A stretch of 56,071 nt of DNA, taken from assembly GCA_964437665.1 (NCBI GenBank), contig CAYTHS010000005.1:1-56071 (forward strand). Direction: 5' to 3'. The notes below the pieces were generated by a model. That model was not told where the DNA came from. It saw only the letters and a program-made list of their open reading frames with translations, and made no database searches. Of the stretch, positions 1-56,071 are shown piece by piece. Origin of the DNA: an uncultured Oscillospiraceae bacterium. GTDB lineage: Bacteria > Bacillota > Clostridia > Christensenellales > CAG-138. Position numbers and translations under genes: made by a program. The stretch's first letter is position 1. Every line of letters begins with the position of its first letter.

Positions 1-828
1 CAGCGGCAGCATATGCTGCTGGAAGATTACGAAATTTACCACTACAAAGACAGCCGGGAACTGCACGTTTCGCTGCATTTTCATGACTTTTATGAATGCT
101 ACCTCCTGCTTTCGGGCAATATCAGCTATCAGATCGACAGCGCTTCGTTCACAATCGTCCCGGGCGACCTGCTGCTCATCGGGCCGAACCAGCTCCACCG
201 GCCGCTATTCACGCAAACGGACCGTCCTTACGAGCGGCTCGTACTCTGGCTTTCCCGCTCGTTTGTGGAGCGGCTCTCCACGCCGGAGACCGATCTATCG
301 GCCTGTTTTTCCGCACAGCGCCTGAGCGTGAACCGCCTTTCCGCCGAGCAGCGCGAGAGCATCACGCGGCAGTTTTTCGCGTTACTCGGCGCCAACAGCA
401 GCGAACAGTTCGGAAAAGACGTGCTCTGCAATTCGCTTGCCGCCGAACTGCTCGTTACGCTCAACCGCGCCTGTGCGGGGCGTGAGCGCGCGCTGCCCAG
501 GCCGGACGTACACATTAGCGTGCTGATCAAGAGCGTTTCCAAATACCTGGACGCGCACATCAGCGAGCCTGTTTCGCTGGACGATCTAAGCAAGACCGTG
601 TTTCTCTCAAAATATTATCTGGAACGCGTCTTCCACCGCGAAACGGGCGTTTCGATCTATCAGATGCTGTTGCAGAAGCGGATGATTCTGGCCCGAAACC
701 TCATGCAGCAGGGCCTGCCGCTCACAAGCGTCGCGCAGAAATGCGGTTTTTCGGAATACAGCGGGTTTTACAAGGCGTTCCGCAACGAATACGGCATGTC
801 CCCGCGCAAATACGTTACGCGGCAATAA
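1..828 (+). CDS. AraC-family transcriptional regulator (cupin + HTH); may begin upstream of the window
   Basis: N-terminal cupin motif LHFHDFYE; C-terminal AraC HTH (SLDDLS..LSKYYL, VAQKCGFSEYSGFYKAF). The frame is open from base 1, first ATG at 13. Confidence 0.9.
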   Translation, partial: QRQHMLLEDYEIYHYKDSRELHVSLHFHDFYECYLLLSGNISYQIDSASFTIVPGDLLLIGPNQLHRPLFTQTDRPYERLVLWLSRSFVERLSTPETDLSACFSAQRLSVNRLSAEQRESITRQFFALLGANSSEQFGKDVLCNSLAAELLVTLNRACAGRERALPRPDVHISVLIKSVSKYLDAHISEPVSLDDLSKTVFLSKYYLERVFHRETGVSIYQMLLQKRMILARNLMQQGLPLTSVAQKCGFSEYSGFYKAFRNEYGMSPRKYVTRQ

Positions 829-850
829 CGCGATAAATCGAACAATCAGA

Positions 851-890
851 ACATGCAGGCAGCCTTATTTCAGCTGCCTGCATGTTTTGT
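851..890 (+). terminator. Rho-independent terminator hairpin after araC
   Basis: acatgcaggcagc-cttatttca-gctgcctgcatgt followed by tttt, between convergent genes. Confidence 0.75.
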
Positions 891-931
891 AACACCCAAA
901 GGGGCTATACTCTGTCCCCCGGTTATATTTT

Positions 932-1279
932 TTAGCGGGTTTCGTACTTCCCGTACGCGCCGCTCCAGCAATCGGCAATCTGTACAAACGCATCGTAGCC
1001 GTGCGCGCGGATGTATTCCGTCGCCTGGCGATACTTGCCGTATTTCACGCTGTCGTGTCCGTAAAATCCCTGCAGCATTTCACAGACCGCATACCGTTCG
1101 CAGTCCGCGCAGGTAGCAAGGCCTTTTTTGATGCAGCATATCTTCATTTTACATCTTGCCCGGCTTAACGACCGTTCATCGGTGGTATAGCCTGTTTTGC
1201 ATCCTCTGCAGACATGCGTCGTAAACGCCTTGCAGGTTTTGCAGTACGCCCCGCAGCACCCGATTTGTTCCACTGACAT
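932..1279 (-). CDS. Small Cys-rich protein, DUF3795-like
   Basis: IGCCGAYCKTC, CRGC, CKMKICC and TCADC pattern; RBS GGGAGG upstream. Confidence 0.75.
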   Translation of the reverse strand: MSVEQIGCCGAYCKTCKAFTTHVCRGCKTGYTTDERSLSRARCKMKICCIKKGLATCADCERYAVCEMLQGFYGHDSVKYGKYRQATEYIRAHGYDAFVQIADCWSGAYGKYETR

Positions 1280-1324
1280 ATCCGTAACCTCCCGTCGGTT
1301 CGTATGTTCGCACTACACAGTATA

Positions 1325-1855
1325 TTACGGATTCCAGCTTAAGACAACCGGCAGCAGCGCGTTGTACAGTGTATCCCGGTTCTGCTTCGTGACGGTGAAC
1401 AGCCGCGCGTTTTCGTGCGCGCGGACCGCGTTTAAAAACGGCACGTCGAATCTCGCCTTAACCGCCGCAATCACCGGAATATCCCCGTCGAGCGCCGAAA
1501 ACACGCTTTTGACAAAAGCCTGTGCGCCCGCCTCCATGAAGCCGAGTTCGTCCATGACGATCAACCCGCCCGGCTCGGCTTTGAGATATTCCACGCCGAG
1601 CGTATTAAACGTGTCGGTCACGATATTATGCACCTTGCTGTCGCAGGTGCCGATAAGATTCTTTTGCTCGTGCGCGCGGATTTGCGCGCCTGCCGGATGG
1701 ATATAAATCGGATGAAATCCGGTTTCATCCGCTTCCAGCCGTTTGGTGATAAACCCGTATACGGGACGACTGTTTTTCTGAAGCAACTTTTGAATCAGCG
1801 TGCTTTTCCCAACGCCGACTTCGCCGCAGATCAGGATATGCCTTCGTTCGCTCAT
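1325..1855 (-). CDS. Nucleoside-triphosphatase (NTPase_1/THEP1-like)
   Basis: Walker A GEVGVGKST, GFIT and IVMDELGFME motifs; overlaps the xdhC stop. Confidence 0.85.
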   Translation of the reverse strand: MSERRHILICGEVGVGKSTLIQKLLQKNSRPVYGFITKRLEADETGFHPIYIHPAGAQIRAHEQKNLIGTCDSKVHNIVTDTFNTLGVEYLKAEPGGLIVMDELGFMEAGAQAFVKSVFSALDGDIPVIAAVKARFDVPFLNAVRAHENARLFTVTKQNRDTLYNALLPVVLSWNP

Positions 1856-2880
1856 TTGCCGCCGCCGTTTCCCGCCGCCCGGTGCAAAACCAACTCCGCG
1901 GCGATGCTTATGGCGATTTCCGCCGGGGTTTCCGCCTGAATCGGCAGCCCGATCGGCGCATGGATACGCTTGAGTTCCGTTTCCGGAATGCCGGATTCGA
2001 GCAAACGCTTGTTGGTCGCTGCAATCTTGCTCCGGCTGCCGATCACGCCGACATAGCTCGCTTCGCTCAGCAGCGCCTGGCGCAGCACGTCAAAATCCGC
2101 CTGATGCCCGCGCGTCATGATCACCACATAGTCGTCTTTGGTGATCGAAACGCTCGCGGCCAGATTGGTAAACGAACCAAGGACCATTGCCGCCGCATCG
2201 GGGAAAAGCGCCTGTGCGGCAAACTCCGCGCGGTCCTCGTATACGACAGGAGAAAAGCCGAGATGCGCAATCACCGGCACAAGCTCGCGGGAGACATGCC
2301 CGCCGCCGAACACATACGTATGTCCCGCGACCGTCAGCGGTTCGACATAATAGGTCGGCTCCCCTCTTTGCAGGACCGCGCGTGAACGGGCCATCGGTCG
2401 TATCGTTTCCTTAGAAACGCCGCTGATGAATCGCAAGCCGTTTCCTTGCGAATACACGCCCGTCTGGGTCACGCCGCCGTCGCTGATCTGCGTAATCAGC
2501 CAGGTGTTTTTCCGTTCGGAAAACAGCGCGGAGATCGCGGTGAACAGCTCGATTGCGCGCGCGTCCCCGCCGGCAAAATACTGGAAATACACCACCACCT
2601 GCCCGCCGCAGATCATGCCGATATCCGCCGTCTGGTTGGGGGAAAGGTTGAAGCCGTGTGTAAAAGCGGATTTCTGCTCGATCGCCTGTTTGGCAAGGCG
2701 GATGCTGTGGTACTCCACCGCGCCGCCGCCGACGGTCCCGATTGAGGAGCCGTCCGCGAACACAGCCATCTTCGCGCCGCTTCCGCGCGGCGTGGAGCCG
2801 GAACTTGCAATGATCGTGCAGAGCGCAAGGTCTTCGCCCCTTACGAGGACATCCCGTATGCCGGTGAATAATTTTTCCAT
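1852..2880 (-). CDS. xdhC: XdhC/CoxI family molybdoenzyme maturation protein
   Basis: GSTPRGSGAKM, GTVGGGAVE, GMICGG, VIMTRGH, YVGVIGSRSK and PIGLPI..ETPAEIAISI. Confidence 0.9.
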   Translation of the reverse strand: MEKLFTGIRDVLVRGEDLALCTIIASSGSTPRGSGAKMAVFADGSSIGTVGGGAVEYHSIRLAKQAIEQKSAFTHGFNLSPNQTADIGMICGGQVVVYFQYFAGGDARAIELFTAISALFSERKNTWLITQISDGGVTQTGVYSQGNGLRFISGVSKETIRPMARSRAVLQRGEPTYYVEPLTVAGHTYVFGGGHVSRELVPVIAHLGFSPVVYEDRAEFAAQALFPDAAAMVLGSFTNLAASVSITKDDYVVIMTRGHQADFDVLRQALLSEASYVGVIGSRSKIAATNKRLLESGIPETELKRIHAPIGLPIQAETPAEIAISIAAELVLHRAAGNGGGK

Positions 2881-2892
2881 AAAGCCCCTTAC

Positions 2893-4020
2893 TTATGCCG
2901 CGGGTTCAAGCGCCTGCCGGACGCCGATGGAGTTGGCGACCAGCGCGTCATACTGACCTTCCGTCAGTTCGCTGTGATAAAAAAGCTTGAAGTATTCGGC
3001 AACTTCCCCGTAAAGATTATACTGCGCGGTATCGGGATAGAGCAACTGCGCCATCCACATCATGCCGAGGTAGCGCTGCACCGACGGCGGGAATCCCAGC
3101 CAGTTGTACGGTCCGTAGGGGACTTCGTAGTATGTGCCGTTTTTGATCGCGTTCACCTGCTGCCAGGCCGGGTCGTCGCCCGCGGTTTCATAAATGCTGC
3201 CCGGGGCGAACAGGATCACGTCCGGGTTCCAAAGCAGGATCTGCTCCATGTCCACTTCGTTGCCGGTGCCTTTACTGGAGGGCGAATCCACGGCCGCCAG
3301 ATTGTTGGAAAGCAGGTCGATCACTTCCGCATGGTAGCTGCCCTGCGCGATCACATTGAGTCCCGCGTCGCCGAGGCAGTAAAGCAGGTCGGCTTTTTCA
3401 GCACTGTTTGCAATCTCAATGGTCTTGCCGTACACACGGTCACAGTAGGCCGCAAGGACCGCCGCATCGTCGGCCATGTTCAGCAGTTCGCCGAGCTTGC
3501 CGTATGCCTCTCCCATGGTTTCCGTGGTCGCCGTGATATGCACAAACGGGACCCCCGTCTGCTCCTGCAGCGCGTCCAGGTCTTCGGCGACGGTGTCCTT
3601 CGGTTCACCGACGTCGATCACGACTTCGGCGCCGCTGGCCAGCAGCGTTTCAAGGTTGAGTTCGCCCTTGCCGCCGTAGAGCTGGCCGAGTTCCGGCAGA
3701 TAATAATATTCGGTCGCGAGGTACTGCTCCGCCGCCGCATCCCAGGCGCTGGCAATACCCACAAGCTTGTCCGGACAGAGCGCAAACAGCACGATCTGCG
3801 CCAGCGGGCCGGAAACGGCAACCTTGGTGATGTCCGAAGGCACCTCGACCGTGCGTCCTGCGGAATCGGTAAACGAGACCACAGCCTGCGCGGGCTCTTC
3901 CGCCGGGATCGTCTCCGCGGCCGGTTCTCCGGTTGCTTCGGCTTCCACTCCCTTTTCGGTGCAGCCGAATGCGGAGAGCGCCATCACGAACGTCAGCAGA
4001 AGTATCCATATTTTCTTCAT
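2893..4020 (-). CDS. Type II ABC importer substrate-binding lipoprotein (Fe-siderophore/B12 fold)
   Basis: Lipobox-like AFGC; FTDSAGRTVEVP, NLETLL, EQILLWNPDVI and AIKNG..YEVP motifs. Confidence 0.85.
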   Translation of the reverse strand: MKKIWILLLTFVMALSAFGCTEKGVEAEATGEPAAETIPAEEPAQAVVSFTDSAGRTVEVPSDITKVAVSGPLAQIVLFALCPDKLVGIASAWDAAAEQYLATEYYYLPELGQLYGGKGELNLETLLASGAEVVIDVGEPKDTVAEDLDALQEQTGVPFVHITATTETMGEAYGKLGELLNMADDAAVLAAYCDRVYGKTIEIANSAEKADLLYCLGDAGLNVIAQGSYHAEVIDLLSNNLAAVDSPSSKGTGNEVDMEQILLWNPDVILFAPGSIYETAGDDPAWQQVNAIKNGTYYEVPYGPYNWLGFPPSVQRYLGMMWMAQLLYPDTAQYNLYGEVAEYFKLFYHSELTEGQYDALVANSIGVRQALEPAA

Positions 4021-4040
4021 CGTATTTTTCTTCCTTTCAG

Positions 4041-4865
4041 TTAAGCCGATTCCAGACCGGACCGGGCCTTCCGGCTCTCCGCCGGGTCCGCGCGCCGAAC
4101 GCCGAACACCGGTGAAAGCAGCGATCCATGTTCGGTGCGTACCATTTCGGCCTCCACGCCGTAAAGCCGCCGGATCAGGTCCGCGTCCATCACGTCCTCC
4201 GGCGGGCCGAACGCAGCCGTTTCCCCGCCGAGCAGCGCGAGCGCCGCATCCGCATACCAGAGTGCATGCTGCGGGTTGTGCGTGGAAAGCAGCACCGTGT
4301 AACCGTCGTCCGCAAGGGTGCGCACCTGTTTGAGTACGAGCGCCTGATTACCATAATCAAGGCTTGCGGTCGGTTCGTCCATCAAAAGCGTTTTTGTCTT
4401 CTGGGCAAGCGCGCGGGCAATCAGCACCAACTGCTGTTCGCCGCCGGAAAGATGCGAAAAGTTCTTTTGGGCAAGATGCGGAATTCCCAGCCGCTCAAGC
4501 GCCGCCAGCGCGGTTTTGCGTTCGCGCTGTCCCGGAACGGACAGCGGCGAAACCTGGTGCGTCGTACCCATAAGCACCATGTCCAGCACCATATAACTGA
4601 ACGCCTGCCCGTGTGTCTGCGGAATGTATGCGACCCGGTGCGCAAGCTCGCGCGGCGCCATATTGCGCGCGTTCTCTCCATCGATGAGAATGCTCCCGCC
4701 ATAGCGGTGCTGCAGTCCGAGAATACAGCGGAACAACGTCGTTTTGCCTACCCCGTTCGGGCCGAGCACCGCAAGCAGCCGCCCGTCCCCCGCGGTAAAC
4801 GAAACGTGCCGCAGCACCTCTCTCGTGCAGTAGGCAAAGCTCAAATCCCTTACTTCGATACCCAA
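4041..4865 (-). CDS. ABC transporter ATP-binding protein (FecE/FhuC-like)
   Basis: GPNGVGKTT, LSGGEQQ and LLMDEPT; TTG start after GGAGG. Confidence 0.92.
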   Translation of the reverse strand: MGIEVRDLSFAYCTREVLRHVSFTAGDGRLLAVLGPNGVGKTTLFRCILGLQHRYGGSILIDGENARNMAPRELAHRVAYIPQTHGQAFSYMVLDMVLMGTTHQVSPLSVPGQRERKTALAALERLGIPHLAQKNFSHLSGGEQQLVLIARALAQKTKTLLMDEPTASLDYGNQALVLKQVRTLADDGYTVLLSTHNPQHALWYADAALALLGGETAAFGPPEDVMDADLIRRLYGVEAEMVRTEHGSLLSPVFGVRRADPAESRKARSGLESA

Positions 4866-4896
4866 ACCGGCACCTCCTTGTCGTACGGCGGAAATG

Positions 4897-5952
4897 TTAA
4901 AGCGTTTTCTCCCGTTTAGAGATCAAGTAAATGAAGAACGGAGCGCCGATAAACGCGGTAAGAATCCCTATAGGGATCTCGACGGCAAGCAGGTTCCTCG
5001 AAACGTCGTCAACCAGAAGCAAAAAAACAGCGCCAGCCAGCATGGACGCCGGCAGCAAATAACGGTAATTGCTTCCCACGAGTTTACGGCTCAAATGCGG
5101 GATCACAAGCCCGACCCATCCGATTACGCCGCTGACGGACACGCTCGCCGCGGTAACGAGCGTCGCGCAGACGATTACGAGGAAGCGCAGGCGATTCGTA
5201 TTGACGCCAAGCGTTCTGGCTTCCTCGTCGCCCAGCGTCAACAGGTTGATCTGCCAGCGAAGCAGAAACAGCGGAATCAGCCCGACCGCCATCGGTACGG
5301 CTATGAACGCAGCGTCCCGGAGCTTAACGCCGGAAAGACTGCCCATCATCCAGTAAGTAATGGCGGGAAGCTGGTTGCTCGGGTCGGCGACAAGCTTAAT
5401 ATAGGAAGTGCCCGCCGTAAACAGCGAGCCGATCATAATGCCGGCAAGGATCAGGTTGACTACCCGCAGGCCCGGCGCGCGCTGTGCGATGAAAAACACC
5501 AGGCACACGGCGATCAGGCTGGAAACGAACGCGGCTGCCGTGATAATCCGCGAGGACGCGCCGATCAGAATCGCCAGCGCCGCGCCGAACGCGGCGCCGG
5601 ACGACGCGCCCAGAATGTTCGGCGCCGCCATCGGATTTTGGAACACGCCCTGAAAGGAAGCGCCCGCGGCGGAAAGCGCGCAGCCGACGAAGCACGCAAC
5701 CAAAATGCGCGGCAGGCGGATGTTGATCACCACGGCCTCCATCTCCGCCGTCCACGTCTGCCGCAGCGGTGCGATCCGGTCAAAAAGGATGCGGATTACC
5801 TGCGGGACCGGGACGCCGTAACGTCCCAGCGAAAACGATGCCAAAAATACGAGGACCAGCATCAGCCCCAGCAGCATCAGCACACGGGCAGGGTTCAGCC
5901 TGCGTCTCTGCACCGTCTTCTTTTTTTCCGCGCGTTCCGGTCGGTTTGCCAT
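4897..5952 (-). CDS. FecCD-family ABC permease
   Basis: IRLPRIL, QGVFQNPMA.P.ILG, GDEEARTLGV, IGWVGLVIPH and EIPIGILTAFIGAP. Confidence 0.92.
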   Translation of the reverse strand: MANRPERAEKKKTVQRRRLNPARVLMLLGLMLVLVFLASFSLGRYGVPVPQVIRILFDRIAPLRQTWTAEMEAVVINIRLPRILVACFVGCALSAAGASFQGVFQNPMAAPNILGASSGAAFGAALAILIGASSRIITAAAFVSSLIAVCLVFFIAQRAPGLRVVNLILAGIMIGSLFTAGTSYIKLVADPSNQLPAITYWMMGSLSGVKLRDAAFIAVPMAVGLIPLFLLRWQINLLTLGDEEARTLGVNTNRLRFLVIVCATLVTAASVSVSGVIGWVGLVIPHLSRKLVGSNYRYLLPASMLAGAVFLLLVDDVSRNLLAVEIPIGILTAFIGAPFFIYLISKREKTL

Positions 5953-6012
5953 AAAGAACTACTGTTATGTCCTTTGTTTCATTATTTTTTTAAAAGAATA
6001 ACGCAAATTGAT

Positions 6013-6041
6013 TATAATCGTTTTCAAAGAAAATGTCCAGA
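6013..6041 (-). promoter_or_regulatory. Probable sigma-A promoter of the ABC/xdhC operon
   Basis: Minus strand reads TGGACA-N17-TATAAT. Confidence 0.55.
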
Positions 6042-6239
6042 TTTTTCAAGTCGCGAAAGAAAAAATCGTTCGCCCGATCGAAAACCGGAGGAATTGTCCG
6101 GGTACACGGCGGTTGATACCGCATAGTCCGTCCCTTTTGCGACAATCCGGGGTTCGCTTCTTATGCCGCAGGACATTGGCCGGCGTTATTGCAAAAACCC
6201 GTCTTCAGCGATATTTCCGCAATGACCGCCGCGGGGAAA

Positions 6240-6269
6240 TTGACACGGACATACCGCGCACGATACAAT
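6240..6269 (+). promoter_or_regulatory. Probable sigma-A promoter
   Basis: TTGACA-N18-TACAAT upstream of the 6334 gene. Confidence 0.55.
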
Positions 6270-6333
6270 AATTTCCAGCAAGTTCGCTCATCTTAACGGC
6301 AATTCGACATGTTTTTCAGAAAGGGGTTATCCT

Positions 6334-6969
6334 ATGCTCTTTGGCGATGCATCCTACCAGTCTCTGGCAGACGCCGCAAAAGCGGCCGTACGCGATCCCG
6401 GCAATTTCAACTGGACGTTTATCGCGTTGCTCGCATTCGTTGTGATGATCTATGTGGACGAAATCCATAAAAAGAACTATCAAGCCATTGCTGCCGCGCT
6501 GATGCTTTACAGCGTACACTGGCTGTACGAGATCGCCAACGCGGTGATCTGCCATTTCTCCGGTTACGCGCTCTGGACGGTTTCGCCGGAAAGCACGTCG
6601 TTTATTCTGCTCATCGGCGTAAGCTGGGAGCTTTCCATGATGTTCGCGGTGGCGGGCTTTACCGCAAAGCTCCTGCCAAAAGACAAAAACCTGAAAATCC
6701 TCGGCGTCAGCAACCGTATCGTATTCGCTATCGGCAGCGCTCTGTTTTTCTCGCTTGTCGAGATTTTCCTTGCCTGGACGCCGGCGTTCATCTGGGTCTA
6801 TCCGTGGTGGGGTGCGATCCCGGTGTTCATCACGACCTATATTCCGTTTTTCCTCGCGAGTTACCTGATCTACGACAGGGAGCCGAAGGTGCAGAAGAAA
6901 TGGATCGGTTCACTGGCGGCGGTCAACGTCGTGCTGCTCGCAACGCTGATCCCGCTCGGCGTCATCTGA
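6334..6969 (+). CDS. Hypothetical multi-pass membrane protein
   Basis: 211 aa with about 6-7 hydrophobic segments; RBS AAAGGGG, own promoter and downstream terminator. Confidence 0.8.
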   Translation: MLFGDASYQSLADAAKAAVRDPGNFNWTFIALLAFVVMIYVDEIHKKNYQAIAAALMLYSVHWLYEIANAVICHFSGYALWTVSPESTSFILLIGVSWELSMMFAVAGFTAKLLPKDKNLKILGVSNRIVFAIGSALFFSLVEIFLAWTPAFIWVYPWWGAIPVFITTYIPFFLASYLIYDREPKVQKKWIGSLAAVNVVLLATLIPLGVI

Positions 6970-7051
6970 GCGGACGTTTCGAAACGGAAGACGGTATACG
7001 CGGCCGCAACAGGCGGATTTTAGAAACACACCTAGTCTCTTTTGACAAGTG

Positions 7052-7078
7052 GAAAGGGAGTCCCCGCGGCTCCCTTTC
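7052..7078. terminator. Hairpin terminator between convergent genes
   Basis: gaaagggagtc-cccgc-ggctccctttc. Confidence 0.6.
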
Positions 7079-7170
7079 TGTATATCCCGCACCTTTCTAA
7101 GCGGCGCTGTACCATCCCCGGCCGGACGCCATGCCGGCGCGGCAAACGCCGTCCGCTCACACCGTGACAA

Positions 7171-7539
7171 TCACCCTGCGCAGGAAAGCTTTTCCAGTGC
7201 TTCTTCCAGCGTCGCCACAAAAAAAACATCGTTGCCTGCATTGCTTTCACGGATAAAGTCTTTCAGTGGTTTGCTGGTATATCCGCAATAGTCGCCGATT
7301 ACGGCCAGCTTCATATGGTAATTGACGAACTTCTGCAGTATTTCCCCCGCAAGCCGCGTGCTGAGGATAAAAAACGCCTCCGCGACCGCCTCTTGATAAA
7401 GCACAACGCGCTCGCAGCCGGTTTCATAGCGCACCGTCGCCATCAGGTCCAGTGCGTCCCGCACGCTTTCAAGCAGCTTTCCTTCCGCCGTAACGACGGC
7501 AATCCGCCGCCCGTTTCTGGTTTTTACATCGGTTTGCAT
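7171..7539 (-). CDS. DUF4180 domain protein
   Basis: DALDLMA, FF.LSTRLAGEILQKFVNY.MKLAVIGD and SKPLKDFIRESN; start set at MQTD after RBS GAAAGGA. Confidence 0.85.
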   Translation of the reverse strand: MQTDVKTRNGRRIAVVTAEGKLLESVRDALDLMATVRYETGCERVVLYQEAVAEAFFILSTRLAGEILQKFVNYHMKLAVIGDYCGYTSKPLKDFIRESNAGNDVFFVATLEEALEKLSCAG

Positions 7540-7562
7540 TACATATATCCTTTCCGGCATGC

Positions 7563-8447
7563 TTACATTCCTTTTGTCAGCGCGCGCATATCCTCCGGCA
7601 ATTCCGCGCGCAAACATATCCGCTCGTTTGTAACCGGGTGCGTCAGCGCCAGTTCGGCGGAGTGCAGGGCTGGCCGCGCGATCAGGGTTTCGTTCTTCTC
7701 GCCGTAGAGCCAGTCGCCAGCCAGCGGATATCCGATCGCCGCCATATGCAGCCGGAGCTGGTGCGTGCGTCCGGTCAGCGGCAGCAGTTTCAGCAGCGTA
7801 AACCCGTCGGAGCACGCAAGCGTTTCATATTCCGTGCAGGCATAAACGCCTTCCCGCGTAACCGCCCGCTTGTAAGACGAGCCTGCCGCCATGCCGACGG
7901 GCAGCTCGATCTTCCCCGCCGGCGGCTCCACGCTCCCGACGGCAACGCCGCGATACGCACGGAAATACGCCTCCGTATGCATCGTTCGCCGCAGTCGTTC
8001 GTGGATGTACCCGCTTTTCGCGAACGTCATTAGCCCGCTCGTACCGCGGTCGAGGCGGCTGACCGGGTGCGGCGAAATGTTGCCTCCTAAATAGTAACAG
8101 ACCGCGTTTTCGAGCGTACACTCGTCCGGATCTCGCGTGGACTGGTGCACGGCGATCCCGGCGGGCTTATTGATCATCAGTAAATCCTCGTCTTCATAAT
8201 AAACGTCGAGCGGGAACGGCATCGGTACGATGTGGCCGTCCGGCCGATCCCCGATTTCCATGGTCAGAACGTCCCCGGCGGAGACGCGCGCGGTTACATA
8301 ACTCTTTTTCCCGTTTAGCAGGATCCCACACGCCCGGCGTTTGAGCCGCGAAATATGCGCGGACGAAGCGGCAAGTTCGTTTTTCAACAGGCTCTTCACC
8401 GTTCTTCCCGCCTGTGTTTCATCGACGGAAAGCGTCAGCACACGCAT
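7563..8447 (-). CDS. RluA/RluD-family pseudouridine synthase
   Basis: INKPAG, catalytic RLDRGTSG, TGRTHQLRLH and GDWLYG. Confidence 0.92.
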   Translation of the reverse strand: MRVLTLSVDETQAGRTVKSLLKNELAASSAHISRLKRRACGILLNGKKSYVTARVSAGDVLTMEIGDRPDGHIVPMPFPLDVYYEDEDLLMINKPAGIAVHQSTRDPDECTLENAVCYYLGGNISPHPVSRLDRGTSGLMTFAKSGYIHERLRRTMHTEAYFRAYRGVAVGSVEPPAGKIELPVGMAAGSSYKRAVTREGVYACTEYETLACSDGFTLLKLLPLTGRTHQLRLHMAAIGYPLAGDWLYGEKNETLIARPALHSAELALTHPVTNERICLRAELPEDMRALTKGM

Positions 8448-8653
8448 ATCAATCTCCTCCCCGCGTTCGGCGTTTTGCTTCGTTTTGCCGGCAGTTTCGA
8501 TTATTTGCGGCTATTGTCCCCGCAAACGCGGCCGGCACGTAAATACAGACCCATTTTACATTATTTTCGTCCACAAAGCGCCTGAAATGCGGTATACTGT
8601 TATTATAAAGCGGTCGCTCGGCAGCAAATCATATCAGAAAAGGAGTCCTGCGC

Positions 8654-8965
8654 ATGGCAATCGTTAATCTGACAAACAGCAATTTTCGCAATGAGGTTTT
8701 AGAGGCGGAGCTTCCCGTTCTGGTCGATTTCTGGGCGCCCTGGTGCGGCCCGTGCCGCATGGTTTCGCCCATCGTGGACGAAATTGCCGAGGAAACGCCA
8801 TCGGTCAAGGTCTGCAAGGTAAACATCGACGAACAGCCCGCTCTCGCGTCGCAATACGGCGTAATGAGCATCCCGACGCTCATGGTTTTCCGCAAAGGAG
8901 AAATTGCGGACAAGGCCGTCGGCGCACGCAACAAAGCGTTCATCTTAAAGATGCTCGAAGGCTGA
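8654..8965 (+). CDS. trxA: Thioredoxin
   Basis: VDFWAPWCGPC and SIPTL; RBS AAGGAG. Confidence 0.96.
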   Translation: MAIVNLTNSNFRNEVLEAELPVLVDFWAPWCGPCRMVSPIVDEIAEETPSVKVCKVNIDEQPALASQYGVMSIPTLMVFRKGEIADKAVGARNKAFILKMLEG

Positions 8966-9362
8966 GCCGGAAATCGACCTGCATCCCATCAAAACGATGC
9001 GTGCCAGCCGCACGCAATGAAGTCGTCTGGAAACTGTTTTCCTGACGAAGCAATAGTTTTACTGTTTTTTCTTCTATTTGGGGGTAGTAATGCAGGCGGG
9101 AAAACCCGGCTGAACGCGACCGCCCCCGCTTCGTCAAAGTTTGCCATTTCAGCCGCAGGAGTCCGGCCTCCGAACCCTTCGCGGGGCTTTTTTGAGAGAT
9201 AACCGCTCTTTGGCTCTCGTGCTTATGGACTTCAAGCGGCAAAACGCACAAAGCAACAGTCCGGGACGGGCGATCCGCTGCGCCGCATCAACCGTCGCAG
9301 CCGGAATATGCGGAGCTAGGGTTGCGTTTCTTAACAATTTCAAAGACTATTTTGGCAGGCTG

Positions 9363-9387
9363 CAGCCGCGCGGAATCCGCGCGGCTG
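9363..9387. terminator. GC-rich hairpin, possible terminator, between trxA and mgtC
   Basis: Perfect cagccgcgcgg-aat-ccgcgcggctg. Confidence 0.5.
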
Positions 9388-9556
9388 TATTGATCGGCCT
9401 TGTCTGAAAATACGGCGGGGCAAAGACGGCTTTTTCACTGTGTTTTTGTCGCCCGCCTAAACAACGCTGCCGTCCCCGTTAAGCCTCGCAATCCGGCAAG
9501 ATACCCCCGCCTTTTTTATTTGAGGGCGGGGCCACATTCCGGAGCACAGACCGCTA

Positions 9557-10252
9557 TTACTCGTAAACGGATTCCACCGAAACCACGCCTTCTATCCTGG
9601 AAAGGCACTCCATCAGCGGCGTGAGGTCGTTCCGGTTTGGCAGCAGCAGGTGCAGATAGACATGCCGCTTAAGATGGTTTGCGTCGATTGCGAAGCTGAA
9701 CTCCTCGATGACGCAGCCCATCCGCTGCAGATCGCCCTGCAGCGATACCAGGCTGTCGCCTTCCATGGAAAGCACAATCTGCATGATGATCCGGTTGCTC
9801 TTTTTGCGCTGTTTATGTGCGATATTGCGCAACACGCGCAGCACAATGATAACCACGGCGCTCACGGCGATTGCCAGCAGGTAGCTGCCGCAGCCCGCCG
9901 CAAGTCCGATACACGAAACACACCAGAGACTGGCAGCCGTGGTCAGCCCGCGCACGGATATGCCCTCCTTGATGATGGTGCCCGCGCCTAAAAAGCCGAT
10001 GCCGCTGATAACCTGGGCGCCCATACGCGCGGGGTCAATGTTCGTTGACCCGAATTTATTCATCAGGTATTCGCCGCAGCACATCACCAACGCCGCCCCG
10101 ACGGCAACCAGGATATGCGTACGCATGCCCGCGTTGCGCTGTACATGCTCCCTCTCATAACCGATCACCCCGCCAAGCGCGGCGGCAAGCAGCACACGCC
10201 CGAACATGATGAGCATTTCCAACCCGTTTGCTAGGTTCAGCGTCATGAACAA
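9557..10252 (-). CDS. MgtC/SapB family membrane protein with C-terminal ACT-like domain
   Basis: IGYERE, AGMRTH, DPARMGAQVISGIGFLGAGTI and GLTTAASLW. Confidence 0.92.
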   Translation of the reverse strand: MFMTLNLANGLEMLIMFGRVLLAAALGGVIGYEREHVQRNAGMRTHILVAVGAALVMCCGEYLMNKFGSTNIDPARMGAQVISGIGFLGAGTIIKEGISVRGLTTAASLWCVSCIGLAAGCGSYLLAIAVSAVVIIVLRVLRNIAHKQRKKSNRIIMQIVLSMEGDSLVSLQGDLQRMGCVIEEFSFAIDANHLKRHVYLHLLLPNRNDLTPLMECLSRIEGVVSVESVYE

Positions 10253-10503
10253 CCAACTCCTCCCTCAGTTCCTTCCGGGAATACAATCATTAGCCCGTTT
10301 TGTGTTTCCGCTTTCAACGGACGATAAAATACCTTTCAATTGACATGTATATAAAACGATTGTAAAGCCCGCGTCAAGTTTTCGTCAAGCGCGAGAAACA
10401 AAAGACGGCCGGCCTTCCCGATGTCCATACGGGAGAAGACCGGCCAAACACGCCGCGGGGGGAGCGAATCCCCGCGGCGCACGGGAGCGTCAAATCGCCG
10501 GCG

Positions 10504-12081
10504 CTAAACCGCGCTTGCGCCGTAGTTGGAGAGCACCCGCGCGGAAGGATCGCTTACGTCGCAGCCCTCCCAGGCACGGTTCGGCATCCAGAAGTCCTTT
10601 ACCATATGCGACTGCCCCGGGTATTCGGCCTCAAAGAGTTCCCGGTAGAGCAGCGATTCCTTGGTGAACGGCTTTGCGAACGTGTATTTCGCACTACGTT
10701 CTTCAAACTCTCTGTCCGAATAAAGCTTCTCGGCATACGCTTTGATCTGGTCCACCATAGAGTGTCCAACGGCGTCGGAAAACGCCGCCTTTTCACGATA
10801 CAGTATATCGTGCGGCAGATAGTCGCCTTCAAATGCGCGGCGGAGCAGGTATTTTCCCTTCCCGAAGCGATTCATCTTAAGCGCCGGATCGACCTGCATC
10901 ACGTATTTCACAAAATCCAGATCGCCGAACGGCACGCGCGCCTCCAGCGAATTGGCGGAAATGCAGCGGTCCGCGCGGAGCACGTCGTACATATAGATTT
11001 CGTCGATACGCTTTTTGGCTTCCTTCTGGAACGCTTCTTCGTCAGGTGCAAAATCCGTGTACTTATACCCGAACAGCTCGTCCGAAATCTCGCCGGTGAG
11101 CAGCACGCGGATATTCGTGTTTTCGTGGATGTATTTGCACACGAGATACATCCCGACGCTCGCGCGGACCGTCGTGATGTCATAGGTTTCCAGTACGCGT
11201 ACAACCGTACGCAGCGCGCCGACAACCTCCTGCACCGTCATGATGACGTCGGTATGTTCGGCTCCAAGGTATTCCGCAACCTGCCGTGCATATTTCAGGT
11301 CGATCGCGTCGTCCCGCATACCGATGGAGAACGTACGGATGGGTCCCGGCAGGTATTTGTTGGCGATTGCGCATACCAGCGAGCTGTCCAGCCCGCCGCT
11401 GAGCAGAAAACCGACCGGCACGTCCGCGTCCAGGCGCTTGACGACGCCAAGCGAAAGTTTTTCGCGGATATTGTCGCAAACCGCGTCAAGATCGTCGTCG
11501 GAATAACGCGCAACGTCCGTAAGGTTTGCATACTGAACAAACTCGCCGTCTTTCCAGTAATGTCCCGGCGGGAACGGGCGAACGGTCTCCACGAGGCCCA
11601 CGAGGTTTTTCGCCTCGCTGGCAAAGAGGATTTTGCCGTCCACGTCGTATCCGTAAAACAGCGGACGAATGCCGATGGGGTCGCGGGCGGCAATGAGGGA
11701 GTCGGTTTTATGATCGTAAATAATCAGCGCATACTCCGCGTCCAGCATGGCAAACATGTCCGTTCCGTAACGCTGAAACATGGGTAAAAGCAGTTCGCAG
11801 TCCGAGCCGCTCTTGAAATCGAACCCGGAAAACAGCGCGTCGCGCATCTTCCGGAAGCCGTAGAGTTCGCCGTTGCACACAACCGCGTCCCCATTGAGCT
11901 CGAACGGCTGCATGCCGCTCTTTTCCAGCCCCATAATCGTAAGACGGTGAAACATCAGGTATCCGTCTCCGACGCTCAGCATCCGCGAAAGGTCGGGCCC
12001 CCGCGATATCGTTTTATAAAATCCGTCGACCAGCAGGTCCAGCGAGATCCGCTTGCCCAGATATCCCATAATTGAACACAT
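10504..12081 (-). CDS. asnB: Asparagine synthase B (glutamine-hydrolysing)
   Basis: N-terminal Cys (MCSIMG), RGPD, CNGELY, RDPIGIRPLFY, LSGGLDSS and LEARVPF. Confidence 0.95.
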   Translation of the reverse strand: MCSIMGYLGKRISLDLLVDGFYKTISRGPDLSRMLSVGDGYLMFHRLTIMGLEKSGMQPFELNGDAVVCNGELYGFRKMRDALFSGFDFKSGSDCELLLPMFQRYGTDMFAMLDAEYALIIYDHKTDSLIAARDPIGIRPLFYGYDVDGKILFASEAKNLVGLVETVRPFPPGHYWKDGEFVQYANLTDVARYSDDDLDAVCDNIREKLSLGVVKRLDADVPVGFLLSGGLDSSLVCAIANKYLPGPIRTFSIGMRDDAIDLKYARQVAEYLGAEHTDVIMTVQEVVGALRTVVRVLETYDITTVRASVGMYLVCKYIHENTNIRVLLTGEISDELFGYKYTDFAPDEEAFQKEAKKRIDEIYMYDVLRADRCISANSLEARVPFGDLDFVKYVMQVDPALKMNRFGKGKYLLRRAFEGDYLPHDILYREKAAFSDAVGHSMVDQIKAYAEKLYSDREFEERSAKYTFAKPFTKESLLYRELFEAEYPGQSHMVKDFWMPNRAWEGCDVSDPSARVLSNYGASAV

Positions 12082-12103
12082 TTGTCGTCGCCTCCCGCGG
12101 TTT

Positions 12104-14203
12104 CTATCTCACGCCGAAGAGCAGTTCGCCGTACGTCGGGTACGGCCAGTCGCTCGTAGCGATCAGGGTTTCCAGCGCGTCGGCGCTGGCACGCAGTTCG
12201 TTCATCTTCGGCAGCAGTCCGTCTTTGCAGAGTTGCGCCGCTTTTTTCGTATCTTCCTCGGCCTCGGCTTTGACTTCGGTCAGCACGTCTTCCAGCGCCT
12301 TAACGCTTTCATAAGCGGCCTTAGTCAGCGCCGCCGCCGTTTCCATCGTTTCAACTTCATATGTGCAGTCCGCCATGCTGCCGGCCGCACGTTTTGCCGC
12401 GATGGTTTCGGCGAGTTTGCGCTGGTACGAGCAGGACGCCGGCAGCATATCGCGCCGCGTCATATCCAGCATCGTCATGGCTTCGATGCAGACGATCTTC
12501 TTATAATTCTCCATCATGATTTCATAACGTGCTTTCAGCTCGCTTTCGCTGAGCACGCGGTGCGACCCGAAGAGTTCGATATTCTTCGGCGAAATCAAAT
12601 ACGGCAGGCAGTCCGGCGTGGTTTTCAGGTTGAGCAGGCCGCGTTTCTGCGCCTCTTTCACCCAGGCTTCGTCATAACCGTTGCCGTTGAAGATGATCCG
12701 CTTATGCTCGTGAATCACGCTCTCAATCAGCGCGTGCAGCGCGCTCGGCAGGTCCGTGGCGGATTCCAGCGCGTCGGCATATTTGCGCAGGGATTCCGCA
12801 ACCGCGGTATTGAGCACCATGTTCGCATCCGAAACCGACTGGCTCGAACCAAGCATGCGCAGTTCAAATTTATTGCCCGTAAACGCAAACGGCGAAGTCC
12901 GGTTGCGGTCGGTCGTATCCTTCGGGAAATGCGGGATCACATGCACGCCGATCTTCATCTGCTTCTTTTCACGCCCGCCATAGGCGGCGCCAGTGTCAAG
13001 CGCCTCCAGGATTTCAAACAGCTCGTCGCCGACAAAGATGGAAACAATCGCCGGAGGGGCCTCGTTCGCCCCGAGGCGGTGGTCATTCCCTGCGCTCGCC
13101 ACCGAAACGCGAAGCAGATCCTGATAATCGTCCACCGCCTGAATCACCGCGCAGAGGAAGAGAAGGAACTGCGCGTTCTCGAAAGGCGTTTCCCCCGGTT
13201 CAAGCAGGTTCACGCCGGCGTCCGTCGACATCGACCAGTTATTGTGCTTACCGCTGCCGTTGACGCCGGCAAACGGTTTCTCATGCAGCAGGCAGACCAG
13301 CCCGTGCTTTTTGGCGACGCGCTGCATGACCTCCATCGTCAGCTGGTTATGGTCAGCCGCAATATTTGTCGTAGTAAAAATCGGCGCGAGTTCGTGCTGT
13401 GCGGGCGCAACTTCGTTGTGCTCGGTCTTGGCAAACACGCCGAGTTCCCAAAGCTCGCTGTTGAGGTCTTCCATAAAGGCCTGCACCCGCGGCTTAATTG
13501 ACCCGAAATAATGGTCGTCAAGCTCCTGTCCCTTTGGCGCGCGCGTTCCGCAGAGCGTCCGGCCGGTATAAATCAAATCCGGGCGGCGGTCGTACAGCGC
13601 CTTGTCGATCAGGAAATATTCCTGTTCGGTCCCGACGGTAGTGACGACCTTAGTCACATCCGTGTTGCCGAAAAGCTTGAGGATACGCATCGCCTGCTTG
13701 TCGATGGCTTCCATGGACCGCAGCAGCGGAGTTTTTTTATCAAGCGCTTCACCGCCGTAGGAACAGAACGCCGTCGGGATACAGAGCACTTTTTCCTTTA
13801 TAAACGCGTGACTGGTCGGGTCCCACGCGGTATAGCCGCGCGCCTCGAACGTCGCCCGGAGCCCGCCGGAAGGGAAGCTGGACGCGTCGGGTTCCCCGCG
13901 GACAAGCTCTTTGCCGGAAAATTCCATGATAATGCCGTCGCCGGGGATGGGCGAAATGAAACTGTCGTGCTTCTCCGCTGTAATGCCGGTCAGCGGCTGG
14001 AACCAGTGCGTGAAGTGCGTTGCGCCCTTTTCGATCGCCCAGTCCTTCATCGCATTGGCCACGACGTTCGCCACGGAAAGATCCAGCCGCCGCCCCGCGC
14101 GGATTGCGGTTTGCATCGCCTCATATGTATCTTTCGGCAGCCGCGCCTTCATCACCGCATCGTTAAACACCTTGCAGCCAAAAGCTTCCGTTACCTTACC
14201 CAT
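12104..14203 (-). CDS. glnA: Glutamine synthetase type III
   Basis: [48 protein letters not shown] and [16 protein letters not shown]; start MGKV after GGAGGGAG. Confidence 0.95.
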
Positions 14204-14240
14204 TTTAAATGCTCCCTCCTGTTTCCTCTCTATGCCTCTT

Positions 14241-14288
14241 AAAAAAAGAGGCAACGACACCACGGTCACTTCCGCGGCGCCTTTGCCG
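14241..14288 (-). promoter_or_regulatory. Leader terminator with overlapping ANTAR-type hairpin upstream of GSIII
   Basis: Minus strand CGGC-AAAGGC-GCCG (6-nt loop with A1/G4) overlaps the 5' arm of GGCAAAGGCGCCGCGG-aagtga-CCGTGGTGTCGTTGCC-TCTTTTTTT. Confidence 0.7.
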
Positions 14289-14308
14289 TTTTGAAATAAT
14301 ATGCGGGT

Positions 14309-14337
14309 ATTATACAGCGGGGCGGAAAACTTGTCAA
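14309..14337 (-). promoter_or_regulatory. Consensus sigma-A promoter of the GSIII-asnB operon
   Basis: TTGACA-N17-TATAAT on the minus strand. Confidence 0.85.
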
Positions 14338-14463
14338 TCCCAAAATTATGCAGGATTTCTTTCATATCACTTCACTTTCCTGCACGTATTTCTTTTTTGT
14401 AACACCAAAAATATTTAGATTGTTGATTTTTGCAGTTTTTAAGTATATATCATTCATTTTTAC

Positions 14464-14493
14464 TTGACATTCATATTGTGAATTATGTATACT
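14464..14493 (+). promoter_or_regulatory. Sigma-A promoter of the glutamate synthase operon
   Basis: TTGACA-N18-TATACT. Confidence 0.75.
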
Positions 14494-14500
14494 GCGCAAT

Positions 14501-14589
14501 AACAACGGCGTTCATCCTGCGGGCCAATCGCCCACTGTGTGAGCGCTTTTTGCGCAAGCGCGGCCGATTGGCCCGTTGTATAATTTTTT
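14501..14589 (+). promoter_or_regulatory. ANTAR-type hairpin plus leader terminator-like stem
   Basis: AAC-AACGGC-GTT (A1/G4 loop) at 14501-14512; CGGGCCAATCG (14520-14530) pairs with CGATTGGCCCG (14565-14575), followed by a T-rich tract. Confidence 0.55.
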
Positions 14590-14669
14590 GGAGCCGCCGC
14601 GGCAGCGAAACGCACCCCGCTGCACGCATGGCAAAGCCGTTGTATAACGCGGAAGGGGAAACAAAAGAA

Positions 14670-15773
14670 ATGGCGTTGCGGGAGGGAGAAATCCGCATTC
14701 CGTCCGGCTGTGCGATCGCCGGGGTTTTCGCAAAGGATGGCTCGCTCATCCCCGGGAATCTGGTGTCGCGGGCGATGACAAGCATGCACGAGCGCTCCAA
14801 CGGCCTTGGCGGCGGGTTTGCCGGATACGGCATCTACCCGCAGAACAGGGAGTTTTACGCGCTTCATATTTTTTATAACGACACGGACGCCCGGTCCGCC
14901 TGTGAAAAGTATCTCGACCACGTGTTCGAGGTGGTCAACCTTTCGAAAATTCCGATCCGGAAAACGAAAAAAATCACGGACGAGCCGCTCATCTGGCGCT
15001 ATTTCGTCGCGCCGCACCCCAACCGCCTGCGCGACAGCCAGCTCGACGAGAAGGAGTACGTCGCGCGCGCGGTAATCCGCATCAACTCCACGTTTACCGG
15101 GTGTTTCGTCTTCTCCAGCGGCAAGAACATGGGCGTGTTCAAAGGCGTAGGCTACCCGGAAGACATCGGCAACTTCTACCGGCTTGACGAATACGAAGGC
15201 TACTGCTGGACCGCGCACGGACGTTACCCGACCAACACGCCGGGCTGGTGGGGCGGTGCGCACCCGTTTGCGCTGCTCGACTACTCGATCGTCCACAACG
15301 GCGAGATCTCCAGCTACGACGCAAACCGCCGTTTCATCGAAATGTTCGGCTACCGTTGCACGCTGCAGACGGACACCGAGGTTCTGACCTATATCGCCGA
15401 TTATCTGCTCAGAAAGGTGCGTCTGACGCTGAACGAGTTTGCAAGCGTGATCGCCGCACCGTTCTGGAGCACCATCGCAATGAAGGACGAAGCCGAGCAA
15501 AAACGCCTGACCTATCTGCGCAACGTCTTCGGCAGCCTGCTCGTCACGGGACCGTTTTCCATCCTGCTCGGGTTTGGGGGCGGCATGCTCGCGCTCAACG
15601 ACCGGCTCAAACTTCGCTCCTTGGTGGTCGGCGAACGCGGCGAAATGGTATATGTCGCCAGCGAGGAATGCGCTATACGCTATATGGAGCCCGTGCTCGA
15701 CCGTCTCTACGCACCGCGCGGCGGCGAACCCGTAATCGTTACCCTGAACGGAGGTGCCGAGCAGTGCCTGTAA
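14670..15773 (+). CDS. Class II glutamine amidotransferase subunit of a split glutamate synthase (GltB1/GlxB-like)
   Basis: PSGCAIAG, HERSNGLGGG, HGRYPTNT, AHPF, VHNGEISSY, TDTEV and DRLKLR. Confidence 0.88.
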   Translation: MALREGEIRIPSGCAIAGVFAKDGSLIPGNLVSRAMTSMHERSNGLGGGFAGYGIYPQNREFYALHIFYNDTDARSACEKYLDHVFEVVNLSKIPIRKTKKITDEPLIWRYFVAPHPNRLRDSQLDEKEYVARAVIRINSTFTGCFVFSSGKNMGVFKGVGYPEDIGNFYRLDEYEGYCWTAHGRYPTNTPGWWGGAHPFALLDYSIVHNGEISSYDANRRFIEMFGYRCTLQTDTEVLTYIADYLLRKVRLTLNEFASVIAAPFWSTIAMKDEAEQKRLTYLRNVFGSLLVTGPFSILLGFGGGMLALNDRLKLRSLVVGERGEMVYVASEECAIRYMEPVLDRLYAPRGGEPVIVTLNGGAEQCL

Positions 15774-17269
15774 TGGAAATTTACCCTGAATTTGAATTAA
15801 TCCGCGACGAAAGGCGCTGCACCAACTGCCGCATCTGCGAACGCCAGTGTGCAAACGGCGTGCATCGTTTCGACGCGCGGACGGGCCGCATGATCGCGGA
15901 CGAAACCAAATGCGTGGACTGTCAGCGCTGTGTGGCCTACTGTCCGGCGCATGCGCTCAAAATCGTGAAAAATCCCAACTCCTGCCGCGAAAACCGCAAC
16001 TGGAGCTGCGATACCATCAAGGAAATTTACCGTCAGGCGGACAGCGGCGGCGTGTTGCTCTCCTCCATGGGAAACTCCCGGGACTACCCCGTTTACTGGG
16101 ACCGTCTGCTCGTCAACGCCTCTCAGGTGACCAACCCCTCCATCGACCCGCTGCGCGAACCGATGGAAACGCGCGTTTTCCTCGGCAAAAAGCCTACGTC
16201 TATTGCACGCACGGAGGACGGCGCGCTCGTACCCGACCTGCCGCCGCAGATCAAACTTGATCTGCCGATCCTGTTTTCGGCAATGAGCTACGGCTCGGTC
16301 AGCCGCAACGTACACGAGGCGCTCGCGCGCGCGGCAACGGAACTCGGCACCTGCTACAACACAGGCGAGGGCGGGCTGCATGAGTCGCTCTACCCTTTCG
16401 TCGGCAACACGATCGTACAGGTCGCTTCCGGCCGTTTCGGCGTGCATAAGGAATATCTCAACGCCGGCGCTGCCATCGAAATCAAGATGGGCCAGGGCGC
16501 AAAACCCGGCATCGGCGGCCATCTGCCCGGCGCGAAAATCGTCGGCGACGTGTCCAAAACGCGCATGATCCCGGAAGGATCGGACGCGATCTCCCCCGCG
16601 CCGCACCACGATATTTATTCCATTGAAGACCTGCAGCAACTCGTGTATTCTTTAAAGGAAGCGAGCGGCTATCAAAAACCGATTATCGTCAAGGTCGCGG
16701 CCGTGCATAACATCGCCGCAATCGCAAGCGGCATCGCGCGCAGCGGCGCGGACATCATCGCCATCGACGGCTTCCGCGGCGGCACCGGCGCGGCGCCGAC
16801 ACGCATCCGCGACAACGTCGGCATCCCCATCGAGCTTGCACTCGCCTCGGTGGACGCGCGCCTGCGCGAGGAGGGCATCCGCAACAACGTATCCCTCGTC
16901 GTCGGCGGCAGCATCCGCTCCAGCGCGGACGCGGTCAAAGCAATCGCGCTCGGCGCAGACACGGTCTATATCGGCACCGCGGCGCTGATCGCGCTCGGCT
17001 GCCACCTCTGCCGTTCCTGCCACAAGGGCATCTGTAACTGGGGCATCGCAACCCAGCGGCCGGACCTCGTCGGCCGCCTCGACCCGGAAGAAGGCGCGAA
17101 GCGTCTCGTCAACCTCGTGACCGCCTGGAACCGCGAAATCAAGGAATTCCTCGGCGGCATGGGCATCAACTCCATCGAGGCGCTCTGCGGCAACCGCGCC
17201 ATGCTCCGTGGCGTCGGCCTCAACGAAGCGGAACTGCGTGTGCTCGGCGTCAGGCACGCAGGAGAGTAG
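15764..17269 (+). CDS. FMN-binding glutamate synthase subunit with N-terminal 2x[4Fe-4S] (GltB2/GlxD-like)
   Basis: CTNCRICERQC, CVDCQRCVAYCP, AMSYGS, NTGEGG, QVASGRFGV, EIKMGQGAKPGIGGHLPG and CHLCRSCHKGIC; GTG start after GGAGGT (alternative ATG at 15773). Confidence 0.92.
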   Translation: MPVMEIYPEFELIRDERRCTNCRICERQCANGVHRFDARTGRMIADETKCVDCQRCVAYCPAHALKIVKNPNSCRENRNWSCDTIKEIYRQADSGGVLLSSMGNSRDYPVYWDRLLVNASQVTNPSIDPLREPMETRVFLGKKPTSIARTEDGALVPDLPPQIKLDLPILFSAMSYGSVSRNVHEALARAATELGTCYNTGEGGLHESLYPFVGNTIVQVASGRFGVHKEYLNAGAAIEIKMGQGAKPGIGGHLPGAKIVGDVSKTRMIPEGSDAISPAPHHDIYSIEDLQQLVYSLKEASGYQKPIIVKVAAVHNIAAIASGIARSGADIIAIDGFRGGTGAAPTRIRDNVGIPIELALASVDARLREEGIRNNVSLVVGGSIRSSADAVKAIALGADTVYIGTAALIALGCHLCRSCHKGICNWGIATQRPDLVGRLDPEEGAKRLVNLVTAWNREIKEFLGGMGINSIEALCGNRAMLRGVGLNEAELRVLGVRHAGE

Positions 17270-17348
17270 TAAGTAGTTTTTAAACGCGCTGTTCCTTTAT
17301 ACGGCGTCTCCGGTTTCCACATGGACAAAGATTGAAAAGGTGAACGAT

Positions 17349-18089
17349 ATGGAACAAAACCAACCCCGGCAAGTACGTCGCATCGACGCGCGCGGTACGG
17401 ACTATCAGGCGCTCAACGCCTGCATCCGCCAGGCCGCTTCGGACGTGGAAATCGTCGGCGCGCTCGGCCAGCGTTACCTCGGCGACGCGCTGGACAGCGG
17501 CACGCTCACTATCCGCGGAACGGCGGGCAACGCGCTCGGCGCATACCTCAACGGCGGCAGAATCGTCGTTTACGGCAACGCGCAGGACGCTGCGGGCGAC
17601 ACCATGAACAAGGGCGAAATCATCGTCCACGGCTCGGTCGGCGACACGGTCGGCTACAGCATGCGCGGCGGCTGCATCTACGTGCGCGACAGCGCGGGTT
17701 ACCGCGCGGGGGTGCACATGAAGGCATACGGCGACACCGCGCCGGTTTTAGTCGTAGGCGGCCGGTGCGGGAGCTTCCTCGGCGAATATCAGGCCGGCGG
17801 CACCATCATAGTGCTCGGCCTCGATCAGGCGGGCGAAGTGCTCGGCTATTTCTGCGGAACGGGCATGCATGGCGGGTCGATTTACGTGCGCGGTGAAATC
17901 AAGCGCGAAAAATTCCCGCGGCAGGTGCGCGTATGCGAAGCAAACGCGGAAGACCTGGCCAAAATCGAACCGTACCTGAAACGCTACACCGCGCTTTTCC
18001 ACAGGAAAATCCCAAACGACGGCAAGCCGTTCTGGCTGCTTACACCGAATTCCAACGATCCATACCGTCAGCTTTATGTGACTAACTGA
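17349..18089 (+). CDS. GXGXG beta-helix glutamate synthase subunit (GltB3/GlxC-like)
   Basis: Repeated G..GN/D..G..M.GG.I.V.G units; GEYQAGG and GTGMHGG. Confidence 0.88.
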   Translation: MEQNQPRQVRRIDARGTDYQALNACIRQAASDVEIVGALGQRYLGDALDSGTLTIRGTAGNALGAYLNGGRIVVYGNAQDAAGDTMNKGEIIVHGSVGDTVGYSMRGGCIYVRDSAGYRAGVHMKAYGDTAPVLVVGGRCGSFLGEYQAGGTIIVLGLDQAGEVLGYFCGTGMHGGSIYVRGEIKREKFPRQVRVCEANAEDLAKIEPYLKRYTALFHRKIPNDGKPFWLLTPNSNDPYRQLYVTN

Positions 18090-18138
18090 CGCAGCCGGTA
18101 TTCCAGCAGATTAAACTAAGAGAGGATGCAGAAACAGG

Positions 18139-19353
18139 ATGTATACCGCACAGGACATCATCGATTATGCCGCCGCGGAGGACGTGAAGTTTATTCGTCT
18201 CGCCTTCTGCGACGTTTTCGGCACGCAAAAAAACATCTCGATTATGCCGGAAGAACTGCCGCGTGCATTCTCCAGCGGCATATCCATCGACGCTTCGGCC
18301 ATCCGCGGGTTCGGGGACGAAGCGCACAGCGACCTTCTGCTGCATCCCGATCCGCAGACGCTCACCGCCCTGCCCTGGCGGCCCAGTCACGGCCGCGTCG
18401 TGCGGCTTTTTGCAGATATTCTGCGCTCGGACGGTACGCCGTTTCCGCTGGATGCGCGCAGCTTCCTGAAAAACACGATCGCCAAAGCCGCCGGAGAGGG
18501 CCTTGTCGTCAATTTCGGCGCCGAATTTGAATTTTATCTCTTCCGCCTCGACGAGGCAGGCAATCCGACGGACGTACCCTGCGACAACGCGCGTTATATG
18601 GACATCGCGCCGCTTGACCATGGCGAAAACGTCCGCCGTGAAATTTGCCTCACGCTCAGCGAAATGGGCGTCCATCCCGAGAGTTCGCATCACGAAAACG
18701 GGCCCGGTCAGAACGAAATCGATTTCCGCTATGGCGACGCATTGAGCGCGGCGGACAATGCGGTCACATTTGCGGCCGTCGTACGCACCGTCGCCATGCG
18801 AAACGGACTGTTCGCCGACTTTTCACCCAAACCGCTGCCGGGGGAAAGCGGCAACGGCCTGCATATCAACCTTTCGCTCGCCGCGCCGCATACGCAGGAC
18901 GCACGCGACGCGTTTATGGCGGGGCTGATGGAACATATCGCGGAAATCACGGCGTTTCTCAATCCCACGGAGGCGTCTTATGCGCGTCTCGGCGAGCACA
19001 AAGCGCCGCGGTACATCACCTGGTCGCCGGAAAACCGTTCACAGCTCATCCGCATCCCCGCGGCAAAAGGGGAATTCGAGCGCATCGAGTTGCGTTCCCC
19101 CGACCCCGCGTGCAATCCCTACCTTGCGTTCGCGCTGATTCTGCGCGCCGGCCTGGACGGCGTAAAGCGCGGGCTCGTTCCGCCGCCGCCGACCAACGTC
19201 AACCTTTTCACGGCGGACGCTTCGGTCACAATGGGACTAAAACAACTCCCCGCAACGCACGAGGCTGCGTTTGCCGCCGCGTCGGAGAGCGAATTTATCC
19301 GCGCGGTACTGCCGGAAGGGATCCTGAACGCTTACGCTTCCTGCGGCAATTGA
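18139..19353 (+). CDS. Glutamine synthetase type I-like protein, possibly catalytically degenerate
   Basis: VKFIRLAFCD..G..K, GAEFEFYLF, HHENGPGQNEI, PKP, NRSQLIRIP and RIELRSPDP..NPYL; flap motif reads EHKAP rather than GYEAP. Confidence 0.88.
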   Translation: MYTAQDIIDYAAAEDVKFIRLAFCDVFGTQKNISIMPEELPRAFSSGISIDASAIRGFGDEAHSDLLLHPDPQTLTALPWRPSHGRVVRLFADILRSDGTPFPLDARSFLKNTIAKAAGEGLVVNFGAEFEFYLFRLDEAGNPTDVPCDNARYMDIAPLDHGENVRREICLTLSEMGVHPESSHHENGPGQNEIDFRYGDALSAADNAVTFAAVVRTVAMRNGLFADFSPKPLPGESGNGLHINLSLAAPHTQDARDAFMAGLMEHIAEITAFLNPTEASYARLGEHKAPRYITWSPENRSQLIRIPAAKGEFERIELRSPDPACNPYLAFALILRAGLDGVKRGLVPPPPTNVNLFTADASVTMGLKQLPATHEAAFAAASESEFIRAVLPEGILNAYASCGN

Positions 19354-19376
19354 AATTTTAACGGGAGGCGAACTAT

Positions 19377-19973
19377 TTGGCGTCGGGCTGTGAAAAACAG
19401 AATAGCGTATTGATCGTTTCGGCAACCGAGCGGGCGCGCGCCGGCATTGCGGGCGTTCTTTCGCCGTCCCGCTATTCGCCGATCGTCATGCGCGGCTCCG
19501 CCGCCGAAACGCGCAGGCTGATGCTCGACACGCCGTTTTCACTCGTATTTATCAACACGCCGCTGCCGGACGAATTCGGCGCGCAGCTCGCGCTCGACCT
19601 CGCGTCAAGCCGGATGTGCTGCGTGGCGCTCGTCGTCTCCAGCGAAGCCTACGAGCAGGTGAGCGGCCAACTGGAAGACGCGGGCGTGATCACGCTTTCC
19701 AAACCCTGTTCGGCGCAGAACATCCGCCAGGCGGCGGCGCTCATGGCCGCCACGCGCAGCAAACTCGCCGCAATGGAGCGCAAGACCGCCACGCTGGAGG
19801 AGAAGATGGAGGAAGTGCGCCTCGTCAACCGCGCCAAATGGATGCTCATCGAGCGGCGCGGCATGGACGAAGCAACCGCGCACCGCTATATTGAAAAGCT
19901 CGCCATGGACGCGCGGCAGACGCGCAGGCTCGTGGCGCAGACGCTGATCCGTTCGCTCGAAACCAGCGACTAA
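19377..19973 (+). CDS. ANTAR-domain antiterminator with pseudo-receiver domain (NitR/AmiR-like)
   Basis: C-terminal VNRAKWMLIERRGMDEATAHRYIEKLAMD; receiver-like N-terminus (VLIVS, LVFINTPLPD, LSKP); TTG start after GGGAGG. Confidence 0.9.
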   Translation: MASGCEKQNSVLIVSATERARAGIAGVLSPSRYSPIVMRGSAAETRRLMLDTPFSLVFINTPLPDEFGAQLALDLASSRMCCVALVVSSEAYEQVSGQLEDAGVITLSKPCSAQNIRQAAALMAATRSKLAAMERKTATLEEKMEEVRLVNRAKWMLIERRGMDEATAHRYIEKLAMDARQTRRLVAQTLIRSLETSD

Positions 19974-20168
19974 ACGTTTCTTTCAGCGGCTCTGCCCGTG
20001 AGGACACTTCGCTTTTATGACAGAGTAAAAAAGCATTTTCCGGCAGCAAAAAACAGGCTTGTTTCGGGCGGGGGTGTGTCCCGTCCGTTTTTCTTGTGTT
20101 ATACTTTTATTAACTTATGACAACAGCATATCGGACTTATCAGAAACGACATCGTTCGGAGGGTTAAA

Positions 20169-21533
20169 ATGGAGCAATATGATGTTTTGATCGTCGGCGC
20201 GGCAACCGCCGGCAGCTTTTTTGCGCGCAGGATCGCCGAAGCGGGACACAGCGTACTTGTGCTCGACAAGCTCGGCAAAGATTCCCTCGGACACCGGCTG
20301 GACATCTTCCATGTCGGCAAGCCCGACTTTGAACGATTCGGCCTCCCTTTACCGGAGGAAAACGATGATTTCGCGTTTGAATTCACCGGCGGGCGCACCT
20401 TTTCCGCCTACGGGCGCTACCCTAAGAAAACCACCGGCACGACCGTCGGCATGCACATGCCGCGCTACATCGCCCGCCTGAACCGCTGGGCGGAGGAAGC
20501 GGGCGCAACGTTCCTGCTCGGCGCGGCGTTCACCGGTTTTCTCTGGGAAAACGGCCGCGTCGCAGGCGCAACTTACGAAAAAGACGGCGTTTCGCATGAA
20601 GTACGCGCAAAGCTCGTTGCCGATTGCTCGGGCATCCCATCCGTGGCCCGGCGGCAGCTGCCGGACGGCTACGGCGTGGAAAACTTCGCCATCGCGGACA
20701 CGGACAAGTTTTACGTGACATTGCGCTATGTTACCTATCACGACCCGAACGATTATGTAAGCGGCACGCGCGGCTGGACCTACTACAAAACCTGGGAAGC
20801 ACCGGAGGGCAGCCCGGACTGCGCGATACTCGGCGTCGGCGCGAACTTTTCCTACGACGAGGGCGAAAAGGTCTTCGCCGCGTTTGAAAAAGCGGTCGAA
20901 TTGCCGCGCTATACCCTCAAGCGTATTGAACGCGGCACGACCCCTTACCGCCGCCCGCCGTACAGCTTCGTCGCGGACGGGTTCCTTGCTTCCGGCGACG
21001 CAGCCTGCCTGACCAAACCGTCCGCGGGCGAAGGCGTGACCGCAAGCATGGTTCAGCTCGAAATCGCGGCGGACGTGGTCAGCCGCCTGCTCGATGAAGG
21101 CGAATCCCTCACCCGCGCACGTCTCTGGCCGATCAACAAGCGATATGTCGACGCGCAGGGCAAGGCGTTTGCAGGACAGCTTGCAACGCTGATCGGCGCA
21201 ATGTCCACCAGCGCGGAGGAAAACGACTTCTTCTTTGAAAAGGACGTAATCTTCAGCGACAAAACGTTCGCCAGCCTCGGCAGCGGCGAGCCGCTCGCTT
21301 TTTCCACCGGGGAAATGCTGAACATGGCGTTTAAAATGCTCGGCGGCGTGCTCTCCGGCAGGCTCCGCGTTTCCACGATCCGTTCGCTGCTTTCCGGCAT
21401 GAAAAACGGCGGCCGCGCCGAGGCGCTCTATGCCGAATACCCGGAAACCGAAGCGGGTTATGCGGCCTGGACGAAACGCGCGGACGAATTCTGGCGCAGC
21501 TGCGGCAGTATGGCGGACAACGCGGTGGGATGA
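20169..21533 (+). CDS. FAD-dependent oxidoreductase, geranylgeranyl-reductase-like
   Basis: YDVLIVGAATAG..A, AKLVADCSG and GDAACLTKP.AGEGV. Confidence 0.8.
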   Translation: MEQYDVLIVGAATAGSFFARRIAEAGHSVLVLDKLGKDSLGHRLDIFHVGKPDFERFGLPLPEENDDFAFEFTGGRTFSAYGRYPKKTTGTTVGMHMPRYIARLNRWAEEAGATFLLGAAFTGFLWENGRVAGATYEKDGVSHEVRAKLVADCSGIPSVARRQLPDGYGVENFAIADTDKFYVTLRYVTYHDPNDYVSGTRGWTYYKTWEAPEGSPDCAILGVGANFSYDEGEKVFAAFEKAVELPRYTLKRIERGTTPYRRPPYSFVADGFLASGDAACLTKPSAGEGVTASMVQLEIAADVVSRLLDEGESLTRARLWPINKRYVDAQGKAFAGQLATLIGAMSTSAEENDFFFEKDVIFSDKTFASLGSGEPLAFSTGEMLNMAFKMLGGVLSGRLRVSTIRSLLSGMKNGGRAEALYAEYPETEAGYAAWTKRADEFWRSCGSMADNAVG

Positions 21534-21769
21534 GGCGGTTTGGCCGAGATGCGCAATTTCCCCGCGGGAGTATCGGAATTGGTAAATAAGCAAAAACCCT
21601 CTCGTTTCAAAAACGCGCTTTCTCTCGCCGCGTATTCCGCAGGGCAGGCAGGCGCCCTATTTGTCCTGGCCTGTTTCTGCGATAGCATGAGGACAGCGAT
21701 TATACTTGTGTTTTTCGATAATTTGCTGTTTTCTTTATGTAAAATCGACCACTTGGGGGAACCCGGCAA

Positions 21770-22432
21770 ATGATAATAACGAATCTCAATAAAGTACCGT
21801 TCAAATACATCGTTTTATACGGCTTATATCTTCTTGTTCCAATCGTATGTTTTTTCATTTTCGCCTCCGTGTTTCTATCCGGCGGCGCGCATGGACGGCC
21901 ATACGCCTTTGCGGTGGATAACGAACAGCGCCTTTATCTAAGCTTCGGCAGTGGTCTGGTTGCCGTGGAAGACGGCCAGTTTCGGTTCCTCACGCCGTCA
22001 GACAGATCCGATTTTGCGCTTTCCGTGTCCGAAGAAGCTATCCTTACAATAGCGGGTCCCGTGGACGTGCGGTTGGTCGACCTGAACCAAAGCGATATTG
22101 CATCCGGCAGCCAGCAGGTTATCGAACGTTACTCCGATCCGGACAACGCCCTGTTCGGCAACCGCGAAGAAAACTGGAGGACCGACGTGCAAAACGGCGT
22201 TACTTATCGCTATGAAGGCACTTCCTTCTATTACGAGATTCTCCGGGACGACGGCGCCGAAACGAGCGTGTTTTTCGCCATGCCGCATTCAGACTATGTG
22301 TGGCACATCGTTGCGGTTTCAGCCTTCGCGTTCTTTTTCATTTATGTCGGTGCGGGGGTATTGTTTATAAAGCTATTCGTCATAAAACGGCATCCGGAGT
22401 TTTATCGGCACGTAAAGTATCCCTGGCAATAG
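21770..22432 (+). CDS. Hypothetical membrane protein (two TM helices flanking a soluble domain)
   Basis: 220 aa ORF with hydrophobic segments near both termini. Confidence 0.7.
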   Translation: MIITNLNKVPFKYIVLYGLYLLVPIVCFFIFASVFLSGGAHGRPYAFAVDNEQRLYLSFGSGLVAVEDGQFRFLTPSDRSDFALSVSEEAILTIAGPVDVRLVDLNQSDIASGSQQVIERYSDPDNALFGNREENWRTDVQNGVTYRYEGTSFYYEILRDDGAETSVFFAMPHSDYVWHIVAVSAFAFFFIYVGAGVLFIKLFVIKRHPEFYRHVKYPWQ

Positions 22433-22484
22433 CACAAGCAGCATTAGAGACGATGTTTACGCCTCCGCAGAAATGCGGAGACGT

Positions 22485-22520
22485 GAGACCGTCAAAAAAC
22501 CCGGGTTTTTCGTTGGTCTC
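22485..22520. repeat. Minimal palindromic element related to the 30258-30435 element, between two hairpins
   Basis: GAGACCGTCAAAAAA-CCCGGG-TTTTTCGTTGGTCTC; its left end matches the reverse complement of 30421-30435 at 14/15. Confidence 0.55.
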
Positions 22521-22558
22521 CGGCGCGGGCTTTTGCCCGCGCCGGTATAATTTACGCC

Positions 22559-24364
22559 TTAGTAGTCAAATAGCTCACCGGGAACGATATCCGCCTTATG
22601 AACCGTCGTCGTGATGTCAAACGTGCCGATGAACACCTGGTTATATTCCTTGTCCCGGTCGTAGACGTCCCACACAAGCCGAATTTCGAATGTATCGGGC
22701 AAGTACTGCGGCACAATCGGCATAGTGTTTCCGTTCGTACTGCTGTCCCACCCCGTTATTTTATCGAACGTTCCGTAGCTTTCCACCCACAGCTTTGCCG
22801 CAGAAGCCGAATATTGGCTGCCTTCATACCAGCCTTCCAGCTCTGTACCATCCAGATATATATGCTGGGCTGAGGAGTGTGACTCCGGCGGACAGTACAG
22901 CCCGTCGATCGTATAACGTATATACAAGTACCTCTGCGCAGGGTCAAACCCAAGCCGTTCCAGCGTGAGCGAAACGCCCCCCACCGTTTGACTGCCTTCC
23001 AGCGGGCAATACGACCTCTCGTTACGGCCGTCTTCCGCCAGCCGCAGCGTCTCTTCGCGCCAGGCCTCGCGTTCCGCGTCGTCTTTCGGCAGCGTGATTT
23101 CGCCCGTACGCGGATTGACCCGCAGCAACAGTTCCACGGCGTCCCAGGTATACGTAACCGATCCTTCTTTATACCCGTTGATATCGGCCTTTTGCCGCGT
23201 ACTGGTACCCGCGTCGCGCAGCACGGCGATCAAGACCGTCTCCGGCAACTCGTCCATCGGCGCATACCACGGGTAGCGCGTAACGGATTCGATCGTCCCG
23301 AAATATTCGGGTTCCCATGCGGCGTCCTGCCGGAGCCGCGCCATATCCGGCGTAAAAATATGACTGATCGCCTCTCCGTAACAGTGGTAGCCGTCCATAT
23401 AGAATTCTGCCGCGTCGGCCCCATACGTCACTCTGGTTTGACCGAGTATAAAGCCGTCTTCGGTCGTCTGCGCATCGTTAAAGGTATACTCGTCCTGCGT
23501 AATGTTGAGCTCGGTCATTTCATCCGGCAGCTGTTCCAGCGCGGCATTGTTTTCCGCCGCTTCGGCGTCCAGTTGGTCCAGTATTTCGGTGATCAGGCGC
23601 GCGCGGTCCGCTTCGATCTGCTCCGTCGCTGTGTCATAGACAAAGTCGAGCGAAAAACTGCCGAGAACATCGCCGCGCAGCCCGTTTTCGTCATACGCAT
23701 ACAGCGTGCAGGTCAGCGTCATCAGCATGCCCGCAGAAATCGTTTGGTCGCTTATGCGGAACCAGATTTCGTATTGTGCGCCGAGCGCCTCGCTGTCCGC
23801 GCGCGCAACCGCGGGCAGTTCGCGCGCCGTCCCGTCGGCCTTCCCATAGGCGGGGTAGTCTTCTCCGCCAACGGAAAGTACATATTCAAAATCGGTCAGG
23901 CGGCTGTCGTCGCCCGTTTTTGCGTCGGTGGCATTGAACGCAACGTTCAGTTCCGGCGGATCGTCGTTCGCCCAATAGGAAACGCCTTTCAGTGCAAACG
24001 AAATACCGTCCGCTTCCCCCGTTCCGTCAATGGCAGAATAGTACATGGTGCCCGCGATAATCGCATCCGCGCTTTGCTCCGCATAAGCCAGACGGTCGTC
24101 CACCGCCTGTTCGCTCTGTGAATATTCTTTCGCCCGCTGGGTGCTGCTCCAGTAAACGGCATATGCCGCGCAGGCCGAAAGCAGCAGGAGCACCGCAGCA
24201 ATTAGAATCAGCAGCGCTCTGCGTTTGCGTGTCATCCCCGCAGGCCGGTATGCTTGTTCCTCCCGCCGCGGCATCCGGCTGTATGCCGCCGTTTGTTCCG
24301 CCAGCCGGGACTTAAACGCACTGGACGCGTGAACGCCGTCAAACCCGATTAGATACCGTTGCAT
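22559..24364 (-). CDS. Putative membrane-anchored anti-sigma factor with a large extracellular domain
   Basis: Overlaps the ECF sigma gene; short basic N-terminus, one TM helix (ALLILIAAVLLLLSACAAYAV) and about 530 aa acidic C-terminal region. Confidence 0.7.
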   Translation of the reverse strand: MQRYLIGFDGVHASSAFKSRLAEQTAAYSRMPRREEQAYRPAGMTRKRRALLILIAAVLLLLSACAAYAVYWSSTQRAKEYSQSEQAVDDRLAYAEQSADAIIAGTMYYSAIDGTGEADGISFALKGVSYWANDDPPELNVAFNATDAKTGDDSRLTDFEYVLSVGGEDYPAYGKADGTARELPAVARADSEALGAQYEIWFRISDQTISAGMLMTLTCTLYAYDENGLRGDVLGSFSLDFVYDTATEQIEADRARLITEILDQLDAEAAENNAALEQLPDEMTELNITQDEYTFNDAQTTEDGFILGQTRVTYGADAAEFYMDGYHCYGEAISHIFTPDMARLRQDAAWEPEYFGTIESVTRYPWYAPMDELPETVLIAVLRDAGTSTRQKADINGYKEGSVTYTWDAVELLLRVNPRTGEITLPKDDAEREAWREETLRLAEDGRNERSYCPLEGSQTVGGVSLTLERLGFDPAQRYLYIRYTIDGLYCPPESHSSAQHIYLDGTELEGWYEGSQYSASAAKLWVESYGTFDKITGWDSSTNGNTMPIVPQYLPDTFEIRLVWDVYDRDKEYNQVFIGTFDITTTVHKADIVPGELFDY

Positions 24365-24848
24365 AGCCGTCTCCTTTCAGCAGCGTTTTGAGCTTTTTGC
24401 GCGCGCGGGACAGCCGCGAACTGACCGTCCCTTCGCGTTCGCCGAGAATCGCCGCAATCTCCCGCACGGGGACGCGCTCGTAATAGAAAAGATAGACCGC
24501 GTACCGGTCGTTCTCCGGAAGTCTGCGCACCGCGTCGAGCACCTCGATCGTCTCTGCGGGGAACGCGGAAACCGCCTCCTCGTCCAGCGGCATGTTCCTG
24601 CGGCGCGCGGCGGACTTTTGATAATCCTTGCAGAGATTGACCGCCGTGCGGATCAGCCACGCTTTTTCGTGTTCGCGGTTCTCAAAACGCGGTTTCACCG
24701 TTACAAGCCGCTCGAAAACGGACTGCACGATATCCTCCGCCTCGGCAAGGTTCTGCGTCCGGTTCAGCGCGATCCGCAGCAGCATGTCGGCATACGCGCC
24801 GACCAGCCGGCCGATCTCCCGTTCGTCAAGCCATTGTGTCTGCTCCAT
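24339..24848 (-). CDS. ECF RNA polymerase sigma factor
   Basis: AEDIVQSVF, KAWLIRTAVNLCKD and EIAAILG..EGTVSSRLSRARKKLK; RBS AAGGAGG. Confidence 0.93.
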   Translation of the reverse strand: MEQTQWLDEREIGRLVGAYADMLLRIALNRTQNLAEAEDIVQSVFERLVTVKPRFENREHEKAWLIRTAVNLCKDYQKSAARRRNMPLDEEAVSAFPAETIEVLDAVRRLPENDRYAVYLFYYERVPVREIAAILGEREGTVSSRLSRARKKLKTLLKGDGYATVSNRV

Positions 24849-24937
24849 CGCCGCCTCCTTTCAGCAGTAATACGAATCAAACCGGCGTTTCCCTGCATCG
24901 AATCTTAAAAAAGTCTTTCTTCTTCCCGCAGGCAGGA

Positions 24938-24964
24938 AAAAAGCGCAGCGAGAAGCTGCGCTTT
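24938..24964 (-). terminator. Terminator after the flavodiiron gene
   Basis: aaagcgcagc-gagaa-gctgcgcttt with an A-run on the plus strand (U-tract on minus). Confidence 0.65.
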
Positions 24965-24976
24965 GGGCGGCATACG

Positions 24977-26824
24977 TTACGCCTGATCGAGCGGGACGAA
25001 GACTTCTACGCCGTGCTTGCAGATCGGGCAGATGAAGTCCGGGGGAAGCACTTCGCCTTCGTAGATGTACCCGCAGACGGTGCAGAGCCAGCCCTTTTTC
25101 TTTTTTGCCTTTTCACCGGGCTTCGGCTTGATGTTCCTGCGGTAATAATCGTATGTAACCGAGGGTTCGCCCGAAAGTTTCTTCGCCTCCGTCAGGTCGG
25201 CCACGAACAGCGTGTGCGAACCATAGTCCACGGCGGAAATCACCTTGCAGCTCATCAGCGCGTTTACGTTTTCGGTGACGTACATCAACCCGTTTGCGCT
25301 GCGCTCACAGGGCAGGAAGTCCTCAAATTTCTCGGCGTCCCTGCCGCTCTGCAGGCCGAAACGCTCGTAAAGGTCGAACTTGGACGTTTCGGTCAGAACA
25401 GAGATGTTGAATACGCCGGTGCGAAGGACCATATCGTGCGTAAGGCTGTCCTTGCTAACGGAAATGGAAACGCGCTTCGGCGCGCTCGATATCTGCGTGA
25501 CGGTGTTGATGATGCTGCCGTTGTCCTTTTCGCCTTCACGCGCCGTTAGGACAAACAGACCGTAACTGAGCGTAAACAGCGCGGCCGGTTCGATTTCACC
25601 CTTCGGCACGTCGACAATCTCCGGCCGGCTGACCGTCGCCGAAATGGCGCTCACCAGCGCGTCCATCTCCTTGCTCTGGCTCTCTTTGAGCGCGGAACGG
25701 ATGGTAATCGCGTTTTCGAGGAACGTCATGTTCTTCTGCCCGGCAAGCATGTCGCGCATGAGCTTTCCGCTCGCGGGCGCCCACGTGCCGTTTTCGATGA
25801 AAGCGACCGTGCGGTTCTGGATATTATGCAGCACGAGATCGCGCAGCACCTCTTCCATCGTGACGAACACGCCCGCGTTGTAGGTGGACGCGGCGAATAC
25901 GAGATGGCTCATGCGAAACGCCGCCGAAACGATCTTGGATGCGGGATCGACCGAAACGTCGAACATACGCACCTTGATCCCCGCGTCGAAGAGGCGGCAG
26001 GCAAGAATCTGCGCCGCGTTGGCGGTGTTTCCGTAGATGGAAGCATAGGCGATCATCACGCCGGTCTCTTCGGGCGTGTAACTGCTCCAGAGACGGTATT
26101 TTTCGATATATTGATCAAAGTTTTCGCGGTGAACGGGCCCGTGCAGCGGACAGATCATGGCGATGTCCAGCGCGGACACCTTTTTGAGTGCGGACTGCAC
26201 CTGCGGGCCGTATTTGCCGATGATGTTCGCATAATACCGCCGCGCATCGGGCATGTATTCGCCGTAGAAGTCGATTTCGTCGGCAAACAGCGAGCCGTTG
26301 AGCGCGCCGAACGTACCGAACGCGTCCGCGGAAAAGAGCACGCGGTCGGTTTTGTCGAACGTGAACATCACTTCCGGCCAATGCACCATGGGCGCGAACA
26401 CAAACTGGAATTCGTGTTTTCCGGTGGAGAGCGTGTCGCCCTCCTTCACAAGGTGCGCCCGCTCGCCGATGTCCTCGCCGAAAAACTGTTCGATCATGGC
26501 TTTGGTCTTTTGATTGCAGACGACCTTGACTTCCGGATAATGGCAAAGCAGGTCCATCAGCGTAGCCGAGTGGTCCGGCTCCATGTGCTGCACCACGACA
26601 TAATCCAGCTTGCGCCCGGAAAGGACGTGCTCGACGTTTTCAAAGAACACCTTTCCGATGGCTTTGTCCACCGTGTCGAAAAGGATGGTTTTTTCGTCCA
26701 GTATCAGATAGGAGTTGTAGGAAACGCCGTCGGGGATGGAATACACGCCCTCGAACAGGACGAGCCTCCGGTCGTCGCCGCCAACCCACGTAATGTCTTC
26801 GTTTACTTTTCTCGTGCAGTACAT
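24977..26824 (-). CDS. fprA: Flavodiiron protein (FprA core) fused to flavin-reductase and rubredoxin domains
   Basis: HMEPDH, MVHWPE, SADAFG, PLHGP; flavodoxin SIYGNT; flavin-reductase LSYGLFVLT..GSHTLF; rubredoxin CTVCGY..CPIC. Confidence 0.9.
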   Translation of the reverse strand: MYCTRKVNEDITWVGGDDRRLVLFEGVYSIPDGVSYNSYLILDEKTILFDTVDKAIGKVFFENVEHVLSGRKLDYVVVQHMEPDHSATLMDLLCHYPEVKVVCNQKTKAMIEQFFGEDIGERAHLVKEGDTLSTGKHEFQFVFAPMVHWPEVMFTFDKTDRVLFSADAFGTFGALNGSLFADEIDFYGEYMPDARRYYANIIGKYGPQVQSALKKVSALDIAMICPLHGPVHRENFDQYIEKYRLWSSYTPEETGVMIAYASIYGNTANAAQILACRLFDAGIKVRMFDVSVDPASKIVSAAFRMSHLVFAASTYNAGVFVTMEEVLRDLVLHNIQNRTVAFIENGTWAPASGKLMRDMLAGQKNMTFLENAITIRSALKESQSKEMDALVSAISATVSRPEIVDVPKGEIEPAALFTLSYGLFVLTAREGEKDNGSIINTVTQISSAPKRVSISVSKDSLTHDMVLRTGVFNISVLTETSKFDLYERFGLQSGRDAEKFEDFLPCERSANGLMYVTENVNALMSCKVISAVDYGSHTLFVADLTEAKKLSGEPSVTYDYYRRNIKPKPGEKAKKKKGWLCTVCGYIYEGEVLPPDFICPICKHGVEVFVPLDQA

Positions 26825-26902
26825 GTTATATGCCCCTTTCCAAATGTGCTTCTTATGTAATGCCATATCCTGCGGTAAATACCTTTTTTAACCCAACACG
26901 CG

Positions 26903-27913
26903 TCATTCCCCGTTCGAAACGACGTATGCCTCAAATCCCGCGCTTGCCGTCTGCGTCCCGTCGGGAAGCACCCAAAGCGCCTCCACGCCGCCGAGCGAAT
27001 CAACGAGCGCTTCGCCCTCCTCCGGCGGCATACAGAACAGCCCCGTGGTCAGCGCGTCCGCCAGAGCGGAATCCGCGCAGAGCACTGAAACCGAGTCGTA
27101 ATACACGGATGGATAGAGCGTCTTCGGGTCGATGATATGATGATAATCCTTTCCGTCCACTGTGTAATAGCGCTCATACGTCCCGCTGGTGACAAGACTT
27201 CGGTTGTCCACGCGCACCGCAAGCAGGTATCCGCCCGAATACGGGTCCTGTATGCCAACTTTCCAGTTCGAGCCGTCCGCCTTTGTTCCGACGGCGCAGA
27301 CGTTGCCGCCCGCGCTGATAAGCAGCGAACCGGCGCCTTCGCTTTTGAGCCGTTCCATAACGCGCTGCACGGCGTACCCTTTGGCGATCGCGCCCACGTC
27401 GAGACGAAGGTTTTCGTCGGCCAGATACAGCGTCCCCGCGGCACGGTCGATCACCACGTCGCCGATATCGATATGCCGCCCGGCTTTTTCCAGTTCGTCC
27501 GCCGGCGGCAGCGCGGCATGGTCTGGATCGTCCAGCCCCGCTTCGCGGTATTCCGTCCAGAGGGCGGTCACGCCACCCATCGCAATATTCAGCGCACCGT
27601 CCGTGGTTTCGTACATCTCCTTGCCGAATGCAATAAGATCCAAAATATCTTCATCCACCGGCACCGGCGCGTTCCCCGCGTTTTGATTGACGGTGCAGAG
27701 ATTGTTCAAGCCTTCATACGTGTTGTAAATATCAAACAGCTTGTGATACCGAACCAGCATTTCGTGCGCTTCGTCGATTGTCTGCTGCGCGGCGTCTTCG
27801 TCCGCGCTGTAAACGATCACCGTGGTCACGGTGTCGAACACGTCGAAAAACGTCTGCTCGTAACGCGCCGGCTTTGGCGAGCACCCGCAGAAAGGCAGGC
27901 AGGCCGTCAGCAT
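26903..27913 (-). CDS. apbE: FAD:protein FMN transferase (ApbE); start uncertain
   Basis: FDT, TDGALNIAMG, LDVGAIAKGYA, ISAGGNV, VTSGTYERY, HHIIDPKT and ADALTTGLF. Confidence 0.9.
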   Translation of the reverse strand: MLTACLPFCGCSPKPARYEQTFFDVFDTVTTVIVYSADEDAAQQTIDEAHEMLVRYHKLFDIYNTYEGLNNLCTVNQNAGNAPVPVDEDILDLIAFGKEMYETTDGALNIAMGGVTALWTEYREAGLDDPDHAALPPADELEKAGRHIDIGDVVIDRAAGTLYLADENLRLDVGAIAKGYAVQRVMERLKSEGAGSLLISAGGNVCAVGTKADGSNWKVGIQDPYSGGYLLAVRVDNRSLVTSGTYERYYTVDGKDYHHIIDPKTLYPSVYYDSVSVLCADSALADALTTGLFCMPPEEGEALVDSLGGVEALWVLPDGTQTASAGFEAYVVSNGE

Positions 27914-27989
27914 TAAAACGACAAAAAATTTATATAAAAACCAGCGTTTACTGTTGGCATTATTCCATGTTTTCGGTAATTCCGCAAGA

Positions 27990-28565
27990 CTAACCTTGTT
28001 TTTCAATGGGCTTTGCCTCGTCCTCTCCACGGAAACGTTCCCGTCGTTTTTCTCCGTTTCCGCCGTGTTTGGGGTCGAGTCCACGAAATGCGTATTTTGC
28101 GATCACACCGTTCAGCGCGCCCGTAACAAGCGCGGCAATCAGCAGAAGCGGCAGATATGCCAGCGCCGCGCGCACGCCCACGACCGCGCACGCAACCGCC
28201 GTCTGCGCGATATTATGCGCCGCCGCGCCGCATACGCTCACGCCGATTACGCTCACCCCGCGCGCCTTTTTGACCAGTATCATCACGGCAAGGCTGAACA
28301 CACCGCCTGCAAAGCTGTAAATCATGGCGGAAAACCCGCCAAAGAGCAAACCGCTTAAGCCCACCTTGAGCAGCATCAGCAAAACGGCGCTTTTCACATC
28401 CAGCAAAAACAGCGCATAGAGTAAAACCGTATTGGCCAGCCCCAGTTTTACGCCGGGAATCGCCGTTACGGGAATCAGGTATTCCACATATCCAAGGACA
28501 AGCGCCACCGCCGTGAGAATTCCAAGACGGGCGATTGTGCCCACGTCCATCTTTCCCGTGTTCAA
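27990..28565 (-). CDS. Gx transporter family / heptaprenyl-diphosphate synthase component I-like membrane protein
   Basis: YVEYLIP..IPGVKLGLAN and IGVSVCGAAAHNIAQ. Confidence 0.85.
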   Translation of the reverse strand: MNTGKMDVGTIARLGILTAVALVLGYVEYLIPVTAIPGVKLGLANTVLLYALFLLDVKSAVLLMLLKVGLSGLLFGGFSAMIYSFAGGVFSLAVMILVKKARGVSVIGVSVCGAAAHNIAQTAVACAVVGVRAALAYLPLLLIAALVTGALNGVIAKYAFRGLDPKHGGNGEKRRERFRGEDEAKPIEKQG

Positions 28566-28939
28566 CGCCCGTTCTCCTCCCCGCCGGCGACCTCTATCGC
28601 AATGCCGTTCGGCATGCAGATAATCCAGTTGTCCAACTCCAGTCCCTCCATATCATATGGGTCGATCGTACCGTGCTTAACGCAGATTTGGTTTTTACAG
28701 GTGGAGTGCTCCATCCGCACGCCGGTTTCGTCGATTACGATCACATTGACCATGCCGTTTCCCTGATCGATGGTGATGGTTTGGTAATCGTCCGCCGAAA
28801 CACTCGCATACACTTCGCCGTGCAGATAGATCGTCACCGTCGCACCGGCCGGGGCGGCCATGACGAAGCGCGAAACAACAAATGCCAGCGCCGCCAGCAG
28901 CAGCACGCCGCCGATAATCAGCCAGTCTTTTTTCCGCAT
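28562..28939 (-). CDS. NusG domain II-containing exported protein
   Basis: MRKKDWLII signal anchor; STCKNQICVKHG.I and IICMPN. Confidence 0.85.
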   Translation of the reverse strand: MRKKDWLIIGGVLLLAALAFVVSRFVMAAPAGATVTIYLHGEVYASVSADDYQTITIDQGNGMVNVIVIDETGVRMEHSTCKNQICVKHGTIDPYDMEGLELDNWIICMPNGIAIEVAGGEENGR

Positions 28940-29202
28940 TTCGCCACCGTCCTTTGCCGGAATGCACCGGTAACCGTATTGTACCATTTTTACACGCCCG
29001 CCTGCCACACGTTGCGCAAAACCATTCTGAAAAACGGCACGAAGCGCTGCGCCCCGTGCCGTTCTGGTTCTTGAGCGCCTACTGCGCTTTTGTGCCGGCG
29101 CCGCCGCAAACAGGCCGGTTTGACGCATTTTTTAACTAAATCGCAGACGAAGACATATTGTTACGATATAATAATTACAGAAATCTGTTAGGAGGTGCTG
29201 AC

Positions 29203-30216
29203 ATGAAGATACTGATGATCGGCGGAACGGGGCTGCTCGGCAGTCAGGCGGCGCGCGAGCTGATTGCGCGCAGTCATAAAGTGCGCTCCATTGCGCTGCC
29301 TCCTTTACCGGAAGGCGCGCTGCTGCCGCCCGAAATGGAACTGACGCTCGGCAACGTAAACGACATGACGGACGGGGAACTCGAGGCACACTTCCGCGGC
29401 ATGGAAGGTTTTATTTTCGCCGCGGGCGTAGACGAACGCATTGAAGGCCCGTCGCCCATATACGACTTCTTTAAAAAGTACAACATCACGCCGCTGGAAC
29501 GGCTGCTGCGCATTGCAAAGCAAAGCGGCGTAAAGCACGCCGTAATCGCCGGGTCGTATTTTACTCACTTCGCCAAAACGCGTCCGGAACTGGAACTGAC
29601 AAAGTGGCATCCTTACATCCGAAGCCGTGTCGATCAGGAAAACATGGCGCTCTCTTTTGCAAGCGATACGTTCGACGTGTCCGTGCTTGAACTGCCGTAC
29701 ATCTTCGGCGCGCAAAAAGGGCGCAAACCCGTTTGGGTGTTCCTCGTGGAAATGCTCCGTGGCATGAAAGGCGCGGCGTTTTATCCGCGCGGCGGAACTG
29801 CTATGGTCACCGTCCGGCAGGTCGGCCAGGCGTTTGCGGGCGCACTCGAAACAAACCGCGGCGGTAGTGCGTACCCCATCGGCTGGTTCAACCTGACCTG
29901 GAAAGAGCTGCTCGCAATCATGTACCGCTACATGGGCGAACCAAAAAAGAAGATCGTCACCATACCGGACTGGATGTTTGCGCTCAGCGCAAAAAAGATC
30001 GACCGCACGCGCAGAAAGGCGGGGACCGAAGGCGGGCTTTTGATGCGCAAGTTCACCGCCATGCAAACCGGCGAGCTGTTCATCGACCGTTCGCTTGGAA
30101 GCTGGCAGCTCGGCGTGACCGACGACGATATCGACGCGGCCATCGGCGAATCTGTACGGCTGAGCCTCGAAGTGCTTGAAAAGAAGACACGCGTAATCGA
30201 TATGAAGGGCGAATAA
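29203..30216 (+). CDS. NAD-dependent epimerase/dehydratase family protein
   Basis: MKILMIGGTGLLG; LELPYIFG; RBS AGGAGG. Confidence 0.85.
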   Translation: MKILMIGGTGLLGSQAARELIARSHKVRSIALPPLPEGALLPPEMELTLGNVNDMTDGELEAHFRGMEGFIFAAGVDERIEGPSPIYDFFKKYNITPLERLLRIAKQSGVKHAVIAGSYFTHFAKTRPELELTKWHPYIRSRVDQENMALSFASDTFDVSVLELPYIFGAQKGRKPVWVFLVEMLRGMKGAAFYPRGGTAMVTVRQVGQAFAGALETNRGGSAYPIGWFNLTWKELLAIMYRYMGEPKKKIVTIPDWMFALSAKKIDRTRRKAGTEGGLLMRKFTAMQTGELFIDRSLGSWQLGVTDDDIDAAIGESVRLSLEVLEKKTRVIDMKGE

Positions 30217-30257
30217 GCGCCTAAACGAGCAATAAAAAAGGCAGCCATACGGCTGCT

Positions 30258-30435
30258 CAGCTTGTCAAAAAAGTCCTTGGGATTGTTAAGGGCCGCAGCC
30301 CTTAACCCGGTTTATCCGGCGCAGCCGGAAAAATCGGAACGGGCGATTTCTCTGTGTTCTTTGCCGCTCGGGAGTCCGAAGGACGAGAGGCAAAGAACGG
30401 TTGTCCCGTCAAAAAACCAGTTTTTTGACGGCCTC
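30258..30435. mobile_element. MITE-like element inserted in a terminator, flanked by a 17-bp direct repeat
   Basis: GCAGCCATACGGCTGCT at 30241-30257 and 30439-30455; ends CAGCTTGTCAAAAAA and TTTTTTGACGGCCTC; no coding capacity. Confidence 0.7.
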
Positions 30436-30472
30436 AAAGCAGCCATACGGCTGCTATTGCATTTTCGCATCT

Positions 30473-31564
30473 TCACACATTAAACCGAAACAGCGTCACG
30501 TCCCCATCCTGCATCACATAATCCTTGCCCTCGCTGCGAACAAGGCCTTTTTCCTTGCAGGCCGCAAGCGAACCGAGTTCCGCGAGCGTTTCAAACGGCA
30601 CGATCTCCGCACGAATGAACCCCTTTTCAAAATCCGTGTGGATTTTACCCGCCGCCTGCGGCGCTTTGGTGCCGCGCGGGATTGTCCACGCACGCACTTC
30701 CTTCGGCCCGGCGGTCAGGTAACTGATGAGCCCGAGCAACCGGTAACAGGCTTTCACAAGCTGGTCGAGTCCCGACTCCGGAATGCCCATCTCCGTGAGA
30801 AACGCGCCTTTTTCGGATGGGTCGAGCGCGGAAATTTCCTCCTCCAGCTTGCAGCAGACGGTCAGCGCCTCGGCGTTTTCCGCTTTGGCGATTTCATAGA
30901 GCGTTTTAACGTGTTCGCCCGGCTCCGCGCCGATCTCGTCCTCGCCGACATTGGCGACATAGATGACCGGCTTCGACGTGAGCAAAAACAGGGTGCGCAT
31001 GGTTTCGGCCTCGTCGTCGGAAACCTCCATGCTCCGCGCAGGCTTCCCGCTCTCCAGATGCGTCTTGACCCGCTCGAGCAGCCCAATTTCCGCAAGCAAT
31101 TTTTTATCGCCGCTTTTCTGCATCTTCCGCGCGCGTTCCAGCCGTTTTTCAACGGTTTCGACGTCCGCAAAGATCAGTTCGATCGAGATGGTTTCCACGT
31201 CCCGCTTCGGATCGACGCTGCCGTCGACATGCACGACGTTTTCGTCCTCAAAACAACGCACGACGTGCACCACCGCATCTACTTCGCGGATATGCGAAAG
31301 AAACTTGTTGCCGAGGCCCTCGCCGCGGCTCGCGCCGCGCACCAAACCTGCAATATCGACAAACTCGATCGTCGTAGGCGTGTATTTTTCCGGATTGTAC
31401 ATCTCCGCCAGCACATCCAGCCGTTCGTCCGGCACCGCCACGACGCCGACGTTCGGTTCGATCGTGCAGAACGGATAGTTCGCCGCCTGCGCGCCCGCCT
31501 GCGTAATGGCGTTGAAAAGTGTGCTCTTGCCGACGTTCGGCAGGCCGATTACACCTAATTTCAT
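30473..31564 (-). CDS. ychF: Ribosome-binding ATPase YchF
   Basis: GLPNVGKST, NYPFCTIEPN, DIAGLVRGAS.GEGLGNKFL and IHTDFEKGFIRAE. Confidence 0.96.
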   Translation of the reverse strand: MKLGVIGLPNVGKSTLFNAITQAGAQAANYPFCTIEPNVGVVAVPDERLDVLAEMYNPEKYTPTTIEFVDIAGLVRGASRGEGLGNKFLSHIREVDAVVHVVRCFEDENVVHVDGSVDPKRDVETISIELIFADVETVEKRLERARKMQKSGDKKLLAEIGLLERVKTHLESGKPARSMEVSDDEAETMRTLFLLTSKPVIYVANVGEDEIGAEPGEHVKTLYEIAKAENAEALTVCCKLEEEISALDPSEKGAFLTEMGIPESGLDQLVKACYRLLGLISYLTAGPKEVRAWTIPRGTKAPQAAGKIHTDFEKGFIRAEIVPFETLAELGSLAACKEKGLVRSEGKDYVMQDGDVTLFRFNV

Positions 31565-31576
31565 AAAAGAACCTCC

Positions 31577-31786
31577 TTCTCCTTTTCTTACATTAAAGAA
31601 AAGAAGTAAAAGAAACATACGTTTTTTTTCTCTGTTCCTTTTCTTGAAAGAAAAGGAACCAAAAGAACTTGCATTAAATAGTTGCGTGTTTTAATAACGG
31701 CTCTCGTAAAACAAACTGCCGTGTTTTGCAAGAAAGAGTTTTCTTTGTTTCTTTCTTTTTCAAAAGAAAGAAAGGAAAGAAAGAAA
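31577..31786. repeat. AT-rich palindromic repeat cluster (CTTTTCTT..AAGAAAAG.AA.CAAAAGAA family)
   Basis: For example GTTCCTTTTCTTGAAAGAAAAGGAACCAAAAGAAC at 31634-31668, with an inverted copy near 31738-31774. Confidence 0.65.
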
Positions 31787-31793
31787 TCTCAGA

Positions 31794-33230
31794 TCACAGC
31801 TTCTCCCTGCCGAGTTTCAGCCGCCGGAGCGACTCTTCCCGCCCGATTAGCAGTGCGATCTCGATCGCTCCGCCGGGCGTAACGGCCTTACCCGCCATGG
31901 CGATGCGCACCGGCCAGAGCATGGTGCCGTTTTTCATGCCGTTTTCCTGCGCAAGGCCGATGAGCGTATCGTGCAGACTCTCCTGCTCCCACTCCGGCAG
32001 CGCGCTCAGTGCCGGAATCGCCAAATCCAGCACCGCGGCGGCAACCTCCGGATTGGTCTTACTTTTCTTATTCGTAAAAAGTTCCGTATCATACTCCGGC
32101 AGTACGGTCAAAAAGCCCACCATGTCCGGAATCTGCGTGAAAACTTCCACGCGCGGCTGCAGAATGCGGCAAAGCACATCCTTGTCCATTTTTGCTACGC
32201 CCGCCTGCTCATAGTACGGCAGCGCATGCTCCGTGAACGCTTCCGGAGTCAGGCGGCGCACATACTCCGCATTCATCCAGGTGAGCTTGTTCACGTCGAA
32301 GATCGCGGGGGATTTGGACATGCCCGTCACGTCGAACGCCTCTTTCAGCTCGTCCAGCGTAAAAAACTCCCGCTCGTCGCCGGGATTCCAACCCAGCAGC
32401 GCAACGTAGTTGACGATCGCCTCGCGCAGGTATCCTTTTTTCAGATAGTCTTCGTAATACGCGTCGCCATCGCGCTTGCTCAGCTTATGCGTCGCGTCGC
32501 GCATAATGGGCGTCATGTGGATATACACGGGCTTCTCCCAGCCGAACGCCTCGTAGAGCAGATTGTATTTCGGCGTGCTGGCGAGATATTCGTTACCGCG
32601 CATCACGTGCGTAATGGCCATAGCGTGGTCGTCGATTACGTTGGCGAAGTTATACGTCGGCATGCAGTCCGCTTTGATGAGAACCATGTCGTCGAGCTCC
32701 GAGCAGTCCACGCTGATGTGGCCGTAGATGAGATCGTCGAACGATACTTCGCCCGAAAGCGGAACGTTCTGGCGAATTACATACGGTTCTCCCGCGGCCA
32801 GCCGCCGCTGCACTTCTTCCGGCGAAAGATGCAGGCAATGCTTGTCGTATTTCCAGACCCCGCCTTCCGCCGCGGCTTTTTCGCGCCGCGCGTCCAGCTC
32901 CTCGTTGGTGCAGAAGCAGTAATACGCCTTGCCAGACTTAACGAGCTGCTCGGCATACGGCAGATACATGCCCTTGCGCTCGCTCTGGACATACGGGCCG
33001 TAATCGCCGCCGACGTCCGGACCTTCGTCCCAAAGCATGCCGATGTCTCTGAGCGTGTTGTAAATTACGTTCACCGCGCCCTCGACGTAACGCGACTGAT
33101 CGGTATCTTCGATGCGGAGGATGAATTTTCCCTTGTGCTTTTTCGCATAGAGATACGTATACAGCGCGCTGCGCAGGTTGCCGAGGTGCATATAACCCGT
33201 CGGAGACGGGGCAAAGCGGGTTCGAACCAT
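31794..33230 (-). CDS. gltX: Glutamate--tRNA ligase
   Basis: RTRFAPSPTGYMHLG, LRIEDTD and KLSKR. Confidence 0.96.
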   Translation of the reverse strand: MVRTRFAPSPTGYMHLGNLRSALYTYLYAKKHKGKFILRIEDTDQSRYVEGAVNVIYNTLRDIGMLWDEGPDVGGDYGPYVQSERKGMYLPYAEQLVKSGKAYYCFCTNEELDARREKAAAEGGVWKYDKHCLHLSPEEVQRRLAAGEPYVIRQNVPLSGEVSFDDLIYGHISVDCSELDDMVLIKADCMPTYNFANVIDDHAMAITHVMRGNEYLASTPKYNLLYEAFGWEKPVYIHMTPIMRDATHKLSKRDGDAYYEDYLKKGYLREAIVNYVALLGWNPGDEREFFTLDELKEAFDVTGMSKSPAIFDVNKLTWMNAEYVRRLTPEAFTEHALPYYEQAGVAKMDKDVLCRILQPRVEVFTQIPDMVGFLTVLPEYDTELFTNKKSKTNPEVAAAVLDLAIPALSALPEWEQESLHDTLIGLAQENGMKNGTMLWPVRIAMAGKAVTPGGAIEIALLIGREESLRRLKLGREKL

Positions 33231-33246
33231 GAATAACTCCTAATTT

Positions 33247-33424
33247 CTCTTGCTTTTCCTAAAAGAAAAGCAAGCAAAAGAATTTTCCCAAACTCCTCTT
33301 ACTTTTCTTAAAAGAAAAGTAAGCAAAAGAATTCTCCTTCCAGCGATGCAAAGAAAGCAAACAATCGCTATCTCTTCATCATAAAGAAAGTTTCTTTTTG
33401 TCCTTTTCTTTTTAAAGAAAAGGA

Positions 33425-33425
<1 letters not shown>
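33247..33425. repeat. AT-rich palindromic repeat cluster: two direct copies plus one inverted copy
   Basis: CTCTTGCTTTTCCTAAAAGAAAAGCAAGCAAAAGAATT (33247) and CTCTTACTTTTCTTAAAAGAAAAGTAAGCAAAAGAATT (33296); inverted copy at about 33391-33425. Confidence 0.75.
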
Positions 33426-35095
<1,670 letters not shown>

Positions 35096-35130
35096 TGCCG
35101 CTTCATCCCCTCCGAATTTTTACTTTTACC

Positions 35131-35159
35131 ATTATCGTGTACCAGCCGTAAAATGTCAA
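35131..35159 (-). promoter_or_regulatory. Sigma-A promoter of glnS
   Basis: TTGACA-N17-GATAAT on the minus strand. Confidence 0.65.
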
Positions 35160-35166
35160 CGCAAGG

Positions 35167-36543
35167 TCACCGTTTTCTGCGTTTTGCCAGCGCTTTGAGC
35201 CGGAGCGGCGTGTTGTCCTGCGGATTTTTCACGCAGTGCAAGTAGAGTTCGTGCTTGAGCCGCCCCAGCGCTTTACCCTCCGGCAACCCGGAGACCGCCA
35301 TGAGTTCTTTCCCCGTGATCTTGAGCTCCTTTTCGGAAAACGGCGTGCTGTCAAGCAGCATCTGCCGGAACAGCGTCCGCCAGCGGCTTGCAACATAGTT
35401 CGTATTGTATCCGCAGCCGCGGATGTCCGCCTCCCGCAGGAAAATCTGGTTCATCGTCCGCTCGCGTCCCCATTCGGAAAAGCGGGTGCGCAGCGTCTCC
35501 GGTTTGGCCTGATTCTGGATATCGTACATGTGTCCCCCGACCAGTGCGGACACTTCGCTGATCGTGCGGTTGGGAAAACGCAGGTCGCTTAAAATGCGCC
35601 GGGCGATTTTCTCGCTGTATTCGTCATGCGCGTAAAACCGGCCCGTTTCGTGCACACAGTCCGGCTTGCCGACATCGTGCAGCAGCCCCGCAAGCCGCAG
35701 CGCTTCTTCCGGCGGCGTTTCCGCGCAAACGTGGAAACTGTGTTCCAGAACGTCGTAACGGTGATGGTCCGGCCGCTGCGCCATGCCGCGCGCATGCTTA
35801 AACTCCGGCACAAGCGAATCCCAAACGTCCAGCTCGTCCATAAGCCGCAGCGCGCGCAGCGGCGAACGCTGTTCGTCGTTTCCAAGCTGCACATACCGCG
35901 CGTCGCAAAGTAAAATTTTCATGAGTTCCTCGCGTCTGCGTTCCGGCGCGATGTCGCAAAGCTGCGCGGCGCTGCGTTTGGCTGCGAGCCAAGTGCCCTC
36001 GTCGATTGCAAACCCCAGTTCACAGGCAAAGCGAACGAGCCGGAGCACACGCAGTGCGTCCGAGCGCATGATCTCATCCGGATCGTCGCTTGTGGCGCGC
36101 AGGATTCGTTTATTCAAATCCTCCACGCCGCCGGTCGGGTCGATCACTTCGCCCGTATGCAGGTCGGCATACATTGCGTTGACGGTAAAATCCCGCCGCC
36201 GGGCGTCATCGTCCAGGTTCGTGCCGAATGCAACGCGTTCCGGCCGGTGCGCGCCGCCGCTGGCGTACGACTCGCTGCGAAACGTCGTATGCTCGACCCG
36301 CACGTCGTTGAAATGCAGTTCCACCGTGCCCATCTCCGCCGCTTTGGGAACAACGCGAACGGCCTGCCCCGGCATCAGTTCCTCGATTTCGGCGGGCGTG
36401 AGCCGCGAGCAAACGTCGATATCGGACGGCGGGAGCTTGAGCAGCGCGTTTCGCACCAGGCCGCCGACGGCGTACGCCTCGACGTTCACGTGCCGGAACG
36501 CCCGTGCGAGCGGCGCTAGATTTTTCGGAATTTTGATCTTCAT
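35167..36543 (-). CDS. cca: CCA tRNA nucleotidyltransferase / poly(A) polymerase family with HD domain
   Basis: AVGGLVRN..DID, DARRRDFTVNA, DALRVLR and LLHDVGKP. Confidence 0.88.
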   Translation of the reverse strand: MKIKIPKNLAPLARAFRHVNVEAYAVGGLVRNALLKLPPSDIDVCSRLTPAEIEELMPGQAVRVVPKAAEMGTVELHFNDVRVEHTTFRSESYASGGAHRPERVAFGTNLDDDARRRDFTVNAMYADLHTGEVIDPTGGVEDLNKRILRATSDDPDEIMRSDALRVLRLVRFACELGFAIDEGTWLAAKRSAAQLCDIAPERRREELMKILLCDARYVQLGNDEQRSPLRALRLMDELDVWDSLVPEFKHARGMAQRPDHHRYDVLEHSFHVCAETPPEEALRLAGLLHDVGKPDCVHETGRFYAHDEYSEKIARRILSDLRFPNRTISEVSALVGGHMYDIQNQAKPETLRTRFSEWGRERTMNQIFLREADIRGCGYNTNYVASRWRTLFRQMLLDSTPFSEKELKITGKELMAVSGLPEGKALGRLKHELYLHCVKNPQDNTPLRLKALAKRRKR

Positions 36544-36674
36544 GCAGTTCCCGGTTTCCTTCTGCTCCTCTTGAAAAGCAAAAAACACTTTCTTTCGTGT
36601 TCTTATTGTACCGCAAAGAAACGGTGTTTTGCGGTTTTCCTCCCAAAAAGCAAAAAACAACAACAAAACAAATT

Positions 36675-36840
36675 CTCCTTTTTCTTTTAAGAAAAAGAGC
36701 AAAAAAGTTCTTTTCGCGTGCCTTATACCGCGGACGGCGGCAATTCGCGCCTTTCTTTAAGGGAATCGTCTTTCCCGTACGTTTGCAGCACATCCATAGA
36801 AATCTCTTTTTGATACTCTTTCTTTTAAGAAAAAGTAAAA
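36675..36840. repeat. AT-rich palindromic repeat pair upstream of cca
   Basis: CTTTTTCTTTTAAGAAAAAGAGCAAAAAAG and inverted TCTTTTTGATACTCTTTCTTTTAAGAAAAAGTA. Confidence 0.55.
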
Positions 36841-36929
36841 ACCCCGCAAAAAAGACCTTCCGTCCCACGCTTTGCAACGCGGATTCGGAAGGTTCTTTTT
36901 GATGCTTTGCGTAAACGCGGAAAACAGCT

Positions 36930-38324
36930 TTACTTTCCGCTCAGTTCCTCATGGATCGACTTCGCCGCAGTCTTGCCCGCGCCCATGGCGAGGATGACCG
37001 TCGCCGCGCCGGTGACGGTGTCGCCGCCGGCATACACGTGCGGCCGGCTCGTTTTCCCGGTTTCTTCGTCCACGATGATGCCGCCCCACTTCTGCGTTTC
37101 CAGACCGGGCGTGGTGTTTTTAATCAGCGGGTTCGGGCTGTTGCCAATGGCCACGACCACGGTACCCACGTCCAGGCGGTGTTCGCTTCCGGCCTTCGGG
37201 ACCGGTCTGCACCGTCCGCTCGCATCCGGCTCGCCAAGCTCCATTTCCACGCACGTCATGCCGCAGACATGCCCGTTTTCGTCGCCACTGATTTCCGTCG
37301 GGTTCGTGAGCAGTTTAAACACGACGCCTTCTTCTTTGGCATGGTGGACTTCCTCGACCCTCGCCGGCATTTCCTTCTCGCTCCGGCGGTAAACGATATA
37401 CACGTTTTCCGCGCCGAGGCGCTTGGCGCTCCTGGCCGCGTCCATCGCCACGTTCCCGCCGCCGATGACCGCAACGTTTTTGCCGACCTGCACGGGCGTG
37501 TCCGTCTCCGGGAAGGTATACGCCTTCATCAGGTTGATGCGCGTTAAAAATTCGTTGGCCGAATACACGCCGTTGAGGTTTTCGCCGGGGATTTTCTGGA
37601 ACCGCGGTAGTCCCGCGCCGCTGCCGATGAAGACCGCGTCGTAGCCTTCCTCTTCGAGCAGTTCGTCCAGCGTGATCGTCCGGCCGATGACCATGTTGGT
37701 TTCAATCTTTACGCCGATATCCTGCAGGGTTTTGATTTCGTCGCGCACCAGCTGCTTTGGCAGACGGAACTCCGGAATGCCATACACCAGCACGCCGCCC
37801 GGCGTATGCAGCGCTTCAAAAATCGTCACTTCGTAGCCGAGCTTGCGCAGATCGCCCGCGCAGGTCAGCCCCGCCGGACCGCTGCCGACAATCGCGACCC
37901 GCTTACCGTTGTCCGGCAGGGGTTTCGCGGGCGCGGCGCCATGCGCCATGGCGTAGTCCGCCACAAAACGCTCCAGCCGGCCGATGCCCACCGGCTCGCC
38001 TTTGATGCCGCGGACGCACTTTTGCTCGCACTGCGTTTCCTGCGGGCAGACGCGCCCGCAGACCGCCGGCAAAGCGTTCGTCGAACGGATTACCTCGTAT
38101 GCTTCAAGGAATTTCCGCTCCGCCACCAGCTGGATAAATTCGGGAATCCGCACGTTGACCGGGCAGCCCGATACGCAGGGTTTATGCTTGCAGTTGAGGC
38201 AGCGCTTGGCTTCGTCGACCGCCATTTCCTCGTCGTATCCCTGCGACACTTCAAAAAAGTTTTTGTTCCGCACTTCAGGGTCCTGCTCGCGCGAAGGCAG
38301 TTTCGTCATCCTCATATTCGGCAT
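36930..38324 (-). CDS. nfnB: NfnB/SudA-like (GltD-homologous) large subunit of electron-bifurcating transhydrogenase
   Basis: RCLNC...CVSGCP, CGRVCPQETQC, GSGPAG, YGIPEFRL, GGGNVAMD and YRRS. Confidence 0.85.
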   Translation of the reverse strand: MPNMRMTKLPSREQDPEVRNKNFFEVSQGYDEEMAVDEAKRCLNCKHKPCVSGCPVNVRIPEFIQLVAERKFLEAYEVIRSTNALPAVCGRVCPQETQCEQKCVRGIKGEPVGIGRLERFVADYAMAHGAAPAKPLPDNGKRVAIVGSGPAGLTCAGDLRKLGYEVTIFEALHTPGGVLVYGIPEFRLPKQLVRDEIKTLQDIGVKIETNMVIGRTITLDELLEEEGYDAVFIGSGAGLPRFQKIPGENLNGVYSANEFLTRINLMKAYTFPETDTPVQVGKNVAVIGGGNVAMDAARSAKRLGAENVYIVYRRSEKEMPARVEEVHHAKEEGVVFKLLTNPTEISGDENGHVCGMTCVEMELGEPDASGRCRPVPKAGSEHRLDVGTVVVAIGNSPNPLIKNTTPGLETQKWGGIIVDEETGKTSRPHVYAGGDTVTGAATVILAMGAGKTAAKSIHEELSGK

Positions 38325-38325
38325 G

Positions 38326-39189
38326 TCAGTTCCCTCCCCGCTTCGTCTGCAGGTCCACGTCCATAAGGTTGCAGGCCTTGCGCTCCATACTCGTGGCCTC
38401 TTCCTTGCGGTACATCCGGCTGCGGGCGATCGCTTCGTCCCAGTCGACCTCGTGTCCGTCGAAGTCCGGCCCGTCCACGCAGGCAAACTTCGTTTCGCCG
38501 CCGACCGTCACGCGGCAGCTGCCGCACATACCCGTGCCGTCCACCATGATCGGGTTCATGGAAATGACCGTCGGAATATCGTACTGTTTGGTCAGGTTGC
38601 AGACCGCGCGCATCATCACCAGCGGGCCGATGGCGATCACGTGGTCGTATTTTACGCCGGCTTTGAGCTGTTCTTCCAGCGCGGTGGTCACAAAGCCCTT
38701 GTGACCGTTGCTGCCGTCGTCCGTCATAATGTAGAGGTTCTTGCTCGCGGCTTTCAGCTCGTCGATGAGAATCATCAGGTCGGTATTGCGGAAGCCGACG
38801 ATCGTGTCCACGTCCGCGCCGAGCTCGTGCAGCGCCTTTGCCTGCGGATACGCGATCGCCACGCCGAGGCCGCCGCCGATAACCGCGACCTTCTTCATGC
38901 CTTCCAGTTCGCTGGCTTTCCCCAGCGGTCCGACGAAATCCAAAATGGAATCGCCTTCTTTCAGGCAGTCCAGCCGCTTGGTGGTATAGCCCACCTTCTG
39001 GAAGATGATCGTCACCGTTCCGCGCTCTTTGTCCGTCCCCGCCACCGTCAACAAAATGCGCTCCCCGTTTTCGTCTACACGCAGGATGATGAACTGTCCC
39101 GCCTTCGCCTTCCTCGCGATATACGGCGCGTCCACCTCCATCAGCGTCACCGTCTCGTGCAACGCCCGTTTCTTTTCGATCCGATACAT
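38326..39189 (-). CDS. nfnA: NfnA/SudB-like small subunit (FAD, [2Fe-2S])
   Basis: AGQFIILR, GPLG and MVDGTGMCGSCR...FACVDGPDFD. Confidence 0.87.
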   Translation of the reverse strand: MYRIEKKRALHETVTLMEVDAPYIARKAKAGQFIILRVDENGERILLTVAGTDKERGTVTIIFQKVGYTTKRLDCLKEGDSILDFVGPLGKASELEGMKKVAVIGGGLGVAIAYPQAKALHELGADVDTIVGFRNTDLMILIDELKAASKNLYIMTDDGSNGHKGFVTTALEEQLKAGVKYDHVIAIGPLVMMRAVCNLTKQYDIPTVISMNPIMVDGTGMCGSCRVTVGGETKFACVDGPDFDGHEVDWDEAIARSRMYRKEEATSMERKACNLMDVDLQTKRGGN

Positions 39190-39346
39190 GCTCTCTCCTT
39201 TCGAATCAGGCAACAGAAATTGAAATCCCGTTCAGTATAGCGCATTCTTTCGCAAAATGGAAGCAATCGATAAAAAAATATCGATTATTTCCCCACGCAC
39301 CCTCTTTTGCGAAGCAAACGACCGGAAAACCTGCGTTTTTTCAGCG

Positions 39347-39685
39347 TCAATCCCAATCGATCAGGCCGAGGCTATCGAGATAGCGTTCACCGTATTCCAT
39401 ATAGTCCTCGACGAGCCGGAGCATGTACATCTTATAGTCGGGGAATCGTTCGCTCATACGCGCGTGCATGTAATCGTAAGCCGCGTCGTCGTCGTATACC
39501 TCGCCTTCGTCCACGCGGGTTTCGTGCATAAACGCCTCGTCCAGCGCCATCACCGCGTCGAGCATACTTTCGAAGGTTTTTACGTCCGTCACGTCCCGAA
39601 AATCGCCCTGTTTTTCAAAACAGTCCAGGATATACTCTTTTGCCTCGGCTTTGTCGTATTCCTTTTGTTCGGTGTTGTTTTCCAT
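39347..39685 (-). CDS. Small acidic hypothetical protein
   Basis: 112 aa ORF with RBS GGGAG, fits between pepF and nfnA. Confidence 0.75.
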   Translation of the reverse strand: MENNTEQKEYDKAEAKEYILDCFEKQGDFRDVTDVKTFESMLDAVMALDEAFMHETRVDEGEVYDDDAAYDYMHARMSERFPDYKMYMLRLVEDYMEYGERYLDSLGLIDWD

Positions 39686-39718
39686 ATGTGTTTTCGCTCC
39701 CTGCAGAAAAATTCCGCT

Positions 39719-41494
39719 TTATTTAAGCAGTTCGTCCAGCTCGTCCACATACGCGGTGAACACGTCGAGCGAAGCCAGAATGCTTTCCTTCTCCGTGAGG
39801 TCCACTCCCGCGGCCTTGAGCTCCTCGATGGGGTAGTCGCTGCCGCCGCTCTGCAGGAACGTCAGGTAACGCTCCAGCGCGCCGTGGTGCAGGATATCGT
39901 CGGCCAGCTTGACCGCCGAGCAAAGACCGGTGGCGTACTGATAAACATAAAATGCGTTGTAGAAATGCGGCACGCGCATCCATTCAATGGCGATGTTGTC
40001 GTCCACGTGCGCGCCGTCGTAATAAAGCTCGTTCAGCGAACGGTACATTTCCGAAAGGCTCTCCACCGTGAGCGGCTCGCCCTGTTCCGCCATGCGGTGG
40101 GACTTGAGCTCAAACTCGGCGAACATGGTCTGCCGGAAGCATGTCGTGCGGAACGATTCGAGAAACTGCGTGATGTAATACGCGCGTTTCATCTTGTCCG
40201 TCTCGTTGGCCAGCAGATGATAGGTCATGAGCGTTTCGTTGACAGTGGAAGCGACCTCCGCAACCATGATGCGGTACTGCGACGTTTCATACGGCTGGGC
40301 GGCGTTGGAAAAATACGAATGCATCGCATGGCCGAGTTCGTGGCCAAGCGTGAACGCGTCGTCCAGCTTGCCCTGGAAGTTCAGCAGCACATACGGGTGC
40401 ACGCCGTACATGCCCGCGCAGAACGCGCCGCTGGTCTTGCCCGGCGTTTCGTAAACGTCGATCCAGTTTTCGGTGTACGCTTCTTCGAGCAGTTTCCCAT
40501 AGGGTGCGCCGAGCGGCGCGAGCGCTTCCTTGACCAGCGCCTTTGCGTCGCCGTACGGCATCGGGATGTCGCAGTCGGTAACGATCGGCACATACAGATC
40601 GTACATTTCCAGCTGGTCCACGCCAAGCACGCGCTTGCGGATTTCGAGATATTTTTTCAGCGTCGGCAGTTTTTCATGCACGGCTTCGATGAGCTGCTCA
40701 TACACCTGCACCGGCACGTTGTTGGAAAACAGCGCCGCTTCCAGCGCGCCGTCAAAGTTATGCGTGCGCGCGCGAAACACGTCCGATTTGACGGAGGTGG
40801 CGTAAGTCGCCGTGACCGTATTTTTCACGGTGCGGAACGCGTTGTAAAGCCCTTCATACGCCTCTTTACGCACGCGGCGGTCCGGGCTGACCAGAAACAT
40901 ACCGTAGGTTCCGTGCGTAAGCTTGACAGTCTCGCCGTTTTCGTCCGTGACCGTGCCATAGTCGAGGTCCACGTCCGAAAGCATGGTAAAGATGTTGTCC
41001 GCGCCGGAAAGCGCGTCTTCCGCCATGGCGAGCAGCCGCTCTTCCTGCGTGGAAAGCGTGTGCACGCGGCTGCGGTCGATATCGGACAGGCGGAACTGGA
41101 ACGGCGCAAAGCGCGACTGCGCCGACCACTCGCACAGCGTTTCTCCCGGAATACTCAAAATTTCCGGCCGCACAAACGAGGACGCAGCTTCCGCCGAAAC
41201 GTAGAGCTGGATCGCGCGGTCGGCCATGCCCTGGTAACGCACATTGCCGTTATCCTCGTCCTTTTTCAGGTGTGCATAGGAATACAGCTTTTCGACCAGA
41301 TAGCCAAGCCTGCTTTCGTCGCTGAGCGCGGCAAACAGCGCGTCCGCAGACGTATGCAGCTTGCCCGCGTGCGCCCCGAACGCCGCCGCAAGTTTCTGCG
41401 CGCCGGCGTAATCCGCCTCCCAGAGGTCTTCATTTTCGTAGATATCGCTCAAATCCCATTTCAGCGCAGCTTCGATTTGTTCCCTTGTTTTCAT
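39719..41494 (-). CDS. pepF: Oligoendopeptidase F (M3B)
   Basis: KWDLSDIY, WIDVYE.PGKTSGAF, HELGHAMH, AEVAS and PHFY.AFYVYQY; own RBS before MKTRE. Confidence 0.93.
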   Translation of the reverse strand: MKTREQIEAALKWDLSDIYENEDLWEADYAGAQKLAAAFGAHAGKLHTSADALFAALSDESRLGYLVEKLYSYAHLKKDEDNGNVRYQGMADRAIQLYVSAEAASSFVRPEILSIPGETLCEWSAQSRFAPFQFRLSDIDRSRVHTLSTQEERLLAMAEDALSGADNIFTMLSDVDLDYGTVTDENGETVKLTHGTYGMFLVSPDRRVRKEAYEGLYNAFRTVKNTVTATYATSVKSDVFRARTHNFDGALEAALFSNNVPVQVYEQLIEAVHEKLPTLKKYLEIRKRVLGVDQLEMYDLYVPIVTDCDIPMPYGDAKALVKEALAPLGAPYGKLLEEAYTENWIDVYETPGKTSGAFCAGMYGVHPYVLLNFQGKLDDAFTLGHELGHAMHSYFSNAAQPYETSQYRIMVAEVASTVNETLMTYHLLANETDKMKRAYYITQFLESFRTTCFRQTMFAEFELKSHRMAEQGEPLTVESLSEMYRSLNELYYDGAHVDDNIAIEWMRVPHFYNAFYVYQYATGLCSAVKLADDILHHGALERYLTFLQSGGSDYPIEELKAAGVDLTEKESILASLDVFTAYVDELDELLK

Positions 41495-42433
41495 CTGTAC
41501 TCTTCCCTTTCGTTGGTAGATTTTACTCTGTAATCCCGTTGAAGCGTAATACCATCGTCGTCCGTCCGCCCTCCCGCAGCACGCCGCCTCGTACGCCACC
41601 GTGTCCGCCGCGGCAAGCAGCAGAGAAAGCACAGGCGTCGTCAGCGCCACAAGAAACGCAAGCACCGCGTACCGTGAAAGCATCGTTTCCGTAACGCAAA
41701 GCGCGACCACCATCGTCAGCATCATAAACGCCAGCACGGCAAACGCCGTTATCATCCCAACAACATCCGTCGTATCCCTGCTTTGGCGGTAAAGCCGGAA
41801 CCCGCGTTTGAGCGCACGGAAACCACCGGCGTCTTCCTGCGCGGCCACCGCGAGCGCAAGTCCCAGCGGCGCGCGGCTCAGCCAGAACAGCATACCGCAG
41901 AGCATCCAAACGCCGATCTTAAGCCAGCCCCCGGCACTCGCAATCGTCTCAGCCGCCGCCGCAAGCAGCGCCGCAATCCCCGCCGCGATTCCGGCGGAAA
42001 CGATCCTGCACAGTAAAACAGCCCAGTATACGCCCTTTATGCGCAAAAACGCCCGGTGTGCGGAGGCCCCGATCGCACGTTCCGTACGCGAAACGCCGAA
42101 CGTCGCCAGCGCATACGCTTCATAGGAAGCGATCATCGCGCGCGGACGCAGATATGAAACATACAGTGCGGCAAGCAGAATAGACGGAACGCCGCAAAAA
42201 ATCAGCAGCGCGTCCGCTCGGTATCCGCCGCGTACGCTGCCGAACAGTTCCGGCTGCACGGCCGCCGCCGCAAGAAACGCGCCCGCCGTTGCGAGCACAA
42301 GCAGCGCAAGCCCCGATTGCAGATAGAAAAAGCGCAACATTGCGCCCAAACGCATGCAAAAAAGCTTCCCCACCATATGGACCAGCTCCCGCACGCCGAT
42401 ATTCGTTTCATTACGAGGTTGTTTTTGTTTCAT
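41495..42433 (-). CDS. Hydrophobic multi-pass membrane protein region with no stop before pepF (in frame)
   Basis: About 310 aa with about 6 TM segments starting at MKQKQ, continuous in frame with PepF in the 940 aa ORF. Confidence 0.6.
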
Positions 42434-42566
42434 CCGTTTCGTTTCCGCCCTGATGACGGTAGTATAACATATCCCTATGCTCCGAAGCGAGAAAACGCCG
42501 TTTTTTCCGCAAAAACCTTCTCTTACACGCAGCATCGGCACGCCGCCGCAGCCAGGAACGATACGC

Positions 42567-42615
42567 TTGACAAACGTGAAAAATGCGTTATACTATAGAT
42601 ACGAACGTGTGTTCG
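42567..42615 (+). promoter_or_regulatory. Sigma-A promoter plus LexA (Cheo/SOS) box of dinB
   Basis: TTGACA at 42567, TATACT at 42589, palindromic CGAAC-GTGT-GTTCG at 42602-42615. Confidence 0.85.
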
Positions 42616-42675
42616 CATCTCGGATTTCGGCAACGCCGAAGACGTTACCGTTCCATGCAAGGCAAGGTGAGTACG

Positions 42676-43956
42676 ATGAGCCGCCGGATTCTCCATTCGG
42701 ATTTCAACAGTTTCTACGCTTCCGTAGCGTGTTTTCTCGACCCCGCGCTTCGTTCGCACCCCGTCGCCGTGGCGGGCGATCCGCAGGCGCGGCATGGCAT
42801 CATTCTGGCCAAGAACGAGACAGCCAAGCACTTCGGCGTAAAAACGGGGGAAACGATCTGGCAGGCACGAAAGAAATGCCCTCTTCTCGTCACCGTTAAG
42901 CCGGACTTTGAAATGTATCAGAAGTTTGCCGCGCTCGGACGTGAAATTTACGGCGAATACTCCGACAGGGTGGAAGCCTTCGGGCTGGACGAAAGCTGGA
43001 TCGACGTCTCCTCCGCCGCGGACACCATAGAGGATGCGCGCCGCCTCGCGGAAACCATCCGCGCGCGTATCCTGCGCGAACTGGGCATCACCGTCTCCAT
43101 CGGTGTCGCAGACAACAAGATTTTCGCCAAGCTCGGCTCGGATATCAAAAAACCCAACGCCGTCACCGTCGTCTCGCCGGAAAATTATAAAACGGTCGCC
43201 TGGCCGCTGCCCGCCGGCGATTTGCTCTACGTCGGCCGCGCAACGCAGTCGAAACTGCGCGCTCTCGGCATTATGACCATCGGCGATCTCGCCGTCACGC
43301 CCGCTTCGTTCCTCAAAGCACAGTTTGGCAAATGCGGCGTCATGCTCCATGCGTTCGCCAACGGGCTGGACGCCGCGCCGGTGCTTTGCGCGCACGACCA
43401 GCCGCCGGTCAAATCCGTCGGCAACGGGATCACCACCCCGCGCGATCTGGTCGACAACGAGGACGTATACCTCACCATTTCCATGCTCGCCGAAAGCGTG
43501 GCCGCGCGCCTGCGCGAGCACGGTCTGCGGGCGCGTACGGCGGCGCTGTGCATCCGGGACGTGAACCTCTTCTCGTTTGTGCGGCAGACAAAGCTCGCAC
43601 GTCCGAGCAGCATCACCAGCGAGCTTGCCGGCGCCTGCATGCGGCTGTTTGTCGAAAATTACGAGTGGCCGGCGCATGTGCGGTCGCTGACCGTCTCGGC
43701 TTCGGACCTCGTGCCGGCAGCCACCCCCGAACAGCTTTCGCTCTTCGACGACGAAGCGCCCCGCCGCCGCGCCGAGGCTGCGGAATCCGCCGTGGACGAT
43801 ATCCGCCGCCGCTTCGGCTACCATGCAATCGGGCGCGCTATCTTTTTAAAGGACGCCAGCATTGGATTGCTCAATCCCAAGGACGACCACGTCGTCCATC
43901 CGGTTGGGTATCTGCAGAATAACACGATGGATCGTGTCATCGGGAGAACATCATGA
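42676..43956 (+). CDS. dinB: Y-family DNA polymerase IV
   Basis: ILHSDFNSFYAS, AK.FGVKTG, FGLDESWID, SIGVADNKIFAKL.SD.KKP and KSVGN. Confidence 0.92.
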   Translation: MSRRILHSDFNSFYASVACFLDPALRSHPVAVAGDPQARHGIILAKNETAKHFGVKTGETIWQARKKCPLLVTVKPDFEMYQKFAALGREIYGEYSDRVEAFGLDESWIDVSSAADTIEDARRLAETIRARILRELGITVSIGVADNKIFAKLGSDIKKPNAVTVVSPENYKTVAWPLPAGDLLYVGRATQSKLRALGIMTIGDLAVTPASFLKAQFGKCGVMLHAFANGLDAAPVLCAHDQPPVKSVGNGITTPRDLVDNEDVYLTISMLAESVAARLREHGLRARTAALCIRDVNLFSFVRQTKLARPSSITSELAGACMRLFVENYEWPAHVRSLTVSASDLVPAATPEQLSLFDDEAPRRRAEAAESAVDDIRRRFGYHAIGRAIFLKDASIGLLNPKDDHVVHPVGYLQNNTMDRVIGRTS

Positions 43957-44180
43957 AGACTTATGTCGCCGTGGAACTTACAATCGACGAAGCGGGCGTT
44001 ATGCACCCCCACCGGATCGTCTGGGAGGACGGACGCAAGTTTGAAATCACGTCCGTTTCGGACGTGCGGCGCGCGGCGAGCCTCAAAGCCGGCGGCTGCG
44101 GCCTCCGCTACACCTGCCGCATCGGCAGCAGGGACACATATTTGTATTACGAGGATCCGAAATGGTTTGTAGAAACATGA
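43953..44180 (+). CDS. Small beta-rich protein translationally coupled to dinB
   Basis: ATGA overlap; W.DGR.FEI..V.DVR.AASLKAGG.G.RY.C.I..WFVE pattern. Confidence 0.8.
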   Translation: MKTYVAVELTIDEAGVMHPHRIVWEDGRKFEITSVSDVRRAASLKAGGCGLRYTCRIGSRDTYLYYEDPKWFVET

Positions 44181-44329
44181 GTTTATTTTTTCCGAAGCTG
44201 GAGGTTTTCTTCTTTCTGACGGGAATACGAATCCGGAAAGCCCTTCTGGTTTGCCCGTCGGGACAAGCGGGCGTAAAAAAATAGCGCCCGCTTCCCGCGG
44301 CATGCGCCGCAGGCTGAAAACCGTCCCCG

Positions 44330-45010
44330 CTACTTCAAATAGGCGATCATCTCGGCAAGCGACGTAATATCCCAGTCCGCCTTTGGCTCGCTTTCACGGC
44401 AGATATGGAACGCCGTCATACCGAGGGCGCGCGCACCTCCGGCCTCCACGTCGTAATCGTCCACATAGAGGCTTTCCGACGCGCAGACGTCCAGCGCATC
44501 CAGCGCGGCCTGATACATGCGCGGGTCAGGCTTCATCGCTCCGACCTGGTCCGAACAGACATAGCAGTCGAAATACCCGCCAAGCCCCGCCGCTTCGACG
44601 GTCAGCCGCAGGGACGGAAACGTATCGCTGATCACGCCCATCCGGAACCCGCGCTCGCAAAACCACCGCAGCACGGATTCCGTTTCCGAATAAGGCGTAA
44701 TTCCTTTGAGCCAATATACCGAAAACAGTTCCCCTGCGCGCGCTTCAACCCACTCGTCGATTCCCTGCGAGCGCAGCAGAGCGGCAAAATATTCTTTCCA
44801 GAACGCAATCTCGTTTTCGACCGTCAGCAGCCGCCGGTCGGCCAACACCTGAAAAAACAAATCTTCCGGCGCGTCCAGCGGTCTGCCGGACCAGCGTTCG
44901 ACCATCTCGCGCCGCGCTTCGCGCACGCCCGGGTCGCTGTAAACCAGCGTACCGTCCCGATCAAAAAACACGGCGCGAAAGGTTTTTTCCGGATTATTTT
45001 TTAATAACAT
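44330..45010 (-). CDS. HAD-family hydrolase
   Basis: FFDRDGTL, VISD, KPDPRMY and YVDD. Confidence 0.88.
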   Translation of the reverse strand: MLLKNNPEKTFRAVFFDRDGTLVYSDPGVREARREMVERWSGRPLDAPEDLFFQVLADRRLLTVENEIAFWKEYFAALLRSQGIDEWVEARAGELFSVYWLKGITPYSETESVLRWFCERGFRMGVISDTFPSLRLTVEAAGLGGYFDCYVCSDQVGAMKPDPRMYQAALDALDVCASESLYVDDYDVEAGGARALGMTAFHICRESEPKADWDITSLAEMIAYLK

Positions 45011-45090
45011 AGAACCCTTTTTTTTTCATTTATTCTTTTTTCATTTCTCTTTCTTACAAAGAAAAGAAACAGAAAGAACTTTCTTTTCTT

Positions 45091-45249
45091 AGGTTGTGTT
45101 TCTAAAGTCTAGAAGATGCAGTTTTGCTGGACCGGCTTGCAGATTGAGGCGAAAAACGCAGGCGCAGTGGTGCTGCGGCGAGGCTTTTCAACAAAATATG
45201 CAAGTTGAGGCGGTGGAAATGCGCTTTTGTGATTTTAGAAACACACCCT
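45091..45249. mobile_element. MITE-like element (about 160 bp) with 19-bp terminal inverted repeats
   Basis: AGGTTGTGTTTCTAAAGTC versus reverse complement of GATTTTAGAAACACACCCT (17/19); TA at both boundaries. Confidence 0.7.
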
Positions 45250-45277
45250 AATATTCCCAAATACAACCGTAGAACCC

Positions 45278-46573
45278 TTACCGCAAAATCCGCAGTCCCT
45301 TGGGGATTTTGTTTTTCAGCACGCCGTTCACGGCTTTTCCCCAGCCGACGGAATGGCCGAACGCGGTAACCGCACTCCAGCCGGAAAGCGCCGGACCACA
45401 CGCGACCGTTTCTCCAGCGAGAAACCTCCCGAGCGTATCGCCGTCAAGCGCAATACTTCTTTGAAACCTGTCGGCGGGAAATGCCATGGCGAGCGCATGG
45501 CCAGGCACGAACCTGCGCGCGCGCACCTCGCCCGCGAACACGCCCGCGCGGAGGATACGCAATCCCCGCGTCTTTTGCGGCAGCCCTTCGGGCGGCAGGA
45601 AGACACGCCCGTCCGGCAGCGGCAGCACCTCCGGCGCTTCGCCGGAAAACGTCTCGCGGTAAAACGCTTCCCATTCGGGAACGCGAACCGCTTCCGGTTT
45701 CCCAAACAGCGGGGGAAGCGTCCCTGCGCGGGGTTCTCTCTCGAACGCCGCCATAAACTGCCCCTCGCCGGGGAATGTGTGCGGATACAGCCGCCGCATC
45801 TGTCCGCAACTGAAATCGCTGTGCCGCAGCAGGAACGCTTTCACCGTGTCCTCGTTTTCCTCCCGCGAAAACGTGCAGGTTGAATACACCAATCGGCCGC
45901 CGGGTTTGAGCATCTCCGCCGCGCTTTCCAATATCTGATGCTGGCGCGCCGCGCAAGCCGCCACGTGTGCCGCCGACCATTCGGAAACCGCTCTCCCGTC
46001 CTTTCGGAACATCCCCTCTCCCGAGCAAGGCGCATCCACCAGAACACGGTCAAACCACGCCGGCAGCAGCGCCGCCAGCGCATCCGGGTGCATGCAGGTA
46101 ACCATCGTGTTTCGCACGCCGAGCCGCTCAAGATTGCCGCAGAGCGTTTCCGCACGGGAGCGGACAGGCTCGTTTGCAACAAGCCCCCCTGTGTTTTTCA
46201 TCCGCGCGGCAAGCTGTGTCGTCTTGCCACCGGGGGCGGCGCACAGGTCCAGCACAGCCATGCCGGGCTGGACGTCCAGCAAATCCGCCGGCATTTGCGC
46301 GGAAGGTTCCTGCACATAGCAAAGCCCCGCCGCATGCAGCGGGTGCCGGCCGATCGCAGCATCGTCTCCAAAAAGAAAGCACTCCGGCGAAATGTCCGCC
46401 GGTTCAAGCGAAAAATCCGCCAGCGCACAGAATTCGTCCGCATTTATTTTCAGCGTATTGACGCGCAGCGCACGTTTCGGCGTGCGTTCCATTGCGGCGA
46501 GATAAGCGGCAAACGCGGCTTCGCCGAGCAGGCTGCGCATCCGTTTGAGATATGCTTCCGGTAATTCCCGCAT
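45278..46573 (-). CDS. rsmF: RsmF/RsmB-NOP rRNA m5C methyltransferase
   Basis: YVQEPSA, LDLCAAPGGKT, VDAPCSGEGMFRK, YSTCTF..ENE and C-terminal KN.IPKGLR. Confidence 0.9.
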   Translation of the reverse strand: MRELPEAYLKRMRSLLGEAAFAAYLAAMERTPKRALRVNTLKINADEFCALADFSLEPADISPECFLFGDDAAIGRHPLHAAGLCYVQEPSAQMPADLLDVQPGMAVLDLCAAPGGKTTQLAARMKNTGGLVANEPVRSRAETLCGNLERLGVRNTMVTCMHPDALAALLPAWFDRVLVDAPCSGEGMFRKDGRAVSEWSAAHVAACAARQHQILESAAEMLKPGGRLVYSTCTFSREENEDTVKAFLLRHSDFSCGQMRRLYPHTFPGEGQFMAAFEREPRAGTLPPLFGKPEAVRVPEWEAFYRETFSGEAPEVLPLPDGRVFLPPEGLPQKTRGLRILRAGVFAGEVRARRFVPGHALAMAFPADRFQRSIALDGDTLGRFLAGETVACGPALSGWSAVTAFGHSVGWGKAVNGVLKNKIPKGLRILR

Positions 46574-46647
46574 CCCTGCGCTCCCTTCCCGCCCAATACG
46601 CGCTGCAACAAAAAAACCGGCTCGGCCGCCGGAACGGTTTCTTTGTT

Positions 46648-47550
46648 TTATTCCGCGCCGAGCGCCTGCACGATTCTGTCGATCACTTCTTGATCGACGG
46701 AATCGTCAAATTTACGCGCAAACAGCATACCGGAAGCCGTCAGCGCATCGTAATCGTGCATCGTCAGCACACGCGGCGAACGCGCATTCTCCGGCCAGTC
46801 GATAAAACGCATGGTGGCGGCCGGTTCGTCGTTCCATCCCATAAAGAAACGATTCTGCATAAACGGAGAATTGGCCAGTATCGTCTGCAGCCATATTTCG
46901 TCCGCGCAGACGGAATGGCGGTAATAGTTTCGGTATTGCGGGGCGTGCGCCAGCGCATAGACGGCAAATGCGTGCGTAATGGAGAACCAGACGGCGCCTT
47001 TTTGGAACACGACATCGCAGTTTTTCAGCCGATTCACGCCCAAAAGGCGCTGCAGCCGAAGCCAGCCGGAAGCAACGTAATGGCACGCCCGCCGCCAAAC
47101 CGGCCTTGCAGGTATCGGCATATAATACAGCCCGATACGCTTTTTGAGCATCTTTTGATCAACCGTTTCCCGGTCGAACGCAACAAATTCGCTTCCCGCA
47201 TGCGCGCGGAAAAACGCGCGGATCTCACTTTGGGGCTTCAACGGCAAGTCCACGCCGGACAAAAAATGGTAATACGCGTGTTCCGTCCGCGCCGCAGCCT
47301 CCAGCAACGACACGATAACGTCGATAAACACCTCGGAACCCCAGTTCGCATCCATACGCGGCACGAAGGATATCGCCGCGTGTTTTACCTGCGCGCGAAG
47401 CATATCCGCCGAAATATCGTTTGCTTTGCGGTCGATATGAAGATACAAATCGTTCTGCACGTCGTCCAGCAAGCGAAGCAGCCTGCAGAGCTGTTCCGGC
47501 TTGTTGTGCGCGGCAATCAGATAGGCGTGCCGTCCGGCTGTGGTATTCAT
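46648..47550 (-). CDS. GT14 / core-2-I-branching beta-1,6-N-acetylglucosaminyltransferase-like protein
   Basis: HAYLIAAH, LHIDRK, WG, YYHFLSGVDLPLK, KG..WFSIT, CADE..LQT, RFIDW and LFARKFD. Confidence 0.85.
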   Translation of the reverse strand: MNTTAGRHAYLIAAHNKPEQLCRLLRLLDDVQNDLYLHIDRKANDISADMLRAQVKHAAISFVPRMDANWGSEVFIDVIVSLLEAAARTEHAYYHFLSGVDLPLKPQSEIRAFFRAHAGSEFVAFDRETVDQKMLKKRIGLYYMPIPARPVWRRACHYVASGWLRLQRLLGVNRLKNCDVVFQKGAVWFSITHAFAVYALAHAPQYRNYYRHSVCADEIWLQTILANSPFMQNRFFMGWNDEPAATMRFIDWPENARSPRVLTMHDYDALTASGMLFARKFDDSVDQEVIDRIVQALGAE

Positions 47551-47599
47551 CGAACCGGTCTCCTTCCCCGTCCGCCAAGTCATGCTTTACTCCGTCTTT

Positions 47600-49129
47600 T
47601 TAGCCTTCCGTATCGACCGAACCCTGATAGTGCGCGCGCAGGCCAAAGATCTGCTGCATCGCCAGATATCCTTCGTTTCCCTTGCACCAGAGGCTTTCGG
47701 CGTACTCCGGATTCGTCGGCGACGCTTTAAGAAGCGTGTCCGGCAGGGCGGCTTCGAGCTGGGCGACCTGATCCTCCGTAATATTCGTGCAGTTGATCCA
47801 GAGCCGCTCCAGATTCGTTAACGAAAGCAATGCGTCGATCTGCGATATTTCGTTGTTGCTGCAATTGAGGAACCGCAGCTTCGTCATCCCCTGAATCGGC
47901 GTTATATCTTCAATATAATTGTATTTGATTTCGAGAAATTCCAGCTCCGTCTGGGTTGCGATTGGTGAAATATCCACAATATCGCATAGCGAAACGACCA
48001 GGTATTTCAGTTTCGGCAGGTCCGCAATAAAATCGATGTTACCGATCTTCACACAATGCCCAACGTCCAGCGCGACAAGGTCGGTGCAGTACAATAGATT
48101 CTGGAGGCTTTCGTTCGTAATCGCGCCGTAAGAATAATTGTCCGAAACGAACTCACCCGCCCCGTCCGGAAATTTTCTCTTATTGCCCGTGCTGAACCCC
48201 TTGATGTCCGTGCGGATGACCCAGCCGCTCACACGTGTAAGCCAGACGAACTTCACGTTTGGATAGCGCTCCCGCATGGCGGCCATTTCCTCGTCGGTCG
48301 GGCCGCATCCGCACATATCGAGGCTGGTAAGCCCTGGCAGCAACACGAGTTTGTCGGAAAACGCCGCCGCATCCTCAACCGTGTAATCGCGCAGATCCAG
48401 ATCGGCCACATCCGAGCGGACGGTAAGATCGTCGAGCAGCCGTACGTTCCAAACGAACGTTGTCTGCGGATATCGCTCCACAAGCGCAAGTTGCTCATCC
48501 ACGGAAAAAACAGCGTTTTCATCCGTAACGACCTTTTGCAGGTCCGGGAAGCCCGCCAGTACGGCGCCAAGACCGGCCGCATCAATCTCCGTTCCGCTTA
48601 AATCCAGCAAAACGGCGTCCTGCGGATAGGTTTCCTCCCCGACGGCAACGTCCCACGAAAAACGGACCTGCGGATACCGCGTGCAAAGATCGTTCAGCGC
48701 CGCGTAGTCGTCGGTCTTTGAAAAGCGCACGTTTTCCAGATTTGCAAAAAATGTCAGCGCATCCGCCGTTTCCTCCGGCAGTCCGGAAATCGAAATCGAT
48801 TCGGAATCACTGTCGTAACGCTCGCTGCCAATCGGGACGCTCCAGCGGATATCGCATTCCGGCAGCGCCGCGGCGAGCGTTTCAAACGCCTCAACGGAAA
48901 TCGGGTTCCCTCGCAGGTCCAGCGAGGTCAGTTCCGTGCGTTCCAGCAAAGCCGAAACGTCGCTCAGGCCGGAATCGCGCATGTCAAGCGACACCGGTTC
49001 GGCTGTTGCGGAAAGCGCGTCTTTGTCCGCGTTCATACCGCATCCGGCAAGGCACATCAGCAACGCCAACCCACCGGTCACACAGAACAAACGCAACTGC
49101 CGGAAAAGTCCCCTGTTATTTTCTTGCAT
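47600..49129 (-). CDS. Leucine-rich-repeat lipoprotein
   Basis: Lipobox LAGC; LRR units (LTSLDLRGN, LKYLVVS, LRFLNCSNN, LERLWIN). Confidence 0.8.
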   Translation of the reverse strand: MQENNRGLFRQLRLFCVTGGLALLMCLAGCGMNADKDALSATAEPVSLDMRDSGLSDVSALLERTELTSLDLRGNPISVEAFETLAAALPECDIRWSVPIGSERYDSDSESISISGLPEETADALTFFANLENVRFSKTDDYAALNDLCTRYPQVRFSWDVAVGEETYPQDAVLLDLSGTEIDAAGLGAVLAGFPDLQKVVTDENAVFSVDEQLALVERYPQTTFVWNVRLLDDLTVRSDVADLDLRDYTVEDAAAFSDKLVLLPGLTSLDMCGCGPTDEEMAAMRERYPNVKFVWLTRVSGWVIRTDIKGFSTGNKRKFPDGAGEFVSDNYSYGAITNESLQNLLYCTDLVALDVGHCVKIGNIDFIADLPKLKYLVVSLCDIVDISPIATQTELEFLEIKYNYIEDITPIQGMTKLRFLNCSNNEISQIDALLSLTNLERLWINCTNITEDQVAQLEAALPDTLLKASPTNPEYAESLWCKGNEGYLAMQQIFGLRAHYQGSVDTEG

Positions 49130-49179
49130 TTTGAAACGCTCCTCCTTTTACTGCTTACGGCGTAACGCCGAACTTCCTG

Positions 49180-51624
49180 TCAATCATATAAATATTCCAC
49201 CGTCCCGGAATAAACCCGCGGGTCGTCTTCCGCCGGGACCAGTTCGGAATACCCCCAGAGCAGCTGGTCGGGTACCCTTCGGTAATGCTTTTCGGAGCGC
49301 AGGTTGAGATATTCGCCCATAAACACCATCGTCGCCGAAGCGCCGCCGTCGAGATTGTAGGCCATCACACAGTTTTCGTCCTTGAAAATCTGTGCGTATT
49401 CCGAAAGAATCACGCCGTGACTGTAGCCGGACAGCCGGCCGTCCACAACGATTGCCACAAAGTGCCCCGGTTCGACAAGTCCCAGCCCGGCGCGCGGATT
49501 CCGCCAGCCGACACGGTCCTCGTCCACATTTTCGCAGAGCTCTCCGTCGATAATCAGCGCCGGGCCAAACGCGTAGGTCGTCTGCGCGCCGTCCTCAATT
49601 TCATTAAGCATGGTACGATCTTCCTTTTGGTAAATGCGCATGGAAAGGTCGTCCGTAAGCACCATTACCGGGACTGCGGTCATAGAGCGGAACACCCGTC
49701 CGTCGCGGATGAACAACCCGCGGTTATATTCGCTGTGCATGAGGTTATCGCCCGTTATGCCAAGCACTGCGCGGTAGCGGCGCGCCATGGTGCAAGCGTC
49801 CAGCGGGTCCCTGCCATTCTGCCGCGCGGACCCAAACCCCGAACGGTAAGCGTCCACGTCCCGCATATAAATATGCGCCACAAAATAGACCAGCGGAGGA
49901 TCGGTTTTCGTGACCCTTCGTATTTCAATGCCCAGCGTATCGCTGTGATATTCATAAATGCCGTTGTCCGCGTCAAACACAACCACTTCCTCCGGATCGT
50001 CCTCCTGGCGGAAATGCCCGGTAAACGGGTGCGGCGTCGGCGTAGCCTCCACAACAGCGGTCGGTTCCGGCGCGGCCGTGTCCGTAGCTGCCGGGGTCGG
50101 AGTTTGTTCCGCTTCGATTTCGTCCGGGGAAAAAAGCGTTCGTACCACCAGCGCCGTGCCGGCAAGCAGCAGAAGCACGGCGGCGCATGCGCAGAGGATC
50201 CGAATCGCTTTCTTTTTTTCTTCTTTCCGGCGAAGCGAGAAGTAGCAGCCGGCAAGCGCGGTACCAAGCACGAGCAGGCTGACGCCGACCGGCAATACAA
50301 ACGCGCTGAAATCCAGTTCTTCCGCAGCGGTTTCCGCCTCAGGCGTCGCGGTCGGCTCCGCGGTTGGTTCCGGCGTGGCAGTTGGTTCCGGTGAAACGGT
50401 CGCAAGCGGCTCCGTTTCCGCAGCCGTGCTTTCCAGCAGCGAAAGCAGTCTCTCTGCGCTCTCCTCTTCCGAAACGCCCGCGCTTTCCGGGTATGTCCGA
50501 ATAAAATACGGCGTATCTGAAACATCCGCGTGATATACCTGCAGGAACGTATACCGATCAAAGCAGGCCTGCGCCAGTTCCACCGCGCTCAGGCCATCAT
50601 ATCCGCCCAGAGCGGCGCTCGTATCGTACAGCGGCGCGGTTCCCTGCAGAGCATGCTGATAAACCGCCGAAACCTGCCAGGGTCCATACTTCGTCAGGCT
50701 TTCATAATCCTTGGTTTCGCTGGCCGCCTGCGTTACGGCAAGCAGGACGTGCAGGGCGGTCATCGCATGCGTGCAGTCCCCGTTTTCTCCGTCGTCGGCA
50801 TGCGTAACCAGCGTTTCGGGCCGGTACCGGCGCAACAGACGCAGCATATAGGTCGAAATCTCCTGCTTATCGATCACGGCATACATCCCAGTGTTATCCG
50901 TATAGCTCCGGAAATACTGGAATCCCGCAAAGATCGGCTGCGTACGCGAACCAAGCGCATATTGCATCTCGATTGTCTGCTGCTGCGCGGTGCGGCTGCG
51001 CGCCATAATAAACACGCAAGCCACATCTTCACTGCTGCAGAACGGCAGCAGGCTGCCGAAATTGTAGGCCTCGTCGCCCGTGTGCGTCATAACGAGCATG
51101 ACCTTCGGCTGCGCTTTCTGCGCGGTCATAATACAGAGCGCCTCGGGCGGCGTTTCGGCGTCGTACACGCCCAGTTCCGAGACGGCAAACGCACGTTCGC
51201 CGGAAATGCGGACGGAAGCGCAATTTCCCGGCAGTGCATAATATCCGTTCAGCAGGTCCGGATTTACAGCCGCGGCCCGCAAAACATTTCCGATTTCATC
51301 CAGCGATTCCACAATGCAGGATTCCGGCGCGGTATACCAGGCTATGTACAGCCCCGCCGCGCCGTCCGGCACGTCGAGGGTAAGCATCTGTTTTGCCGTA
51401 AAGGATACCCGCGAATCATACCGCCCGTCGGTGAACCGCGAAACAAATCCGGCGGAATTCTCCGGCAGATAAATTGTGCATTCCTCCGTCAGGTCCCTGG
51501 CGTCCGCCGCGGAATCCGCCTTCGCTTCACGGACGCAAAGCGGCTGGACCAGCAAAGAAATCGCCAGTACGGCTAGCAGAACGCCCTTCCCCAAATTGGA
51601 TATCCGAACGTTTTTTTTATCCAT
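49180..51624 (-). CDS. Secreted PIG-L-like domain / TM hairpin / phosphodiester glycosidase (NAGPA) fusion
   Basis: Signal peptide; VMTHTGDE..RRYRPETLVTH (PIG-L-like); two TM helices between Pro/Thr linkers; NPRAGLG, IVVDGR and AYNLDGGAS. Confidence 0.8.
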   Translation of the reverse strand: MDKKNVRISNLGKGVLLAVLAISLLVQPLCVREAKADSAADARDLTEECTIYLPENSAGFVSRFTDGRYDSRVSFTAKQMLTLDVPDGAAGLYIAWYTAPESCIVESLDEIGNVLRAAAVNPDLLNGYYALPGNCASVRISGERAFAVSELGVYDAETPPEALCIMTAQKAQPKVMLVMTHTGDEAYNFGSLLPFCSSEDVACVFIMARSRTAQQQTIEMQYALGSRTQPIFAGFQYFRSYTDNTGMYAVIDKQEISTYMLRLLRRYRPETLVTHADDGENGDCTHAMTALHVLLAVTQAASETKDYESLTKYGPWQVSAVYQHALQGTAPLYDTSAALGGYDGLSAVELAQACFDRYTFLQVYHADVSDTPYFIRTYPESAGVSEEESAERLLSLLESTAAETEPLATVSPEPTATPEPTAEPTATPEAETAAEELDFSAFVLPVGVSLLVLGTALAGCYFSLRRKEEKKKAIRILCACAAVLLLLAGTALVVRTLFSPDEIEAEQTPTPAATDTAAPEPTAVVEATPTPHPFTGHFRQEDDPEEVVVFDADNGIYEYHSDTLGIEIRRVTKTDPPLVYFVAHIYMRDVDAYRSGFGSARQNGRDPLDACTMARRYRAVLGITGDNLMHSEYNRGLFIRDGRVFRSMTAVPVMVLTDDLSMRIYQKEDRTMLNEIEDGAQTTYAFGPALIIDGELCENVDEDRVGWRNPRAGLGLVEPGHFVAIVVDGRLSGYSHGVILSEYAQIFKDENCVMAYNLDGGASATMVFMGEYLNLRSEKHYRRVPDQLLWGYSELVPAEDDPRVYSGTVEYLYD

Positions 51625-51780
51625 CCCGGCGAACTCCTATCGTTTTCATGACTTGCATTTATTTCCTCCATACCGCCGCAAATCACGGCGGTATGCAACT
51701 CGGTTCATTATAGTAAATCCACTTTTCGGCTGTCAAGAAAGCCTCTGGCCGTGCCGGGACACCCGCCAGGCCGGATTCTC

Positions 51781-53526
51781 TTATTTGGCGATATATACGT
51801 CGTTTTCAAGCGGATCGTCCTTAGTCGGGACCAAATCGGATTTCCCCCAGAGCAGCATGTCCGGCAGTCTTCGCTGCCCGGGCGCACCGCCTTCCAGTTC
51901 CCGGTGCGCATTCAGGTATTCGCCCATGAATACCATAGCCGCCGAGCTGCCTCCGTCAAGGTTATAGGCCTGCTTGCAGCCAAGCGAATAAAACAGGTGC
52001 ATAAACGTATTAAGCGTGACGCCATGGCTGTACGCCGCAATCCGTCCGTCTACCGCAATCACGACGAAATGGCCGGGCTCGATCATGCCGACGCCAATGC
52101 GCGGATTGCGTCCGGTTATTTTATGACGCGTGGCGTTAAAATTGACCTCGCCGTCCCGCAGCAGCGTCGGCCCGAACGAAAACGCGTTCGTAACGCCCAT
52201 TTCGAGCAGTTCCTCCGCGGTTGTCTCGCCGGGCGAGAAGATTTGCATCGAAAGCCCCGGCATCAGCGCCATCGTATCCGCCGCCGTACGCTGGTTATAG
52301 ACTTTTCCATTGCGTATGATAATGCCTTTATATTCCGGTTCGTTTACGCTCAGATTGTCGCCCGTTACGGCAAGTACCGCCTGATACCTGCGCGCCATTT
52401 CGTATGGGATTTCGTTGGACTCCGTTCCGCCCTCTTCACCGCGCACCGCCGCGCGGAACGCGTCCTCTTCGCGCATACGCACGTGCGCCACAGAGTAGCA
52501 GATCGGCCTGTCTTCCGCGTCGAGTATATGGATGCGGTCTATTATGATGGAAAGCGTATCGGTTCGATACTCCCAGTGTTCGTTGTCCCAGTCTTCAATC
52601 ACGACTTCTTCGGGGTCGTCCGCCGCGCGGAAATAGGAGTCCTCGTCCACTTCAGGCAGCGCCGGCGCGTCCGCCGAAAGCGTGCCGGACGCAAGCACGC
52701 CGAACGCATCCGGTCCGTTCAAGCGGCTCTGATTCAGTCCGTAAAAGAAGTCGTTATCCTCCGGTAGCACACGCAAATCCGGGTCGGAATCAATCAATCC
52801 GTATTCCGCGCGGCTGTATACGGGATCGTCCACGTCGAGCGGATAACGGTATTCTTCCGAAAACGACTCGTAAAGGTCTTCCTCAATCTCGATGGCCGTC
52901 CTGCCGCCGAATGCGGCAAGCGGCGTATTCCGGTCGATCGACACTTGTTCCCCTTTTTCATAGTAGTGCAGAAACAATCGGAGCGTCTGCCAAACGCCGT
53001 ATTTTTCCAGCGACGCCCTGTTGGAACGCGTGCTGGCCGCGTCCTGCACCGCTCGCTGAACATACCGCGACGTCAGCCGGTGCGCGGCATGCCCGTATTC
53101 GCCGTTCAGATCGTGGGAAACGACGACCGCCGGACGATACTTCCTTATGGTTTCCGTCAGGAATCCGATGGCTTCGGATTTTCCCCAAAGCTCTTCCAGC
53201 ACGTAAGTATCGGCCGAATAAACATCGGAAAACCCACCGAACACAGGTTCCTCGGTTACACCGAGTTTTTTCAGTGAAACACGCGCCTGTTCGCGCTGCG
53301 TTTCGTCCGTGCTGCTCATATATACGACAACGGCGGTATATCCCAATTCGGAAACATAATACGGGAGCACGCCGCCCAGATAGAGATATTCATCTCCCGG
53401 ATGTGCAACAATCAGCATCAAATCGACACCGGCTTGTTCAACTTCAATATCAGGTTTGGCATCCTGTACGGCGCCCTGTCCGCCAAACATCAACATAGCG
53501 GCTAAAAAGAAGCAGAGTTTTTTCAT
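51781..53526 (-). CDS. Secreted PIG-L-like deacetylase / phosphodiester glycosidase (NAGPA) fusion
   Basis: IVAHPGDE, RKYRP.VVVSHDLNGEYGHAAH; SFGP.LLRDG, NPRIGVG, IAVDGR and AYNLDGGSS. Confidence 0.83.
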   Translation of the reverse strand: MKKLCFFLAAMLMFGGQGAVQDAKPDIEVEQAGVDLMLIVAHPGDEYLYLGGVLPYYVSELGYTAVVVYMSSTDETQREQARVSLKKLGVTEEPVFGGFSDVYSADTYVLEELWGKSEAIGFLTETIRKYRPAVVVSHDLNGEYGHAAHRLTSRYVQRAVQDAASTRSNRASLEKYGVWQTLRLFLHYYEKGEQVSIDRNTPLAAFGGRTAIEIEEDLYESFSEEYRYPLDVDDPVYSRAEYGLIDSDPDLRVLPEDNDFFYGLNQSRLNGPDAFGVLASGTLSADAPALPEVDEDSYFRAADDPEEVVIEDWDNEHWEYRTDTLSIIIDRIHILDAEDRPICYSVAHVRMREEDAFRAAVRGEEGGTESNEIPYEMARRYQAVLAVTGDNLSVNEPEYKGIIIRNGKVYNQRTAADTMALMPGLSMQIFSPGETTAEELLEMGVTNAFSFGPTLLRDGEVNFNATRHKITGRNPRIGVGMIEPGHFVVIAVDGRIAAYSHGVTLNTFMHLFYSLGCKQAYNLDGGSSAAMVFMGEYLNAHRELEGGAPGQRRLPDMLLWGKSDLVPTKDDPLENDVYIAK

Positions 53527-53746
53527 AATATTGCAATACGTCCTTTCGGGCTGCACGGGAAACGCCGTGATTCTTTCCCATGACGGATTTTACCCCCCTG
53601 AGCGCCGCACGTTCCGCACGGGACCTCTCTCTGTCGGGTCCCGGCGCGCATCGGCGCGGCAGCTTTCCTAGATTGTATTACCCGGCGGCATGCCGCGTCA
53701 ACGCCGAATCGCATAAATTACGTCAACGCCGTCTTTACATATAAAG

Positions 53747-53770
53747 CCCCGCGGTCATACGCCGCGGGGG
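53747..53770. terminator. GC hairpin downstream of the small membrane gene
   Basis: ccccgcgg-tcatacg-ccgcgggg. Confidence 0.45.
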
Positions 53771-53818
53771 AAAGACGGCTGATTTGCGCGTTGCCAAGCG
53801 GCGGCGCAGTATGGCCCC

Positions 53819-54058
53819 CTATACAGGGGGCTGCTCTTCGTCGGCGTTCTGCGTTTTTTCGTTCAGCAGGTCCCGCAGATCGAGCACGGCCATAATCAGG
53901 GCTGCCACGGCAAACGCCGCAAGCGCAATCTGTGCGAGCGCCCCCTCCAGGACCGCCAGCATCGGCAGCGCTATTCCCAGCGCAAGCAGCAGTAGAAAAA
54001 ACACTGCAAAAACAATCACGATATTGATCACAATCAATCGGAAAACCTTACCCTTCAT
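53819..54058 (-). CDS. Small two-TM membrane protein
   Basis: 79 aa hydrophobic ORF starting MKGKV, overlapping the upstream gene end, RBS GGAG. Confidence 0.65.
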   Translation of the reverse strand: MKGKVFRLIVINIVIVFAVFFLLLLALGIALPMLAVLEGALAQIALAAFAVAALIMAVLDLRDLLNEKTQNADEEQPPV

Positions 54059-55097
54059 CGTTCTCCATCTCCTCCGTCGCCCCACTGAATAAATCCTCCA
54101 AATAAAGGATATCACCTGCGCGCCGCCCTCCATTGGGCGGCTGATTCACCTTTTCATTGCCGTAAACCATAGCCGCCGTCATCCCTCCGTCAAGGTTATA
54201 CGCCGCTTTCAAGCCGAGGTCCTCGCAGAACTCCGAAAGTTCGGTAAGCGTCATCCCGACGGAATAATATTTCTGCCTGCCGTCGGCGATAATAAAGCAA
54301 TAATGACCCGGTTCGTAATATCCGATTGCGCATCTCGGATTCAGCCGGCTCAGCCTGTGATTGATCTCCATCGCTTTGCCGTCTTCAAGAAGCGGCGGGC
54401 CGAAGCTCCAGGTCTGCCATGCATTGTCTGCCATGAGTTCTTCCGCCGTCACCTCGCCGTGGCCGTAAGTTATGAGTTCTCCGGTCGCCAGCAGCACACA
54501 AAGATCGTCGTAATACTCGTTTCGCAGCAACTCGCCGTTGCGGATGATGATTCCGCTCGAACGCACGGTGCAGTAGTCGCCGGAAACCGCAAAGATTGCA
54601 CCGTTTGCCTGCGCCATTTCCACAATATCCTGAAACCTTGAGCTTCCGGATTCGTACCCCCTGTTTGCAAACGCTGTTTTCAGCAGATGGATATCCCGGA
54701 CATATACATCCGCTACAAAAACGACGCATTCTCCGACCACCGTTTCATAGACGGCGATGCGGTATTGATCGGTCTGGCAGGTATAGTCCGCGTTGGTTCC
54801 CGTATCATAGTCCGGAAACGTCGCCGAGAAGTCGCCCGGAGCAGGCGTAGGACTCGGCGTCGGCGACAGCGTGGGCGTGGCGGTCGGCAAAGGGCTTGGC
54901 GTCGGAATAGGCGTCGGCGACGGCGTCTCGCTCGCCGCCGGCATAATAAATGCGGAGACGGCGGCTGCTGCTTTTTCAAGCTTCCCGGAAGGGAGCCAAT
55001 CGTACACCGCCAGAAACGCAGTCGCCAGAAGCAACACGGCGGCAATGTCGATCGCGACAATCCGGCCGGCGTGCGGCGTGGTATTCTTCTTGCGCAT
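54048..55097 (-). CDS. Membrane-anchored phosphodiester glycosidase (NAGPA family)
   Basis: N-terminal TM helix, PT-repeat linker, SFGPPLL.DG, NPRCAIG, IADGR and AYNLDGG. Confidence 0.87.
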   Translation of the reverse strand: MRKKNTTPHAGRIVAIDIAAVLLLATAFLAVYDWLPSGKLEKAAAAVSAFIMPAASETPSPTPIPTPSPLPTATPTLSPTPSPTPAPGDFSATFPDYDTGTNADYTCQTDQYRIAVYETVVGECVVFVADVYVRDIHLLKTAFANRGYESGSSRFQDIVEMAQANGAIFAVSGDYCTVRSSGIIIRNGELLRNEYYDDLCVLLATGELITYGHGEVTAEELMADNAWQTWSFGPPLLEDGKAMEINHRLSRLNPRCAIGYYEPGHYCFIIADGRQKYYSVGMTLTELSEFCEDLGLKAAYNLDGGMTAAMVYGNEKVNQPPNGGRRAGDILYLEDLFSGATEEMENDEG

Positions 55098-55286
55098 ATC
55101 CTTATCCTCCGTTGCAAGCGTGCCCAGCATCGTTTTTCTGCGGAGCAATGCGAAATCCCGCTTCATAGAAATGTTGCAAATCAAAGCTGTTTCCCTGGTA
55201 TTTTAACGCTTTAATAAGCCGCCGCCATATAGATTCGGATCGATTATTCCGCAGCTTACCTGTACGCGCCGGCTTTTACATTTTCA

Positions 55287-56069
55287 TCACAGTAATCCGA
55301 GCATCGTTTTTGCGGACTCGCAAAGCTCGCCTTCCGGTTCCAGCCGTATGACCATCTCAAAATCGCTTTTCGCCAGATCGTAATCCTGCCGCTCCACCGC
55401 GCATACGCCGCGGTTGAAGTAACTGTTCGGCAGAAGCTCGGCCACATCGCGTTCGATCACCTCGGTAAAATCCGCGATCGCCGCAGGCATGTCTCCGTTT
55501 ACCATGTAACACGCGCCGCGGTAATAATAAACGTCGTCCATGTCCACCCCCAGCTCGATAGCCCGGCTGAAAAGGTCGGCGGCTTCCGGATAACTCCCCA
55601 GATTCATCTGCGAAAGCCCCATATAGTAGTACAGCGATTCATAAGAAAAATTGTCCGACCCTTCGGCAATCGCGCGCGCACCGTAGCCGAGTACCCGCTC
55701 GTAATCCTGCAGCAGGTAGCTCGCCAGCGCACATTGCGCAAGGCATGCGCTTTGATCGGCATAACCCGCATTCTTGGCGTTGAGGAAATCCGCGATTGCG
55801 GCTTCATAATACCCGGCCATCAGCTTCGCCGATGCACGCTGCATATAGACCGCGCCCTCCGAATCGCCGCCGGCCGCAAGCGCCGCGTCATACTGTGCAA
55901 TCGCTTCATCGTACTCTTCCATTTGCAGGTATGTCCCGGCCAGCGTCAGACGCGTATCGCCGTCTTCCGGCTGCAGGCGCAGATATTCCTCAAGCATCTG
56001 CGCGGCCGTTCCCGCATCGCCTTTTTCGCTGTAAATCTGCGCTTCGACGAGCAGTTTTTCGCTTTGATA
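55287..56069 (-). CDS. Tetratricopeptide-repeat protein (5' part outside the window)
   Basis: Multiple TPR units (EAIAQYDAAL, AAIADF, YYYRG..AIADFT, YFNRG); frame open to the window edge. Confidence 0.85.
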   Translation of the reverse strand, partial: YQSEKLLVEAQIYSEKGDAGTAAQMLEEYLRLQPEDGDTRLTLAGTYLQMEEYDEAIAQYDAALAAGGDSEGAVYMQRASAKLMAGYYEAAIADFLNAKNAGYADQSACLAQCALASYLLQDYERVLGYGARAIAEGSDNFSYESLYYYMGLSQMNLGSYPEAADLFSRAIELGVDMDDVYYYRGACYMVNGDMPAAIADFTEVIERDVAELLPNSYFNRGVCAVERQDYDLAKSDFEMVIRLEPEGELCESAKTMLGLL

Positions 56070-56071
56070 CG

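Follow-up and report, generated by a model that had tools for sequence, protein, structure and literature searches.

The window analysed here, by which we mean the whole stretch of 56,071 nt, carries two divergent transcription units (Table 1): a gene for a type III glutamine synthetase (GSIII) on the one strand and, on the other, an operon in which the genes of a split glutamate synthase (GOGAT) are followed by one encoding a glutamine synthetase-like (GS-like) protein and one encoding a receiver-ANTAR protein. In its setting, the GS-like gene represents a GSI-alpha gene with a receiver-ANTAR gene behind it and GOGAT genes alongside. This genome contains two GS-family genes, namely the GS-like gene and GSIII, and a single ANTAR gene; its sole P-II domain is fused to Amt, and there is no gene for a free P-II protein. 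According to the initial annotation, an intact GSIII is encoded divergently. The GSIII domains and flap are indeed present, and the gene diverges from the first gene of the operon and not from the GS-like gene itself; its ORF as listed reaches 14365, with M55 as the likely start. Searching the window against Rfam returned no family at gathering score, and the permissive matches in the leaders belonged to spurious eukaryotic families.

Table 1. Genes and signals around the GS-like/ANTAR pair, with the evidence for each
Feature	Coordinates	Strand	Evidence
Type III glutamine synthetase (GSIII) gene	12104..14203	-	Pfam GSIII_N, Gln-synt_C, Gln-synt_C-ter; flap GANEAPP in translation
GSIII leader attenuator	14241..14288	-	Hairpin scan, fold, covariation, CM R1
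Promoter-like site, GSIII	14309..14337	-	TTGACA, 17 nt, TATAAT; 12/12 matches
Promoter-like site, GOGAT / GS-like / ANTAR operon	14464..14493	+	TTGACA, 18 nt, TATACT; 11/12 matches
Operon leader attenuator	14501..14553	+	Fold; layout as in closest relatives L001-L005
Class-II glutamine amidotransferase subunit, split archaeal-type glutamate synthase	14671..15773	+	Pfam GATase_2
4Fe-4S + FMN glutamate-synthase subunit	15776..17269	+	Pfam Glu_synthase (E 5e-138) and Fer4 families
GXGXG subunit, split glutamate synthase	17340..18089	+	Pfam GXGXG
GS-like protein, 404 aa, flap-Lys C-terminally short GSI-alpha family	18139..19353	+	
Pseudo-receiver + ANTAR antiterminator, 198 aa, Asn60 at phospho-acceptor position	19377..19973	+	
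Terminator-like hairpin closing the operon	20065..20087	+	

The glutamine synthetase-like protein and its family

The GS-like protein matches both Gln-synt_N and Gln-synt_C (Pfam E 1e-21 and 3e-87) and has chains of M. mazei GS as its best solved relatives (E about 1e-108), while scoring 329.9 bits with the NCBIfam GlnA model TIGR00653, below the cut-off of 429.15. The motifs GAEFE, HHE..PGQNE, GLH and RIELR, which the initial annotation had listed as retained, are all found in the translation, and the ATP and glutamate residues are kept throughout. The departures described alongside them were reproduced in the alignment to M. mazei GS: Lys288 (codon 19000-19002) lies opposite the flap Glu of GYEAP, the altered loop reads DASA against DGSS and GFGDEAHSD against GFTRIEESD, and the alignment stops at chain residue 420 of 446. 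At 404 aa the protein lacks about 25 C-terminal residues including the inter-ring helices, which in M. mazei GS are described as joining both hexamer rings; a further gap of 12 residues follows GNGLH.

At least 562 loci of the flap-Lys family have been confirmed, and the family counts given here rest on 80 of these. The flap Glu (M. mazei E307, B. subtilis E304) is replaced by Lys in 80/80 loci and A54 (Ala for Ser53') is present in 76/80; D51 is kept in every locus, as is each of E129, E131, E186, E193, H242, E317, R300, R305 and R319, comprising metal ligands and catalytic Arg residues. Glu at position 286 was considered as a stand-in for the flap Glu and rejected, being found in only 27/80 loci, with no conserved acidic residue nearby. 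The shortened C-terminus is equally regular: the best 120 homologues listed all measure 396-412 aa, and the protein ends at most nine residues from position 400 in 76/80 loci, two of the four that end elsewhere being ORF-calling artefacts. In a midpoint-rooted FastTree phylogeny the flap-Lys family forms a clade of its own, apart from the canonical ANTAR-linked GS genes. The representative library contains many fragmentary or odd sequences and is used descriptively only. A separate clade is made up of full-length proteins with flaps such as GDLSP, and both this clade and the short flap-Lys clade are found mostly with non-Asp receivers.

The residues reported for 2-oxoglutarate (2-OG) binding in M. 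mazei GlnA1 (F24, R26, S38, R87, R172, R173 and S189) correspond to F18, R20, N32, R81, R166, R167 and S183. The 2-OG test set, i.e. the coordinating residues, the stacking Phe and a small residue at the blocking position, is kept completely in the GS-like protein, and F18, R20, N32, S34, R81, R166, R167 and S183 are kept in 80/80 loci. As a mark of the family this pocket was rejected, since it is equally kept in other ANTAR-linked GS genes (36/42 of those with a canonical flap, 16/16 of those with variant flaps). The Arg of the glutamine lock (Arg62 of B. subtilis GS), on the other hand, is replaced in the GS-like protein.

A conserved gene pair and a covarying RNA switch

The ANTAR gene begins 23 nt behind the stop codon of the GS-like gene, the distance given in the initial annotation, at a TTG codon preceded by GGGAGG 7 nt upstream. 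Its product matches the ANTAR domain (PF03861, E 9e-16), reaches 18.7 bits with Response_reg, under the Pfam cut-off of 30.2, and has Rv1626, EutV and AmiR as its closest solved relatives. A receiver without acidic pocket (VLIVSA) and with Asn at the phospho-Asp site (LVFIN; N60, codon 19554-19556), as had been read from this single locus, proved to be a feature of the partner proteins in general: the pocket positions are mostly A, S or G, and among 77 partner proteins the residue at the phospho-site is Asn in 71, Asp in four and Ser in one, with a gap in the remaining one. Judged from these residues, the receiver-like domain is not phosphorylatable at the usual site.

The genes for the GS paralogue and for the kinase-less ANTAR protein form an obligate and conserved pair. 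In 76/76 loci with enough sequence the flap-Lys gene is immediately followed by an ANTAR ORF, a count that leaves out the four of 80 loci that stop at a contig end. Because the flap Lys is found in 80/80 related loci and the ANTAR gene follows in all of these 76, the flap Lys and the other altered features of the GS-like protein are family-wide and not a sign of decay. The linkage to GSIII, suggested for checking together with the pairing in the initial annotation, was recovered as a divergent GSIII gene in 36 of the 45 loci with at least 7.4 kb of upstream sequence; in 22 of the same 45 a split GOGAT lies directly upstream of the pair. A search for fused GS-ANTAR products among longer proteins gave one unrelated protein of 1027 aa, and two seemingly in-frame fusions (L057 and L069) were rejected as ORF-calling artefacts, a stop codon being present between the genes. 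Prediction of a complex of two GS-like chains with ANTAR residues 1-135, with alignments supplied and no controls, gave a score of 0.00 in both runs, which speaks neither for nor against a complex. Among the 18 genomes with a close ANTAR homologue, four (G018, G276, G220 and G379) have an Asn-site ANTAR gene divergent from GSIII without an adjacent GS-like gene, which means that some other input can suffice for the antiterminator; in G018, listed as 100% complete, no GSI-type gene was found.

Both transcription units start with an attenuator. In the GSIII leader (fold -26.4 kcal/mol, z -4.3), an intrinsic terminator (14287..14250), with a U-run behind it, is overlapped in its 5' arm by a hexaloop hairpin (CGGC-AAAGGC-GCCG, 14288..14275, minus strand); the leader's score of 33.9 bits with CM R1 is that of a unit belonging to the training set. 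The operon leader (fold -21.5 kcal/mol) carries a weak hexaloop hairpin (AAC-AACGGC-GUU, 14501-14512, plus strand) at the 5' end of the transcript, of which the loop and the 3' arm also serve as 5' arm to a terminator (14507-14548) with UUUUU behind it; this leader was missed by the strict hairpin scan as well as by CM R1. A third hexaloop-plus-terminator unit is situated elsewhere in the genome, about 30 nt upstream of the Amt-PII fusion gene. Searching the genome with CM R1 gave seven matches at E up to 1, of which only the GSIII and amt leaders were accepted (the match in C45, at 22.5 bits, was dropped, having neither a U-run nor an ORF within 400 nt), and the 49 matches to the hexaloop pattern in the genome are mostly noise.

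Among 37 divergent intergenic regions, 35 contain such units, in which the hexaloop hairpin competes with the terminator, and 21 have them on both strands; the loop consensus is AAnGnn, with a closing C-G pair. Across 30 related units, two-sided changes occur at 5/7 pairs of the hexaloop hairpin and at 9/14 pairs of the terminator, slid controls being far lower than the real folds. Hairpin scans of the leaders revealed no second conserved hexaloop beside the first, i.e. there is one per terminator. The presence of these leaders at GSIII, the operon and amt indicates that GSIII, ammonium uptake and the split GOGAT operon, with the ANTAR gene itself in it, are under the control of the ANTAR protein.

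A proposed nitrogen-status switch and its alternatives

The GS-like/ANTAR pair is probably the on/off switch for the nitrogen-assimilation genes of this bacterium. With a probability of roughly 0.55, we slightly favour a nitrogen-status switch composed of two proteins and an RNA element, in which the GS-like protein sets the activity of the ANTAR protein. The latter, probably as a dimer, would bind the hexaloop hairpin in nascent leader RNAs and keep the loop and the 3' arm out of the terminator 5' arm, and read-through would then reach GSIII, the split GOGAT / GS-like / ANTAR operon and the Amt-PII transporter gene. Under nitrogen excess the ANTAR protein would be kept inactive by the GS-like protein, until a signal of nitrogen limitation, putatively 2-OG and perhaps sensed jointly with ATP, glutamate or glutamine, altered the conformation or the oligomeric state of the GS-like protein and released the antiterminator. 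We infer the sensor role of the GS-like protein from synteny, from the precedents of AmiC-AmiR and NasS-NasT and from the phenotype of the C. thermocellum glnA deletion; the physical binding of the two proteins, the ligand and the direction of control are likewise put forward as parts of the proposal.

In the initial annotation the GS-like protein had been suggested to be a Gln/Glu sensor gating the antiterminator. The gating part of this idea gains from the conserved pair, the GSIII link and the ANTAR-type attenuators, while glutamine acting via the known lock is weakened, because both lock residues of B. subtilis GS (flap Glu and Arg62) are replaced here. As the lock residues are gone and the archaeal 2-OG pocket is intact, 2-OG would seem no less likely than glutamine to be the signal.

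A more far-reaching version, which we advance tentatively and at somewhat below even odds, sees in this protein a former GS that no longer acts as a catalyst and serves solely as a metabolite sensor, holding or releasing an RNA antiterminator, with the 2-OG, nucleotide and glutamate pockets kept and a Lys in the ammonium site. The residue changes suggest that catalysis may have been lost. There are hints that the step from enzyme to sensor happened at least twice in Bacillota; in the ancestral glnA-nitR pairs, the active enzyme itself would have served as the sensor.

All catalytic metal, ATP and glutamate residues are intact, however, and the GS-like protein could therefore still be an enzyme. 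It might be a working, compact glutamine synthetase that is merely ANTAR-controlled, with the antiterminator reading nitrogen otherwise, through a ligand on the pseudo-receiver or by touching either GSIII or the P-II domain that is fused to Amt. This is unlikely in our view, even if the residues kept in 80/80 loci (Asp51 among them), the four genomes with an unaccompanied Asn-site ANTAR (one without any GSI-type gene) and the 33 ANTAR ORFs located across the phylum within 350 bp of ordinary-looking GS genes all fit such an enzyme. The invariant flap Lys with no acidic substitute, the Ala for Ser53' and the missing ring-tying helices do not, a second GS gene is present in 10/10 genomes checked that carry the flap-Lys gene, and a pairing of 76/76 is tighter than co-regulation alone requires.

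Improbable, too, is a gamma-glutamyl ligase for a non-ammonium acceptor, the Lys/Ala pocket of which would pick another, perhaps acidic, amine. In its favour, the changes fall on ammonium-site residues while those for glutamate, ATP and metal are kept; the solved structures include GS relatives using other acceptors (a glutamate-methylamine ligase, and a chain entered as type III glutamate-ammonia ligase), both matching far more weakly than true GS; and NCBIfam gives matches to gamma-glutamylputrescine synthetase that are weak and below cut-off. The closest relatives, however, are true GSI-alpha enzymes and not polyamine or methylamine ligases. Moreover, the gene context is purely one of ammonium assimilation, and the obligate ANTAR neighbour would be left unexplained.

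We give very little credence to the ANTAR protein being an ordinary response regulator, phosphorylated at a non-canonical residue by a kinase encoded elsewhere or by a small phospho-donor, and encoded next to an unrelated GS-like gene, since, despite a kept Lys109-Pro110, an Asp65 invariant in a 22-sequence alignment and 28 HATPase_c matches elsewhere in the genome, the acceptor position is mostly Asn, the acidic pocket is absent, the Response_reg score is sub-threshold and, as annotated initially, the window lacks a linked kinase gene (HATPase_c matches on its contig: none).

Should the GS-like protein indeed set the activity of the ANTAR protein, this would bear on nitrogen-status sensing in Clostridia, which is poorly understood; a 2018 review describes the mechanism of C. 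saccharobutylicum as 'not fully understood'. The familiar players are absent here, with no free P-II in this genome and an only ANTAR regulator devoid of a phospho-acceptor site. The switch would explain how GSIII, GOGAT and ammonium uptake are turned on and off in many Clostridia of gut, rumen and digester, and would provide a mechanistic reading of the C. thermocellum glnA deletion, described as deregulating nitrogen metabolism and raising ethanol yield. Enzymes turned into regulators would gain a clear example working at the RNA level and, in the more far-reaching version, sensor/pseudo-receiver ANTAR pairs a third kind, the first with a sensor derived from the enzyme that it regulates. Full-text literature searches, with subscription papers outside their scope, and a 2025 GS review yielded no proposal of a GS paralogue as ANTAR sensor. 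With its at least 562 loci, the family is large enough for co-evolution analysis and biochemistry.

Comparison with known systems

The nearest parallels come from Clostridia. NitR of C. saccharobutylicum is, according to the review, an antiterminator inducing GS/GOGAT genes on nitrogen limitation, and C. thermocellum, with its cluster Clo1313_2030-2038, is described as having a GOGAT cluster together with glnA and an ANTAR gene, GSIII nearby and AmtB fused to PII; both resemble our locus in that a receiver-ANTAR gene comes after a GSI-alpha gene with linkage to GOGAT genes. Deletion of the C. thermocellum glnA was reported to raise urease expression, in a study whose title states that it 'deregulates nitrogen metabolism' (Rydzak 2017, as cited in later papers), an effect that could also be polar on the downstream ANTAR gene. 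The C. thermocellum GS is of full length (1323 nt) and named type I glutamate-ammonia ligase in RefSeq, whereas the protein described here has 404 aa, carries Lys in the flap, lacks the C-terminal helices and scores below the GlnA threshold; membership of C. thermocellum glnA in the flap-Lys family was rejected on gene length and RefSeq name.

As for the RNA, Ramesh et al. (2012) predicted ANTAR targets upstream of glutamate/glutamine synthase genes and ammonium transporters, and EutV leaders share with those described here a hexaloop with A as its first and G as its fourth nucleotide as well as the overlap with the terminator (Ramesh et al. 2012). EutV, however, is the phosphorylation target of a kinase and recognises two hairpins, whereas here a single hexaloop per terminator is found, often at the extreme 5' end of the transcript; the phospho-Asp, the acidic pocket and the linked kinase of the kinase-driven pairs EutV/EutW and PdtaR/PdtaS are all absent at this locus.

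Glutamine synthetases as reporters of nitrogen status are known from B. subtilis, in which an active GSI-alpha is described as signalling to TnrA/GlnR by protein contact, the glutamine signal being locked by the flap Glu and Arg62. TnrA and GlnR bind DNA and the lock residues are present, whereas the ANTAR target would bind RNA and both lock residues are replaced. With M. mazei GlnA1 and the GS of M. thermolithotrophicus, the closest solved relatives, the GS-like protein shares the reported 2-OG-coordinating residues by alignment; these archaeal, 2-OG-switched enzymes are described as active and as dodecamers held by their C-terminal helices, whereas the flap-Lys family has neither the helices nor the flap Glu.

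The closest precedents for the proposed signalling are AmiC-AmiR of Pseudomonas aeruginosa, in which a non-phosphorylated, receiver-like ANTAR protein is reported to be signalled through a ligand-binding partner, and NasS-NasT of Paracoccus denitrificans, the complex of which is described as dissociating on nitrate or nitrite and thereby freeing NasT. In both, an adjacent, co-oriented gene encodes the partner of a receiver-like ANTAR protein lacking the phospho-acceptor Asp, an arrangement shared here by the GS-like gene and its ANTAR neighbour; AmiC and NasS bind an amide or nitrate/nitrite, respectively, whereas the candidate partner at our locus goes back to an enzyme, glutamine synthetase.

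The nitrogen locus and its short glutamine synthetase homologue

The window contains a compact nitrogen-assimilation locus, in which a plus-strand operon for glutamate synthase (GOGAT), the GS-like protein and the ANTAR protein begins in the intergenic region divergent from the gene of the type III glutamine synthetase (GSIII). The genome, whose completeness is rated 92%, holds one ANTAR gene and two GS-family genes. A geranylgeranyl-reductase-family FAD oxidoreductase (20169-21533) is encoded 3' of the ANTAR gene, as it also is in three close relatives (L001-L003); it might serve the split GOGAT in electron transfer. A 220-aa membrane-protein-like ORF (21770-22432) matches no Pfam family; four tandem paralogues of it occur in one relative (L001:13352-16108).

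Features of the nitrogen-assimilation locus and of the separately located ammonium transporter gene (C80, another contig of the same genome)
Feature	Position	Strand	Remark
Type III glutamine synthetase gene (GSIII)	12104-14203	minus	
GSIII leader unit	14288-14241	minus	terminator fold -26.4 kcal/mol
Promoter-like sites, near-consensus	14337-14309 and 14464-14493	opposite strands	pointing apart
Operon leader unit	14501-14553	plus	terminator fold -21.5 kcal/mol
GATase_2 subunit, split archaeal-type glutamate synthase	14671-15773	plus	Pfam
4Fe-4S plus FMN subunit, split glutamate synthase	15776-17269	plus	
GXGXG subunit, split glutamate synthase	17340-18089	plus	
GS-like protein	18139-19353	plus	404 aa
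ANTAR protein	19377-19973	plus	198 aa
Terminator-like hairpin	20065-20087	plus	end of operon
Amt-P-II fusion gene (locus L144)	C80:20-1819	minus	574 aa; ammonium transporter + P-II domain

Both GS domains are recognised in the GS-like protein by Pfam, and its NCBIfam GlnA score (329.9 bits) lies below the cut-off of 429.15. The nearest solved structures are the Methanosarcina mazei GS chains (E about 1e-108), whose alignment places a 12-residue gap after GNGLH. In the same alignment Lys288 faces the flap Glu, DASA and GFGDEAHSD stand against DGSS and GFTRIEESD, and the match stops at residue 420 of the 446-residue chain; the flap Lys replacing the Glu of GYEAP, the changed DGSS..IEESD loop and the short C-terminus, all proposed in the initial annotation, are thereby confirmed, and the codon positions given there for this Lys and for the Asn of the ANTAR protein are correct.

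These features recur in the relatives. Homologue length is 396-412 aa throughout the 120 best homologues listed, and a sample of the best 80 of at least 562 relatives, obtained by a pattern scan of species-representative genomes, carries record titles of Christensenellaceae, Oscillospiraceae, Ruminococcus, Lachnospiraceae and other Clostridia. Lys288, Asp51, and each of the metal ligands and catalytic arginines are present in 80/80 loci, and Ala54, the counterpart of Ser53' in enterobacterial GS, in 76. The position of Arg62 of B. subtilis GS, which forms a glutamine lock with the flap Glu, is occupied by D, G, S, T, E or A and in no case by Arg (0/80). The C-terminal end falls within nine residues of position 400 in 76/80 loci, two of the four outliers being ORF-calling artefacts. 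The altered features thus mark a family and not gene decay. Glu286 was considered as a substitute for the flap Glu and rejected, Glu being found there in just 27/80 loci. Two very long proteins of the representative library, P0121 (4424 aa) and P0122 (2757 aa), contain 12 and 6 GS-like stretches, respectively, with ~32-33% identity to the query.

Pairing of GS and ANTAR genes

The start codon of the ANTAR protein is a TTG preceded by a good ribosome-binding site; its distance from the GS-like stop is 23 nt, as annotated initially. Its receiver part remains under the Pfam cut-off, with VLIVSA and LVFIN in the acidic-pocket and phospho-Asp places; the reading of a receiver without acidic pocket and with Asn at the phospho-site therefore holds, and so does the absence of a histidine kinase from the window, a profile search for HATPase_c having given no match on its contig. 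An ANTAR ORF follows directly 3' in 76/80 family loci, while in the other four the contig ends within 223 nt; seen from the GS-like side, the pairing is obligate. The phospho-acceptor position of these partners holds Asn in 71/77 cases and otherwise Asp (4), Ser (1) or a gap (1); the acidic pocket is mostly replaced by Ala, Ser or Gly, and the Lys-Pro of strand 5 is retained. Where at least 7.4 kb of upstream sequence was available (45 loci), GSIII is divergent in 36 and split GOGAT directly upstream in 22, with both in 17 and neither in 4, so that the linkage across genomes, suggested earlier as a check, is indeed found. At one locus (L065:3489-3656) only a ~57-aa ANTAR-domain ORF is left 3' of the flap-Lys gene, the receiver-like part being gone.

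In a wider survey, the ANTAR-partner profile matched in 176/401 sampled genomes of the phylum; 20 matches in 19 genomes reached at least 157 bits, and the rest were lower (about 70-110 bits among the 150 matches listed). Sixty loci taken around weaker matches contained 67 ANTAR ORFs, 51 of which have a co-oriented GS gene no more than 350 bp away, on either side. Thirty-three of these neighbours look canonical (DGSS, lock Arg, GYEAP or GFEAP flap) and 18 are full-length with a variant flap (GDLSP, SELVP, GHLTP, SDNGAP, GNSELD and others). The receiver site is non-Asp in 13/18 variant-flap pairs versus 6/33 canonical pairs, counts that are descriptive and not a statistical test, the surveyed genomes being mutually related. 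Stop and start codons overlap in several pairs of Asn and GDLSP. Flap-Lys family, variant-flap group and canonical group form three separate clades in a midpoint-rooted FastTree phylogeny. Five loci of other Bacillota (L086, L089, L104, L110, L121) have full-length GS paralogues with a GDLSP or PDLSP flap, DSSV for DGSS and no lock Arg, in stop/start overlap with an upstream Asn-site ANTAR gene; they seem to represent another lineage of GS partners with altered flap, formed independently.

Attenuators in the leader RNAs

Units of a hexaloop hairpin competing with an intrinsic terminator were found in 35/37 divergent intergenic regions, in 21 on both strands. The small hairpin is closed by a C-G pair and carries a hexaloop AAnGnn, most commonly AAAGGC. 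Downstream, ahead of a U-run, lies a segment complementary to the loop and 3' arm of the hairpin. In the literature, the ANTAR recognition rule is a hexaloop with A1 and G4. Across 30 units, 100% of the hairpin and 88% of the terminator cells are paired versus 41-61% in slid controls, percentages which arise partly by construction because the scan demanded pairing; covariation beyond the nine scanned positions is unaffected by this. Double-sided changes occur at 5/7 hairpin and 9/14 terminator pairs, and the loop variants AAGGAT, AATGAT and AACGGC have matching changes in the terminator arm. By fold computation, the hexaloop hairpin of the operon leader is unstable by itself, in agreement with a structure that a protein has to stabilise. 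A third unit, with a promoter-like site, lies ~30 nt upstream of the Amt-P-II fusion gene, which provides the sole P-II domain found in the genome. We consider it highly probable that the ANTAR protein runs all three attenuators, those of the GSIII, operon and amt leaders.

Two further stretches of the operon leader (14521-14590 and 14628-14650) are notable. Past its first terminator, the leader contains a long perfect hairpin, GGGCCAATCG ... CGATTGGCCC, and then a U-run. The 11-nt direct repeat CCGTTGTATAA is located at 14573-14583 and 14637-14647, its second copy after another hairpin of hexaloop type (ATGGC-AAAGCC-GTTGT), close to the ribosome-binding site. Possibly this region represents a degenerate second control unit. 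Directly 5' of the amt promoter and attenuator, a 565-aa ORF contains a weak HATPase_c match (35.9 bits; C80:2065-2334, minus strand).

The GS-like protein as candidate sensor

That the GS-like protein is the signal-sensing partner of the ANTAR protein we judge somewhat more probable than its opposite (about 0.55), on the basis of synteny, precedent and published genetics. The synteny is tighter than shared regulation needs, which points to a regulatory partner, as does the precedent of NasS-NasT, a complex from which nitrate or nitrite is reported to free NasT. The same is suggested by Clostridium thermocellum, where a GOGAT cluster, glnA, an ANTAR gene, a nearby GSIII and an AmtB-P-II fusion form the same gene layout: deletion of glnA raised urease expression, according to papers citing Rydzak et al. 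(2017), whose title states that it 'deregulates nitrogen metabolism'. A polar effect of the deletion is a possible cause of this phenotype, however. The deleted gene has full length (1323 nt) and is annotated as a true ligase; it is thus a relative of the system and not a family member. The GS-like protein may itself retain enzyme activity, since its catalytic core is intact. Among 18 close-ANTAR genomes, nine have a flap-Lys-type neighbour and each of these another GS gene, as do 10/10 flap-Lys genomes with the window's genome included. An obligatory sensor role is counted against by four genomes (G018, G276, G220, G379; loci L152-L155) with an Asn-site ANTAR gene directly divergent from GSIII and no GS-like neighbour. 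The first, listed as 100% complete, has only two GSIII-type matches and no GSI-type gene. The antiterminator can therefore draw its input elsewhere or sense something directly.

Regarding the signal, the initial annotation had suggested a Gln/Glu sensor gating the antiterminator; the conserved pairing favours the gating, but the case for glutamine, as far as it rests on the known mechanism, is weakened. Feedback by glutamine in B. subtilis GS is described as depending on the flap Glu and Arg62, and an archaeal GS with Gly at the Arg62 position as free of glutamine inhibition; both residues are replaced in the flap-Lys family, and glutamine sensing through the known lock is therefore unlikely. 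In M. mazei GlnA1, 2-oxoglutarate is reported to be held at the subunit interface by F24, R26, S38, R87, R172, R173 and S189, and five equivalent residues are named for the GS of M. thermolithotrophicus. By alignment the pocket maps to F18, R20, N32, R81, R166, R167 and S183, with Ser34 at the site at which a bulky side chain would prevent binding. All 80 family loci have the motif. As a mark of the family it had to be discarded, being found equally in canonical (36/42) and variant-flap (16/16) ANTAR-linked GS genes, and is rather an inherited trait of the GS lineage. The residues absent at the C-terminus correspond to the M. mazei helices joining the two rings, and 2-oxoglutarate is described as a glue between ring subunits in that enzyme. 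Plausibly, a 2-oxoglutarate-dependent change in assembly of the GS-like protein would hold or release the ANTAR protein.

The RNA switch, ANTAR control of nitrogen genes as an idea, and the glnA-nitR gene pair are already known. Neither a flap-Lys short GS as a distinct, obligately ANTAR-paired protein nor a GS derivative proposed as ANTAR sensor was found in the non-subscription literature searched, a 2025 GS review included. We file the system among the partner-controlled pseudo-receiver ANTAR systems, with a candidate partner derived from glutamine synthetase.
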